Source: an uncultured delta proteobacterium (lineage in GTDB: Bacteria > Myxococcota_A > Polyangia > Fen-1088). From it: 64,000 nt of DNA. Numbering within the stretch: position 1 is the stretch's first letter; each line of letters begins with the position of its first letter. This document shows, one piece after another, positions 1-64,000 of this stretch. The notes under the pieces were generated by a model. The model was given only the letters and a program-made list of their open reading frames with translations, did not search any database and had not been told where the DNA came from. Made by a program: the position numbers and the translations under genes. The stretch covers positions 224,001 through 288,000 of the forward strand of contig CAVTRY010000014.1 in assembly GCA_963737265.1 (NCBI GenBank). The letters run 5' to 3'.

Positions 1-1
1 T

Positions 2-298
2 GTCCACTTGGCACAGGTCATTACCTATCTCAAGCTCCTACGACTGCCGGTGGGCCTGCTCGTCAATTTCCACGTCCCCGTACTTCGCGAGGGTCTCCGC
101 CGCCTCGTCAACCCAACCCGTGATTCCTCTGGTCCTCCGTTCCTCCCTGTTTTTCCCTCCGATCCCACCTGCGCGGGGCGAGGTGAAGCCCCAGCCCCCA
201 TTTCAGGGAAGCACCCTGGAGTGGTGCGTAAGTGCGCAATCGGTGCTAGAAAAGGCTGCGCTGGCCGCCCGGATTTCGCTGCGGCATGGGGACGTTGA
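2..298 (+). CDS. GxxExxY protein (PD-(D/E)XK-like), C-terminal part only; real end uncertain (conserved part ends near 120)
   Basis: [31 protein letters not shown] matches the typical GxxExxY C-terminus; followed by a pyrimidine-rich degenerate repeat (124-162). Confidence 0.75.
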
Positions 299-1343
299 GA
301 TGCTCGAAGGCATGGGGCGTGGCCTGACGGCCGCGCGGCGTGCGCACGAGGAATCCTTCCTGAATGAGATAGGGCTCGTGCACGTATTCGAGAGTGTCGC
401 GATCCTCGGCCAGCGCGGCAGCCAGTGACTCGATCCCGACCGGGCCGCCGTCGAAGCGCTCCACGATGGCGCGCAGAAATCGGCGGTCGCCGTCGTCGAG
501 CCCGAGGGCATCGACGCCGAGGCGGCGAAGCGCATAGTCGGCGGCCTCGCGCGTGACGGTGCCGTCGCCGCGCACGACGGCGAAATCGTGCACCCGCCGC
601 AGCAGGCGATTGGCGATGCGAGGCGTGCCGCGCGCGCGCCGGCCCAGCTCTTGCGCGCCCGCCTCGTCGCACGTGATGCCAAGCAGTTTGGCCGAGCGCT
701 TGATGATGGTGCAAAGCTCGTCGGGCGCGTAGAAATCGAGGCGTTCTACGATGCCAAAGCGCGAGAGCAGCGGCGAGGTGAGCTGGCCCGTGCGCGTGGT
801 CGCGCCCACCAAGGTGAATCGTTCGATGGGGACGGTGATGGCGCTGGCGCCAGCGCCCATGCCGGTCACGATCTCGATGTGAAAGTCCTCCATCGCGGGA
901 TAGAGGCTTTCCTCGATGATGGGCTGCAGGCGGTGGATCTCGTCGATAAAGAGAACGTCGCCGCGCCCAAGCGAGGTGAGGATGCCGGCGAGATCGCCCT
1001 TGCGTTCGAGCGCCGGCCCCGACGTCACGCGCGCCACCGTGCCCATCTCGTGCGCGATGACGTGGGCCAGGGTCGTCTTGCCCAAGCCGGGAGGTCCGGA
1101 AAGCAGCACATGGTCGAGCGTGCCCGTGCGCTTCTTTGCCGCCGCGACGTAGACCTCCAAATTCTCCGCCACCTTGCGCTGCCCGACGAATTCCGCGAAG
1201 GTGCGCGGCCGCAGCGCGGATTCCTCGTCGCTCGATAGGGCTTGGCCACCGGTGATCTGTTCGGCCAGGCTCTCGGCCGACACGTCGGGCGCGGCCGCGA
1301 GCGGAGCCGCCGCGACACCGTCGTCGTGCCGCTTGCGTGCCAC
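246..1343 (-). CDS. ruvB: Holliday junction branch migration ATPase RuvB
   Basis: [55 protein letters not shown]. Confidence 0.98.
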
Positions 1344-1945
1344 TACTTTCTCCTCAGCGCAGCCAGCGCCTGCTTGATCAGCTCGGCGAGATGCTGGGTT
1401 TCATCCAATTTGGACAACACGGCGTCGAACTCCGACGGCTTGTAGCCGAGCGCCATGAGAGCACCATGGACTTCGCCGATGCGCCCAGGCGGCACGAAGC
1501 CAGACGGCACGGTTCCACCCTGATTGGCCTGAGCGCCCGCGACGCCGATCTTGTCGCGCAACTCGACCGACATGCGTTCCGCGATCTTGCGGCCCACACC
1601 GCGAATCTTGGTCAGGGTCGCGATGTCGCCCGCGCTGATGGCGCGCACCAATTCGCCGGTGGGCAGGCTGGAAAGAACGGCAATGGCGACCTTCGGCCCC
1701 ACGCCTTGCACGCTGAGCAAGGTCTGGAACACGCGGCGCTCTTCCGCTTCGACGAAACCAAAGAGCTGTTGTGGCCCGTCTTGAACCGAGTGGGTGTGGA
1801 TGAGCAGGAACGCGGTCGAGCCGAGGGGCGGAAGCGCGCGCTGAGCCGCCGCGGTAATGGTCACCGCGTAGCCAACGCCGCCGGCCTCGATTACGACCGA
1901 ATCGGGACTGCTTTCAAGAAGTGCGCCGCGCAAGCTGGCAATCAT
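1343..1945 (-). CDS. ruvA: Holliday junction DNA-binding protein RuvA
   Basis: Starts MIASLRG (ATG 1945); [14 protein letters not shown] and GVGRKIAER HhH motifs, ALMALGY. Confidence 0.97.
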
Positions 1946-1952
1946 GACGGCA

Positions 1953-2489
1953 TCATCGCACGCGCGGGCGCGCCGGTCGCGTTTCTGCTGTGCGCACGGC
2001 AAGGGCGTGGTGGCGGGCATGGCAGATAGCGATGGCGAGCGCATCCGCTGCGTCGGCATCCGGCACGCGCCGCAGCGACAGGAGCGCACGGACGAGATAG
2101 CCGACCTGCTGCTTGGTCGCCGCGCCGTGCCCGACGATGGTTCGCTTCACGCGCGCGGGCGCATAGCCCGAGACCTTGAGCCCGACATCGGTCACGATGA
2201 AGGTCACCATGCCGCGCGCCTCGCCCAGCGCCAGCGTGGCCTGCACGTTCTTGCCGAAGAAGGCCTGCTCCATGGCGACCTCGTCGGGGTGCAGCTCGGC
2301 GACCAGCTCGCGCAGGCTTCGGCCGATGGTCATGAGGCGTTCGGGCCGGTCCATGCCCGCCGGCGCGGAGATCACCCCGCACTCGACGTAGGCAAGCTGC
2401 GCGGGGCCGGTGCGGTCGACGATGCCGTAACCCAAGCGCAACGACCCCGGATCGATGCCCAGTATTCGGACGCGGCCATGCACCGCCAT
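1953..2489 (-). CDS. ruvC: Crossover junction endodeoxyribonuclease RuvC
   Basis: ILGIDPGS, EQAFF, LGEARG, DAADALAIAICH. Confidence 0.97.
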   Translation of the reverse strand: MAVHGRVRILGIDPGSLRLGYGIVDRTGPAQLAYVECGVISAPAGMDRPERLMTIGRSLRELVAELHPDEVAMEQAFFGKNVQATLALGEARGMVTFIVTDVGLKVSGYAPARVKRTIVGHGAATKQQVGYLVRALLSLRRVPDADAADALAIAICHARHHALAVRTAETRPARPRVR

Positions 2490-2518
2490 CGACTTGGACG
2501 CCCCGTCAATCGCCTCGG

Positions 2519-3262
<744 letters not shown>

Positions 3263-3348
3263 GGCCAACTATCTAACACCTTTCTCGGCAAAAATCGCCC
3301 AAACAGGCAGGCCTGGCGACCTATGGCGCGGGTTGTTGGAGGCCAAGG

Positions 3349-4566
3349 TCACCAGCCCGGCGTGGCGGGGCTGGGCGTATGGCTCCAGGCGTCCGGGCCA
3401 TCGCAAGCGTCGACGCTTATTCTGTACACGCTCTTACCGGACCAGGCGGTGGCGCTGACGTCCACCCATCCGCCATACTGGCTGATCACGTAGCCGTCAG
3501 CCGAAAGCAATTGCACCAGTTCGCCGGTGTTGGACAGGCCGTCGCCCGCCAGCCGCCCTGACAGCGGCAGCACCAGGGTTCCATCCCGTGGCGGCGTATC
3601 CTTCCCATCCGCGTCATTGTAGTTTCGCGGCACCAGGAGACCGTAGGCGCCGGCCGGCAATGCGGCGTCCGGCAATACGTCGCTTCTTGCCTTGTCCGCC
3701 AAGCGCATGCCACCAAGCGCTACGGACTCGCCACCGGCGTTGTAGATTTCGACGAATTCCTGCGTGATCTCCGAACCAGCGGGATTGGCCAGGACTTCGG
3801 TGATCACGATGCGCGGAAGCTGCGGCGGCAAATCCAGCACGACTGGGGCAGACACGGTTGAATTGCCAGCGCGATCGACGATTTGAGCTACCACCTCAGC
3901 TTGAACGGCCGCGGGCAGGTCGGGCATTCGCTTGGCGAAGTCGAGCGTGCTGGCAAGGCTGTCAGAAGTTACGCTCGCCTGGGCGTCGCTGGCGCCGAGC
4001 TCGACCTCCGCGCGAACCACCTCGTCCGCTGCCAGATGCACACGCACGCAACCCTCCGCAGCCGACACCGTGAAGGCTTCGATGCGTGGGGCGAATAGAT
4101 CCGCGCTGCTATCGGTGGTGAACGAGCCGAGACTGGCGGCTGGAATCGGTTTCCCGTCGAGAAAATGCAACGAACCGGCCAGAATCTCCACCGCGTACGA
4201 GGTTGAGGGCGCAAGCTGGCCGCAGGGCACGGTGGCGTAGCAAGTTCCGGCGCAAGACACGGCGGCACCAAGCTGCGCCGACACGCTGTCGCCGCTGTCC
4301 GGCCGCAGCGCAAACGGCGAGCTCCCGGCCGCGGCCGTCACGAGCTCGGGAAAGCTCAGGACGAGACTCGCGAGATTGGTCGGGATTCCGACCGCGCCGC
4401 TTGGCGGATCAACTAGCTGGCCCACCTGAGCCTCGGACGAAGGACCGGCAGACTGGCCAGAGTTGGCCGCGGAGGCTGCGGCCTGGCTCTGGTCGTGTTG
4501 CAGGTCCGTCTCGGGACTACAAGAAACCAAGGCCACCCATGTGATGGAATATTGGAAAGTGCGCAT
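3349..4566 (-). CDS. Putative lipoprotein with Ig-like domain(s) and a C-terminal lamin-tail (LTD) domain
   Basis: Lipobox-like LVSC; 'VDPPSGAVGIPTN...L.PST.Y....SFTT' Ig-like; 'IVITEVLANPAG...QEFVEIYN...LSNTGELVQL' LTD signature. Confidence 0.75.
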   Translation of the reverse strand: MRTFQYSITWVALVSCSPETDLQHDQSQAAASAANSGQSAGPSSEAQVGQLVDPPSGAVGIPTNLASLVLSFPELVTAAAGSSPFALRPDSGDSVSAQLGAAVSCAGTCYATVPCGQLAPSTSYAVEILAGSLHFLDGKPIPAASLGSFTTDSSADLFAPRIEAFTVSAAEGCVRVHLAADEVVRAEVELGASDAQASVTSDSLASTLDFAKRMPDLPAAVQAEVVAQIVDRAGNSTVSAPVVLDLPPQLPRIVITEVLANPAGSEITQEFVEIYNAGGESVALGGMRLADKARSDVLPDAALPAGAYGLLVPRNYNDADGKDTPPRDGTLVLPLSGRLAGDGLSNTGELVQLLSADGYVISQYGGWVDVSATAWSGKSVYRISVDACDGPDAWSHTPSPATPGW

Positions 4567-4642
4567 CGCCAGAGATATCGGAAACGCCCGCCACAAGTTG
4601 CGCGCGTTCGCAGCGCGCCTGCCCTATGCTGCCGCCGCCGAC

Positions 4643-4830
4643 AGACTTCAGGCTTCAGGCTTCAGGCCATGGTGGTGGCGGCTGAGTCGAGATCCCGCAA
4701 GGCTTCGGGCTGCAAGCACAGGTCCGGCGGGCAGCCGTCCGGTCCCGACGAACATCGTGGAAGATCGCCGCTCTTGACCAGAGCACCTGAAGCCCTCCTG
4801 GAGCCTGGAGCCTGACGCCTGGAGCCTGAC
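4643..4830. repeat. About 185-bp element bounded by inverted heptamer tandem repeats (GGCTTCA)n ... (CCTGRAG)n
   Basis: cttcagg x3 at 4645-4666; cctgaag at 4786 and cctggag/cctgacg x5 at 4797-4830. Confidence 0.75.
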
Positions 4831-4870
4831 ACTTGGGTTGCGGGCGGAGCCCGCGCTATGCTTGCCTGGC

Positions 4871-6122
4871 GTGCAGGAAGACAAGGCCACGCCGCCACAA
4901 GCGGCCCTTGACCCGTCGAGCGGCGGCATCGACGGATCTCGCCCGCTCGGGGTGTATGTGCATTTTCCCTTTTGCACGGCACGCTGCCCCTACTGCGATT
5001 TCGCCGTGACGGTGCGGCCCGAGATCCCGCACGATGCCTATGCGGACGCCGTGCTGGCGGAGTTGAACGTCCGCGGGGCTTGGTTCAAGGGCGACGACGG
5101 ACCTCGTCTCGTTTCGATCTACTTTGGCGGCGGCACGCCCGGACGCTGGCGCGCAGATGCGCTCGGCCGGGTGCTCGCGGCCACGCAGCAGACGTTCGAC
5201 AGCGGCGCCGAGCTCGAAATCACCGTCGAGGCCAATCCGGGCGATCTCGAAAGCTCGACCCTGCGCGAGCTGTGCGCGCGTGGGGTGAATCGTCTGTCCT
5301 TCGGCGCCCAGGCATTTCAAGATCGCCTGCTGCAAAGCCTGGGACGGCAGCACGATGCCGCGGCCATCGCCCACGCCTTCCGCGCCGCCCGCGCGGCTGG
5401 CTTCGACAACCTGTGCGCGGATTTGATGTTCGGCCTGCCCGGCCAGAAGATGAACGACTGGCGGGAATCGCTAGCCGCCCTGTGCGCGCTGGCGCCGGAG
5501 CACATCACCGCCTACGCCTTGACGGTGGAATCGGGCACGCCGTTCGGGGTGCTGCAACGCGCGGGCAAACTGCGCCGTCCCGGCGACGACACCGTGGCCG
5601 CCATGTATTCCCTGTGCCACGACGAGCTGACCGCGGCTGGGTACGAGCACTATGAGATATCGTCCTACGCGCGCCCCGGCCGGCGCAGCGTGCACAACAG
5701 CCTCTACTGGACCATGGGCGCCTACCTCGGGCTCGGTGTTTCGGCGTCGTCGTTTCGCCCGCTTGCCAGCAGCGACGGCTGGCGCTTCGCCAATCCTCGA
5801 TCGTTTGGAACGTATGCGCGCCAGCTGGCTGCGCACGCTGGCGCCGTGCCGCCCGTGCACGTTCGAGCGTCGCTCGCCCGCGCAAGTCGAAGACGAGGCG
5901 CTGTGGCTCGCCCTGCGCATGTCCGACGGCGTGGATCGCCAAGCCCACCAGCGCCGTCACGGCGTCGACCCACTCGCACTTCCCGAGCGCGCCGCCGCGG
6001 CCGCCTTGTGCGAGAAAGCCGGCTGGCTCGAAATTACGCCGCGCACGCTGCGCCTGCTGCCCGCTGGATTCCTGTTCGCCGACGAGGTCGCGGTTCGGCT
6101 GGCGCGAACCTTCACGGGGTGA
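4871..6122 (+). CDS. hemW: Radical SAM heme chaperone HemW (frameshift near 5870)
   Basis: YVHFPFCTARCPYCDF, YFGGGTP, EANP, YEISSY, HNSLYW; the C-terminus (GFLFADEVA) is in the 5652..6122 frame. Confidence 0.9.
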
Positions 6123-6181
6123 CGGGTGACGTAACCCCTGATGCCTTGGCTCCCGCGTGATTTTAGGGTTAGATCAACGTC

Positions 6182-7213
6182 GTGAACGACATCAGCATTC
6201 GCGCCAAGAAGGTTTTGCATGCTGTCGTTTCCGAGTATCTTTCTACCGGGGACGCTGTCGGGTCGCAGACCGTGGCGCGGCGCTACCCGCTCGAAGTTTC
6301 GGCGGCCACGGTTCGCACGGTGATGGGCGAGCTTGAGGAGGAAGGGCTGTTGCGCCACCTGCATACGTCGGCGGGCCGCATCCCGACCGATCGCGGCTTG
6401 CGCCTGTACGTGGACACGCTGCTGCGCGTGCGCAGCCTATCCGCTTCCGAAAAGGACGATATCCGCGGGCGGCTCGGCCCGGCCACCGAAACGCAGGATG
6501 TCATGCAACGCGTGGCGCGCCTGCTGCGCGAGCTTTCTCACCTGGCGGTGGTGGTGCAAGCCCCGCGCCCGGAGTCCGACGCGGTTTCGCACATGGAATT
6601 CGTGAAGCTGCGCGAAGGGCAGCTGCTCGCGGTGATCGCGTCGTCGAGCGGGCAAATCCAGAACAAGCTCATCCACGCCGATTTTTCCCTTGCGCCCGGC
6701 GATCTCGATCGTATCAACAACTATCTCAACAGCCTGGTGGCAGGTCTGACGGTGGACCAGATGCGGGCGCGACTGCTGCAAGAAATTGAACGGGAAAAGG
6801 AACGCTCGGCCAGCGATCCCATGCTGGCGCGCGCGCTCGGCCTGGCCGCCGCCGCCGTGCCCACCGCCGACACCATCGGCGAGATCCTGCTCGACGGCCA
6901 ATCGAACCTTGTCGCCGATGCCGCCGATCTCGACCGCGTGCGCCGCGTGCTACGCACCCTGGAAGAAAAGGATCAAATCGTCAAACTGCTGGATCGATCC
7001 CTGGCCGCGCCCGGCATTTGCGTGTTCATCGGCGCCGAGGCCAAGCTTGCCGACCTCAGCGACATTTCCGTGGTGGCCAGCAGCTACGGCACCGAGGATC
7101 GCCCGCTCGGCGCCATCGGGGTCATCGGTCCATCGCGAATGGACTATTCCAGGGTCATCCCTCTGGTAGACTTCACCGCCGACGTGATTACCGAGATCCT
7201 TCCCAGGATCTAG
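6182..7213 (+). CDS. hrcA: Heat-inducible transcription repressor HrcA
   Basis: VSAATVR, HTSAGRIPTDRG, GVIGPSRMDY. Confidence 0.97.
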   Translation: MNDISIRAKKVLHAVVSEYLSTGDAVGSQTVARRYPLEVSAATVRTVMGELEEEGLLRHLHTSAGRIPTDRGLRLYVDTLLRVRSLSASEKDDIRGRLGPATETQDVMQRVARLLRELSHLAVVVQAPRPESDAVSHMEFVKLREGQLLAVIASSSGQIQNKLIHADFSLAPGDLDRINNYLNSLVAGLTVDQMRARLLQEIEREKERSASDPMLARALGLAAAAVPTADTIGEILLDGQSNLVADAADLDRVRRVLRTLEEKDQIVKLLDRSLAAPGICVFIGAEAKLADLSDISVVASSYGTEDRPLGAIGVIGPSRMDYSRVIPLVDFTADVITEILPRI

Positions 7214-7260
7214 GTGTAGCCCGATCTAGGCCTCGACCCTGAGTTTGGAGCCGATCATTC

Positions 7261-7902
7261 ATGAGTGAAGACCAAGAGAAACCAGCCGACAACGACCAGC
7301 CGATTTCCACGCCCACCAACGCCAGCGCCCCGGAAACGAGTACCGAAAACGCATCCTCTCGCGATGCCACGCCGCCGACGCCCGAAGAACGCATCGCGAT
7401 CCTCGAGGTCGAAAAGTCCGAGGCCAGAGACCGCATGCTTCGCATCGCCGCGGACTTCGACAACTGGAAAAAGCGAGCGCGCAAGGACCAAGCCGACGGA
7501 GAAATGCGCGCCAAGGAGTCCGTGCTGCGCGATTTCCTGGAAATCATCGACAACCTGGAACGCGCGACTGCATCGTGGAGCGAGGGCAAAGAAGGTGACG
7601 CCAAATCGATCAGGGACGGCGTCGACCTCGTGCTGCGGCAGTTCCGATCGAAGCTGGAACGCTACCAAGTGAAGTCCGTCGAAGCGGCCGGGCTGCCCTT
7701 CGATCCGCGTATGCACGAGGCGATCTCGCAGGTGCCAACCGCCGACGTGAAGCCGGGCTCGGTCCTGCACGAGCTGCAAAAGGGCTACCTCATCGGCGAC
7801 AAGCTGCTTCGTCCCGCCATGGTCGTCGTCGCGGCGGCACTGCCCGCCACGAAGCCTCAGGACAGCGAACCCGCCGCCAGCAAGACCGATGGAGAAGACT
7901 AA
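7261..7902 (+). CDS. grpE: Nucleotide exchange factor GrpE
   Basis: [36 protein letters not shown]. Confidence 0.97.
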
Positions 7903-7907
7903 CCACC

Positions 7908-9758
7908 GTGGGCCGAATCATCGGTATCGATCTTGGCACGACCAACTCGTGCGTGGCAGTGGTTGAGGGTCTCGAACCGCTGGTCATTCCCAACGGCGAA
8001 GGGTCGCGCACAACACCGTCGGTCGTCGCCTTCACCGGCGAAGGCGAACCGCTGGTGGGGCAGATCGCGAAGCGACAAGCGGTGACCAACGCGGAAAACA
8101 CCGTGTCCGCCGTGAAGCGGCTCATGGGGCGAAAGTTCGCCGACGGCGAGGTCAGCCGGCACGCCAAAAACTCGACCTACGAGATCGCCGTGGCCGACAA
8201 CGGCGACGCCTGGGTTCGCGTGCAGGGGCAGGGTTATGCGCCGGCGCAGATTTCGGCCTACATCCTCGATCGCATGAAGCGAACCGCCGAGGACTACCTC
8301 GGCGAGCCCGTCACCGATGCGGTCGTCACGGTTCCCGCCTACTTCGGCGACAGCCAGCGCCAGGCCACCAAGGACGCCGGCCGTATCGCGGGCCTCAACG
8401 TCAAGCGCATCATCAACGAGCCCACCGCCGCCGCACTTGCCTACGGGCGCTTGTCCGTGGTGTCCGACGCCAAAATCGCGGTCTACGACCTGGGCGGCGG
8501 CACTTTCGACGTCTCGCTGCTCCACCTGCACGAAGGCGTGTACCAGGTCACCGCGACCAGCGGCGACGGCTTTTTGGGCGGCGAAGACATCGACGCTCGC
8601 ATCGTCAGCCATCTGGCGGAAGCCTTCCAGGCCCAGCACGGCGTCGACTTGCGCGCCGACCGAATGGCCTTGCAGCGCCTCCGCGAGGCCGCCGAACGCG
8701 CCAAGCACGAGCTGTCGACCAGCCTCGAAACCGAGATCAACCTGCCCTTCATCGCCGCCACCGCCGACGGTCCCAAGCATCTCATGCTCACGCTCACGCG
8801 CGGCAAGCTGGAAACCATTTCGGAAGACATCATCGGCCGCACCCTGCCGCTGTGTGAAAAGGTGCTGAAGGACGCGGGCTGGAAGGTCGCGGACATCGAC
8901 GAGGTCATCCTGGTGGGCGGCCAGACCCGTATGCCGCGCGTCCAAGATTTGGTGACGTCCTTCTTTGGCAAGAAAGGCTCGCGCGCGGTCAACCCCGACG
9001 AAGCGGTCGCGGTGGGCGCGGCCCTGCAAGGCGCCGTGCTGTCGGGCGACCGGCAGGATGTGCTTCTTCTCGACGTGACGCCGCTGTCGCTTGGCGTGGA
9101 AACCGCGGGGGGCGTTTTCACGCGCCTAATCCCGTACAACACGACGATCCCGGTGCGGCGGGCGAAGGTCTTTTCCACCGCGGTCGATAACCAGCCCTAC
9201 GTCAACGTGCACGTGCTGCAAGGCGAGCGCGAAATGGCCGACGACAACAAAAGCCTGGCGCACTTCCAGCTCACCGGCATTCCACCAGCGCCGCGCGGCT
9301 CGCCCCAGATTGAAGTGTCCTTCGACATCGATTCCAACGGCATCGTGAGCGTATCGGCTAAGGATCTTGGAACGGGCAAGGAACAGAGCGTGACGGTGAA
9401 GCCGACCTCGGGCCTGACCGAGATGGAGATCAAGAAGTTCATCGCCGACGCCGACAGCAACCGTTTGGCCGACCAAGCCAAGAAAGAGCTGGCGGACATG
9501 CGCAACAACGCCGAGACGCTCATCTACGGCGCGGAAAACACCTTGCGGGAATTCGGCGAAAAGCTCGATCCCTTGGCACGCGAACGCGTCCAGCTTGCCC
9601 TCGACGAATGCAAGTACGTCGTCGAATCGGACAGCGACAATGTCAGCCGCCTGCGCGAATCGCTCGGCCGCCTCGAGGCCGAGGCGCACGTCCTGTTCTT
9701 GTCTTTGCAGGGGGGCTCGGCGAGCGACGGAAGCTCCTCAACTGGCGGCAGCTCGTAG
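7908..9758 (+). CDS. dnaK: Molecular chaperone DnaK (Hsp70)
   Basis: [51 protein letters not shown]. Confidence 0.97.
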
Positions 9759-9761
9759 CGC

Positions 9762-10866
9762 ATGCGAGGCGCGCCGGCACGCGATCCCTACGATGTCCTG
9801 GGCGTCGATCGCCAGGCTGTGGCGGCCGACATCAAGGCCGCTTACCGCAAGCTGGCCTTGCAGCACCATCCTGATCGCAATCCGGGCGATCATGCCGCCG
9901 AGGAAAAATTCAAGGAAGTCTCGCGCGCCTACGCCGTGCTGAGCGACGAGGGCAAGCGCGCCAACTACGATCGCTTCGGCGCCACCGCGACCGACATACC
10001 GTTCGGTGCCGACGCCGACCTGCGCACGGTCACCAATTTCTTCGACGCCGTGTTTGGCGACCTTTTCGGCACCGGCCGCAAGCGGGCCGCGGGCCAGGAT
10101 TTGCGCTACACCCTCGAGCTCGGCTTCGAGGAAGCGGCCTTGGGTTGCGAGAAGGAAATTCACTTCACGCGCACCGGCGACTGCGAGAGTTGTCGCGGCA
10201 CCGGAGCCGAGGGCGGCGCCGCGGGCCTCGTGCCTTGCTCAAGCTGCGATGGCCAGGGTTTCACGCGGCAGAAGACCGGCTTTCTTTCGACCCGAAGCGA
10301 ATGCCGGACGTGCGGCGGCGCCGGCGAAGTGGCGCGCGTGCGCTGCAAGGCGTGCGCGGGCGCCGGGCTCACCGAAGGCGAACGCGCCTTCACCGTGCGT
10401 GTGCCACCGGGATCGCAGGCCGGCACCACCCAGCGTGTGCCCGGCGAGGGATCTCCCGGTTGGCGCGGCGGCCCGGCCGGGGATCTGCACGTCATTGTGC
10501 GCGTGAAGCCGCACCCCTTCTACCGGCAAGAGGGCGACATCCTGGTGTGCGAAGCGCCGCTGTCCTTCGACGAAGCCGCGCTCGGCACCGAGCTCGAAGA
10601 TTCCGCTCCTCGACACGCGGGTGCGCATGAAGATCCCCGCTGGCACCCAATCGGGCAGTGTGTTTCGCGTTCGCGGCAAGGGCCTGCCGCGCGCCTCGGG
10701 CGCCGGCCGCGGCGACGCCCACGTACACATTAGCGTCGAGATTCCAACCGAGGTGTCCGGCGAAGCACGCACGCTTCTTGCGAAACTCGGGGCAACGCTC
10801 GGCGACGCCGCTTATCCTCGGCGAAAGGCCTTCCGCGCCCGTGCGCCGAAGGCCGGTCAAGAGTAA
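9762..10866 (+). CDS. dnaJ: DnaJ chaperone (frameshift near 10600)
   Basis: J domain with HPD, four CxxCxGxG repeats; C-terminal [14 protein letters not shown] is in the 10621..10866 frame. Confidence 0.92.
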
Positions 10867-10875
10867 AACAAGACC

Positions 10876-11844
10876 ATGCCCATCCTGAATATCGCGCTGT
10901 TCCTGACCACCCTGCTGACCACCACGGTCCAGGGCGCGCTCATGCAGCACGGCGGCTCCGGCATGTTTCCGCTCAGCGACGGGCTTTCCTTCTCCCTGCC
11001 GCTCATGGCGATCCTGCTGTGCCACGAGATGGGCCACTATGTGGCCGCCCGCATTCATCGCGTGCCCGCGTCGCTGCCCTACTTTGTCCCCTTGCCGCCC
11101 GGCCTCGGCATGTTCGGCACCATGGGCGCGGTGATTCTTCAGTCGCGCACCACCGATCGCCGCAAGCTCATCGACATCGGCGCCGCCGGTCCCCTGGCGG
11201 GCCTCATCGTGGCAATCCCGGTGCTCGCCTACGGCCTCCATCTTTCGCCGGTCGGCCCCATCGAGGGCGGTTTCCAAGAAGGCAACTCGCTGCTCTATGC
11301 GGTGCTGAAACGACTGGTTTGTGGGGCGTGGCTGCCCCAGCAGGGCATCGACGTAAACTTACATCCGGTTGCCTTTGCCGGCTGGGCCGGGCTGCTCGTG
11401 ACCATGCTGAATCTTTTGCCCATTGGGCAGCTCGATGGTGGTCACGTGGCGATCGCGTTCTTCGGCAACGTGTACGGTCGTGCGGGCCAGTTCCTCCGCC
11501 GCATGTTGCTGCCGCTGTCGCTGGTAGTGACCGCGGCCGTGTACTACAGTGTGTCGCAGGAGCTGGCCCGTGCCGATCCGACGCAGCGGTTTTCGCCGTG
11601 GTCCATCGCCATTCCGGCCGGAAGCGTTTGGCTCGTGTGGTTCATCATGCTCGGCGTTCTCCGCCGCGTGTCGGGCGGAGTCGACCATCCGCCGGTCGAC
11701 GACCGTCCCCTGCCGCAAAGTCGCGCCGTCCTGTTTTGGACCGTCGTGATCACCTTCGTCTTGATCTTCATGCCCGTCCCGTTCCGCACCAACATCGGCC
11801 CGATGCCCAAACCGGACATCCCGGCGCTGGGCAAAATGCCGTAG
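10876..11844 (+). CDS. Site-2 protease (M50) family intramembrane metalloprotease
   Basis: HEMGH, AGPLAG, NLLPIGQLDGGH. Confidence 0.93.
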   Translation: MPILNIALFLTTLLTTTVQGALMQHGGSGMFPLSDGLSFSLPLMAILLCHEMGHYVAARIHRVPASLPYFVPLPPGLGMFGTMGAVILQSRTTDRRKLIDIGAAGPLAGLIVAIPVLAYGLHLSPVGPIEGGFQEGNSLLYAVLKRLVCGAWLPQQGIDVNLHPVAFAGWAGLLVTMLNLLPIGQLDGGHVAIAFFGNVYGRAGQFLRRMLLPLSLVVTAAVYYSVSQELARADPTQRFSPWSIAIPAGSVWLVWFIMLGVLRRVSGGVDHPPVDDRPLPQSRAVLFWTVVITFVLIFMPVPFRTNIGPMPKPDIPALGKMP

Positions 11845-11904
11845 CGGCGGCTGCCCGGCGGTGAAGGTAGTTTGTCCCGTTGGCCAGTACCAGCATGCTG
11901 GGAA

Positions 11905-12003
11905 AGAAGGACCTCGGAGGCAATAGATCAGCGTACCATCAAATCCTGCCAGAAGTCCGAAAGACGCCAAATTTCGGCTATTGCAGCTCTGCGATTGACC
12001 TCG
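11905..12003. repeat. Direct repeat copy A: duplicated 3' end of the hydrolase gene at 15486..16682
   Basis: 99 bp identical to 15463..15561 except for 2 mismatches. Confidence 0.95.
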
Positions 12004-12696
12004 CTTACGGACCCGTGGTTCACGGAGACTGAAGAGTACCGTCACGGCGAGCCGCTTGGGATCGGCCTCGCTGACCTGCCGAAACTGACAGCGGTCATTT
12101 CGAGCCATGCGCACTACGACCACTTCGATATCGATGCGTTCGCAGCGTACCCGGATAAGTCAGTCCCCTTCTTCGTCGCACCGGGGATGGCCGCGGCGGC
12201 GCGCAAGGTAGGCTTCACAAACGTCCACGAACTCGCACCCTGGCAATCGGCTACCGCTGGCACGCTCACCATCACTGCCGCACCGGGAGCCCACGGCGTC
12301 GAGGAAGTTACCTACGTCGTCCAGGGCAAGGGGGATAGTGTGTACTTCGGAGGCGACACCGAGCTGATTCCACCACTTGAAACCGAGCTCCCGAAGCGTT
12401 TCCCTGTGATCGACCTCAAGCTGCTCTCGGTCAACGGCTTGCACGCAGGCGGGACTCAGGTGGTGATGACCGACCAAGAAGCGGCCAAGCTTGCGGGCGA
12501 GTTGCACGCAGCGGTCGCCGTCCCGATTCACTATAAGTTCCGGGGCGGCATCATCGCGGATACCTTCATCCCCTCATACCACGGGACGGCGGAAGGATTC
12601 CTTGAGGCGGCGACGCGTCGCGGCCGGGCGGGCCCCCTCCCAAGTTGCGAGGTAGGCCTCGGTGCCGAGGAGGTCGTCGTGGCCCATGCACGCTGA
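12004..12696 (+). pseudogene. 5'-truncated MBL-fold metallohydrolase (UlaG/lactamase_B_3-like)
   Basis: Begins at the internal LTDPWF motif right at the repeat junction; SHAHYDHFD, YFGGDT, AVPIHY; no native start. Confidence 0.75.
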
Positions 12697-12732
12697 AAGC
12701 CAGAACCGTCCCGAGGGGCGCCTGATCACCGG

Positions 12733-13113
12733 ATGCCGACCATGACCTTTCGATTGATGGCACTTGTGATGACGTGTGCCGGCTGCGTACTCGGCCTCCG
12801 CTTCATTTTCACCGGGAGTTCCGTGCTCCGCGAGTGGGGCATCGAGTCGACCGCTGGATCGCTGGTCGTAGCTCGTCGGATTGGCGTAATCTATCTCAGC
12901 CTCGCCCTCGCGTTCTTCCTTGGTAAATCCGCCGGACCCTCGGACATCCGCTCGGCGGTGTGTTTGGCGACGGGCGGAGCAGTCGCGCTGCTCGCGTCTC
13001 TTGGGCTCCTCGAGTTCTGGGCTGGACGAGTCACGGCTGGCATCATCCGCTCTGTCGCCGCAGAGGCGGTGCTCGCGGCGGCCTTCGTCTGGGTGTGGTG
13101 GAGCGGGCGATGA
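12733..13113 (+). CDS. Small multi-pass membrane protein, function unknown
   Basis: 126 aa with about 4 hydrophobic segments. Confidence 0.65.
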   Translation: MPTMTFRLMALVMTCAGCVLGLRFIFTGSSVLREWGIESTAGSLVVARRIGVIYLSLALAFFLGKSAGPSDIRSAVCLATGGAVALLASLGLLEFWAGRVTAGIIRSVAAEAVLAAAFVWVWWSGR

Positions 13114-13212
13114 CCAATGAAGGTGGTGGGCTCCAAACAGCCTGGAACTGCGAGACAGAAGATCCCCGGGTATAGGAGATACCTTGGCCAAGATCGACGT
13201 GTAGGCCGGCCC

Positions 13213-13590
13213 TTATGGTCGCGCGGGTCCGATTGGCAGAATCCGAACGCGCGATGTGACCTTGTCGATGGACACCACCGCGCCTGCTTCTATCTCGGCC
13301 GTACAGAGGCGCAATACACGGACCACATCCCGCCCGATTACCGACGGCATCACGTCCTGTGTCCGGACCTGAACGATGCTCGGTCCGGCCGCTTGAGAGG
13401 CGGCAAGCAAGGCTGAGAAATCCAGATCGTGCGTGAAGATGACGAATCCGTTGTCGTACGACCAGGTCATGATGACCGAGTCAGAGGCTCTTGGGTCACC
13501 TACCTCACTCCAGTGGACGGACTCGAAGCCCTCCTGTCGCAGGAAGCCGACCCAACTCGTGGGAAGGTTCATATCGAGCAGGATCTTCAT
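13213..13590 (-). CDS. DUF5615 PIN-like toxin (VapC45-like)
   Basis: MKILLDMNL, D..I, IFTHDLDFSALLA; start overlaps the stop of the DUF433 gene. Confidence 0.9.
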   Translation of the reverse strand: MKILLDMNLPTSWVGFLRQEGFESVHWSEVGDPRASDSVIMTWSYDNGFVIFTHDLDFSALLAASQAAGPSIVQVRTQDVMPSVIGRDVVRVLRLCTAEIEAGAVVSIDKVTSRVRILPIGPARP

Positions 13591-13811
13591 ATCAGCGGAA
13601 TTTCGACTTCCTCGGCCCGCCACGCAGCGTAGGAAAGGGCGGCTTGAACGTCGTCCTTCTCAAGGTAGGGGTAAGCCTTGAGAACCTCGTCCACGCTGTG
13701 GCCCGAGGCCAGGAGCCCAACGACAGTTCCTACAGTCACGCGCATTCCACGAATGCAGGGCCGTCCGCCCATCACGGCGGGATCATGTGTGATCCGCTCC
13801 AAGAGTTGCAT
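13587..13811 (-). CDS. DUF433 antitoxin (VapB45-like)
   Basis: RITHDPAVMGGRPCIRGMRVTV...YPYLEKDDVQAALSYAA. Confidence 0.93.
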   Translation of the reverse strand: MQLLERITHDPAVMGGRPCIRGMRVTVGTVVGLLASGHSVDEVLKAYPYLEKDDVQAALSYAAWRAEEVEIPLI

Positions 13812-14119
13812 AACTCGAAGTATACCCTCACTTCCAAGGTAGCCAACACGTGGGCGCCCCGTGCGACTTGGCTTCGCCGGAATATCGCGAACCTGGCAAA
13901 TCGATCACTGAAGTGGACCCCTTTGGTAGGACCAGAAATGGCCCGAGCTAAGAGAGAGTCCGCGTGGGTTTGTTTGTAGATCCGGGTGAGCCTCGCCGGC
14001 AAGGAAATTGTTGAGAGCGGAGGCATGCTGATGGCTGCTGTCCACGGATGCAATGCGCGCACGGCCCCACAGAAGCAGGTGAACGCGTTGCAGTTGTGGG
14101 CAGCGTGCCATCAGCATGA

Positions 14120-14969
14120 TGCAGCGGCGATTTAGGCGGCCTCTTTCATCGCCGACTTCTTTAGTTCGAATTCGTAAAACGCTACGGGTGTCTGAAATCC
14201 AAGGGTTTGGTGAGGCCGCCTGTGGTTGTACTTGTCCAGGTAGATCGCGATGCCACTGCGGGCGTCGGCCACGTCTCGGTAGTCGTTCAAGTAGACCTCC
14301 TCGCATTTGACAGACCGCCATAGACGCTCGAACGAAGATGTTGTCCATGAATCGGCCGCGACCGTCCATGCTGACCTTTACGCCCTTGTCCAGCAAAACC
14401 GATGTGAAGTTGTCGTCGGTAAACTGCGACCCCTGGTCGGTGTTGAAGATCTCCGGCAAGCCGAAGTTCGCAAGAGCTTCTTCCACGACCTCGATGCAAA
14501 AACGGCTGTCCATCGTGTTTGAAATGCGCCAGGACAGAACCCGGCGCGTGTACCAATCCATCACGGCGACCAGGTAGCAATGCCCCTGTCTCGTCGGGAT
14601 GTACGTGATATCCGAGGCCCACACCTGATTGGGCCGAATGATCGCGAGATGGCGCAGCAAGTACGGGAATTTCGTATGTTCCGGCGCGGGGACGGTCGTC
14701 CGTGGTTTGGGCGCCAGCGCTTCGATGCCCATGATTCGCATCAGTCTCTGCACCCGTTTGCGATTCACCGTCTGCCCCTGTGCCTTTAGCAACCGTGACA
14801 GCTTCCGGCTGCCGAATGCTGGCAATTCGAGATGCAGCTTGTCCAGCTCCTTGCAGATGGCCAGATCTTCCTCTGCCATCGGCATCGGCTCCCAGTAGAT
14901 GCCCGATCTCGCAAGATTCAGCAGCTCGCACTGCCGACGGACAGATAGGTCGTTGTGGGGCTCGATCAT
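14120..14969 (-). CDS. IS3 transposase OrfB (DDE/rve), frameshifted near 14330; 3' end approximate
   Basis: PNQVWASDITYIP, FNTDQGSQF, MDGRGRFMDNIFV. Confidence 0.88.
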
Positions 14970-14983
14970 GGCGCGCTTCTCCG

Positions 14984-15277
14984 TCAGCGAATGCGCGCGA
15001 GCCCGCGTGCTAAAAAATCATTCTCCAGCGTCAGCTGCCCCACCTTGCGCAGCAATTCCGATTCGCGTTCGGCGTTCGCCGATTCCTCTGCATTTGCATG
15101 GCCTGGTTCGAAAACCATGGCCAGCCGTGTGACGGCTTCCTTCTTCCACTTGTGAACCAGGTTCGGGTTGATCTTGTATCGGCGCCCGATCTCCACAACC
15201 GTTGCCTGCTCCCGCATGGCTTCGAGAGCTACCTGCGCCTTGAAGAGTGCTGTGTGCTTTTGGCGGTTCGTTTTCAT
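14984..15277 (-). CDS. IS3 transposase OrfA (HTH)
   Basis: RQKHTALFKAQVALEA...KVGQLTLENDFL; TTTTTTA possible -1 slippery site near 15012-15018. Confidence 0.9.
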   Translation of the reverse strand: MKTNRQKHTALFKAQVALEAMREQATVVEIGRRYKINPNLVHKWKKEAVTRLAMVFEPGHANAEESANAERESELLRKVGQLTLENDFLARGLARIR

Positions 15278-15462
15278 CGTGTCCTGCCTCGTTGTTGAGG
15301 CGGACTACACCTTAGCTCCTGGTCCCATTTTTGGGGTCCACTTCACACAGCCTTCAGTCGCGAGCCGGTCGCCGAGCTAACGGATGGGGCTTCCTTTAGC
15401 GTCTACGCAACGGCTGCGCAGGTGAAACGAGCAGCGCGCGGCGTACCTACCAGCGTCTGGAT

Positions 15463-15561
15463 AGAAGGACCTCGGAGGCAATAGATCAGCGTGCCATCAA
15501 ATCCTGCCAGAAGTCCGAAAGACGCCAAATTTCGGCTATTGCAGCTCCGCGATTGACCTCG
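15463..15561. repeat. Direct repeat copy B: current 3' end of the hydrolase gene plus about 23 bp downstream
   Basis: Matches 11905..12003; weaker similarity extends to about 15448/11888. Confidence 0.95.
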
Positions 15562-16682
15562 GCGTGCGTGATGAGGCGGCTGGCGAGGGCGCGCACGCGT
15601 GTCGTCTGTCGCAATCGCTGCGCAAGAAACAAGGTCTCGGACGCAGGCACGACGGAATCGTCGGCGCCGTGTAGAAGAAAGACCGCAGTCGACGGCGCGG
15701 GAGAGCGGGCGGGCGAAAGGGCAGGAGGCAGATCGATGCTCGCGAGCCAAGGCGCGATGGTCTCGCCCAGCTTTTCCACGTTCCGCTGGTTCACGTACGT
15801 CATCAGGCTTCGTGCGGGGTCTGGCAAGGCGTCGCCTAGATCGCGCGCCCGCGCGAAGACTGATTTGGCCTTGGCGGGGTCCAGTCGGTCGATGCTGGAG
15901 GCCTGCAAGAAGGCGGTGATGGCCTGCTGGAGCGGAGCTACTTGCGCATCGGGCACGGCTCGCTCGGCCAAGTTCAACAGCGTGACCACGGCGCCGTAGT
16001 CGTGCGGTTTTGGAATAGTAATGTTTTCGCCGCCGGTGGCGAGGGCTCGTGCTTCGGCGGCCGAGGGCAGCGCGTCCGTGCTTCCCTGGCAGAGATAGCG
16101 AAGCACACGACCGAGGTCATCGTGGCCGCCGAAGGAAAGCACGAAGGCGACGCGGTCGCGCACGGCAGGTCGGCCGGCAGCGACGAGCGCGAGCCCACCC
16201 GAGAAGCTGATTCCCATGAGCCCGACGCGGCCGTCGGGTGCGAGGTCGGGCCGCGCCGAGGCCCAGGCGACGGCGTCCTCCAGCATGTCCGTGCTGTCAG
16301 GTGTGATGCGATAGCTGGCCAGATCCGGCGGTGCCACGGTGAGGACCTGCATCCCCGACGCCGCGAGCTCCCTGGCTAGGCCCACCAGGCGCTCTTCGTT
16401 GATGCCGTCCATGTGAACGCCCGGGACCAAAATCGCCGTTCGTCGCGCCCGCCTCTCCGGTCGGTAGAGGCGCGTTGGCATCGGCCCGTGGCGAGTAGAA
16501 ATGGAAAGGATGGGGCCTTCGTGGACCTTCTCGGCGGCCAGACGGGCCAGGCGCGCCCACGGCCCCTCCTGCTTGGCCACCCGCACGATGAGCGCCAGTG
16601 CCGCCAGTCTGGGAAGGAAATGCCACACCATCAGTCCGGCAGCTAACGCGATGGGAAGAACGATGTACGCGACTCTTCGCAT
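15486..16682 (-). CDS. Alpha/beta-hydrolase fold protein, membrane-anchored
   Basis: N-terminal TM helix; GISFSGG nucleophile elbow; LLHGADDSVVP; ITH. Confidence 0.8.
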   Translation of the reverse strand: MRRVAYIVLPIALAAGLMVWHFLPRLAALALIVRVAKQEGPWARLARLAAEKVHEGPILSISTRHGPMPTRLYRPERRARRTAILVPGVHMDGINEERLVGLARELAASGMQVLTVAPPDLASYRITPDSTDMLEDAVAWASARPDLAPDGRVGLMGISFSGGLALVAAGRPAVRDRVAFVLSFGGHDDLGRVLRYLCQGSTDALPSAAEARALATGGENITIPKPHDYGAVVTLLNLAERAVPDAQVAPLQQAITAFLQASSIDRLDPAKAKSVFARARDLGDALPDPARSLMTYVNQRNVEKLGETIAPWLASIDLPPALSPARSPAPSTAVFLLHGADDSVVPASETLFLAQRLRQTTRVRALASRLITHAEVNRGAAIAEIWRLSDFWQDLMAR

Positions 16683-16752
16683 GGATGGGAACCATATTGC
16701 CTAATCTGGCTTCCTGCCCAAAGCCAGAACCTGTGACCCGAGAAAGGTCAGG

Positions 16753-17484
16753 TCAGTCGCGTCGCCGGTTGCCGAAGATGCGCAGAAGCATGAGGAACAG
16801 ATTGATGAAGTCGAGATAGAGAATGAGCGCGCCTTGCAAGGCCAGCTTAGTTCGGTTGTCGCCTGCTTCGACGTTCGCGCCTAGCTGTTTCAATTTTGCG
16901 GTGTCGTAGACGGTGAGGCCAGTAAAGACGATGACACCGGCGAAGGTGGTCAGCCAGTACAGCATGGGGCTGCCGAGGAAGATGTTGACGATGGAGCCGA
17001 GGATCATGCCCCACAGGCCCATGATGCAGAAGCTACCGACACTGGTGAGGTCGCGCTTGGTGACCGCGCCGTAGGCCGACAGGCCGGCGAACATGCCGCC
17101 CGTCACGACGAAGGTACCGCCGATCGATCCCATGGTGTAGCGCAGGAAGATGACCGAAAAGGTGACTCCGCTGAGGGCCGCATAACCGAAGAACATCATG
17201 GCCGCGGTGCCGGCGCTGACCCGGGCAGCGACGGGCGCGAAGGCCACGACCAAAACCAACTCCGCGATCATGAGGCCGATGAACACCAGTGGGTTGCCAA
17301 ACACGAAGCTGAGCGCCGCCGGGCTGGAAACCATGGCCAGCGCCACCAGGCCCGTGGTGGCAAGCCCGAAGCTCATGAACATATGCACGCGCTGTAGGAA
17401 CGCCCGCGCCGCTTCGTCGCTACGCGTGCCGATCCCGGCGGTGACGAATTGCGCTCTCGTCTGATTCTGTCCGATCCATGCCAT
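16753..17484 (-). CDS. Bax inhibitor-1/YccA family membrane protein
   Basis: 7 TM; GLTVYDT, ALILYLDFINLF. Confidence 0.93.
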   Translation of the reverse strand: MAWIGQNQTRAQFVTAGIGTRSDEAARAFLQRVHMFMSFGLATTGLVALAMVSSPAALSFVFGNPLVFIGLMIAELVLVVAFAPVAARVSAGTAAMMFFGYAALSGVTFSVIFLRYTMGSIGGTFVVTGGMFAGLSAYGAVTKRDLTSVGSFCIMGLWGMILGSIVNIFLGSPMLYWLTTFAGVIVFTGLTVYDTAKLKQLGANVEAGDNRTKLALQGALILYLDFINLFLMLLRIFGNRRRD

Positions 17485-17541
17485 GGCTCCTATCTACCAC
17501 AGGAGCGCCTCGGCGCACGTCGCGGCGAGCCGGGACAGTAT

Positions 17542-17889
17542 CTAGGCGGCACGCATGAACGCACCCGAGATGTCGTCGACGAACCCGTGGAACGAGGGGT
17601 TCGCGCGTTCCAGCTTCAGCGCGAAGCCCTGCTCGTCGGTGCGCACCACGCGGCCACACGCCGTGCAAACCGAGCGTTCCGCCATGACGAAGCCAAAGGC
17701 GACGTATTGGCCGACGCGCGGACGGCGCCCCGAAGGTCTGAAGTGGTTGAAGTAGCTGCCGCCGGCCGAGACATCGACGAGCTCCAACGTCAAGGAGCGA
17801 GGTTCGCCGGCGAGATGTACGCGGACGGGGACGCCCAAGAAAATGCGAGGATAGCGCCGCCTCTCCGTCGGCGACGCGTGCGCGTTCAT
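17542..17889 (-). CDS. Stand-alone PilZ domain protein
   Basis: ERRRYPR (RxxxR) and DVSAGG (DxSxxG) c-di-GMP motifs. Confidence 0.88.
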   Translation of the reverse strand: MNAHASPTERRRYPRIFLGVPVRVHLAGEPRSLTLELVDVSAGGSYFNHFRPSGRRPRVGQYVAFGFVMAERSVCTACGRVVRTDEQGFALKLERANPSFHGFVDDISGAFMRAA

Positions 17890-18004
17890 GGCTTGGCTCC
17901 AGCTTGGTCCATAGTTCTTAGAATCGCCTTTATGATTTCAGTTAGCCTGTTTGCATCGGACCTTTGCTGCGGATCTTGAGGGCCTTGTGCCATAGTTCCT
18001 GCCA

Positions 18005-19060
18005 ATGACAGGTTTGCTTCTGTGCAATCTCGGAACGCCGAGCGATCCCAGTCCGGCGTCGGTGCGTCGCTACCTGCGCCAGTTTCTCGCCGATCCGCGC
18101 GTCTTGGATATCAATCCGGTCGGCCGCTGGGGACTGCTGAACCTGATCATACTGCCCCTGCGTCCGCGCAGAAGCGCCGCCGCGTACAAGAAAATCTGGA
18201 CCGAGCGCGGATCGCCCCTGCTGTGGAATAGCGAGGATCTGGTCCTCGCCGTGCGCGAGCGGCTCGGTCCAAGCTGGGCCGTGGAACTGGCCATGCGCTA
18301 CCAGCAACCGTCGATTGCGTCGGCGCTGGAGAAGCTGCGCAACGCCGGAGCCGATCGCGTGGTGGTCTTTCCCCTCTATCCACAGTACGCGGCATCGTCC
18401 ACCGGCTCGACCGTCGAGGAGGTATTTCGTGTCGTGGCCCCGGCGTGGGTGCCGCCGACGCTGACCTTTGTCGGGCCCTTTTATGACGACCCAGGGTTCA
18501 TCGACGCCTTTGCCACCCAGGGCGAGCCGATTCTGCGGTCCGAGAAACCCGATCACGTGCTGATGAGCTTCCACGGTCTGCCGGAGCGGCACATGCGCAA
18601 AACCGATGCGACCGGGCGCCATTGCCTGGCGGCACCGGACTGTTGCGAGCGCATCGTGCCGGCCAACCGCCACTGCTATCGGGCACAGTGCTTTGCCACC
18701 GCGCGCGCGCTGGCGGCGCGGCTGGCGCTGCCGGCGGGAAGCTGGAGCGTGAGCTTTCAGTCGCGCTTGGGGCGCACACCGTGGATTCATCCCTACACGG
18801 ATCGCGTAATCCTGGAATTGGCCGCACAAGGGAAAAAGCGGCTGGTGGTGTTCTCGCCCGCCTTCGTCGCCGACTGCTTGGAGACGCTGGAGGAGATTGG
18901 CATGCGCGCCCGGCATGACTTCATCGCCACCGGCGGCGAGCGCTTGACGCTGGTGCCATCGCTCAACGCAAGCCCCACCTGGGCGGACGCGGTCGTGCGC
19001 TTGGTTCGCCGTCACGTTCCGCGGGAAGACCCAAGTGCGGGTTCGACGACTCATCCGTGA
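18005..19060 (+). CDS. hemH: Ferrochelatase
   Basis: LLLCNLGTP, PLYPQY, SFHGLP, FQSRLG..W..PYT, FVADCLETLEEI. Confidence 0.97.
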   Translation: MTGLLLCNLGTPSDPSPASVRRYLRQFLADPRVLDINPVGRWGLLNLIILPLRPRRSAAAYKKIWTERGSPLLWNSEDLVLAVRERLGPSWAVELAMRYQQPSIASALEKLRNAGADRVVVFPLYPQYAASSTGSTVEEVFRVVAPAWVPPTLTFVGPFYDDPGFIDAFATQGEPILRSEKPDHVLMSFHGLPERHMRKTDATGRHCLAAPDCCERIVPANRHCYRAQCFATARALAARLALPAGSWSVSFQSRLGRTPWIHPYTDRVILELAAQGKKRLVVFSPAFVADCLETLEEIGMRARHDFIATGGERLTLVPSLNASPTWADAVVRLVRRHVPREDPSAGSTTHP

Positions 19061-19135
19061 TTTGCGGCTTCAGGATGTTGGCGCGTAGGTATTCTCCTCT
19101 CGAAGACACAGAACTTTCTAGCTAGACACAGGTTC

Positions 19136-20074
19136 ATGGCCACAACAAACACGACACCACGCGCAGGCATCGACGAGCTGACGCACTCCCTGCTAGCATC
19201 GTACCGGGCCATCGGCGGCATCAACCATGTCGACGGCAAGAGCTTGCCCTCCAAGGCGGCCATCGCGGGTGTCATCCAGAGCATTCTTCGCCTGCTTTTT
19301 CCAGGTTTTCTCGGGGATCACCTCATGCGCTCCGGCGCGCTCGAAGTCGAGACTCGGGCACTCCTGGCATCCGTCCAATGCGCGCTCGAACGCGAGATCC
19401 GCCATAGCTTTGAGTACGCGCCGCCCGATGGAGCTGCACGCGAAGAGCTCGGGCGGCTGGCCGAGGATGTAACTGCTGCTAGTCTCGCCGAGCTGTTCCA
19501 AGTTCGAGAGCTCTTGCAGACTGATGCGGAGGCCGCGTTCGCAGGAGATCCGGCGGCGCTGAGCACCGATGAGATCATTGTTGCTTACCCCTTCATCGAA
19601 GCCATCGCGGTCCAGCGCTTCGCCCACGAGCTCTATCGGCGCCAGGTCCCGCTCATTCCACGCATCATGACTGAATGGGCTCATTCGCGCACGGGGCTCG
19701 ATATTCATCCCGGCGCCGAGATCGGTTCCCACTTTTTCGTGGACCACTGCACCGGCACCGTCATCGGGGAGACCGCGCTCATCGGCAGCCACGTCAAGAT
19801 GTACCAGGGGGTTGGTCTGGTGGCGCGATCGTTGTCGGGCGGACAAGCCCTGCGCGGCAAGAAGCGCCATCCCACCATCGGTGACCGGGTCACCATCTAT
19901 GCCAATGCAACCATCGTGGGTGGCGAAACGGTGGTGGGCTCGGGCAGTACCATCGGCGCCAACGTCTTTCTCATGCAGTCCATTCCACCGGACTCGCTGG
20001 TGGTTTACGAACCGAGCGGCATTCGCATGACATCGAAGGTGCGCACGGAAGCGCCGCTCGATTTCCAGATCTAG
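19136..20074 (+). CDS. cysE: Serine O-acetyltransferase (CysE/EpsC long type)
   Basis: GDPAA, DIHPGAEIG..FFVDH.TG.VIGET, KRHPTIGDRVTIYANAT. Confidence 0.9.
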   Translation: MATTNTTPRAGIDELTHSLLASYRAIGGINHVDGKSLPSKAAIAGVIQSILRLLFPGFLGDHLMRSGALEVETRALLASVQCALEREIRHSFEYAPPDGAAREELGRLAEDVTAASLAELFQVRELLQTDAEAAFAGDPAALSTDEIIVAYPFIEAIAVQRFAHELYRRQVPLIPRIMTEWAHSRTGLDIHPGAEIGSHFFVDHCTGTVIGETALIGSHVKMYQGVGLVARSLSGGQALRGKKRHPTIGDRVTIYANATIVGGETVVGSGSTIGANVFLMQSIPPDSLVVYEPSGIRMTSKVRTEAPLDFQI

Positions 20075-20174
20075 GACATCAGCCAGCCCGGCCGTCGTCT
20101 TAGCCGAACCTGCGGTATACTATCTTTGAGGTGCGCGCCGCGGTCTTTGCAGCGCGGTTGAAAGAGGGTTTCAC

Positions 20175-21338
20175 ATGAGCAAGGCGATCACGCTTCGACT
20201 GGGAATCCTGGTGGGCATGCTGGTGGTCGTCGCCGACTGCGGCGGGAAAGCGCCGGACTCCTCGGTTGGCGGGGCGGAATCCACCGGCGGCGTGCAAGCT
20301 GCCGGCGGTGCTCGGGCGACAGGTGGCGCGCAAGCTCCGGGTGGTGTTCGGGCGACGGGTGGCATGCAGGCCGCGGGCGGTGCTCCGTCCGCGGGGGGCG
20401 CCGCTGGTTCGTCGACCGTAGCGGGATCGTCCGATGCAGCGGCCGCGACGGGCGGCGCCGGCGCGGTCGCAGACGCGGGTTCCACGTCCGCCGACCTGGC
20501 GGCGCCGGTCAGTTGCCCAGCGCCGCCCGCGGGCGCCTCGGCCGATGCCGTCACCGCGCTCAATGCCGAGAACGCCGCGCGCGTGGCCATGGGTATTCCT
20601 TGCGCCTCGTTGGTGCTGACCTTGTGCATATCGGCGCAAAATCACTGCGACTACTACACGACCAACCAAGGCAGTGCGACCTGTCAGGCCGCCAGTGCAC
20701 ACAATGAGGTCGCCGGCTGTCCGCAATTCACCGGCGCGGATCCCGGCGCTCGCATCAAGGCCGCCGGGTACGTTGGCAACGGCTGGAGCGAGTGCATGGC
20801 GTTCCTTGGCGATCCCGCGGGCGCGGTCCGGACCTTCATCGACTCGGTCTATCACCGCACCGCGGTTCTTTCGCCCTGGTACCGCGACATGGGCTACGGC
20901 GGCGGAGTCGGCTGCGACACTATCGATTTCGGCCCGGGCGCCGCGACGGCGAAGACCGTGACCGCGTTCTACCCCTACGACGGTCAGATCGGAGTGCCGC
21001 TTTCCTTCAACGGCGCGCAGGAGGGCCCAACCCCGCCTGTGCCTTCGACCGGTTGGCCGAGCGGCTATCCCATCACGCTCTACGGTCAGGGGATTACCGT
21101 CAGCGCGCACCAGATCGTCGTGGACGGCACAACCACGCCGCTTGCCCATCTTTGGTTGGACGGCGACGCCACGCTTGGCCCGACCGCGAAGGTGCTCTAC
21201 ACCGAGGCACCGCTGAGCGCGAACACGACCTACCGGGTGACCATCGACGGAACCACCTCGGCGGGCAGCGTCCACTTCGATTGGACGTTTACGACCGGGG
21301 CCGCGCCGACCAAGCCAGGCAACGGTCGGCGCGGGTAG
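20175..21338 (+). CDS. Secreted/lipoprotein CAP (SCP) domain protein with a Gly-rich linker and C-terminal Ig-like domain
   Basis: Signal peptide + Cys; TGG-repeat linker; 'N..R...SAQNH..Y...H.E...RIKAAGY...EC...SVYHR..LSP' CAP pattern. Confidence 0.8.
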   Translation: MSKAITLRLGILVGMLVVVADCGGKAPDSSVGGAESTGGVQAAGGARATGGAQAPGGVRATGGMQAAGGAPSAGGAAGSSTVAGSSDAAAATGGAGAVADAGSTSADLAAPVSCPAPPAGASADAVTALNAENAARVAMGIPCASLVLTLCISAQNHCDYYTTNQGSATCQAASAHNEVAGCPQFTGADPGARIKAAGYVGNGWSECMAFLGDPAGAVRTFIDSVYHRTAVLSPWYRDMGYGGGVGCDTIDFGPGAATAKTVTAFYPYDGQIGVPLSFNGAQEGPTPPVPSTGWPSGYPITLYGQGITVSAHQIVVDGTTTPLAHLWLDGDATLGPTAKVLYTEAPLSANTTYRVTIDGTTSAGSVHFDWTFTTGAAPTKPGNGRRG

Positions 21339-21643
21339 GCCGGGGCTCGGGTCGGTCGCCCTTTGTCGGTCTGGTCAGGCACGAAATGGGTGCCCCTTAG
21401 TCGCTTCGTCAGTGTGCGCGGAATTCCGGCTGCATGGTGGCTGTAAAACCGGGAGCGCGAAGCAGGAGATTTCGACGTCGAAAAGTGACGCCGCCGAGGT
21501 CCATGATTTCACAGATGTTAGGTGACAGGCTAACGCTATGCCATCATGCTGTGGCGTCTTGTCGATCGGGATGTTGCTCACGCCGGCGCCCGCCCGATGC
21601 CCCTGAGCGTCAACGCGCACCCATGACCCGCGCGCTGTGAGCT

Positions 21644-22930
21644 CTACTCACCCAGCGCGCGGGCCAGGCTCATGCGCGCAAGCGCGTATTCGTAGCGGGC
21701 GCGCGCGAAGTTGAGGCGGGCCTGAGTAAGCGCTGACTGCGCGTCGAGAAGGTCGGTGGTGTTGGCGCTGCCGGCGGCGAGCAGGACGGTGGTCACGCGG
21801 TAGGCTTCTTCGGCGCTGCCAATGGCGGTGCGGCCGGTTTCAAGCGCGCTGGCGGTCGCGCGCACGTTGGCGAGCTTGGCGGCGACATCCATCTCGACAT
21901 GGCGGCGGGCATCGTCGGCCTGCTCGCTCGCGGCGACGGCTTGCCCCTCGGCGGCGCGGTGTTGGTACCAGCGCGCGCCCCAGTCCCAGATTTGCCAGCC
22001 CGCCTTGAGGCCGATGAATACCGCGTCGGTCTTCGCCAGCGGCTGCCCAGTCATGTGCATGTAACCAGCTTCGAGATCGACGTCGGGCAATAGATCGTAG
22101 GAGCGGGCGCGCGAGCTGGCGACGGCTGCTTCCGCCGAAAGGGTTGCGCTGCGAATCTCACTGCGTTGGTGGAGTGCCTTGGAGACGAGCTGCGCCAAAT
22201 TGCTCTCGGTGCTGTCGGCGGACTCTGGCGTAACTGGCTCAACAAAGGCCACGGCTTCGTCTTGGGGCCCGCGACCAAGTGCGATGAGCAGGCTCGCGCG
22301 CGACACCTGCTCGGCTGCCGAGGCTTGAATCTCTTGTTGTTTGGCATTGGCCGCGGCCACGTCGAGACGCAAAACATCCGCCGGTGTGAGCACACCCGCA
22401 GCAAGCTTTTCTTTCGCAACCTGCAACTGTTCGACCAACTGTACTTGCGAAGCACGCGCGACTCCGGCCAGTGCTCGCGCCTCGAACATGCGCAGGAACT
22501 GTGTTCGCACGTCGTCTCGCAGGTTGGCCTCTTGGGTTTGCACGTCGAAGGCCGCTGCTTCGGCTGAATTTGACAGGGCGTTGTGATCGGACGACAGGTG
22601 CAGAAGACCGAGCAGGGGTTGTCCCAGAGCAGCGACGAACGTGTTGGTGGTCAGATCTCGTGCGAGAAACGACACCGATCCGGTGGGAAGATCAAGCTTC
22701 GGATAGAATTGTGAATCCCACCTCTGCCACTCATCCGAAAGATTCACCGACGGTAAGAGCCGGCCGCGCACACTCTTGGCCTGATCTTCGCTGGCGCTGG
22801 CGCGCGCGCGGGCGGCCTTGAGCGCGCTGCTCGATTCCACCGCCAGCCGCACCACCTCGTCCATGGTCAGGCGCGCGGGCGCATCGGCTGTTTCAAAGGC
22901 CAGCAGGGCCAGCACGGCGAACACGGACAT
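21644..22930 (-). CDS. TolC family outer-membrane efflux protein
   Basis: LLPSVNL, LLPDVDL, W.IWDWG, TTDLLDAQ; last gene of the efflux operon. Confidence 0.92.
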   Translation of the reverse strand: MSVFAVLALLAFETADAPARLTMDEVVRLAVESSSALKAARARASASEDQAKSVRGRLLPSVNLSDEWQRWDSQFYPKLDLPTGSVSFLARDLTTNTFVAALGQPLLGLLHLSSDHNALSNSAEAAAFDVQTQEANLRDDVRTQFLRMFEARALAGVARASQVQLVEQLQVAKEKLAAGVLTPADVLRLDVAAANAKQQEIQASAAEQVSRASLLIALGRGPQDEAVAFVEPVTPESADSTESNLAQLVSKALHQRSEIRSATLSAEAAVASSRARSYDLLPDVDLEAGYMHMTGQPLAKTDAVFIGLKAGWQIWDWGARWYQHRAAEGQAVAASEQADDARRHVEMDVAAKLANVRATASALETGRTAIGSAEEAYRVTTVLLAAGSANTTDLLDAQSALTQARLNFARARYEYALARMSLARALGE

Positions 22931-22932
22931 AC

Positions 22933-24153
22933 CTAGTTCTCCTTGCGCACGTAGACCGTGACGTCGGTGGAAAGACCCGCTTGCAGCGGAAGGTCTGGAC
23001 GCGAGGTCCACGCGATACGCACGGGCACGCGCTGCACGACCTTGACGAAGTTGCCCGAGGCATTGTCGGGCGGAAGCAGAGAAAAACGCGCGCCGGTGCC
23101 GCCGGCCACGCTCTCGACCTTGCCTTCGATCTCGACGCCAGGGAAGGCATCGATGCGCATGCGCGCGGCCTGGCCGGGGCGCAATCGGCCCACCTGGGTT
23201 TCCTTGAAATTCGCGACGACGTAGGTGCGATCCGGCACCAGCTCGGCAAGCGGCTGGCCGATTTGGATCATCTGGCCTGGCTGCACGGACAGTCTCGTCA
23301 CCAGCCCATCTTCCGAGGCCACCACCTTGGTGTAGCCCAGTTGCAATTTGGACAATTCCAACGCGGCCTCGGCCACCTTGATGCGTGCGTGGGCCAGCTC
23401 GGCGTTGGCTTGCGCGGCGGCGATCTGCGCCGCGATGGGCGTACTCTGATCCAGCCGGCCGCGCGCTTCGTCGACGCGCGTGCTGGCCAGACGGCGCATC
23501 TCCGCCGCGGCTTCGACCTGCGCCTGGGCCTGGGCCAGCGCCGCCTGGGATGCGTCGTAGGCGACCTGGGCATTGTCCAGGCGCTCGCGCGGCAAGGCAT
23601 TGCCGGCCACGAGTTGCTTGGTTCGTTGCAAATCCAGCTCACCCTTGTGCGCTTCGGCCTTCGAGCGTTCGAGCCCGGCACGCGCGGCCGCGAGCTGGGC
23701 AGCGGCGTTGGCCACCCCCATCGACGATCCCGAAAAACTCGCTCGCGCCGTCTGCAACCCACCCTTGGCGCTGGCATCGACGACGTGGACCTGGGCATCG
23801 GCCGCCGCGGCCTGGGCACGCGCGGTTTCGAGTTCCGCCTCGGCCTGTTTGGTGCGCGCGGCGAAGTCCGCTTCGTCGATCTGAATGAGAACGTCGCCCT
23901 TCTTCACGCGCTGATTGTCTTCGACCAGGCGCTTGGCGATTTGGCCGTTCACCCGCGCGGCGATGGGGACGACGTCGGCCTCGACCTGCGCGTCGTCGGT
24001 GCTTTCCTGATTTGCGGTGACGAGCAGGTACACGCCGGTGACGATTCCGAACAGTACGACGAGGGCGCCAAGAATGAAAAATGGTTTCTTGTCGCGCCGG
24101 GGCGCTGGTGCCGCGCTTTCGAGCTTGGCGGCAGGGGCTGCGTTGGCTTCCAT
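22933..24153 (-). CDS. EmrA/HlyD family periplasmic adaptor
   Basis: STDDAQV, VANFKETQ, FSLLPPDNASGNFVKVVQRVPVRI. Confidence 0.95.
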   Translation of the reverse strand: MEANAAPAAKLESAAPAPRRDKKPFFILGALVVLFGIVTGVYLLVTANQESTDDAQVEADVVPIAARVNGQIAKRLVEDNQRVKKGDVLIQIDEADFAARTKQAEAELETARAQAAAADAQVHVVDASAKGGLQTARASFSGSSMGVANAAAQLAAARAGLERSKAEAHKGELDLQRTKQLVAGNALPRERLDNAQVAYDASQAALAQAQAQVEAAAEMRRLASTRVDEARGRLDQSTPIAAQIAAAQANAELAHARIKVAEAALELSKLQLGYTKVVASEDGLVTRLSVQPGQMIQIGQPLAELVPDRTYVVANFKETQVGRLRPGQAARMRIDAFPGVEIEGKVESVAGGTGARFSLLPPDNASGNFVKVVQRVPVRIAWTSRPDLPLQAGLSTDVTVYVRKEN

Positions 24154-24156
24154 GAA

Positions 24157-25752
24157 CTACTCCAAATGAATGGGTGCGGATGGCCGGCGGTTGCGAGCGA
24201 TTCTAAGAAAGTAAAGCAGAGGCAGGACGGTGAGAAAAACGATGCCGGCCAGATAGAAAGTCCGCTCGAAGGCGAGCGTCATGCCCTGGCCGAAGACGAG
24301 GCCCGAGAGCGCCTTGAAGGCTCCGCTCTGCGCCGAGGCGCGATCGAGGCCGCGCGCGCCAAGGCCAGCCGTGATCTGGCCGAGGCGAGTTGCAACCTCG
24401 GGACGAAGCTGGGTGATGTGTACGCCGAGGCTGGCGCGCGCGACCGTGCCGTAGCGGGTGAGCAAGGTGGCGAAGATGGCAAGCCCGACAGATCCGCCGA
24501 GCTGGCGAAACAGGGAGTTGAGCCCAGCGGCGTCGGCTAGACGCTGCTTGGGAATGTAAGTCAGCGCCGCGGCGGCGAGCGGAATGAAGAGACACGAGAA
24601 GCCGACGCCCTGGATGAGGGTGGCGAAAATGATCGAGCGCAGGCTGGTCTGCAGCGTGAAGGTAGCCATGGCGAAGGAGCCCAACGACACACCGACCACG
24701 CCGCCGCCGACCAATAGGCGCAGGGAAACGCGACCGTAGAGCTTGCCCACGATGGGATTGACCACGAACATGATGGCCGCGCGCGGAAGCAGCGCCAGCC
24801 CGGTGTCGAGCGCCGAATAGCCGAGCATTTCCTGCATGAAGACCGGCAGCAGAAACAGATTGGCCATCAAGATGGCGAATTGCACGGCGCCGATGAGGGT
24901 GGCGGACAGGAAGGTCCTCTCCTTGAACAAGCGCAAGTCGACGGCGGGCGATGCCGCCGTCAGCTCGCGAATCACGAAGGCGATAAGCGCGACGACACCC
25001 ACCACCATGCAGGCGCAAATCACGCGCGACTCGAACCAGTCGTCGCGCGTGCCTTCCTCGAGCACGTACTGAACCATGGCCAGCCCAATCGCCAACACCG
25101 CGATGCCGGCCCAGTCGATGTTCTTCTTTTCGCGCGCGGCCTGAAGGCGATTGGCGTGCAGGATCTCTTCGTCTTCGTGCACGAAGGTGGTGACCATCAG
25201 AAGGCCAAGCGCACCAACGGGCAGGTTGACGAAGAAGATCCACGGCCAACTGTAGTGGTCGATGATGAAGCCGCCGAGCGTCGGCCCGACCGCTGGCCCG
25301 AGCACGACGGCCATGCCGAACACCGCCATCGCCATGCCTTGCTCGTGGGGTGGGAAAGTCCGGCGCAAAATGGCCTGCTCGGTGGGTTGCAAGGCGCCGG
25401 CGCCCAAGCCCTGCAGCACGCGAAAGAACGCCAGCATGGGCAGCGAGCGCGCGGTTCCGCACAGGGCCGAGCCGATGAGAAACACCACGAGCGACGTCAA
25501 GTAGACGCGTTTTTGTCCGAACATGCGGCTCAAGAATCCGGTCAGCGGCATCACGATGACGGTGGCCACCACGAAGCCGGTCGTGATCCAGGTGATCTCC
25601 TCCAGGGTTGCGCCCACCGAGCCGCGAATGTGCGGCATGGCCACGTTGACAATGGACGCGTCGATGGTGCCCATCAGGGTGCCGAAGGTCACCGACAGGG
25701 TCACCAGCCACTTGTTCACCTTGGGCCGAGGCGCGGTCGTCGCCGCAGTCAT
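24157..25752 (-). CDS. EmrB/DHA2 MFS efflux transporter
   Basis: IDASIVNVAMP, FRVLQGLG, GPTLGG, WPWIFFVNLPVG. Confidence 0.95.
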   Translation of the reverse strand: MTAATTAPRPKVNKWLVTLSVTFGTLMGTIDASIVNVAMPHIRGSVGATLEEITWITTGFVVATVIVMPLTGFLSRMFGQKRVYLTSLVVFLIGSALCGTARSLPMLAFFRVLQGLGAGALQPTEQAILRRTFPPHEQGMAMAVFGMAVVLGPAVGPTLGGFIIDHYSWPWIFFVNLPVGALGLLMVTTFVHEDEEILHANRLQAAREKKNIDWAGIAVLAIGLAMVQYVLEEGTRDDWFESRVICACMVVGVVALIAFVIRELTAASPAVDLRLFKERTFLSATLIGAVQFAILMANLFLLPVFMQEMLGYSALDTGLALLPRAAIMFVVNPIVGKLYGRVSLRLLVGGGVVGVSLGSFAMATFTLQTSLRSIIFATLIQGVGFSCLFIPLAAAALTYIPKQRLADAAGLNSLFRQLGGSVGLAIFATLLTRYGTVARASLGVHITQLRPEVATRLGQITAGLGARGLDRASAQSGAFKALSGLVFGQGMTLAFERTFYLAGIVFLTVLPLLYFLRIARNRRPSAPIHLE

Positions 25753-26330
25753 CGACGTCCCCGCGCTGGGGCGATGCCCTGCCAAAGCCCCGCCACCAGG
25801 CGGCGAGCAAACGCGTCCGCCGACAACGAACGATCCCTTGCCACGGTCTGCAGAAAACAGAAGTTCCACACCGCGCCCATGAAGATGCGTGCCGCGATGG
25901 CTGGATCTCCGTCGACGCGGCCGAGAGCCTTTTCGGTTGCGAAGAAATTCGTCAGGCTGTCCAAGATTTCGCGCGGATGGTGGCACACCTTGCCACTGGT
26001 GGAGCTGTCGCGCTCGGACCAACGCAACATCAGCTTGGGCAGAAACCGGTTGAGAAAGCGGATGCTGTCGAGAGTGATTCGGACGAGATTCCGGCGCAGA
26101 TCCCCTTTGCCCACGAATCGGTCGAGGGTCAGCACGGGCGGCAACGCCTCGTCCATGGCGGTGCGGAACAGCTCATCCTTGGTCGGAAAGCGATTGAAGA
26201 TGCTGCCCTCGGACACGCCGGCGCGCCGGGCGATCTGCACCGTGCTGGCCTTGGTGAAGCCGTGGGCGAGAAACTCGGCCCGTGCGGCGTCGAGGATCTG
26301 CTGATTGGAGATTGTGGGCGTGCGTGCCAT
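25749..26330 (-). CDS. TetR/AcrR family regulator
   Basis: ILDAARAEF..HGF..AST..IARRAGVSEGSIFNRFPTKDELF. Confidence 0.95.
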   Translation of the reverse strand: MARTPTISNQQILDAARAEFLAHGFTKASTVQIARRAGVSEGSIFNRFPTKDELFRTAMDEALPPVLTLDRFVGKGDLRRNLVRITLDSIRFLNRFLPKLMLRWSERDSSTSGKVCHHPREILDSLTNFFATEKALGRVDGDPAIAARIFMGAVWNFCFLQTVARDRSLSADAFARRLVAGLWQGIAPARGRR

Positions 26331-26333
26331 TTC

Positions 26334-26376
26334 TGAGTAGGGACTCAACTATGGGCAATGGCGAACCGTTCGGCAA
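26334..26376 (-). promoter_or_regulatory. Sigma70-like promoter plus candidate TetR operator
   Basis: Minus strand TTGCCG-N17-CATAGT (26376..26348); palindrome TGAGT-N4-ACTCA (26334-26347) between the -10 box and the ATG. Confidence 0.65.
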
Positions 26377-26548
26377 GCAGAATCAGAACCGGGAGGCCAG
26401 CCCGTGCGGAGGCGCCCTGGCGGGAAACGCCCTTCCACCAGAACGCGCGGAAAAAGAAGGGTTCGGAATCTAGACCTAAACGCGGGCAGGTCGTTCGAGG
26501 ATTCAAGGTACGTTGTTGTCGGCAGAGTTCGCTATAGTTGTGGATCGC

Positions 26549-28876
26549 ATGGAGGCCGAAGAAGACACCGAGGCGATCCCCTTCGAGGAAGAGCGACTTC
26601 TCGAGCGGGTGAAGAATAGCCTTCGTGCGGCGGCGGCGCGTACGCCAAGCGAGCGGCCTCGTCAGGCGGATGAAGCGTTGGTCGCCTTGCGCGACGAAAT
26701 CGGCGAGGCCCGTCTCGAAGATGTTCCCGCCCTCGTGGCCGAGATGGAGCGCATGCAACAAGTGGCGCTCACCCGCGCGGATCTGGAGACCTTCCTCGTC
26801 GACCCACGGTCGCCGTACTTTGGACACCTGCGCCTGCGCGAGCGCATCGCCGGCCGGGGCGAGACCGAGCGCGACATCTTCATCGGCCGCGCCACCTTCA
26901 CCGACGCTAAGGCGCGCATCTTCATCGTCGACTGGCGCAACGCCCCGGTCAGCGAGCTTTACTACCGCTACAGCGAAGGCAGCGACTACGAAGAAACCTT
27001 CGGCGAGCGCGAGGTGGAGGGCGACATCGTGGCGCGCCGGACCGTGACCATCGAAGAGGGCGAGCTTGTGCGCGTGGCCAGTGGCCAGGGCGCGTGGGTG
27101 AAGCGGAAAAGCACATGGCATCGCACCGACGTTCCCGTGCGCGAGCTGGCGGGTGGCGAGCGAACCGCCACGCGGCCGGCTCCCCGTCGGGGCGTGCTGG
27201 GCGCGGCTGCCGAAGACGAGCAACGCTTGGATCGACACCTACCCGAGATCGCGGCGCTCATCGATCCCCGCCAATTCGAAATCATGACCGCACGCCATTC
27301 CGGCGTCGTGGTGATTCAAGGCGGCGCGGGCAGCGGCAAGACCACCATTGGCCTGCATCGCCTGGCCTATTTGAATTACGCCCACCCCGACCTCTTCCCC
27401 GCCAGGCGCATGGTGGTGGTGACCCAGGGAACCGCGCTCGCCGCCTACATCGGTCAAGTGCTGCCGGCGTTGGGTGTGCCGGGCGTGCGCGTGCTGACCT
27501 TTCAGGAATGGGCGGAAAAGGAATTGGAGCGGGCCATTCCCTGGATTCGCGCCACGGTCACCAGCGACGTCGTCCCTGCCGTCACGCGCGTAAAGAGTCA
27601 TCCCGCCCTGCTACACGAGCTGGAGCGGCGGGCGCTTCTGCCCAAGGCCAAGCGCGGCCGCAATGCCGTGGTCGAGCTGTGGGCCGATTTGCTGACCGAT
27701 CGGAAGTTGCTGATGTCGCTGATGCGCGATGATCCGGAGCTGCGTGTCTCGGAAGCCGACATCGAGGAAGCCCATCGCCTCCTCGTGACCCGGGTCAGCG
27801 CCATCGTCAGCCGCGATCCTCGCGAACGACCGTCCGAAACAAAGAAGCTGCGGCCAAAGAAGGTAAACCGACAAAGGGAGCTGGACGAAATTAAGAGCTG
27901 GACCGGGCTCGGCCCTTCCGAGGGAGCGCGGGCCAAGACGGTGGATTCCGATCTGCCCGAGCACGTGCGGCGGGTGGAATCGGAGCGCGACGAGGTGGAC
28001 GACGACGAGAACGTGCGCGGCGAGATCGGCATCGATGGCCAACGCACCGAGGACGACCTGCCCATTCTGGACGTGGACGACTTGGCCATTCTGTTGCGGG
28101 CCAACCAACTATTGCGGCAGCCCGAGACGCCTCTCTGCCACCTGTTCGTGGACGAAGCGCAGGATTTGTCGCCCATGAAACTGGCCGCGCTCATCGGTCG
28201 CACCACGCCGAGTGGTCGCGCGGACAATGTCCGGCAGGTTCCGTCGATCACTTTGGCGGGCGACACGGCCCAGCGACTCTTTCTCGACAATGGCTTTGGC
28301 GACTGGCGAGCCGTGCTCGGGCACCTGGGCCTGTCCCACATTGCGGTGGAGCCCCTGCGCATCGCCTACCGATCGACGCGGGAAATTTTGGAGCTCGCTC
28401 GCCACGCCATGGGTCCGCTGCCCATCGACGTGCCGGCGGAGGCCAAGCGCACCGGCGCACCGGTGGAAGCGTTTCGCTTTTCGGCGGTGGGCGCGGCGGT
28501 GGCATTCCTCGGCGAGGCGCTACGCGATCTTTCGGTCCGCGAACCGCGCGCGACCGTGGCTCTGCTCGCCCGCTACCCCGAGCAGGCCGACCGCTATTTC
28601 GAGGGCCTGCGCAGAGCCCAGGTGCCCAGCCTGCGCCGTGTGCGCGTTCAGGATTTTTCCTTCCGCCCCGGCATCGACGTGACCGATGTACGCCAAGTCA
28701 AAGGCCTGGAATTCGACTACGTGGTCATGCTCGACGTGAACGCCCAGAGCTACGGCCCCGACGACGAATCCCGCCACCTCTTCCACATCGCCGTCACCCG
28801 CGCCGCCCATCAACTGTGGTTGCTGGTCACGGGTCGCCCGTCGCCGCTCGTTCCCAGCGAGTGTTTACGCGACTGA
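26549..28876 (+). CDS. HelD-like / UvrD superfamily I helicase
   Basis: SPYFGH, IVDWRNAP, QGGAGSGKTTIGLHRLAYL, VDEAQD, YRST, VKGLEFD, AVTRA. Confidence 0.85.
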   Translation: MEAEEDTEAIPFEEERLLERVKNSLRAAAARTPSERPRQADEALVALRDEIGEARLEDVPALVAEMERMQQVALTRADLETFLVDPRSPYFGHLRLRERIAGRGETERDIFIGRATFTDAKARIFIVDWRNAPVSELYYRYSEGSDYEETFGEREVEGDIVARRTVTIEEGELVRVASGQGAWVKRKSTWHRTDVPVRELAGGERTATRPAPRRGVLGAAAEDEQRLDRHLPEIAALIDPRQFEIMTARHSGVVVIQGGAGSGKTTIGLHRLAYLNYAHPDLFPARRMVVVTQGTALAAYIGQVLPALGVPGVRVLTFQEWAEKELERAIPWIRATVTSDVVPAVTRVKSHPALLHELERRALLPKAKRGRNAVVELWADLLTDRKLLMSLMRDDPELRVSEADIEEAHRLLVTRVSAIVSRDPRERPSETKKLRPKKVNRQRELDEIKSWTGLGPSEGARAKTVDSDLPEHVRRVESERDEVDDDENVRGEIGIDGQRTEDDLPILDVDDLAILLRANQLLRQPETPLCHLFVDEAQDLSPMKLAALIGRTTPSGRADNVRQVPSITLAGDTAQRLFLDNGFGDWRAVLGHLGLSHIAVEPLRIAYRSTREILELARHAMGPLPIDVPAEAKRTGAPVEAFRFSAVGAAVAFLGEALRDLSVREPRATVALLARYPEQADRYFEGLRRAQVPSLRRVRVQDFSFRPGIDVTDVRQVKGLEFDYVVMLDVNAQSYGPDDESRHLFHIAVTRAAHQLWLLVTGRPSPLVPSECLRD

Positions 28877-29131
28877 CGGAACTACGTCGGCTTCGCGGAT
28901 CCAACCATGATGTTGGGGCTTGCAAGAACGGCGGAATGCTCGACTGTTCTGGTTCTTGTGTCGCGACCGTATCGGGTCTGGGGAACTCGTCACTATGGCA
29001 CCCGAGCCCCGCGCCGAACGGAATGTGGCGTATGGTCGTGGACGGCTTCGAATCTCGCGAAACCAGAGGTCCTGATCGTCAACGACGCAGGATCTCCTCA
29101 AGGCGCTGTTTGATGGTAATCTGGTTTGCCC

Positions 29132-30325
<1,194 letters not shown>

Positions 30326-30413
30326 AGCTGACGGCTTACCAGACGTGTGGGCCGGCGTCTAGTCGTGGTCGCGGCGGCAGCTTAGCCCGCCGAAGCCAGC
30401 GCGCGGGAGGGAT

Positions 30414-30436
30414 TGGGAACCCTTTCAGGGTTCCCA
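30414..30436 (-). terminator. Hairpin just downstream of the dnaK2-hypothetical operon
   Basis: TGGGAACCCT-TTC-AGGGTTCCCA, 10-bp stem; no clear U tract. Confidence 0.45.
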
Positions 30437-30438
30437 TC

Positions 30439-31308
30439 TTAGAGAGCCGGCAGAATGTCGATGGCCTTACTTCGCCGCAACGCCGCCAGAATGCGGACAG
30501 CCTCGAAGCGGGGCATACCCGAGCTGTCGATGAGATCGGCGAGGCTAGTCATCCCGTCCATGCGCGACGTAAGCAATGCCGCGCGCTGATCGAGCCCGTG
30601 ATCGGCTAGGGTCTCGGTTGGAATCGCGCGGATCGGGCATGCATGCGGATTGCCCATGCAGGCACGAAAGGCACGCTCGAACAAAGCGCGCGACGGTTCG
30701 ATGAGGTCGTCCACACCGGGCGGCGGTGCGCGCTCGGACAGGTGCAGGGCCAGGTCGGCCGCCAGCGCGGCTGGATCGGCGCGATTGTCGTTCAGCGCTG
30801 ATCGGCACTCACCGATGAGCTCGCTGGCGCTGGCACGCAGATCCTCCGCGTGAACGTGCAGGTCTTCGAACGTGTCGGGGGCCGCCGCGGAATCGTCTCC
30901 CGCTAGTTGCGACAGTTGCCCGTCCATCGAATGCTGCTTGGTCACGATGCCCCAGCCGTTTTCCGGGGTCAGGTTGTCGTCGATTGAAGACCTGACGGCC
31001 GGTCCGTCATGCCGGGGCGACGCGGCGATCGTCACCTTGTCCGACTTGCGTTCGGTCAATGCGGCGAGGAACTGCGGAATCGGCGATTTCAGTGTATCCC
31101 TGCGCGCACGGGAAGGATGCTCACCGGCCTCGATTTCGCTCACCCGCTGGCGGCCAAAGGCGACCAGTCGCCGCGCCTGAAGATTGCCAGGTGCCAGCCG
31201 CTGGGCGGTTTCCCAGTCCTCCAGCGCGTCCTGGGATCGGCCATCTTCGTGGTGCTCAAGCCCACGCTGGACCAGTTGTCGGATCTCCAGCGTTACGTCC
31301 TTGGCCAC
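30439..31308 (-). CDS. Hypothetical protein: N-terminal TPR-like helices, C-terminal winged-helix-like region
   Basis: GLEHH..G..QDALEDW..A..LAP.N; LDQRAALLTSRMDGMTSL.DL; directly downstream of dnaK2. Confidence 0.7.
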   Translation of the reverse strand: MAKDVTLEIRQLVQRGLEHHEDGRSQDALEDWETAQRLAPGNLQARRLVAFGRQRVSEIEAGEHPSRARRDTLKSPIPQFLAALTERKSDKVTIAASPRHDGPAVRSSIDDNLTPENGWGIVTKQHSMDGQLSQLAGDDSAAAPDTFEDLHVHAEDLRASASELIGECRSALNDNRADPAALAADLALHLSERAPPPGVDDLIEPSRALFERAFRACMGNPHACPIRAIPTETLADHGLDQRAALLTSRMDGMTSLADLIDSSGMPRFEAVRILAALRRSKAIDILPAL

Positions 31309-31322
31309 GGCAACCTCGATCC

Positions 31323-33167
<1,845 letters not shown>

Positions 33168-33319
33168 ATGCTTGGACCGTAGAGGATTGAACGCCCCCTG
33201 CAAAATGTACCATGAAGGCGGTAACGCCGATACATCCGGGCTACAACCTCAAAACTATCACGCAACATCACGCAGCCCCTTGACGTGAAGGAGGTTTCAG
33301 CTTAAACCCAACCCCCTCC

Positions 33320-33394
33320 GCGGGCGTAACTCAGTGGTAGAGTGTCACCTTGCCAAGGTGAACGTCGAGGGTTCAAGTCCCTTCGCCCGCTCCA
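33320..33394 (+). tRNA. tRNA-Gly(GCC)
   Basis: Cloverleaf: GCGGGCG/CGCCCGC acceptor stem, anticodon loop TTGCCAA, GGTTCAAGTCC, encoded CCA. Confidence 0.97.
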
Positions 33395-33420
33395 AAGCCC
33401 TGGTAATCCCAGGGCTTTTC
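33394..33420 (+). terminator. Intrinsic terminator after tRNA-Gly
   Basis: AAAGCCCTGG-TAATC-CCAGGGCTTTT. Confidence 0.75.
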
Positions 33421-33436
33421 TTGCTGCGACAAGCCA

Positions 33437-33489
33437 GCACGAGGTAATCGGGCGCATGAGGTAGGAATGAGGTAATCGGAAGGGGAGTG
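33437..33489. repeat. ATGAGGTA triplet motif, copy 1 (direct repeat of 35258..35309)
   Basis: GCATGAGGTAGGAATGAGGTAATC (24 bp) identical in both copies, plus an upstream GAGGTAATCG and a downstream GGGAGTG. Confidence 0.88.
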
Positions 33490-33534
33490 TCACCCTGTTT
33501 CGCTCGCCTTCACATGGATGCTAGGCAGCCCAGC

Positions 33535-34674
33535 TGTGTGCGCAGACCTTTCGCACAAACGTGTACGCAAGAGCGGCATGCCTAAGATCATTGGACTTTT
33601 TGCTGGCCATGTGAGCCATGGCAGATGATGCCTTGGCGATGCTGGACATCCCCACGGCCACCTCACAGACGCGCTGCACGTATGACCACCGTCTCCGGAA
33701 CCAGGTGGTTCGCACTGGCACCAGATGCCTGCCCAAGCACATCAGGATCCCGCGCTCCACCGCTTCCACCTGGCGGCGTCGTGGCCAGCGCCCGGTCGTC
33801 ACCATCGAACCGTTCGACCAGGACAGACAGCAGTTGGTCGACACCATCGCGAAGCTTGATCGCCGAGTGCGCATTCTCGCGGCCGTGGTTCGAATTCTCC
33901 TTGCGCTGCTCCGCGCTTCCGGCTTCACCCTCGCCGGCGAGCGACTCCCCGAAGGCGCCGCCAAAGCCGGCATTCTGCGCGCCGTCACCAGTGCAAGAGC
34001 ATTCCTCCCGCTCGCCGTGATCTTGCGTGTAGCGCACCTCGAACCCGGGCGATACCACCGATGGAATCGTGCCTCCACGGCGGTCTGCGGTTTGGATGAT
34101 CGCTCCTCGTGTCCGCGAACCAGCCCGAGCCAACTCACGCCTACCGAGGTGGCCGATATCAAGGACATGGTGCTGGCCCCTGAGAAGCGCCACATGTCTC
34201 TGCGCACGCTGGCCATGCATGCCCAGCGCATCGGCAAGGTCTTCGCCTCGGTCACCACCTGGGGCAAGCTCGTCCGAGCGCGAGGTTGGCGTCGACCGCG
34301 GCTGCGCGTTCCAACTCGATGATCGAGGCATTCTGGCGTTCGCTGAAACGCCGATGGCTTTACCTCAACTCCCTCGACTCGATTGAGCGGCTTCGCGTTC
34401 TCGTGGCGTTCTTCATCGAGCAGCACAACGCCCAGATGCCACATTCGGCCTTCTCTGGCCAGACCCCGGATGAAATGTACTTTGGCGCGGCGGTCGAGCT
34501 GCCGGCGCAACTGGCGGCGGCCCGGAGCAAGGCGCGGGAGGAGCGTCTCGCAGCGAATCGGGCGATGACCTGCGACCAGTGCAGTGGCCAGCAAACCAGC
34601 CTTCCCGCACCGCCAAATCCTCCATGATTTCAGCGCTGACGCTGTTGCGTACGCTTTTCAGGTCTGCGCACGCA
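33535..34674 (+). mobile_element. Internally deleted IS-like element with an rve/DDE transposase remnant
   Basis: Terminal inverted repeats TG(T/C)GTGCGCAGACCT; transposase N-terminus (33618..~34310) fused to the C-terminal NSMIEAFWRSLK...HN..MPHSAFSGQTPDEMY (to 34627); catalytic D-D region missing. Confidence 0.8.
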
Positions 34675-34686
34675 GCTGGGCGACGT

Positions 34687-34971
34687 CTAGCGAGCGATCG
34701 GTTTTCTTGCCTGACGGTAGATGCGGACGATTCGAATATTGTCATCCTCGCGCTGGTAGTAGATCCGATACGGAGAGACGGGCCAACTCCTTACGATTGC
34801 ACCAGAACGAAGCCGACGTTGTGGGCCTTCAAAGTCACCCTCGGCCAGACGACGTACGAGTTCAGTAACATTGCCATACAGCTGCGCTGCCGCGGTCGGA
34901 TTGCGGCCACCAAGAAACTCCAAGGCAGCGAGAAGATCCTGCTCGGCCTCCGGAGCAAAGACGACCTTCAA
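34687..34971 (-). CDS. RelE/ParE family toxin
   Basis: MKVVFAPEAEQDL...NPTAA...PYRIYY...IRIVRIYRQAR. Confidence 0.9.
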   Translation of the reverse strand: MKVVFAPEAEQDLLAALEFLGGRNPTAAAQLYGNVTELVRRLAEGDFEGPQRRLRSGAIVRSWPVSPYRIYYQREDDNIRIVRIYRQARKPIAR

Positions 34972-35183
34972 CGACGCAGGCTTTCTTCGATGCCGTGAAA
35001 TACGACGCTTGCATCGACCCCTCGCCCTTGGCGCAGAGATTCGAGGGCCACTTCCAACCCCGCTTCCTCATTAGGTGATAGATCGGGCGCGGCGTCGACG
35101 GCATCGACGACATAGCGCCCCTCGGGGAGGGAGCGCAATTCCTGGGGGACGTCTTTGCCGTTCCAGTGGAGCACGACTGACAT
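34968..35183 (-). CDS. Putative antitoxin for the RelE/ParE toxin
   Basis: 71 aa, acidic, LSPNEEAGL..ALESLRQGRGVD; 4-nt overlap with the toxin start. Confidence 0.75.
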   Translation of the reverse strand: MSVVLHWNGKDVPQELRSLPEGRYVVDAVDAAPDLSPNEEAGLEVALESLRQGRGVDASVVFHGIEESLRR

Positions 35184-35257
35184 ACAACGAATGATACCTC
35201 ACCCATAGTTGGGGGCGCCAGCCAGGTCATGAACGCCTCTTCCGGACGGACTTCTCG

Positions 35258-35309
35258 GCATGAGGTAATCGCATCCGGCATGAGGTAGGAATGAGGTAAT
35301 CTGGGAGTG
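35258..35309. repeat. ATGAGGTA triplet motif, copy 2
   Basis: GCATGAGGTAATCG..GCATGAGGTAGGAATGAGGTAATC.GGGAGTG. Confidence 0.88.
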
Positions 35310-35399
35310 CTTTTCACGTCGTTTCAGTGCTTTTCGAGTCGTCTCGCGCCTTCCAAGTTGGGTGGATCTCTCAAATGACCGAAATAACTAGCTTAAATG

Positions 35400-35472
<73 letters not shown>

Positions 35473-35556
35473 GTGACCCGGCGAGCCGGGTGGAGGGATT
35501 GTACTTAGGACGATCAGCTTTGCAACCGTGAACTGGACTCGGCGTATTCTTCGCGG

Positions 35557-36342
35557 GTGGGAGACAAGGACAAGTCCGCTGCCAGGGACGCCCAAATTCC
35601 GCCGCGGCCAAGCAAGCAGCGCGCGGACGTGGCGGTATTCGAGCAGGGCCTGGCGTCGTCGCGCGAGCGGGCGCGGGCGTTGATTCTGGCGGGACAGGTG
35701 CTGTGGGCAGACAAGCCGGTGAGCAAGGCGGGTGATTTGTTGCCGGTGGGCGCGACGCTGCGGCTGCGGGGCGAACCCATGCCTTACGTTTCGCGTGGTG
35801 GGCTCAAGCTCGCCTGCGCCATCGAGACGTTCAAGGTCGACGTGGCCGGCGCGGTGGCGGTGGATATCGGCGCGTCGACGGGCGGATTCACCGACTGCCT
35901 CTTGCAGCGCGGGGCTGTCCGCGTGTACTGCGTCGACGTGGGGCATGGCCAGCTCGACTGGAAAATCGCCTCGGACCCGCGCGTGACCGTCATCGACCGC
36001 ACCAACATTCGGCACATGCCACCCGACCGCATCCCCGAACGCTGCACGCTGGCCGTGATCGATGTGTCATTCATTTCACTTCGTCTGGTGCTTCCCGCGT
36101 TGCCCAATTTGCTGGTACCCGGCGCGCCGGCTCTCGTGCTCGTCAAGCCGCAATTCGAGGTGGGACGAGAAAAGGTCGGCAAGGGCGGGATCATCCGCGA
36201 CGAGGATGACCGCAGGCAAGCCGTCGCCGACGTGGCGGCGGCGGCGACGGCACTTGGCATCGCCGTGCTCGGCGAGACCACGTCTCCGATCACGGGCGGC
36301 AAGGGGAATGCGGAGTTCTTGCTACACCTGCGCTTGCCGTGA
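35557..36342 (+). CDS. tlyA: TlyA family rRNA 2'-O-methyltransferase
   Basis: S4 domain, YVSRGGLKL, DIGASTGGFTDCLLQ, DVSFISL, LVKPQFE. Confidence 0.96.
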   Translation: MGDKDKSAARDAQIPPRPSKQRADVAVFEQGLASSRERARALILAGQVLWADKPVSKAGDLLPVGATLRLRGEPMPYVSRGGLKLACAIETFKVDVAGAVAVDIGASTGGFTDCLLQRGAVRVYCVDVGHGQLDWKIASDPRVTVIDRTNIRHMPPDRIPERCTLAVIDVSFISLRLVLPALPNLLVPGAPALVLVKPQFEVGREKVGKGGIIRDEDDRRQAVADVAAAATALGIAVLGETTSPITGGKGNAEFLLHLRLP

Positions 36343-36357
36343 AGCTACGATGAGGGC

Positions 36358-37326
36358 ATGGACCTCCTCATCACCGGCGCCGCGGGTTTCATCGGATCCC
36401 ATCTCGCCGAACGCCTGTGCGGCCGCGGCGACCGGGTGACGGGCTTTGACAACTTCGATCCGTTCTACCCGCGCGAGGTGAAAGAAGAGAACGTGAACGG
36501 GCTGCTGCGCAACCCGGCTTTCAAGCTCGTGGAAGGCGACCTCACGGATCCAAGCGACGTGGACCAGGCTTTCGGGGTTGCCGGGCACGTCGACACGGTC
36601 GTGCACCTGGCTGCGCTCGCAGGCGTGCGACCGTCCATCGCCAGTCCAGGCCGCTACTGGAACGTCAACGTGACCGGAACCTTGCACTTGCTCCAGGTAT
36701 GCCGTGAACGCGGCGTGAAGCACATCGTGTTCGCGTCGTCGTCGTCGGTGTACGGCCTCGACAGCGACGTGCCCTTCTCTGAATTCGGCGCATGCAGCCG
36801 TCCGCTTTCGCCCTACGCCGCGACCAAGCGCGCGGGCGAGCTGATGGCCTTCAACCATCACCATCTGTACGCGGCGTCGGTCACTTGTCTGCGCTTCTTC
36901 ACGGTGTACGGCCCGCGCCAGCGTCCGGATTTGGCCATTCGCAAATTCACCCGCTTAATCGACAGCGGCCGGCCCATTGAGCTTTTCGGCGACGGCGCCA
37001 GCTCGCGCGACTACACCTGGATCGACGACATCGTCGACGGCGTCGTGGCGGCGATCGACCAGCAATCTCGCGAAACGCGCACCGCCTATCGAATCTACAA
37101 CCTGGGCGGCTCGAAGCCGACCAGCCTCAAGACCTTGGTCGACCGCATTTCCGCAGCCCTCGGCAAGCAGGCGGTCATCGAGTGGAAGCCCGAGCAACCG
37201 GGCGACATGAAGCACACGCTGGCCGACGTCGATTTGGCGCGAACCGATTTGGGCTACTCTCCCAAGGTTTCGATTGACACCGGCATTCCGCGCTTCGTGG
37301 ACTGGTTTCGCTCGGTGAATCGCTAA
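36358..37326 (+). CDS. NAD-dependent sugar-nucleotide epimerase (UDP-glucuronate 4-epimerase-like)
   Basis: TGAAGFIG, HLAALAGVR, ASSSSVYG, YAATK, RFFTVYGP. Confidence 0.92.
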   Translation: MDLLITGAAGFIGSHLAERLCGRGDRVTGFDNFDPFYPREVKEENVNGLLRNPAFKLVEGDLTDPSDVDQAFGVAGHVDTVVHLAALAGVRPSIASPGRYWNVNVTGTLHLLQVCRERGVKHIVFASSSSVYGLDSDVPFSEFGACSRPLSPYAATKRAGELMAFNHHHLYAASVTCLRFFTVYGPRQRPDLAIRKFTRLIDSGRPIELFGDGASSRDYTWIDDIVDGVVAAIDQQSRETRTAYRIYNLGGSKPTSLKTLVDRISAALGKQAVIEWKPEQPGDMKHTLADVDLARTDLGYSPKVSIDTGIPRFVDWFRSVNR

Positions 37327-37332
37327 GACCCA

Positions 37333-37854
37333 TCAAGTGGGGTACGTCACCTCGGTGATGGTCAGCTCGCGGTGGCCCTTGTCCCAGCGGACCTGAACAG
37401 TGTCGCCGAGCTCCTTGCCAATCAGGGATCGGCCCACCGGCGACTGCCACGAGATGGCGCCACCCGCGCTGTCGATCTCGTCCGACCCTACGATGCTGAA
37501 GACGTGGCGCTCGCCTTCCTCGTCTTCCACGGTGACGGTGGCGCCAAAGAAGACCCGGTCGCGCCGCTTTTGCTCGCGCGCATCCACGACCACGGCGATA
37601 TCCAGGCGCTTGCCAAGAAAGCGCATGCGCCCGTCGATCTGGCGCAACTGGCGCTTGCGATAAATGTACTCGGCGTTTTCCGACCGGTCGCCCTCGGCGG
37701 CGGCGTCGGATAGGGCGCTCACGACTTCGGGCCGTTTCTTGGTCTGCAAGAAATCGAGCTCGGTGGTCAGCTTGCGATAACCGGCCGGCGTGATGTAGTT
37801 CTTCTCGCCCTTGATCTTCTTCTCCTGGGGCGGGTCGAGGGTTTTGCGTACCAT
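37333..37854 (-). CDS. greB: Transcription elongation factor GreB
   Basis: NYITPAGY, GDRSENAEY..RKRQLRQID, ISWQSPVG. Confidence 0.93.
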   Translation of the reverse strand: MVRKTLDPPQEKKIKGEKNYITPAGYRKLTTELDFLQTKKRPEVVSALSDAAAEGDRSENAEYIYRKRQLRQIDGRMRFLGKRLDIAVVVDAREQKRRDRVFFGATVTVEDEEGERHVFSIVGSDEIDSAGGAISWQSPVGRSLIGKELGDTVQVRWDKGHRELTITEVTYPT

Positions 37855-37916
37855 GGCTGGCGTCAGTTTAGGATGAACATCGCTTTTGCGGGAATTTGGT
37901 GTAGAGGAAAGTCACC

Positions 37917-38300
37917 ATGCTTGGAAACCCTGAAGCCCTGCTTGCCGTTGTGAAGTTTGACTCGAAGGGACTCGTGCCCGTCATCGCCCAGGATCGCAAA
38001 ACCGGCGTGGTGCGCATGCTGGCTTGGGCCAACGCCGAAGCCCTGCGCGCCACCGTCACCAAGGAGCGCGCCACCTTTTGGAGCAGGTCGCGCAACGAGC
38101 TGTGGGAGAAGGGCGCGACCAGCGGCAATTCGATGAAGGTCCACGACGTGCGCATCGACTGCGACGGCGACGCGATTTTGTACCTCGTGGATGCCGTGGG
38201 ACCGTCCTGCCACACCAACGCAACGTCGTGCTTTTTCCGTGCTGTCGCCAAGGACGGCCTCATCGCCGACGACGGCCCGACGAGCTTCAACAAAGCCTAG
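37917..38300 (+). CDS. hisI: Phosphoribosyl-AMP cyclohydrolase
   Basis: GLVPVIAQD, WSRSR.ELWEKGATSG, DCDGD, CHT..SCFF. Confidence 0.96.
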   Translation: MLGNPEALLAVVKFDSKGLVPVIAQDRKTGVVRMLAWANAEALRATVTKERATFWSRSRNELWEKGATSGNSMKVHDVRIDCDGDAILYLVDAVGPSCHTNATSCFFRAVAKDGLIADDGPTSFNKA

Positions 38301-38304
38301 CGTC

Positions 38305-40296
38305 TTGCCCCTCGACAAAGCCGTCGCCGAAATCCTGCGTCCCGGCGGGGCGCTGGCAGATGCTCTGCCGGGGTTCGAGCCGCGGCCTGGCCAACTGGCG
38401 ATGGCCGAGCGCGTGGCGCGCGCCATCGACCTTGACGAGCGCCTGCTGGTCGAGGCCGGCACCGGCACGGGCAAGACCATCGCCTACCTCGTGCCCGCGA
38501 TCCTTTCTGGCCGTCGCGTGGTGGTTTCGACCGGCACGCGCACCTTGCAGGACCAAATCGCGACGATCGATCTGCCGCGGCTGCAGCGCGTGCTGCCGCG
38601 GCAGTTTTCCTTCGCCGTGATGAAGGGCATTGGCAATTACGTGTGCCTGCGCCGCCTCGCCGAGCACAAAAGGCAGCTCGCCATCGCCCAGACGGTGTCG
38701 CCGGAAACCGCGCGCGTGCTGGCATGGATCGAGCGCACCAAGACCGGCGACCGAGCCGATCTCGACGGGGTTGCCGAGGACGCGCCGATTTGGCGAGAAA
38801 TTTCGTCCAGCCCGGAAACACGCCTCGGCAAACGTTGTCCTTTTGTCTCTGACTGCTTCATCACGGCCATGCGCAGGCGGGGTCAGGAAGCGCAGGTGCT
38901 GGTCGTGAACCACCATCTCTTTTTCGCCGATCTGGCCCTGCGCAGCCGCTTTTCCGAGGCGCAGGTGCTGCCCACGTACGAGGCGGTGATCTTCGACGAA
39001 GCCCACCAGCTCGAAGACGTGGCGACCGAAATTTTCGGCGTGCAGGTATCGTCGTTGCGCTTGTTTGCGTTGGCGCGGGACGTGGAACGCGCGCCCGCCG
39101 CGCCGCTCGGTGCCGCGCGCGTGGAATCGGTCGCGCGCCGGATCGAGGCCGCCACCCACGTGCTGGCCCAGGCGTTGCGCTCCCAGCTGCCGCGCAAATT
39201 GGGCAGCGGCGACGATCTGCGCATTCCCATGCCCGACGATCTTTGGCAGGGCGAAGCGCTCGCCCGCTATCACGAGCTCGACACCGTGCTGGAAGAAGCG
39301 TCGGTGCTGCTCGGTCGACTGGCCGAGGACGACGGACGTGATGCGCTTCGGCCGTCGCCGCCCGTGCCCGCCAAGGCCGCGGTGCTGGCCGGGCTGTCCC
39401 AGCGCGCGCAGATCCTGCGTACCGATCTCGACGAGATCGTGGGCAGCGCCCGGCGCGATTCCGTGCGCTGGATTGCCCTCTCATCGCGCAACGTGATCCT
39501 GCGTGCGTCGCCGGTGGACGTTGCGCCCATGCTGCGCCAAAGCTTCGATCGCCAGGCCGGCCCAATGGTCTTCACCTCGGCGACCCTGACGGTCGGCGGT
39601 ACCTTCGGCTACATGCGCGAGCGGCTGGGCTTGTCGGACACCGCCGCCGAGGCGACCTTCCCGTCGCCGTTTCATTACGCAAAACAGGTCTTGCTCTACA
39701 TCGCCGAAGACCTGCCCGATCCCACGCAGGAAGGTTTTGCCGACGCGGCGGCCCGACGCGCCCTCGATCTTTGCCGACTGTCGCGCGGGCGCGCCCTGCT
39801 GCTTTTCACCAGCTTTCGCAACCTGCGCGTCGCCGAGGAGATCTTTCGCGCCGACGATAGTTTCCCCTTGCTGGTGCAAGGCAAGCGCCCGCGCCACGTG
39901 CTGCTTGCCGAGCTGCGTTCGCACGTGGGCTCGGTGCTGCTCGCCACGCAGAGCTTTTGGGAAGGCATCGACGTGCCGGGCGAGGCGCTATCGCTGGTCG
40001 CGATCGATCGCCTGCCCTTTGCCGTGCCCGACGATCCCTTGACCGCCGCGCGCATCGAGGGCATTCGCGAAGACGGCGGCGATCCCTTCGCCACGTACCA
40101 GATCCCGCGCGCCGCGCTGGCGCTCAAGCAGGGCTTCGGCCGACTCATCCGCAGCCGTAAAGATCGCGGCGTGGTGGCGATCCTCGACGGCCGTATCGTG
40201 CGCAAGAGGTACGGCGGCATGCTCCTCGCCAGCCTGCCCGACGGTTGCCCGCGCAGCTACGCGCTCGACGACGTGCGCGCCTTCTTCGCCAAGTAA
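38305..40296 (+). CDS. DinG/YoaA family ATP-dependent DNA helicase
   Basis: EAGTGTGKT, NYVC, VVNHHL, FDEAH, TSATL, FWEGIDVPG, QGFGRLIR. Confidence 0.93.
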   Translation: MPLDKAVAEILRPGGALADALPGFEPRPGQLAMAERVARAIDLDERLLVEAGTGTGKTIAYLVPAILSGRRVVVSTGTRTLQDQIATIDLPRLQRVLPRQFSFAVMKGIGNYVCLRRLAEHKRQLAIAQTVSPETARVLAWIERTKTGDRADLDGVAEDAPIWREISSSPETRLGKRCPFVSDCFITAMRRRGQEAQVLVVNHHLFFADLALRSRFSEAQVLPTYEAVIFDEAHQLEDVATEIFGVQVSSLRLFALARDVERAPAAPLGAARVESVARRIEAATHVLAQALRSQLPRKLGSGDDLRIPMPDDLWQGEALARYHELDTVLEEASVLLGRLAEDDGRDALRPSPPVPAKAAVLAGLSQRAQILRTDLDEIVGSARRDSVRWIALSSRNVILRASPVDVAPMLRQSFDRQAGPMVFTSATLTVGGTFGYMRERLGLSDTAAEATFPSPFHYAKQVLLYIAEDLPDPTQEGFADAAARRALDLCRLSRGRALLLFTSFRNLRVAEEIFRADDSFPLLVQGKRPRHVLLAELRSHVGSVLLATQSFWEGIDVPGEALSLVAIDRLPFAVPDDPLTAARIEGIREDGGDPFATYQIPRAALALKQGFGRLIRSRKDRGVVAILDGRIVRKRYGGMLLASLPDGCPRSYALDDVRAFFAK

Positions 40297-40302
40297 CCCG
40301 GG

Positions 40303-40782
40303 CTATTCGGATTTGCGCCGCATGAAGGCCGCCTGGGACAGGTCGCTCGCAGCATCCTCCGCCCTGCGCTCCGCCAGCTTCTTGTCCTCGGCGTCGGCGC
40401 GTTGCTTGAGCTTTTCCACCGCCTCGCGCTCTCGGTGGGCCCGTTCGAACGCCTGCCGTGCTTCGGTCTCAACAGCGATGGCCGCGGCCAGGGCGGTGTT
40501 TCGGTGGTTCTCGGCGATTCCAACCAGACGTGTCACTTCGGCCCGCAAGCGCTGGCGGTAGCGTTCGCGCGAATTGGCTTCGGCGCCATTTGTCGGCGCT
40601 GGTTCAGCCGACAGCCGCGCCTCCTCGCTTTTGCAGGTGGCGCGCGCCGGTTGGCACGCCTGCACAAGTCGCGCCTGCTCGTCCTCTTCTCGGACGCGCG
40701 CCGCGACGGCGCGGCCGAGCACCTGCTTCGCCGTGTCTTCAGCGTCGCGCCGGAAGTTAAGAAGGCTGTGCAATTGGAACAT
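40303..40782 (-). CDS. FliJ/YscO-like coiled-coil protein
   Basis: FQL.SLLNFR..AED.A...L N-terminus; ...EREAVEKLK...E....D C-terminus. Confidence 0.6.
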   Translation of the reverse strand: MFQLHSLLNFRRDAEDTAKQVLGRAVAARVREEDEQARLVQACQPARATCKSEEARLSAEPAPTNGAEANSRERYRQRLRAEVTRLVGIAENHRNTALAAAIAVETEARQAFERAHREREAVEKLKQRADAEDKKLAERRAEDAASDLSQAAFMRRKSE

Positions 40783-40836
40783 GATGCAAGGTGCGTGGCG
40801 TTGCGTACTGGGCGAAGGAAGCTTAGTGTTGGCGGA

Positions 40837-42432
40837 ATGGCAGCCCAAGTCCCGTCGAGGAAGTATCGCATCGAGCGGTACCTCGCAGAAGGGGGCATGG
40901 GAGCGATCTATGTCGGCAAGAAAATCGGCCCGGGCGGCTTCGAAAAGGAGGTCGTTCTCAAGCAGCTCTTACCCGAGTTCACCAGCCGGCCGGAGTTCCG
41001 CGACCTGTTTTTTCGCGAGGCCAAGATCTCCGCGACCCTGGATCACCAGAACATCGTTCGCACCTTCGACCTGGTGAACTCGAACGACCGGCTCTTCATC
41101 GTCATGGAATACGTGCGCGGGGCCGACCTGCGCACGATCGCCTGGCGCGCGCGTCGACGAATGCCACTGTCGCCGCAGGCCATCCTGCACATCGCCATGG
41201 AAATTCTAGCCGGGCTCGCCTACGTGCATGGGCGCCGTTCGGCCACAGGCGATCCGCTCGGGATCATTCACCGCGATCTGTCGCCGTCCAATATTCTGTG
41301 CTCGGGCGAGGGCGAGGTGAAGCTGTCCGACTTCGGCATCGCCAAGGCGGTCACCTATTCGTCGGTCTTCTATCGCGTGCGCGGCAAGGTCGGCTACATG
41401 TCGCCCGAGATGGCGCGCAACCAGCCCCTCGACGCGCGCAGCGATCTGTTCTCGCTCGGGGTCAGCATCTATGAGACGCTGATCGGCGAACGCATCTACA
41501 GCGGCGATTTGAACACGCCGCCAGACAAGATATATGCCCAGGTGGTGCCTCGGCTCGACGCCAAGTGCGCGGGCCTTCCGTCCGAATTGCAGGGCGTGCT
41601 CAACCGCGCGCTCGCCATGGATCGGGAGATGCGCTATCCTGACGCCGAATCCTTCGCCGGCGCGCTTCGCCAGATCGCCCACGCGTACGGGCTCTTGTGC
41701 TCGGCGCCGCAGCTTGCGACGGAGTTGCGCGAGATCATGGGCCCGAACGCGGAGATGTGGCTCGCCGACGAGCGCGACCTAGCCCACCCGCGCAGCTCGC
41801 GTGCGCCGCACGCACCGGGCACCTTGACGGGCAAGGAGGCCGACTCGATCGTCGAATCGGGACTCACCAAGGAGGTCGGCGAGGAGGTCGATCTGGAGAA
41901 CCTGGCCACGCCGCCCGTCCGGACATCCGCTGCCATGCCCACGGCGAGCAATCGTTCGTCGGGATTCATGGCGGCGGCAAGGAGTCGTTCGTCGGGGTCA
42001 GTGGCAGCCGTGCCGCCCGCGGCTGACCCCATATCGGTCGCGGCGGCGGAAAGCTTAGCGTGGTCGCCGCAAATGGCATTCGAATTTCCGCCCATCCCGC
42101 CCCAAAAACCGGGCGGCGGGGTTGCCGCGATCAAGCGCTCTCGGCGCGGGCTCTGGCTGCTCGCTCTCCTCGTCGTCGCCATCCTGCTCGGATTTGCGGT
42201 CGTGCGCTTCGTCCTCGGTTCCAGCGCAATGACTCTTCCAATCGCGCCAGCCAACGTCTCGAATACCGAGGCAGAGCGCTGGCTTCGCCCGCAAACCAAG
42301 GCTTCACTCCAGGGTGCAGGTTGTCTGGCCGAACGCGGCGATTGGCTTCTCTGTGTCCCGAAGGAGATCGCTAATCGTGCAGCAATCGGGCCTCCGACGC
42401 AGAGCCGAGCGAGTCTGGCGCCTGGAGCCTGA
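40837..42432 (+). CDS. Hanks-type Ser/Thr protein kinase with a C-terminal TM helix
   Basis: LAEGGMG.IY, VVLK, HRDLSPSNIL, DFGIAK, GKVGYMSPE; TM near 42150-42215. Confidence 0.92.
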   Translation: MAAQVPSRKYRIERYLAEGGMGAIYVGKKIGPGGFEKEVVLKQLLPEFTSRPEFRDLFFREAKISATLDHQNIVRTFDLVNSNDRLFIVMEYVRGADLRTIAWRARRRMPLSPQAILHIAMEILAGLAYVHGRRSATGDPLGIIHRDLSPSNILCSGEGEVKLSDFGIAKAVTYSSVFYRVRGKVGYMSPEMARNQPLDARSDLFSLGVSIYETLIGERIYSGDLNTPPDKIYAQVVPRLDAKCAGLPSELQGVLNRALAMDREMRYPDAESFAGALRQIAHAYGLLCSAPQLATELREIMGPNAEMWLADERDLAHPRSSRAPHAPGTLTGKEADSIVESGLTKEVGEEVDLENLATPPVRTSAAMPTASNRSSGFMAAARSRSSGSVAAVPPAADPISVAAAESLAWSPQMAFEFPPIPPQKPGGGVAAIKRSRRGLWLLALLVVAILLGFAVVRFVLGSSAMTLPIAPANVSNTEAERWLRPQTKASLQGAGCLAERGDWLLCVPKEIANRAAIGPPTQSRASLAPGA

Positions 42433-42437
42433 AGCCT
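42299..42437. repeat. Second element bounded by the inverted heptamer motif (AGGCTTCA-CTCCAGG ... CCTGGAGCCTGAAGCCT)
   Basis: Same GGCTTCA/CCTGRAG units as 4643..4830, in inverted arrangement. Confidence 0.55.
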
Positions 42438-42507
42438 CATGAGACGGCCGCTGAAAGAACCGTCGCGCCATGCGAAGAATCTCGGATCTAGCAGAAGAGC
42501 GTCCGCC

Positions 42508-43858
42508 ATGGAAGGCATGACCGCTTCGATCACGCGACTCATCCCCAAGGACGCCGCGATTTTTCGCCAGTCGGGCCGGGGCCGCTTCATCGTCATTCGC
42601 GGACCGGATCGTGGCGAATCGCTGGTCGTGGAGCGAGGCCCCGTGACCTCGGCTCGGCTCGTCGGCGAGGTGCAGCCTGTCCGACCCGACCATTTCGCGC
42701 CGGCATCTTTCGGTCACCCTGGCCGCAAAGTGGCGTCGTCGTGCGCGATCTCGGCTCGACCAATGGTTCGTTCGTCGGCGGCGCGCGCTTTCAAGAATTG
42801 CTGCTCGGTTTCGGGTCCGAGATCCAGATCGGCCAAACCTTGCTCAAGTACCTGCCCGACGAGGAGCACGTCGATGTGGCGCCGGCGGCGAGCGAGCGCT
42901 TCGGCAACATGCTTGGCCGCGATTCCAAGATGCGCCAGGTGTTCAGGCTGCTCGAAGATGTCGCCGCGTACCGACGCGACGGTGCTGCTCGAAGGCGAGA
43001 CCGGCACCGGCAAGGAGCTTCTCGCCGAAGAAATCCATCGCCACAGCCCGCGCTCTGGCAAACCCTTCGTGGCGTTCCGACTGCGCCGCCGAGCCCAGGG
43101 ATACGATCGAATCGGCGCTGTTCGGTCACGTGCGCGGAGCCTTTCCCGGCGCCGTCGTCGATCGCCAGGGCGTCTTTGCCGAGGCCGACGGCGGCACGCT
43201 CTTCCTCGACGAGATCGGCGACCTTGCGCTCGACATGCAGCCCGCTCTCTTGCGTGCGCTCGACAAGCGCACCATTCGCGCCGTGGGCAGGATCGGCCAG
43301 CGCATGGTTTCGGTGCGCGTTGTGGCCGCGACCAAGCGCGACCTGCGAGCGGAAATGGCCACTCGGCGTTTTCGCGAGGATCTTTACTACCGCCTGGCCG
43401 TGATCCGCATCGCCGTGCCGCCCTTGCGCGAGCGCCCCGCCGACGTTGCCCTGCTGGCACAAAGCTTCATCGAGACGTGCGCTAGGCCGCCCGGCTTTTG
43501 CGTCCGCCAACCCGCCCTGGAGCGCCTCGCCCGCCTGCCCTGGCCCGGCAATGTCCGGCAACTGCGCAACGTGATGGAACACGCGTGTGCCGTTTCCCAC
43601 GGCAGCGAGCTCGACCTGACGGATTTTCTCGCCTCGGTCTCGCCCGCATCGCCCGGCATCGGCGCCGCCATCGCGCTCGACAAGCCGTTCAAGGAGGCCA
43701 AAGCCGCCGTCGTCGAGGAATTCGAGCGCGTCTACTTGAAAGCGCTGCTCGAACGCCACGGCGGCAATCTGTCCGCAGCGTCGCGCACCGCGGATTTAGA
43801 CCGCAAGCATGTGCGGGAACTGTTGCGCAAGCACGGATTGAGAGAGGAAACCCAATAG
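42508..43858 (+). CDS. FHA-domain sigma54-dependent enhancer-binding protein (several frameshifts)
   Basis: RDLGSTNGS (FHA), [50 protein letters not shown] and a Fis HTH, split over frames. Confidence 0.85.
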
Positions 43859-43989
43859 GCCGCCGCCCGAGCTCGCCGAGGTCCGGGGTGGTCTCCGGAA
43901 ATGGCTCGCGGGAATTCTGGCACAAGCTCGCCGAGATACTCAGGTTGCGTGCCTGAGCCGCGGTGCCTGGTTCAAAGGCGATGGCGCGA

Positions 43990-44185
43990 AATAGCCTTTC
44001 TGGCGCCAGGAATCGGCGTCTACGCCAATGACGTGGCAATGCTGGGAGAGCGACGGTGCAGGCGGCGCATGGGAAGACGGATCTCCATTGCTTGTACGCC
44101 AACTTGGTGGTGATGACGGTGGACTTGGATTCGTGGCGCCGGTTAATGATGTTGTAGAGGAGGTCAGCGGAGCGGCATCCGCGCA
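43990..44185 (-). pseudogene. istB: IS21-family IstB helper ATPase, C-terminal remnant
   Basis: ADLLYNIINRRHE.KSTVITT.L.YKQW..VFP, then QHCHVIGVDADSWR in a shifted frame. Confidence 0.8.
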
Positions 44186-44224
44186 CTGGCGCCCGGAGAA
44201 GGCACGGGCCGCCGAGGAGGTTGC

Positions 44225-44992
44225 TCAACTCCGCTTCACGGATGGCGTCACGACCGAATTGAAAGCTTGGTTGAACGTGGCGACTTCGATCGTCTTGGTG
44301 TTCAAATAGTCGTCGAAGTACGCCCAGGACGCCTGCTCGTCGAGGAGCACTTGGGCGGTGAAGACGCGGCTGAAGACTCCGTTTTTCGCGTGTTCGGACC
44401 CGAATAGGCGCAGGGAGACGACGTCGTGGATGCGCGGGTCGGGATAGAAATTGAACTTCAGCTTGAGCGGATCGAGGCCGTGCTCGTGCAACAGCAGATT
44501 CACGTGGGCGGCAGTGTGGAGCATGAATCGGTAAAGGCGCGTATTCGCCACCGGCGAGGCGAGCCGACACCACACGTGATATCCGCGGCCGCTGGCAACG
44601 ACGAGCGTAGCGCAGCCGGTATTGTTCAGTCTTTCCACGAGCGCACGCACGGCCAGCTCGACCTCGGGAATGACGACCGTGTTGTTCGTCGCGTGGTTGT
44701 TGTCCAAATTGAAGCAAAAGGTCGAGTTGATGCGCTTGTCGAAATAGAGGCAGACGTTGCACTCCTTCTCCACGTGAGCGCGAAGCAAATCGTCCATGCG
44801 CGACTCGGAAATATTCGTCAGCTTGTATTTGTGAAGCACGTTGGAAAGGGTGAGCTCGCCGTATTCCAGCTGCATGTCGCCCGCGAGCAGCCTTTCGAGA
44901 AAATCGAAGCCATAGCGTGACATCTCGACCTTCGCCCGGTCCATCGGCAGACCGCGGTAGAAGGCTTTGATCAGACTCACCCGCCAATCCAC
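44225..44992 (-). CDS. Archaeo-eukaryotic primase (AEP/PrimPol)-like domain protein with a divergent active site
   Basis: Motif I FCFNLD (NxD for DxD), motif II ASGRGYHVW, KFNFYP, SLRLFGS.H.K.G; spacing resembles TOTE/CAPP-type AEPs. Confidence 0.7.
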   Translation of the reverse strand: MDWRVSLIKAFYRGLPMDRAKVEMSRYGFDFLERLLAGDMQLEYGELTLSNVLHKYKLTNISESRMDDLLRAHVEKECNVCLYFDKRINSTFCFNLDNNHATNNTVVIPEVELAVRALVERLNNTGCATLVVASGRGYHVWCRLASPVANTRLYRFMLHTAAHVNLLLHEHGLDPLKLKFNFYPDPRIHDVVSLRLFGSEHAKNGVFSRVFTAQVLLDEQASWAYFDDYLNTKTIEVATFNQAFNSVVTPSVKRS

Positions 44993-45549
44993 GACCGGAC
45001 CTCGGTGAAAGTCTCGAACCCGCGCGCGCCAGCGCCCACGACGGCTCGATTCTGATCGTTGATTGGGTAGTACACCTTCACGCCATAGCGCCCGCCGTAC
45101 TCGATGTTGAACAGGTTGTCGTCGACGAGGATGTCAATGCCCCAGAGCTTGCAGAAAACGATCTTGTTTCCGGCTCTGAAGATTCGATCGAATGGAATGC
45201 CGTTTTCGTCGAGCCAGGTTTTCGTGTGCCGATAGGAGCTTCGCAGATCCCGGTGCGTGCAGATCACGATGCGCCAGCCTTCCCGCTTGAGCCACCGCAT
45301 GAAGTCCACGGCGTCGGCGCGCGCCTTGGCACGTCGATAGCACTCGAGATGAATCTTGGCTCGAAAAAACGAGAACTCGGTGCTGAGAAGATCTTCCACC
45401 TCGGTCGAGCCGTTTCGTATTCTTTGCAGGTACTGCTCGAAGACGGCGGGCGAGACTGCGAACTTTTCGTCGTACTCGAAGCGCGTGCTGCGCAGCGTTT
45501 CGGTGAAGTCATTCAGCGTGTCGTCCAAATCGACCGCAATCGTCTTCAC
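44977..45549 (-). CDS. HAD-superfamily 5'(3')-deoxyribonucleotidase (NT5C-like)
   Basis: IAVDLDDTL (motif I), ICTHR (II), NK (III), LVDDN (IV); overlaps the AEP gene by 16 nt. Confidence 0.85.
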   Translation of the reverse strand: MKTIAVDLDDTLNDFTETLRSTRFEYDEKFAVSPAVFEQYLQRIRNGSTEVEDLLSTEFSFFRAKIHLECYRRAKARADAVDFMRWLKREGWRIVICTHRDLRSSYRHTKTWLDENGIPFDRIFRAGNKIVFCKLWGIDILVDDNLFNIEYGGRYGVKVYYPINDQNRAVVGAGARGFETFTEVRSWIGG

Positions 45550-45629
45550 AGTGGCCGTGCTCCCGCGGCGGCCCGCCGCGCCCCGGCCTTGATGTTGCTG
45601 GCGCTTCGGCCGCTGCTGGTGATGTTCAT
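45546..45629 (-). CDS. 27-aa small ORF MNITSSGRSASNIKAGARRAAAGARPL, or the frameshifted N-terminus of the HAD gene
   Basis: GGAGG 5 nt before the ATG; TGA overlaps the HAD GTG start (GTGA). Confidence 0.45.
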   Translation of the reverse strand: MNITSSGRSASNIKAGARRAAAGARPL

Positions 45630-45851
45630 GGCGTCCTCCGAAAAGCTATCTTGTACCCAGGGGAAAACAAGCCAATCTTTGCGGGGGATGCCGCCAAGGA
45701 CGATGGTTGATGGATTTCTGGACAGCAAGGGTTCGATCACTACCCGAGATCCTGGGGAGGCTCGATGCGAAGGACACATCGCAGCCGAGTCGGCAGGAGC
45801 GGCGCCACACGCTCACCGTCGGTGTTACGACGCTCTATCGATCCAGCACGT

Positions 45852-47430
45852 TTACTGCACCATGAGGTACATCTCGCTGGCGGCGAGAACGAGGGCGCCG
45901 ACGCCGTAGTCGTGGGTCTCAGTGGCCGCGGCGGCCGCGGGTGAGCTTCCCGTGGCCTGAATGTAGCCGACCCGGCCCTGCGAATCCACGCAGCTCACAA
46001 GACCGTTCCAAGCCGCGACCACGACCGGCCGATAGGTTGCCTTGTCGAGCAATCCCTGGTTGATCCCGTAGGCGATGGCGTAGCTGATGAGGCCCGTGCC
46101 GCTGACCTCGGGATTGTCGTATTTCGTCGGGTGCGTGAGATCCGCGTGCCAGGTACCGTCGGCCTGTTGATAAGGCACGATGGCGGCAGCCATGGACTTG
46201 AGCAAGCTGACGTAGGCATCGTGGCTGGGATCGCTGGGTGGAAGGTATTGCAGGACACGCACGATGCCCGCCATGACCCAACCATTGCCGCGCGACCAGT
46301 AGACGGTTCCATTGACGAACGAGGAGTCCCGCCAAAACAACCCCGTCTTGGTGTCGAGGAGACCGACCAGCGTGGCTGACCACATGGTGTCGAGAAAACT
46401 GTAGTACGTGTTCTGTCCCGTGATCGTGCCTAAGCGAGAAACCACTCCGGGCGCCATGAACAGAGCATCGCACCACCACCAATCGTCGACATTCTGAACG
46501 ATTCCCGGCATCGGGCTCGCGACCATGGCGTCGATGCTGGTCTTGGTTTTCGCAACCATGGTCGTGTTGGCGGCGATGGGATTGGTCAGGTAGATGTCCT
46601 CGTAGACTTGGCCCGCGCACTGATTGTCGGCGCTTCGCGTGGGCGAGCCTAGCAACGTCCACCGGTTGGTCGTGGCCCACGCGGTGGCATCGCCGAGATA
46701 GGTCGAATCGGTGGTGGCCAGATAGGCGGCCATCACGCCGATGTAGAAGGTGGCCTCGGTCCATTTGTTGACCCAGGAGGGGATCCTCTGGCCCGAGCTG
46801 GATTTCATAGGGGATTACCTTCTTCAAGATGGCCAGAATGTCGGCGGCCGCGGGCAGCCCGGCCGTCGAGCCGCGCGCGCCCGAACTTCCGCCGGTACCG
46901 GTCGCGCCGCCCGAGCTTCCGCCGGTTCCAGTGGTGCCGCCCGTGAGCGTTGTCTGCCCACCCGTTCCCGGTGCGCCGCCGCCGCCGGTTGCGCCGCTCG
47001 CACCAGCCTTGCCGCCTGCGCCACCTCTGCCGATCGTGCTGCCCACGTTCCCGCCACTCGTGACGGAACCGCCGGAGCCCACAGAACCACCCGTACCTGA
47101 TTGGGTCGAGGTCCCAGAGTCAGCCACTCCGCCCGCGCCGCTGACACCACCCGAGCTGGAGCTTTCCCCCGTACCGATCACTCCGCCCGATCCCGTCGCG
47201 CCACCGCCTGACCGCGTCGCCCCGGTTCCGACCACGCCACCAACGACTGCGGTTTCGTTGTTGTCGACCGCAGCGTCGGCTGCTCCCGTGTTTTCCGTCC
47301 GATTCGAGGAACTACAGCCGATGGTCCAACCAGCCGTGAAGCAAGCCACAGCCAGCAAGACACGCAGAGTCGCCGATTGCCGTACCGAAGAGACCTCGCG
47401 AGCCCTCGCTACCTTGTCTTCTTTTGCCAT
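45852..47430 (-). CDS. GH105/GH88-family unsaturated glycoside hydrolase lipoprotein with a Gly-rich linker (frameshift near 46790)
   Basis: Lipobox TIGC, GGxxG linker; SADNQCAGQVY, WWWCDALFMAP, YWSRGNGWV, EVSGT, YGVGA. Confidence 0.85.
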
Positions 47431-47672
47431 GAGGATCCCTTCGTGAGCCCTCGCTACGTTGTCTTTTTATGAGGATTCCGGTGCGAGGTTTGGTTACTAT
47501 CATGGCCGACTCCATCGTGGTCCTTGCATGCAACCGCCTCTCGGGGCACGTTGGCTTGGGACGAGTAGCATTCCTCCCGCTTCACAACACCACGCCAGGT
47601 TTCCGGCGAGATAGATTGAAGTCGGCAGTCGATTGGGTCATCTGGTCATCGTCACGCAATTGTTGGTACTGG

Positions 47673-47798
47673 AGCGCTCACCCAAGCCCGCCTCAACTTC
47701 GCCCGCGCCCGCTACGAATACGCGCTTGCGCGCGTGAGCTTGGCTCGCGCGCCAGCCGAGTAGAGCACACAGCGCGCGGGTCATGGCGCGCGTTGACG
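47673..47798 (+). repeat. Displaced copy of the tolC 3' end plus downstream sequence (inverted relative to 21608..21734)
   Basis: Encodes ALTQARLNFARARYEYALARVSLARAPAE* versus tolC ALTQARLNFARARYEYALARMSLARALGE*; the non-coding tail also matches. Confidence 0.92.
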
Positions 47799-47810
47799 AA
47801 TCTCGGTTCC

Positions 47811-48238
47811 TCATCGAGATCGCCACTTTGGGTTGGCACCCATCTCCGTTCGCAACCCCTTTCGTACGGTCTTAATGCGCTCGAAGTCCTCATCGCTATG
47901 TAGAAGGGTGGCCTCGGCCTCGATGGCGTGGGCGGCGATATGGCAATCCACGCTGCTCCTGACGGTGAGCCCGCGACGGCGGCAGTCGAAAAAGATGCGG
48001 GCTGCTTCCCAATGCAGCGCCGCAGGATCCACCGGCACGGCGAGTTGCTGCAAAAACAGATGCGCGCGCAACAGCCGCCATTCCTTTTCGTCGTGCGCCC
48101 CCTGCATGACCTCTTGGCAACACACGAGGGGAATAGCGAATGACGTATCGTCCGCCTCTAGACGGGCAGGATTTCGGCAGCGGGGGTATTCCTTCCGCGA
48201 AGAAAATCGATCAGAACCGAGGTGTCGACCAGGATCAT
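47811..48238 (-). pseudogene. VapC PIN-domain toxin (frameshifted)
   Basis: MILVDTSVLIDF start at 48238; QEVMQG, VRSSVDCHIAA, LLHSDEDFERI. Confidence 0.82.
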
Positions 48239-48310
48239 CGGCGCGCGGACCGCGCCGCCTTGTAGTCGTAGCCTGGTGCAAACCGGATCTTGCCCCTAAG
48301 CTCGGCTGGG
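48235..48310 (-). pseudogene. 3' remnant of a VapB antitoxin
   Basis: ELRGKIRFAPGYDYKAAR* with an ATGA overlap onto the vapC start; no 5' part visible. Confidence 0.65.
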
Positions 48311-48377
48311 GCAAGCCGGTGAGTAGGGCACGCCAGGCGTCCAACAGGACACCGGGACCGCCCCCAGCGCTGGCTTA

Positions 48378-50111
48378 TCAAAGTGGCGGGTATGCGTTCT
48401 TCATCAGCTCCTGGAACTGTGCCGAAAACCACGCGCCGGACAGCGGTGCGTTTGGCAGTGCGCCGGACAAGTTGTTGCCGTTGCGGGCGTTGCCGGTGTA
48501 GGTCGGATCGCACATCCTGTCGAAGCCCTTGCCCTGGTCGTTCGCGATGAGCGAGCTGGCGCCGTCGGATTCGCCCGGCGGCTTGACCCAAACGTAGGCG
48601 TGGATGCCGTTGGCGCCGACGGCTTTGGGGCGTTCGCCAAGACCCGCGCCGCTTTGGTTGCACCAGTTGCCGAGGTGGATCCGTCGATCGATCCGCGACG
48701 CGTTGATCATGGTATTCACGTCGGTGGCTGTGCTTGCGGCGGTCGGCCGGCTCGCCCCGCCCCACCCGTTGCGGGAAGTGTCGATCAGCATGCCGATGTT
48801 GGAATTGAAACCAGCCGAGATCAGGCGCGCTCGAAATGCAACGGCGAAGCTCTGTTCGTCGACGTAGCTGTTCCAGTCGATCCACTTGGACTGCCGGGTC
48901 GCATCGGTCACTGTGATGAAGGGCTCGACCAAGGCCGAGTAGTTGGCGGTGTTGGTGATGAATCCCGTCACCGTATTGAAACCGCCAACCGCGCTCTTTG
49001 CCGCGGTCGCCATCAGATCGGCCGTCGCGCCGAAGTTGTCGTCCCAACCGATCCAACCGTGGTGTGCGGCGTCGATATAATTGTAGGTATTGGGAAGGGT
49101 GTGCAACTTGCCGAGCGCGTAGCCAATTCCAGCAACATAGTTGCCGTTGGCCTTCATCGTATCGCACATGGGGGTGGCGGTTGCCTTTCCGCCCGTGTTG
49201 GTGACGAGGTTGGGTAGCGAGTCGATCTCGATGATGTTGATGATGCGAAGGTTGATGTACTTCGCGTCGCTCATCAGGAGGGCGATGGGGTCGATGTACT
49301 CGGTCTTGTAGCGCGGTAGATCGGTCGGCCCCAATTCGCCGTTGGAGGCGAGCGCGGCGCAGTCACGGCCGGGCAAGTTGTAGATGACGAACTGGACGTA
49401 GCCTGCGCCCTGGGCAACCGCGGCGTCGAGGTGCGCGCGCAAACCCATGGTGGTGCTGTTACCGGCGATGGCGGCGATGCGATCGAGCCACACCGCCGTC
49501 GGGTTGTTCGACACCCGGCTGCCACCTGCCTCGGCGTCGGCCTTGGCTTTCCAGTCCGGGTTCACGTATCCCGTCACACCCTGGTAGGGATTGTCGAGGC
49601 GGGGAATGGGCGGGCCTGTGTAGGGTGTCACCGTGATGGGGGTGGCGCCGGTGCTTGTCGACGAGGTTCCGGTTGCAGAGGAAGTCGCGGTGGCGCTGCC
49701 CGTGCCAGCCATGGTTCGTGTGGCGACGCCTGTACCTGTGCCCGAACTGGTTTGCGTGACTCCCGGCGTGGTCACCGTGGAGACGAAGGTTCCCGTGGTC
49801 GTCACGGTTTCCGAATTGGTGACGGTTTGGATGTACGTGACCGTGGCCGAGGCCGTGACGGTGCCGGAGATAAGGCCGGTCACGACACCGCTGCCGGACG
49901 TCGTGGCGGTGCTGGTAAGGATCGCAGTGGCGCTCCCGGTGGCCACGGCGGTGACCGCACCCGGCGACGTACCGACGGTCGTAGCCGTTGGAGGCGAAGG
50001 TTTGGCTGCCGCTTGATTGGATTCGTCCTTCGAACAAGCCCCTAGCTGAAGGGCCAGCAAGAGGGTGAAGGGTGCTGTCCATCTCCAAAGTGCGTCTCTC
50101 GTGCTTCCCAT
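48378..50111 (-). CDS. GH6 cellobiohydrolase/endoglucanase lipoprotein with a Thr-rich linker
   Basis: Lipobox LGAC; PTAVWLD, VIYNLPGRDCAALASNGE, IEIDSLPNL, IDTSRNG, GNWCNQ, VWVKPPGESDG. Confidence 0.93.
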   Translation of the reverse strand: MGSTRDALWRWTAPFTLLLALQLGACSKDESNQAAAKPSPPTATTVGTSPGAVTAVATGSATAILTSTATTSGSGVVTGLISGTVTASATVTYIQTVTNSETVTTTGTFVSTVTTPGVTQTSSGTGTGVATRTMAGTGSATATSSATGTSSTSTGATPITVTPYTGPPIPRLDNPYQGVTGYVNPDWKAKADAEAGGSRVSNNPTAVWLDRIAAIAGNSTTMGLRAHLDAAVAQGAGYVQFVIYNLPGRDCAALASNGELGPTDLPRYKTEYIDPIALLMSDAKYINLRIINIIEIDSLPNLVTNTGGKATATPMCDTMKANGNYVAGIGYALGKLHTLPNTYNYIDAAHHGWIGWDDNFGATADLMATAAKSAVGGFNTVTGFITNTANYSALVEPFITVTDATRQSKWIDWNSYVDEQSFAVAFRARLISAGFNSNIGMLIDTSRNGWGGASRPTAASTATDVNTMINASRIDRRIHLGNWCNQSGAGLGERPKAVGANGIHAYVWVKPPGESDGASSLIANDQGKGFDRMCDPTYTGNARNGNNLSGALPNAPLSGAWFSAQFQELMKNAYPPL

Positions 50112-50353
50112 GAGTTGCCTTTCTTCGCCGGTTGGGAGCAAGCGAGACGCATTGAGAACACCAATCCCTTGAACGGCACGCCCCAGCACACTGAATCCCC
50201 AACACTGGCGGTTCGGAAAAGCGGGATCGGGCTCGGTTGTCTCGGCTGCTCTGTGTGGTTTCTATTCCCACACGCGGAATTCTGGATACTAAATTCGACA
50301 GTCGCGGCGCGAAAAAGCTCATCGCCAAAACCGAGGCGCCCGAGCGCCGGTGC

Positions 50354-50418
50354 CGAGATGGAGGTCGCGGCCAGGCTCGCCAACGTGCGCGCGATCGCTA
50401 GCGCGCTCGGAACAGGCC
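50354..50418 (+). repeat. Second displaced tolC fragment (inverted relative to 21832..21896)
   Basis: EMEVAARLANVRAIASALGTG versus tolC EMDVAAKLANVRATASALETG; colinear at DNA level over 65 bp. Confidence 0.85.
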
Positions 50419-50488
50419 AGAGCCGGGCCGCACACCGACGCGTGAGCCTGCTATAATCCTGCGCTTTCACCACGAAGGGAATTCACAC

Positions 50489-51574
50489 ATGATCGGTACA
50501 TTGCGCGTCGGCGTGTTGGGGGCGACAGGTATGGTGGGTCAGCGGTTCTTGGCACTTCTAGAAAATCATCCGTGGTTCAAGGTCACGACCTTGGCCGCGA
50601 GCGCGAGCTCGGCCGGCAAGACCTACACCGATGCCGTCGCCGGACGCTGGGCCATGAAGACGCCAATTCCTGCGGCCGCCGCAAATCTGAAGGTCCTCGA
50701 TGCCTCGGCCATCGAGGATGTCTGCAAGAACGTGGACTTCGTTTTTTGCGCCGTGGACATGCCCAAGGAGGACACCAGGCGCCTGGAAGAGTCCTACGCC
50801 AAGCGCGAGATCTCCGTGGTGTCCAACAATTCGGCCCACCGATCGACGCCCGACGTGCCCATGATGATCCCCGAGATCAACGCCGACCACGCCTCCATCA
50901 TCGTCGAGCAGCGCCGCCGCCTTGGCACCCAGCGCGGCTTTATCGCGGTCAAACCCAACTGCTCGCTGCAAAGCTACGTCCCGGCCATCGACGCCCTCAT
51001 GGCGTTCGGTCCCAAGGACATCTTCGTTTGCACCTATCAGGCGATTTCGGGCGCGGGCAAGACCTTCGCCACCTGGCCCGACATGGTCGACAACGTGATC
51101 CCCTTCATCAAGGGCGAGGAGCAGAAGAGCGAAGAGGAGCCCCTAAAGATCTGGGGCAAGCTGGACGGCGCCAAGATCGTCACTGCCACCCTGCCGCGCA
51201 TCTCTGCCCAGTGCATTCGCGTGCCCGCCAGCGACGGCCACATGGCGGCGGTCTTCGTGCGCTTCGACAAGAAGCCCACGCCCGAGCAAATCATCGCCTG
51301 TTGGAAAAACGCCTCGGGCAGGCCGCAGCAGTTGAAACTGCCCAGCGCGCCCGTGCCGTACTTGACCTATTTCGAGGAAGAAAATCGCCCCCAGACCAAG
51401 CTCGACCGCGACACCGGCAAGGGCATGGGAATCACCATCGGCCGCCTGCGCGCCGACCCGCTGTTCGACTACAAATTCGTTTGCCTGTCGCACAACACGG
51501 TCCGCGGCGCCGCCGGTGGTGCCGTGCTGACCGCCGAGCTGCTGGCGGCGGAGGGGTATATTACGGCGAGGTAG
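50489..51574 (+). CDS. asd: Aspartate-semialdehyde dehydrogenase
   Basis: GATGMVGQ, SNNSAHR, KPNCS, YQAISGAG, SHNTVRGAAGG. Confidence 0.96.
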   Translation: MIGTLRVGVLGATGMVGQRFLALLENHPWFKVTTLAASASSAGKTYTDAVAGRWAMKTPIPAAAANLKVLDASAIEDVCKNVDFVFCAVDMPKEDTRRLEESYAKREISVVSNNSAHRSTPDVPMMIPEINADHASIIVEQRRRLGTQRGFIAVKPNCSLQSYVPAIDALMAFGPKDIFVCTYQAISGAGKTFATWPDMVDNVIPFIKGEEQKSEEEPLKIWGKLDGAKIVTATLPRISAQCIRVPASDGHMAAVFVRFDKKPTPEQIIACWKNASGRPQQLKLPSAPVPYLTYFEEENRPQTKLDRDTGKGMGITIGRLRADPLFDYKFVCLSHNTVRGAAGGAVLTAELLAAEGYITAR

Positions 51575-51596
51575 GGGCACCACCGGCCCGCGCCCG

Positions 51597-52721
51597 CTAC
51601 ATCTCGCGGGCGGCGTGGTGGCGGCTTAGAATCTCGGTCAGCTCGTCGAGCGGAAGCGCAGGCGCGAAGTGATCGGACTGGCCGCGCATGTCTTCGGCCA
51701 TGCACAGGGCGTTCACGATGGCTTCCTCGGTGCATTCGACGACGGCTTCATAGAGGCCGTCGCAGGCGTCATCGAGCAGAACTTCGATCTGGTGGGTCAT
51801 GCCCGAGGTCGCGCGCGGCACCTTGTTGGCGGTGGAAAACCCGATGATGATCTCGCCCGACGCGTGCGCGGCGAACGAGCCGACGCGGCCAATACCGAGC
51901 GCCGCGCGTTTGCACAAGCGGGTGATCTGCGACGGCAGCAAGGGCGCATCCGTGGCCACCACGCAGATGATCGAGCCAGCGTTGCGCACGCGCTTGCCGT
52001 CAGCGGAGAAATCGGGCGCCAGGATTTCCCCGACGGGAACGCCCGAGATGCGCAGCGAGTGCATGACGCCGAAGTTGGACTGCACGAGGACGCCCAGATT
52101 GTAAGTCAGTTGGGAGTCGTCGCTCGTGGCGTGAACCACTACCCGCCGCGAACTGGTGCCGATGCCGGCTTTGAAATCGCACGTGACGAGTCCGGTGCCG
52201 GCGCCGACCGAACCCTCGGCGACGCGACCGCCGCTGGCTTGCTCGATGGCGCGATAGACGTGTTCCGAGCGCACGTGGCGGCCGACGGCGTCGTTGAGCC
52301 ACGAATCGTCGCACTCGCCGACAATGGGGATGATCACGTCGAATTCGTTGCCGATGCCGGGAAAGCGGCGGGTCATCCATTTGACGGTGGCGTCCGACAC
52401 CTTGCCCACCGACATGGTGCTGGTGAGCAGAACCGGGGTTTCGAGCAGGCCCCATTCCACGACCTGGGTCAGTCCCGACACTTCGCCCGCGCCGTTCAGC
52501 ACGAAGGATCCGGCCAGCACGCGTTCCGAAAAGACCGGATCGGGGGGCAAGATCGCGGTGACGCCCGTGCGTACCGGACCTTCCCCGACGACCAAGGGCC
52601 CGTCGCCTTCGATGAGCGTGGTGTGGCCGACGCGTACGCCAGGGACGTCGGTGATGGCATTGCCGGGTCCGGTGGGCACCCGGCCGATGGCGAATCCCAA
52701 ATCGCGAAAGCGCGCGCGCAT
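51597..52721 (-). CDS. P1/S58 family peptidase (DmpA-like aminopeptidase)
   Basis: GNAITDVPGVRVGH, RTGVTAI, GECDD, EGSVGAGTG, GSII autoproteolysis site. Confidence 0.92.
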   Translation of the reverse strand: MRARFRDLGFAIGRVPTGPGNAITDVPGVRVGHTTLIEGDGPLVVGEGPVRTGVTAILPPDPVFSERVLAGSFVLNGAGEVSGLTQVVEWGLLETPVLLTSTMSVGKVSDATVKWMTRRFPGIGNEFDVIIPIVGECDDSWLNDAVGRHVRSEHVYRAIEQASGGRVAEGSVGAGTGLVTCDFKAGIGTSSRRVVVHATSDDSQLTYNLGVLVQSNFGVMHSLRISGVPVGEILAPDFSADGKRVRNAGSIICVVATDAPLLPSQITRLCKRAALGIGRVGSFAAHASGEIIIGFSTANKVPRATSGMTHQIEVLLDDACDGLYEAVVECTEEAIVNALCMAEDMRGQSDHFAPALPLDELTEILSRHHAAREM

Positions 52722-52742
52722 GGCTGACGCCGACCTCGTGGC

Positions 52743-54917
52743 CTACGATGGTTCAGGCAAAGCTGGCGGCAAGACCGCTGCAACCACCGGCGGGGTCTTC
52801 TCCACCGGGGCCGACTTCATGTCGGCCTTGGCATCGGCCTTGCCGTTGCCGTCGCCATTGGATGGCGTGCGTGCGGCTTCGGCGTCGCGCGCCTCGGCCC
52901 GGCGCTTTTCCCGCTTGCGTTTGAGCCCGCCGGTGAGAATTTCACCGATGAGCGAACGGTAGTCGATGTTCGCGGCGCTGGCGATGAGGCATAAGTCCGA
53001 ATAGTTCGGCGTGAGGCCCGGAAGCGGATTGACCTCGAGAACGTAGATGTCGCCAGCGTCGTCCATGCGCAGATCCACGCGCGCGACGTCGCGACAATCG
53101 AGCGCGACGAACGTTTCGCGCGCGATTCGTTCCATCGACTTGAGCTCTGCTGGCGCAAGCTGGGCCGGGCACTGGTAGTAGACGTGCTTTTCCCATTCCT
53201 GCTTGATTTGGAAATCGTACACCGGCCGCGGATTGGCTTTGTCGAGGAAGATGATTTCCATGGGCGGCAGCACGCGTGGCCGCTTGTCGCCGAGCAGGCC
53301 GACGGTGAATTCGCGACCCGCGATATAGTACTCGATGAGCGCGGGCTGGCGATAGCGTTCGAGTAGCTCGCGCACCACCTGGCGCAAGGATTCCTCGTCG
53401 TCGACCACCGAGGCGTGGGCGCTCACACCCTTGGACGAGCCCTCCTGGTTGGGCTTCACGATAAGGGGAAACTTCATCTTCGGCGAAAGCCGCTCGCGCC
53501 CGGTTTCCATGACCTGAAACTCCGGGGTAAGGATGCCATGCTGGCGCAGCACGCGCTTGGACAGGGCCTTGTCGAGCGCAATGGATAGCGTCGCCGCGTC
53601 CGAGCCGGTGTAGGGAATGCCCATGAGCTCGCACAGCGCGGGCACGGCGGCCTCGCGGTTGCGGCCGGAAACGCCCTCGGCGATGTTGAAAACGATATCT
53701 ACCGGCGCGTCCATGAGCTGGCGAGGCAACTCGGCCGTGGCCTCGAGCGGGACGACCACATGACCGTAACTTTCGAGTGCCTCGCGAATGGCGTCGATGG
53801 TCTCGGGCGCGTCGTATTCGGCCTCGCTGTCGTTGCCGCCTTTGGTGTCCACGCGCTTGACGTTGTAGGTGAAACCGATACGCAGAGGTTCGGGCTGGCG
53901 CTTGCGCCGTCCCACCTGGGGCACCGTCAGTCCCTGGCGGCGCGCCGCACTGGCGACCACGGCCCCGAGGGTGGCTTCGTAGTCGAGGCCTTCGCGCGCT
54001 GTGGCGGAGAACGTGCTCGAGCCCCGTTCGAGCGAGGGCAGGGCGTTGATTTCCAGCAGGTAGATACGACCGTCCTCGCCGAGCCGGAAGTCGATCCGGC
54101 ATAGGTCGCGAATGCCGAGGGTGCGGATGGCTAATTTGGACAGGGCGCGCAGGCGCGCCACGACGTCGCGCTGCAGATCGGGCGGGCAACGCACGGACAC
54201 GCGGTTGGCGTCGGTGGATTTAAGGCGGTAGTCGTAGATGTTGAAGCGACTGCGCACGCTCGGATCGATGACGTAATCGACGGGCGTCAGCACACCCTCG
54301 TCGCCCACGCCTTCGACGAAGGGCACGGTCACATCGGTGCCGGGGATGAATTCCTCGACCAGCACGCCGGCCGGATATTTGCGCAAGGTGCGGGGAAGCA
54401 ATTCGAGCAGGGCGCGCGCATCGCGAGCCACGGCTTCGTCGCTGATGCCCTTGGACGAGCCTTCGTAGTTGGGCTTGACGATGACCGGAAACGACAGGCC
54501 GAGCATGCCGGTGTCGCGACCGCGCTGCATGTCGTCTGGAACCACCATGCGCGCGCGGGGCGTGTCGATACCCTGGGCGCCGAGGACGAGCTTGGTCATC
54601 CACTTGTCGAGCGTCACCGTCATGGCGTAGGCGTCTGAACCGGTGTAGGGGAAGCCGAGCTCTTCGAACAGCGCCGGGTAGAAGGCTTCGCGTGTGCGGC
54701 CGCGGCGGCCCTCGGCGGTGTTGAAGATCAGATCGGGTCCGAACGATTCGATGCGCGCTGCCAGGTGCGATGCCGGGCCGGTGACCTCGATCTTTTCCAC
54801 CTCGTGCCCACCTGCGCGCAGACCGTTGGCTATGGCATCGACGGTTTCAACGCTATCGAATTCGGCCTCGTCCTCGCTGTCGGTTAGACGGAGGTTGTGG
54901 GTAAATGCGATCTTCAC
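52743..54917 (-). CDS. Tandem-duplicated D-Ala-D-Ala-ligase-like ATP-grasp protein
   Basis: Two complete repeats, each with AE(F/Y)D..ET, IFN.AEG, PYTGSD, KPN.EGSSKG, R.D.R, LE.N.LP. Confidence 0.88.
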   Translation of the reverse strand: MKIAFTHNLRLTDSEDEAEFDSVETVDAIANGLRAGGHEVEKIEVTGPASHLAARIESFGPDLIFNTAEGRRGRTREAFYPALFEELGFPYTGSDAYAMTVTLDKWMTKLVLGAQGIDTPRARMVVPDDMQRGRDTGMLGLSFPVIVKPNYEGSSKGISDEAVARDARALLELLPRTLRKYPAGVLVEEFIPGTDVTVPFVEGVGDEGVLTPVDYVIDPSVRSRFNIYDYRLKSTDANRVSVRCPPDLQRDVVARLRALSKLAIRTLGIRDLCRIDFRLGEDGRIYLLEINALPSLERGSSTFSATAREGLDYEATLGAVVASAARRQGLTVPQVGRRKRQPEPLRIGFTYNVKRVDTKGGNDSEAEYDAPETIDAIREALESYGHVVVPLEATAELPRQLMDAPVDIVFNIAEGVSGRNREAAVPALCELMGIPYTGSDAATLSIALDKALSKRVLRQHGILTPEFQVMETGRERLSPKMKFPLIVKPNQEGSSKGVSAHASVVDDEESLRQVVRELLERYRQPALIEYYIAGREFTVGLLGDKRPRVLPPMEIIFLDKANPRPVYDFQIKQEWEKHVYYQCPAQLAPAELKSMERIARETFVALDCRDVARVDLRMDDAGDIYVLEVNPLPGLTPNYSDLCLIASAANIDYRSLIGEILTGGLKRKREKRRAEARDAEAARTPSNGDGNGKADAKADMKSAPVEKTPPVVAAVLPPALPEPS

Positions 54918-55020
54918 TCTGTCGTCGCCACCCGCATGGGCTTGCCTTCTAAGGATAACAACTTAACCAAAAATGAACCGTCCCCGTCAACCGACAATCT
55001 CTCGCGACACCAGGTATTTG

Positions 55021-56796
55021 CTAGCCAAGCAAGATTCCGCCGTGGCTGCGCAGAGCTCCCGCTACTTTATCTTCGAGCGACTTGAGGTCTTCGTTGGGCC
55101 GGACGAGGTAGGCATCGACGCCCAGCTCGAAGGCCTCTTTGACGGTTTCGTACGACGGGTAGGCCGTGTAGAGCACTGACGCGCAATGGGGCAGTAGACG
55201 CTGCGCCTGTTCAATCACGCGCAAACCCGACATACCGGGCAGGTTTCGGTCCGCGATGACGAGGTCGAAGTGGTCGATTTTCAGCAAGCTCAGCGCATCG
55301 TCGCCGTTGGAGGCGGCGGACACGTCGTAGCTACGGCCGAGAAACTCAGCCATGAGCTGACGCCGACTGCCTTCGATTTCGACCACCAGGATGCGAACCC
55401 GCTTCTCTCTCTCCTCCGCGGTGGGTCGGGTCCGCGCCAACTGTTCGTTGCGTCGGGAGAGCGCGCGCCGGATGCGGAAACGCAGGGCTTCGACATCGCG
55501 AATGGGCTTTTCGATGTAGTCCTGCGCGCCGATGTCCAAGGCCTCGATCGCCGAATCGTAGGATGAATAGCCGGTGATCATGACGACCGCGGGTGGAGGG
55601 TCGAGGCCGCGGGCGATGCGCAGAACTTCGAGCCCCGAAGCACCGGGCAGGTTCTTGTCGGTGAGCACGAGGTCGAAGCTGCGCTTCCGCATCAGGTCGA
55701 TGGCTTCTTCGGCCGAGGCTGCCGTGGTCACGCGGTAACCGCTCCGGCGCAAAAGCTCGCGCAGCACGGTAAGCACGACGACTTCGTCATCGACCACGAG
55801 CACTTCGTGGGCAGAGGGAACGATGGCGGATGGGCCTTTCGCCGTCGCGTCGGCAATCAGGCGTGCGTCGAGATCCTGGGTCGGCGCCGGAACGATCCGC
55901 GTGGGATCTTCCATGAAACCGAAGCGGGTCAGCGTTTCGGCGAGCTGGCGGCCGGTGAGCTCGGCACGCCGGCGTGTGGCGGCGGCGGCTACCACGCGGC
56001 CGAGGTTGGGCAAGCGGTCGCGTCCAAGATAGGCGCGCACGCCACCGTAAATAGCCGCGGAAAGGCGGTCGGCCGTCGGTGTTGAATCCACGGCCACCAC
56101 GGCGGCTCCGGCGGAACGATGGCGTGCCTCGCGCAGGCGCAGCTCCACGCGATCCGCGGCACCCAGGCCGACGACGATAACGTCGGCTTGGCCCTGCGAC
56201 GGGGCGCCCCCCGTGACGCGGGCAAGCTCTCCATCGCCCAGCACGGCCACCACGGGATCGAGCAAACTCGCTTCGAGCACCGAGGCCAGCGCGCCTTCCA
56301 GCGCCGGTTCGAGGGTGCGAAGCGCGGCACGATTGCGCGCTATCGCGTGGCTCAGCATGAGCGCGCGGGTGCGGGCGCGGCGACAAGAAGCGAGGTAGCG
56401 AAGATGGGCACGGAACAGAGCATCGCTGGCGGGCAGCGGCCGGGGAAGGACCGCGGTGGCGTCCTGCGAGAACATCTCCGAGGCTTGCGCGGGATCGCCG
56501 GCAATGACCGAGACGATGTCGGCGAAGGGCCGAATTTCGCGGGCTGCCGCAAAAACGTTGCGCTGCAAGTAGGAGGTGTCCTGATCGAGTACGACGAGCT
56601 CGAAAGACTCCTCGGCCAACCGCTCGAGCGCGATTTCCGCGGAAGGTATTTCCACGACCTCGCCTTCGGCACTGAGCGCCGCCACCATCCGGCCGCGATC
56701 CGACGCCACGGCCACGCCCACCAAGAAACGTTCCTTGGAAAGACGGGCCGCGGCGCGAAGCGCGACCAGGACTTCTGCGGAGCCGGGAGCCGACAT
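55021..56796 (-). CDS. Multi-receiver response regulator
   Basis: VLVVDDE...LVLTDKNLPGASG...KP, a second ADRNLPGMSG receiver and degenerate N-terminal receivers. Confidence 0.85.
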   Translation of the reverse strand: MSAPGSAEVLVALRAAARLSKERFLVGVAVASDRGRMVAALSAEGEVVEIPSAEIALERLAEESFELVVLDQDTSYLQRNVFAAAREIRPFADIVSVIAGDPAQASEMFSQDATAVLPRPLPASDALFRAHLRYLASCRRARTRALMLSHAIARNRAALRTLEPALEGALASVLEASLLDPVVAVLGDGELARVTGGAPSQGQADVIVVGLGAADRVELRLREARHRSAGAAVVAVDSTPTADRLSAAIYGGVRAYLGRDRLPNLGRVVAAAATRRRAELTGRQLAETLTRFGFMEDPTRIVPAPTQDLDARLIADATAKGPSAIVPSAHEVLVVDDEVVVLTVLRELLRRSGYRVTTAASAEEAIDLMRKRSFDLVLTDKNLPGASGLEVLRIARGLDPPPAVVMITGYSSYDSAIEALDIGAQDYIEKPIRDVEALRFRIRRALSRRNEQLARTRPTAEEREKRVRILVVEIEGSRRQLMAEFLGRSYDVSAASNGDDALSLLKIDHFDLVIADRNLPGMSGLRVIEQAQRLLPHCASVLYTAYPSYETVKEAFELGVDAYLVRPNEDLKSLEDKVAGALRSHGGILLG

Positions 56797-56891
56797 CAGG
56801 CCCTATTCTAGGACACGGCTTCGCGAAGTGATCACTTAGATGACGAAAACCGTGCCGAACGCCAACACGGCGACCAACACGGCGGCCAACA

Positions 56892-57587
56892 CTACGCCAA
56901 CGACCGCAGACCTTCTCGGTCGGCCAGGATCACCTTGCGGCCCTCGGTGTGGATGAGGCCCTTGCGCTTGAACTGCGACAACGTCAGGGACACCGTCTCG
57001 CGGGTCGACCCGATGAGGTTGGCCATCTCTTGATGGGTAATCTTGAGTCCCAACACCAGGCCGCGTCGGTGCTCGACCCCGTGGTCCGACCCCAGACGCA
57101 AAAGCAACTCCGCCAGCTTCGACCCGACGTCCTTGAACACCAACTGTTCCACTTTCGCCTGCAGGCCCCGCCACCGGCTGATGAGCGCGCGCACGAAGGG
57201 GTAGGCAACCTGGGCGTGGCCGGCGATCAGACGATCGAGCCCATTGCGATCCACTTCGACGCCCGTCGTCGCCTCCATCGCCTCGACCATTTCCTCGCGC
57301 GGGCCGCCTTCGAGCAGGCAAGTTTCGCCGAAAAAATCGCCGCTGGTACGGTAGGCGAGCGTCAGCTCTTTCCCGTCGCGTGTGACCTTGGAAACCTTGA
57401 CCCGGCCGTTGGCGATGAAGTGCACGCTGGCCGCGCGATCGCCGGGCAAATACACCACCTGGCGCGCGCGATAGCTTTGGGTTTGGGCGCTTGCCGCGAG
57501 CTTGGCCAGGGTGTCAGCCGGCGCGTCGAACAGCACGGGACACTTGCGCAAAATCTGAATTGCGCGCTTCTCTTCGGCTTGGGGCAT
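56892..57587 (-). CDS. Crp/Fnr family transcription regulator
   Basis: cNMP-binding GDFFGE; HTH ITHQEMANLIGSTRETVS. Confidence 0.94.
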   Translation of the reverse strand: MPQAEEKRAIQILRKCPVLFDAPADTLAKLAASAQTQSYRARQVVYLPGDRAASVHFIANGRVKVSKVTRDGKELTLAYRTSGDFFGETCLLEGGPREEMVEAMEATTGVEVDRNGLDRLIAGHAQVAYPFVRALISRWRGLQAKVEQLVFKDVGSKLAELLLRLGSDHGVEHRRGLVLGLKITHQEMANLIGSTRETVSLTLSQFKRKGLIHTEGRKVILADREGLRSLA

Positions 57588-57641
57588 AGGTCAGCAATAC
57601 CAAGATCACGAAGTCCACGGCAACAAAAATTGTCATCTGGA

Positions 57642-59555
57642 CTACATTTCGCGTTTTCGGCGCGCACCCCTAACCAGCATGAGCCCACCGCCAACAAGCG
57701 CTAGCGAGGCCAGAACGATGAGGGTGATGGCGCGGTGGCCAAGCGATTCCATGCGCTGGTCGAGCCGGCTGCGGGCAAGGGTAATGAGGATGGCATTGTT
57801 GCAGAAGTGGGCCAGCATCGAGGGGACGACGGAGCCACACTCGAGCGCAATCCAACTCAAAAGAATGCCCAGAATCGCGGTTGGGATGAGCCGGTAGAGA
57901 TCGAGGTGAAAGAGGCCGAACAGCAAGCCGGTGATCGCCGCTGCCGCCACGGCGTCGAGGCGCGTGCGCAGTCCGCGCAAGATCGGTCCGCGAAAGACGG
58001 CTTCCTCGCAGATGGCGGGGCTGACCGCCACGAGCAATAAGGTGCCGATCAAGCCGCGGCTCCCGTCGAGCGGAACGAGCGACCGGCGCAGTTGTTCCAG
58101 CATCTCCTTGGGCACGGGCACCAGCCACTCGCTGAAAACGGCGACCGTGGCCCAGGCGCCGCAGCCGACGAGGGCGGCACCCAGCAAGGCGCGACCCGCC
58201 GGGCGAGTCAAGCCCACGACCTTGGCGAATCCCTGGCCGGAAACGCGAGCGAACAGGAACACGAGTCCCAAAAGACCGATCCATTCCGCCGCCAGCAGCC
58301 CCGCGGCCAGATGATGCTGCTCGATGGGCAGGAAGACGAAGTAGAGCAGGAGAAAGGCGAGGCCGAAAAGCGTCAGGGCATCGCCAGCCGTGGTTGTTCG
58401 TGTCGCGCTGCCGGGCTGGGCCTGGCGGCGGGGCGCGGGAACCATGAAGCGTTCGGAATCATAGATGCGCGCGGCGACGGCGAGCGCCGCGGCGGCAAAA
58501 ACCAAGGTGGACAGCAGCGTGGCAAGTCCTCCCGTCCATTGCGCGCGCCCCACCATGAGATCGCGAGCGAGCAGGGTGACGTTCATCCCCGGGATCCACG
58601 CCGCAATTCCGGCTAGACGGTATTCACCGATGGCGCCGGCCATGGCGGGCGCGACGGTGAGAAAGTAGACTGGCAATAGAAGTGTCTGCGCCTCCTTTAA
58701 TGTACGGGCGGTGGCGCCCAGGGCGACGAAGGCCGCCGCGAAGAGAAGGGCGGCGGGGAAAATCACCAGGCTGGCCGCCAGGGCATGGCCCCAAGGCACG
58801 TCGGGCACGACGTGCTGAGCCGCCGCTAGCCGCAGGATCTGCATCAACGTGATGGCCATCGACGCCAGGTTCAGCAGGCCCGTCAGGGCGGCGAGGGTCG
58901 CTACCGCCAAGACCTTGCCGAACATCAAGTCGAAACGCTGGATGGGCGAGCACAGAACGGTCTCGAGGGTTCCGCGCTCGCGCTCGCCAGCGGTCACGTC
59001 GATGGCGGGGTAAAAGGCACCGAGGAGCACCATCAGCACCACGAAGAGCGGCAGGGCCTTGGAAAGCAAGTAGCCGCCTACGCGTGCCTCGGGCGCGATG
59101 CTGCGCCGGTCGGCGGTAAGGCTGGGGGCGCAGCCATCGGGCAATCCCTTGGCGATGAGGTCGCTAAGACGTTCCTCGGCCACGCGGGATTCGTCGCGGC
59201 TGGCGTCGTAGACCAGGGTTAGCTTGGTGGCGTCGCGGCCGTCGCGTTCGATGAGGGCATCGAGACCGCCACCCTCGATATCGGCGGCGGTGCCGGTGGG
59301 TAAGAGGACGAAAAGCGTTGGATTTTGTCGGATCCGCGCCGCAAGGGCGTGGTCGAGCCCGCTGCCGACCAGAGCGACACTGGATGGGCGTTGCTCGCGC
59401 TGTTTGTCGCGGCCGGTGGCGACTTGGGCCGCGAGCAAGGAAAGCAAGGGGTACACGACCAGGGGTAGCAGAATCATGATGGCGAGCGTGCGCCGGTCAC
59501 GCAGGGCTTCGCGCAACTCCTTGGCGAGCGTGATGGTGACGTGACGAAGGTTCAC
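57642..59555 (-). CDS. NatB-like ABC permease fused to a CPBP/Abi (CAAX protease) domain
   Basis: KELREALRDRRT, AGERERGTLE; EEAVFRG, FGLFH, HFCNN. Confidence 0.9.
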   Translation of the reverse strand: MNLRHVTITLAKELREALRDRRTLAIMILLPLVVYPLLSLLAAQVATGRDKQREQRPSSVALVGSGLDHALAARIRQNPTLFVLLPTGTAADIEGGGLDALIERDGRDATKLTLVYDASRDESRVAEERLSDLIAKGLPDGCAPSLTADRRSIAPEARVGGYLLSKALPLFVVLMVLLGAFYPAIDVTAGERERGTLETVLCSPIQRFDLMFGKVLAVATLAALTGLLNLASMAITLMQILRLAAAQHVVPDVPWGHALAASLVIFPAALLFAAAFVALGATARTLKEAQTLLLPVYFLTVAPAMAGAIGEYRLAGIAAWIPGMNVTLLARDLMVGRAQWTGGLATLLSTLVFAAAALAVAARIYDSERFMVPAPRRQAQPGSATRTTTAGDALTLFGLAFLLLYFVFLPIEQHHLAAGLLAAEWIGLLGLVFLFARVSGQGFAKVVGLTRPAGRALLGAALVGCGAWATVAVFSEWLVPVPKEMLEQLRRSLVPLDGSRGLIGTLLLVAVSPAICEEAVFRGPILRGLRTRLDAVAAAAITGLLFGLFHLDLYRLIPTAILGILLSWIALECGSVVPSMLAHFCNNAILITLARSRLDQRMESLGHRAITLIVLASLALVGGGLMLVRGARRKREM

Positions 59556-60289
59556 GTCGGGGCTCCGCGGTCTTCCACCAGCTTGAGAAAGGCCTCCTCA
59601 AGCGTCCCTGCGCCCAAGCTGGCGCGGATCGCGGATGGGGTTCCTTCGCGCAGAAGCCGGCCGCAGTGTAGAAAGCCGATGCGGTCGCACAGCAAATCGG
59701 CTTCCGCCAGGTAGTGCGTGGAAAACAGGATGGCCTTGCCGCGCGCGCTCTCGCCCAGGATGAAGTCACGCATGAATCGGCTGGCCAGCACATCGAGGCC
59801 GCTCGTCGGCTCGTCGAGAATCAGCACTGCGGGGTCATGAAGAACGGCGCGCGCGATGGACACGCGCTGGCGCTCGCCGGTCGAGAGCACCTCGCAACGG
59901 CGGTCGAAAATTGCGTCGAGTGCCAGGTCACGAGCGAGCACCTTGGCGCGCGCGCGGATCTGGCGACGGGAAAGACCGTGGATTTGTCCGAAATAGTCGA
60001 GCATTTCGCGCGGCGAGAGCCGGCCGAAGAGACCGGTGCTGCCGCTTAGGTAGCCAAGCGCGGTCTTGGCCGAAGCGGACTTGGCGTCGTGGCCGGCAAG
60101 AGTCGCCCGACCGCTTGTCGGGGAAAGCAAGCCGGCCAGCATTCGCAGCGCTGTCGTCTTGCCAGCGCCATTGGGGCCGAGCAGCCCATAGATTTCGCCC
60201 CCCGGTATCGCCAGCGAGAGCTCAACCACGGCACTCACGGCGCCGAAGGACTTCGATGCGTTGTCGAGAACCGCGAGAGGTTCGGGCAT
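59552..60289 (-). CDS. NatA-like ABC transporter ATP-binding protein
   Basis: GPNGAGKTT, LSTGERQRV, LILDEPTSGLD. Confidence 0.93.
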   Translation of the reverse strand: MPEPLAVLDNASKSFGAVSAVVELSLAIPGGEIYGLLGPNGAGKTTALRMLAGLLSPTSGRATLAGHDAKSASAKTALGYLSGSTGLFGRLSPREMLDYFGQIHGLSRRQIRARAKVLARDLALDAIFDRRCEVLSTGERQRVSIARAVLHDPAVLILDEPTSGLDVLASRFMRDFILGESARGKAILFSTHYLAEADLLCDRIGFLHCGRLLREGTPSAIRASLGAGTLEEAFLKLVEDRGAPT

Positions 60290-60406
60290 GGTGTGCGCCG
60301 GTCCCACTACCCACACCCACGGCAAAAGGAAGAGCGAAAGGAAGAGGAAGCGCCCAGGATCGCGCCTGCCCGAAGCAGCGCGATCCCGAGTCGTTCCCAG
60401 TTGCTA

Positions 60407-60718
60407 CTACGCGACGGCGTCTTTGGCTGCCTTGACCGGACGGGCTTTGATGACCTTGCGGGCTGGCTTTGCCTTGAAGACGGCTTCCAGGCCGGTGAAG
60501 GGATTGATGCCCTTGCGCTCTTTGGTCGCGGGCTTCTTCACCACGACCATACGAACCAAGCCTGGCAGAACGAAGATTCCGTTCTTCTTGAGCTCGGTGT
60601 GGCCGATGGCAGCGAACGTTTCGAGCACGCCTTTGACATCCTTGCGGGTGAGCTTTCCGGCGGACTTGTCAGCGATCGTCTGAACTAGGGCTGATTTGGA
60701 CAGGGGACCTTTGGGCAT
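60407..60718 (-). CDS. HU family DNA-binding protein
   Basis: LSKSALVQ.IA, KPATKERKGINPFTG, KAKPA; AGGAG ribosome-binding site. Confidence 0.92.
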   Translation of the reverse strand: MPKGPLSKSALVQTIADKSAGKLTRKDVKGVLETFAAIGHTELKKNGIFVLPGLVRMVVVKKPATKERKGINPFTGLEAVFKAKPARKVIKARPVKAAKDAVA

Positions 60719-60937
60719 CTTCACTCCTCTCGATTGAATGGGCGCTGGACGCTGCCGTTTGCCCGGCCATGTCGGCCGTACCTCGAACCGGCACCGCCGT
60801 GCGAACGACTGCTCGGCGCACTCTACTCGAAATCCCGACGGGCGTGTCAGCAAAAAACGCCTAAAAACTGGACGTTTCGTTCTCGTTTCGCAAAAAGGTG
60901 CGAGGAATACGCACGTTTGCGGTGGTCCGTCCACCGG

Positions 60938-62060
60938 CTACAGCTGTGTCTTGAGGGCCCGGCGGGAGGCGCGGCGCTCGACGGCGAGGTCGAGGAGGCG
61001 GCTTACGAGCTCTTGGATCGGCACCCCCGAGGCTTCCCACATCCTGGGATACATCGAGATGGCGGTGAATCCGGGGATGGTGTTGACCTCGTTCACGTAG
61101 AGGTCGGCGTGGTCTCGGTCGAGGAAGAAATCCACGCGCGCCATGCCCGCCAGCTCCAGCGCGCGGAAAGTCTCGACGGCAAGGCCGCGCACGCGGGCGG
61201 TAAGCTCCGGCGAAGATATCCGCCGGAATCTTCGCATCGGCGCCGTCGGCGTCCACGTACTTGGCGTCGTAGGAATAGAATCCGTCCTTGTGGTGCACGA
61301 CGATCTCGGCCGGCATGGACGCGATGGCTTCGTCGTTGCCGAGTACGGCGCACTCGATCTCGCGCGCGTTCACGGCCGCTTCGACCAGAACCTTGGTGTC
61401 GTAGCTTAGGGCCGTTCGCACAGCCGGTCCGAGCTCGCCCGCGCTCTTGACTTTGCTCACGCCCACCGAGGAGCCCGCGTTGGCTGGCTTCACGAAGGCG
61501 GGAAAGCCCAGCTCGCCAGCGCGCGCGAGGCCAGCGGTCGGGTCGCGCTTCATGGCGTGCGCGGTGACCATGCGCCAGGGCACCACGGGAATTCCCGCCT
61601 GCGCGAGCAGTCGCTTGGCCACATCCTTGTCCATGCCGATGGCCGAGCCGAGGTGGCCCGGCCCAACGTAGGCGACATCGGCGAGCTCCAGCAGACCCTG
61701 GACGGTGCCATCCTCGCCGTAGGTTCCGTGCAGGACGGGAAACACGACGTCGTCGCTGGCCAAAACAGGGCGCGTTTCATCCGCAACGGTCGCGACCGCC
61801 GTGACCGCGCTTTCCGGGTGGACCGGCACGGTCAGCTCGCTTCCCGCTGCCACCAACTTGAGCATGCGCGGATCGCCGGTGGCATTGAGGAGAGTCTTCT
61901 CGGGCTCGATGCGCCAGTGGCCTTGTTTGTCGATGCCCACCAACAAGGGGTCGAACCGGTTGCGGTCGAGGGCCAGAAACACGTTGCGGGCGGAGAGCAG
62001 CGACACCTCGTGCTCCGCCGAACGACCGCCAAACAAGATGATGACTCGGGTCTTTTTCAC
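60938..62060 (-). CDS. ddl: D-alanine--D-alanine ligase (frameshift near 61220)
   Basis: FGGRSAEHEVS, PVLHGTYGEDG, KPANAGSSVG, YSYDAKY; ARVDFF..NEVNTIPGFT is in the 60938..61237 frame. Confidence 0.93.
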
Positions 62061-62091
62061 GTCCTTCTCTACTTTCCCGGATGCACGGGCA

Positions 62092-64000
<1,909 letters not shown>

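Follow-up and report, generated by a model that had tools for sequence, protein, structure and literature searches.

To our knowledge, Prim-Pol (AEP) proteins are known as primases, as repair polymerases and as components of CRISPR or conflict systems, and always act as two-metal nucleotidyl transferases. One of them, CAPP of Marinitoga sp. 1137 (PDB 7nqd, 7p9j), is described as a large protein of several domains, TPR among them, whose gene lies beside cas genes (PMC8211822), and as an active polymerase and primase carrying D177/D179 and E260 (PMC8211822, PMC10345425). In these accounts, the D177A+D179A mutant of CAPP is inactive (PMC8211822), motif I of AEP proteins is defined as hhhDhD/E, and mutation of a motif I or motif III residue ablates Prim-Pol activity (PMC10345425). 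The TOTE conflict system, the other namesake of this branch of the fold (the name is expanded in bioRxiv 10.1101/2025.09.15.676423), has linked TPR, OB-fold/CSD and TBP genes and an effector. Among phosphatases, the NT5C-type 5'(3')-deoxyribonucleotidases (3bwv, 6g2n) are C1-capped HAD enzymes, and none is reported with an AEP partner in the literature searched. The locus described here joins a phosphatase of this capped architecture to an AEP-fold protein with an altered active site. Neither the HAD-AEP pair nor its NxD clade of AEP proteins was described in the literature searched, which held few subscription journals and in which a mention in a supplementary table is possible; an earlier sequence-only reading of this DNA had likewise known of no system with this pairing.

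The two genes lie on the minus strand of the window, by which we mean the whole 64,000-nucleotide stretch of DNA that was analyzed. The ORF calls place a gene for a HAD-superfamily phosphatase at 44977..45549 (190 aa, GTG start) and a stand-alone gene of the AEP/Prim-Pol fold, with a remodeled active site, at 44225..44992 (255 aa, GTG start). The stop of the first and the start of the second share 16 nt, GTGGATTGGCGGGTGA (44977..44992, minus strand, read from the sequence), and this overlap, which suggests translational coupling of the two genes, is kept in 97 of 107 measurable loci. The sequence-only reading had reported the two genes and their overlap correctly, but its outer coordinate of 45629 does not hold, since the ATG at that position is out of frame with the HAD gene and its frame ends at 45546; HAD homologues begin at M-K-T-I-A-V, which corresponds to the start at 45549. 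The pair is also more AT-rich than the backbone, as had been noticed, with a G+C content of 0.58 over 44500-45499 compared with 0.63-0.70 in most flanking 500-nt intervals. A further observation of that reading, an adjoining istB remnant, was recovered as a match to the C-terminal part of an IS21-type istB (∼44042..44168, minus strand; Pfam IstB_IS21, E 1e-4, profile positions 171-212 of 238), formed by residues 273-314 of the frame 43689..44987 and located directly downstream of the AEP stop. This remnant is a neighbor, outside the HAD-AEP module. Chance can be excluded as the source of the gene pair, because there are 369 homologues at E<=1e-3, falling into 75 clusters at 50% identity, and the same pair recurs in more than 110 independent loci.

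The structural model of the AEP protein (pLDDT 92.0) contains both modules of the AEP fold, an N-terminal alpha-beta unit and an RRM-like unit. Its best match was the CAPP Prim-Pol from Marinitoga (7nqd_A; Z 21.0, rmsd 2.9 over 200 residues, TM 0.67/0.77, with the next family at Z 13.9), which was also recovered by Foldseek (E 2.7e-9), and LigD PolDom, Prim-PolC, PriS and RepB' matched at Z 8.7-13.9. The CAPP fold covers the whole AEP protein at a sequence identity of ∼12%, and landmarks common to both are a His in the N-terminal part, RGYH(V/I)W, a (V/F)x(I/F)(F/Y)P strand and (K/R)h(P/F)xGxHxK. A profile of the NxD family found no match among PDB sequences at E<=10, and the link to CAPP at the sequence level runs only via relatives that retain DxD in motif I: hhalign joins the NxD family to these with a probability of 99.6 (E 1.6e-24, 155 columns), and these in turn match the CAPP chain (E 8.8e-17); otherwise the link is by structure. 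These comparisons place the AEP protein in the AEP/Prim-Pol fold, within the CAPP/TOTE branch, where the sequence-only reading had put it.

The closest catalytically canonical homologues are these DxD relatives (P0180, P0183, P0188, P0192, P0193; 450-615 aa), which resemble primase-polymerases encoded by mobile elements. In these proteins, motif I is still DxD and motif III still acidic, and the C-terminus is extended by ∼250 aa, absent from the AEP protein, in which weak winged-helix matches were obtained. Their AEP part is basic (pI ∼9 in seven of eight DxD relatives), in contrast to the NxD proteins, whose median pI is 6.95 in the core family (49 sequences) and 6.69 in the wider family (26 sequences). 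The nearest Pfam family, named after a conflict system (TOTE), is matched by 22 of the 26 wider-family members (best E 3e-7), and the nearest named ESM Atlas clusters carry the same family; the window protein itself scored 14.7 bits against a cut-off of 27. Assignment to CAPP proper was rejected, since the AEP protein is a single domain, no Cas family was found among the neighbors scanned and NCBIfam PrimPol_Msp gave 14.2 bits against a cut-off of 200. Whereas CAPP is multidomain and lies beside cas genes, the AEP protein stands alone with a HAD partner, and searches of Pfam, of the homologue set and for longer proteins revealed no primase C-terminal, helicase or TPR domain, in agreement with the earlier description. 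The search for longer proteins gave only a HAD fusion; other long AEP ORFs (L008, L015, L018 and others) represent early in-frame starts inside the HAD gene rather than extra domains.

The AEP motifs of the window protein read FCFNLDNNH, SGRGYHVW, KFNFYP and SLRLFGSEHAKNG. In motif I (44702..44710, minus strand), N95-L-D97 replaces D-x-D, with N95 (codon AAT, 44710-44708) aligned to CAPP D177 and D97 to D179, and the segment FCFNLD departs from the hhhDhD/E definition. Motif II is retained as S134-G-R-G-Y-H139 (44576..44593, minus strand), which aligns with GNRGYH of CAPP and contains the expected sxH as G137-Y-H139. The place of the motif III acid (hD/E; E260 in VEIFP of CAPP) is taken by Asn181 (codon AAT, 44452-44450; feature 44450..44452, minus strand), so that F-N181 is found in the core family. 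Also retained is S193-L-R-L-F-G-S-E-H201-A-K203 (44384..44416, minus strand), the counterpart of IKVPLGVHKK in the alignment with CAPP. The presence of Asn at both predicted metal-ligand positions, claimed from sequence, was therefore upheld, but its conservation only in part: both Asn residues are invariant in the 49 core sequences, and position 181 is variable and non-acidic among the 26 wider-family sequences. N95 and D97 are invariant in both sets, down to ∼30% identity, as are G135, G137, H139, S193 and R195, while G198 and H201 are nearly so. Since N.D is found in motif I in 118 of 119 loci, the Asn residues are family traits and not read errors.

Judged from these alignments, the AEP protein lacks two of the three metal-binding carboxylates and keeps one motif I Asp together with motif II. 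The strict invariance of N95, rather than its replacement by any residue, could indicate an active role, and since Asn can ligate divalent metals and D97, H139, R195 and H201 are kept, there is room for some catalysis by this subunit. We considered a synthase-phosphatase arrangement, in which the Asn-site AEP protein would perform non-templated nucleotidyl transfer, making a dinucleotide or nucleotide conjugate, and the HAD protein would dephosphorylate the product. Synthases with HAD-phosphatase partners exist elsewhere, for example in the sucrose-phosphate and trehalose-phosphate pathways, and the strict conservation of gene order and overlap, an N95 that is invariant rather than merely non-acidic, and a predicted interface that lies near motif I (residues 99-101) and K179, suited to product hand-over, all fit such an arrangement. 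We nevertheless regard it as unlikely, because two of three metal ligands are absent, many wider-family members have a hydrophobic or small residue at position 181, mutation of the same residues is reported to ablate activity in the Prim-Pols studied (PMC8211822, PMC10345425), and no precedent for such AEP chemistry was found in the literature searched.

The HAD protein, in contrast, appears catalytically intact. All four HAD motifs, DxDx(T/V), T/S, K and (D/E)D, are present as had been read from the sequence, and the catalytic residues D7, D9, T98, K129 and D143 are invariant in 34 aligned homologues, with D144 nearly so. Motif I, D7-L-D9-D-T11 (45517..45531, minus strand), supplies the nucleophile and the acid/base Asp, and its context, D-x-D-x-(T/V)-L-N-x-F, resembles what we take to be the NT5C signature. 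The protein matches Pfam Hydrolase (PF00702) at E 5.6e-6, with 27.3 bits against a cut-off of 26.4, and its model (pLDDT 92.4) has a helical cap at residues 15-89, the C1-capped architecture of the NT5C-type enzymes. The earlier assignment to NT5C-type deoxyribonucleotidases stood only in part: the best structural match is indeed the NT5C-like 3bwv of S. epidermidis (Z 15.5, 21% identity), but it leads unrelated HADs (Z 13-14) by only 1.6 Z, with human cdN (6g2n) at Z 13.0, and just 3 of the 34 members hit Pfam NT5C (PF06941), the best at E 3.4e-4, below reliable levels. The HAD protein may therefore best be described as a C1-capped phosphomonoesterase of the small-molecule kind, nearest to NT5C-like nucleotidases, with a weak assignment to NT5C itself.

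The database matches of the HAD protein bear also on a possible role in end healing, in which the AEP protein would bind a DNA or RNA end or gap like the LigD polymerase domain, and the HAD protein would remove a terminal phosphate like T4 Pnkp. The best PHROG match of the HAD protein is phrog_415 ('polynucleotide kinase', E 4.6e-14), the T4 Pnkp phosphatase is among its structural matches (Z 11.5, ranking below 46 other entries), LigD/PolDom forms the second tier of matches to the AEP model (Z 13.5-13.9), and a few loci have repair genes as neighbors (DNA alkylation repair in L006, UvrD-nuclease in L019, XPB-like helicase in L030, topoisomerase IB in L035). However, a cap is typically missing from HADs with macromolecular substrates, and this one has a large helical cap; Pfam HAD_PNKP is matched by only 2 of 34 members (best E 0.011), the AEP protein is near neutral, unlike its DNA-binding relatives, and no ligase, Ku or kinase gene was linked among the neighbors in 38-40 loci. 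The HAD protein does not fit the polynucleotide kinase-phosphatase type, which is capless and usually accompanied by a kinase domain, and end healing as a whole seems very improbable.

Whatever its substrate, the HAD gene is tied to the AEP gene. It is the immediate upstream neighbor in 38 of 39 informative genome loci (40 in total; of two loci without an upstream HAD gene, one is cut by a contig end) and in 76 of 78 informative metagenome loci (80 in total; two cut by contig ends and two truly without HAD), so that the HAD neighbor is conserved across the family. The pairing holds even in a subgroup that is only ∼35% identical, and the divergent loci L058-L061 are among the metagenome loci that have it. 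Trees of the two proteins have well-supported clades in common, as genes that are inherited together. The AEP gene can persist alone, as shown by the three loci without HAD (L009, L085, L135). In one protein, P0196, a complete HAD is joined in frame, through a linker, to the AEP. This is the one clean fusion; in three other candidates (P0061, P0128, P0072) the C-terminal HAD motifs are missing ahead of the AEP frame, as a frameshift would produce, and these were not accepted.

Prediction of the HAD-AEP complex gave a score of 0.86, compared with 0.00 for the best of three controls. Of 80 solved complexes, 58 attained the mark used for this score, as did 2 of 110 mismatched pairs; these counts serve only as a rough calibration because custom alignments were used for the HAD-AEP prediction. 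At least 91% of contacts agreed between runs, and the pLDDT of the partners was at least 89. On the AEP side, the predicted interface comprises the nearly invariant G28, F29, Y44-L47, N99 and K179, and on the HAD side, the edge strand 122-128 and cap residues 51-57. These models suggest that the two proteins probably work as one complex, and together with the natural fusion they support the earlier proposal of a physical link by which the AEP protein could control the phosphatase.

We tentatively favor the idea, which we consider plausible but somewhat short of probable, that the pair is a two-subunit, nucleotide-directed phosphatase, whose AEP subunit has given up polymerization and serves, with a nucleotide-like ligand bound, as its specificity or regulatory subunit. 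The two genes would encode two subunits of one enzyme. The substrate of the HAD subunit would most likely be a nucleoside monophosphate or a similar nucleotide-like compound, since its nearest structures are NT5C-like (deoxy)nucleotidases. The AEP domain would have descended from CAPP/TOTE-type primase-polymerases, keeping the nucleotide-binding His of motif II and the R/H/K motif near the C-terminus while losing the basic surface charge, and the additional domains, that its DxD relatives have; with these and two of three catalytic-metal carboxylates gone, nucleic acid synthesis has most likely been lost as well. Its ligand may be a nucleotide, or a nucleic acid of very few nucleotides, and it may dock against the cap and edge strand of the HAD subunit and set the specificity or regulate the activity of the latter. 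Archaeal PriX, an AEP-fold protein without the catalytic triad that serves as an accessory subunit, provides a precedent for a non-catalytic AEP subunit, although PriX acts within a primase, whereas the present AEP protein has a phosphatase partner and retains motif II and one Asp of motif I. If the AEP protein is a nucleotide-binding specificity or regulatory subunit, the primase fold would have gained a new use, and regulated nucleotidases a new type.

In a variant that we regard as a minor possibility, the Asn site is re-tooled for single-metal NTP binding, and the AEP protein is either a ligand-gated switch for the phosphatase or a non-polymerase nucleotidyl catalyst that feeds it. Were this true, the pair would be a previously unrecognized two-component nucleotide-based system, for conflict or for clearance of toxic nucleotides, and the first primase-polymerase fold recruited as partner of a small-molecule phosphatase; a catalytic AEP protein would mean new chemistry for the fold. 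What makes the family worth attention is that the altered triad is kept under strong selection in a compact clade that is tied to such a phosphatase.

The favored explanation, a two-subunit phosphatase, leaves two candidate roles for the pair, a part in conflict and the clearing of aberrant or toxic nucleotides, and the distribution of the genes bears on both. Among the 12 other species of the genus, 3 have the pair, and it was found in none of the 48 further relatives searched. The family as a whole has hundreds of sequences in four bacterial phyla, at 56-65% identity across phyla. Synteny with same-genus genomes stops at ∼43870, just past a sigma-54 activator; beyond that point, the sequences of G001 and G010 have no further match to the window, so that the far insertion boundary was not located. 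As an accessory cassette, the two genes are transferred horizontally together, including between phyla, among soil and peat bacteria; by record titles, the hosts are largely soil and wetland MAGs, some with two copies, and an integrase or transposase adjoins 2 of 38 loci. A cultured strain, Sporomusa silvacetica DSM 10669, carries it too (locus L037), and since the pair is small and easy to express, its function is directly testable. Flanking repeats and promoter-like and terminator-like sites around the pair did not rise above chance, and Rfam gave no match at E<=0.1 across 42000-48000. All-against-all clustering of ORFs from 40 loci yielded no third conserved gene, only the pair, shadow ORFs and generic kinase or regulator clusters, and neither Cas families nor the TPR, OB-fold/CSD and TBP genes that mark TOTE were linked to it (40 loci, 125 neighbors).

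The sequence-only reading had raised the possibility of a defense system, which could operate if the AEP protein sensed a phage nucleic acid or nucleotide and released the nucleotidase to drain the (d)NMP pool. The patchy distribution, the transfer between phyla, the G+C content below that of the backbone, the adjoining IS remnant, the occasional integrases and second copies, the conflict-system name of the nearest Pfam family and the predicted regulatory heterodimer are all in keeping with this. Other observations are not. PADLOC models (PADLOC-DB 2.0, E<=1) match neither protein, and in a screen of two neighbors per side, which approximates a formal enrichment test, 19 of 125 neighbor ORFs in 38 loci touched PADLOC models, nearly all through MotB, receiver, kinase, methyltransferase or AAA+ domains, leaving a plausible defense neighbor in about three loci only (L036, PDC-S01; L030, PbeA-like; L019, UvrD-nuclease). 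The other neighbors are varied ordinary genes, by Pfam mostly metabolic and regulatory. A scan of IMG/VR gave 31 pattern matches, none of them a relative, and tblastn against plasmid and phage collections gave no match. Moreover, the family is unusually well conserved across phyla, and a monophosphate phosphatase would be an indirect route to dNTP depletion. The defense claim was not sustained by these results, and we consider it quite unlikely.

About as improbable, in our estimation, is a role in detoxification, in which the AEP protein would recognize a non-canonical or toxic nucleotide and its partner would dephosphorylate it, with acetylation added in one lineage. HAD nucleotidases are known house-cleaning enzymes, and RimL/MccE-type GNATs detoxify aminoacyl-nucleotide antibiotics; in one lineage, the AEP protein is fused to a GNAT of the RimJ/RimL type (Acetyltransf_3, E ∼1e-27). 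The ordinary chromosomal neighbors, among them MatE efflux and glyoxalase/bleomycin-resistance genes (L033, L035), and the soil and wetland origin of most hosts are consistent with this role, but the resistance-like neighbors are limited to those two related loci and the GNAT fusion is a single evolutionary event. Detoxification concerns the role of the pair, and is compatible with a two-subunit phosphatase rather than opposed to it. The AEP-GNAT fusion occurs with HAD in P0047/L095 and without HAD in L085, and the two are 89% identical.

The two genes of the pair lie on the minus strand of the window and overlap by 16 nt, the HAD ORF (44977..45549, 190 aa) and the AEP ORF (44225..44992, 255 aa) both beginning with GTG and, as read from the window sequence, following GGGAG at 10-14 nt and GAGG at 7-10 nt, respectively. 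The sequence-only reading had extended the pair to 45629, but that position is an ATG in a different frame with a stop at 45546, and the homologues start at the M-K-T-I-A-V of 45549. The G+C content of the pair is 0.58, vs 0.63-0.70 in most flanking segments; an IS21-type istB fragment (about 44042..44168; Pfam E 1e-4) lies directly downstream, and a GH88 glycoside hydrolase gene upstream. Gene order is common to the window and five same-genus genomes up to ∼43870, where a sigma-54 activator ends, and no synteny with these five was found beyond it, so that the pair sits in a non-syntenic, accessory stretch whose far boundary was not located.

The sigma-54 activator gene (42439..43858, plus strand) is seemingly split over two frames, with the start of the Sigma54_activat domain in ORF 42439..43485 and its remainder, the lid and HTH_8 in ORF 43130..43858, which resembles a frameshift, whether genuine or due to an error in the assembly. 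On the minus strand, the ORF with the GH88 domain (45852..46808) is preceded by an ORF start from 47430 in another frame, encoding a lipoprotein-like signal and then a Gly/Ser/Thr-rich linker, and 45852..47430 probably forms a single gene interrupted by a frameshift near 46810-46830. Together, the split activator and the GH88 frame break suggest indel errors in the assembly. A PIN-domain ORF (47814..48344, minus strand, E 7.4e-8) adjoins a GH6 cellulase-like gene (48381..50189, minus strand, E 8.3e-89), and the DNA at ∼47795-48305 is 89% identical to a site in the genome of a congener (G008:C8), a site that lacks synteny with the rest.

Among 40 loci on one-genome-per-species contigs, a HAD gene was found directly upstream of the AEP gene in 38, the exceptions being L039, which is cut by a contig end, and L009, which truly lacks it. 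The same was true for 76 of 80 metagenome loci collected with a divergent subgroup as query (two were cut by contig ends; L085 and L135 lack the HAD), so the coupling read from the window is conserved among homologues. The HAD is present even at the four most divergent loci (L058-L061), where the AEPs are 34-36% identical to the window's; the 16-nt overlap recurs in 97 of 107 measurable loci, and HAD and AEP trees of the same 32 loci have well-supported clades in common. One natural fusion protein of 476 aa (P0196, locus L073) joins a complete HAD in frame to the AEP through a ∼30-residue linker, and carries Ser rather than Asn at the motif III position. Three more apparent fusions were set aside as frameshift-like, and no third conserved gene was found at loci of the pair. 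Two copies of the pair occur on different contigs in one Planctomycetia MAG (L005 and L007) and in Desulfosporosinus sp. SbF1 (L003 and L019, with the HAD gene of L019 in two pieces).

Sequence families matched the AEP protein far under their cut-offs (AEP-TOTE, E 0.023; NCBIfam PrimPol_Msp, E 0.012). An AlphaFold model made from 49 homologues (pLDDT 92.0, pTM 0.89) had as its best structural match the Marinitoga CAPP Prim-Pol domain (Z 21.0, rmsd 2.9 over 200 residues), with further matches to Prim-PolC (Z 13.9), LigD polymerase domains (13.5), and eukaryotic and archaeal PriS and RepB' (8.7-12), and with Foldseek values of E 2.7e-9 and TM 0.67/0.77, which bears out the fold proposed from sequence. 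When 1.84 billion representatives were searched by profile, 75 clusters were returned, the distant ones being 450-615-aa proteins with canonical DxD; the NxD family aligned with these relatives at an hhalign probability of 99.6, and they matched the CAPP chain at E 8.8e-17. By descent, the AEP protein belongs to the CAPP/TOTE branch of the AEP superfamily. The closest DxD-bearing relatives (P0180, P0183, P0188, P0192 and P0193; 450-615 aa) share a conserved C-terminal region with weak PDB matches to winged-helix regulators (2d1h, E 0.0073; ArsR, E 0.11), and are possibly primase-polymerases that belong to mobile elements not yet studied.

Through alignments linking the family, its DxD relatives and CAPP, N95 corresponds to CAPP D177 and D97 to D179, while N181 of FNFYP, three residues ahead of the Pro, takes the place of the Glu in CAPP VEIFP, which is E260 (the printed alignment is numbered with an offset of 108). 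A review places E260 with the catalytic metal and describes Prim-Pol activity as generally ablated by motif I or III mutation (PMC10345425), and a second paper reports that D177A+D179A kills CAPP (PMC8211822). The 49 core sequences are invariant at N95, D97, N98, N99, S134-G-R-G, H139, W141, R143, K179, N181, S193-L-R, F197, G198 and H201. Among 26 wider-family sequences (∼30% identity), N95, D97, G135, G137, H139, R195 and a few others are invariant, and position 181 is S, C, T, I, L, Y, V or G. At 118 of 119 loci the motif I sequence is N.D. Thus, of the two Asn residues noticed at predicted metal ligands, N95 proved family-wide, whereas N181 held in the core and varied outside it; read errors are excluded, since the altered residues are a family trait. 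Asn stands in for the first motif I acid throughout and the motif III acid is gone, and the family departs from two of the three AEP-superfamily catalytic-motif criteria, with motif II and the R/H/K motif retained. Median pI is near neutral (6.95 in the core, 6.69 in the wider family); the AEP part of the DxD relatives has a pI of ∼9 in 7 of 8. A search for longer proteins yielded one only, a HAD fusion, in agreement with a stand-alone AEP.

The catalytic residues of the HAD protein are invariant in 34 of 34 homologues, and in its model (pLDDT 92.4) motifs I and II are separated by a helical cap; sequence and model indicate an intact, capped phosphatase of the HAD superfamily. Its top structural match is 3bwv, an NT5C-like deoxyribonucleotidase-like protein (Z 15.5, 21% identity), and others are GmhB (13.9), many HADs (12-13.4), human cdN (13.0) and the T4 Pnkp phosphatase (11.5). 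Of the 34 members, 3 hit Pfam NT5C (best E 3.4e-4) and 2 hit HAD_PNKP, and the best PHROG match, at 4.6e-14, is to a family called polynucleotide kinase. The HAD motifs noticed from sequence stood; placement in the proposed NT5C family is tentative, and "nucleotidase-like" is a best guess, not a secure one. End healing on nucleic acids is very improbable as the activity of the pair, because of the HAD cap and the AEP charge.

Modeling the AEP with the HAD predicted a complex, with a score of 0.86, whereas none of three controls exceeded 0.00; among solved complexes 58 of 80 attain this mark, among mismatched pairs 2 of 110, counts that are only rough since our own alignments were used. Contacts agreed by at least 91% between runs, with partner pLDDT at least 89. 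In the predicted interface, AEP strand 42-47 pairs with HAD edge strand 122-128, and AEP residues 27-29, 99-101, 176-179 and 191-192 and HAD cap residues 51-57 also take part. Many of these residues are invariant or nearly so in the two alignments, and such an interface would explain their conservation. Taken together, these facts fit a two-subunit enzyme in which the HAD would be the catalyst, with a small molecule as its substrate in view of the cap. The AEP subunit would no longer polymerize, given two of three metal ligands gone, neutral charge and no accessory domain, and may still provide a predicted nucleotide-binding pocket, because the motif II His and R195/H201/K203 are kept. On these grounds our leading, tentative reading, given close to even weight, is a nucleotide-directed phosphatase in which the AEP subunit confers specificity or regulation. 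The main mechanistic rival, in which the Asn-containing site still catalyzes nucleotidyl transfer and the HAD dephosphorylates the product, appears unlikely. Unlike TOTE, the pair lacks the defining TPR, OB, TBP and effector partners, and those of CAPP are likewise absent. Neither the HAD-AEP pairing, in agreement with the sequence-only reading, nor an NxD clade was found described in full-text literature, a scope without supplements and most subscription journals.

AEP homologues formed 369 clusters at 90% identity. By record title, the hosts of the 40 genome loci are 20 Verrucomicrobiota (mostly Opitutaceae), 9 Bacillota (including Desulfosporosinus, Sporomusa and Pelosinus), 6 Myxococcota and 5 Planctomycetota. 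The window's own genus has the pair in 3 of 12 other species, and a search of 48 further relatives found it in none. Because in both trees the Planctomycetota copies are nested in an Opitutaceae clade and the Polyangiaceae copies group with Verrucomicrobiota (support 97-100), transfer between phyla is indicated; no copy was found in IMG/VR or in phage and plasmid collections.

As for biological role, conflict by nucleotide depletion and the clearing of aberrant or antibiotic nucleotides both seem rather improbable, at about the same level; one lineage gives a small hint of clearing, through a fusion of the AEP with a RimJ/RimL-type acetyltransferase. These GNAT fusions, 89% identical, comprise an NxD AEP and a C-terminal Acetyltransf_3 domain (RimJ/RimL-type); the one at L095 (P0047) keeps the upstream HAD, and the one at L085 (4001-5338), which comes after truA-rplM-rpsI, is without a HAD. 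The sequence-only reading had raised a defense role, but no PADLOC model matched either protein. We took up to two gene-like ORFs per side at 38 loci (crude gene calls; 125 of 136 used, 11 left out for size), and Pfam identified histidine kinases, chemotaxis proteins, sugar and amino-acid enzymes, ribosomal proteins, transporters and others, with one integrase (L008) and one transposase (L037) as mobile-element genes. PADLOC touched 19 of the 125, nearly all by generic domains, and plausible defense neighbors occur at ∼3 of the 38 loci. By these crude gene calls the neighborhood is not that of a defense island, and a defense function of the pair is possible but unsupported. In Sporomusa sp. 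KB1 (L036:9050-10396 and L036:10558-11631), what comes after the pair is a DUF4143 AAA ATPase, a full-length match to the PADLOC candidate PDC-S01 (E 1.2e-190), and a trypsin-like protease; the sister strain (L037) has a DDE transposase there instead.
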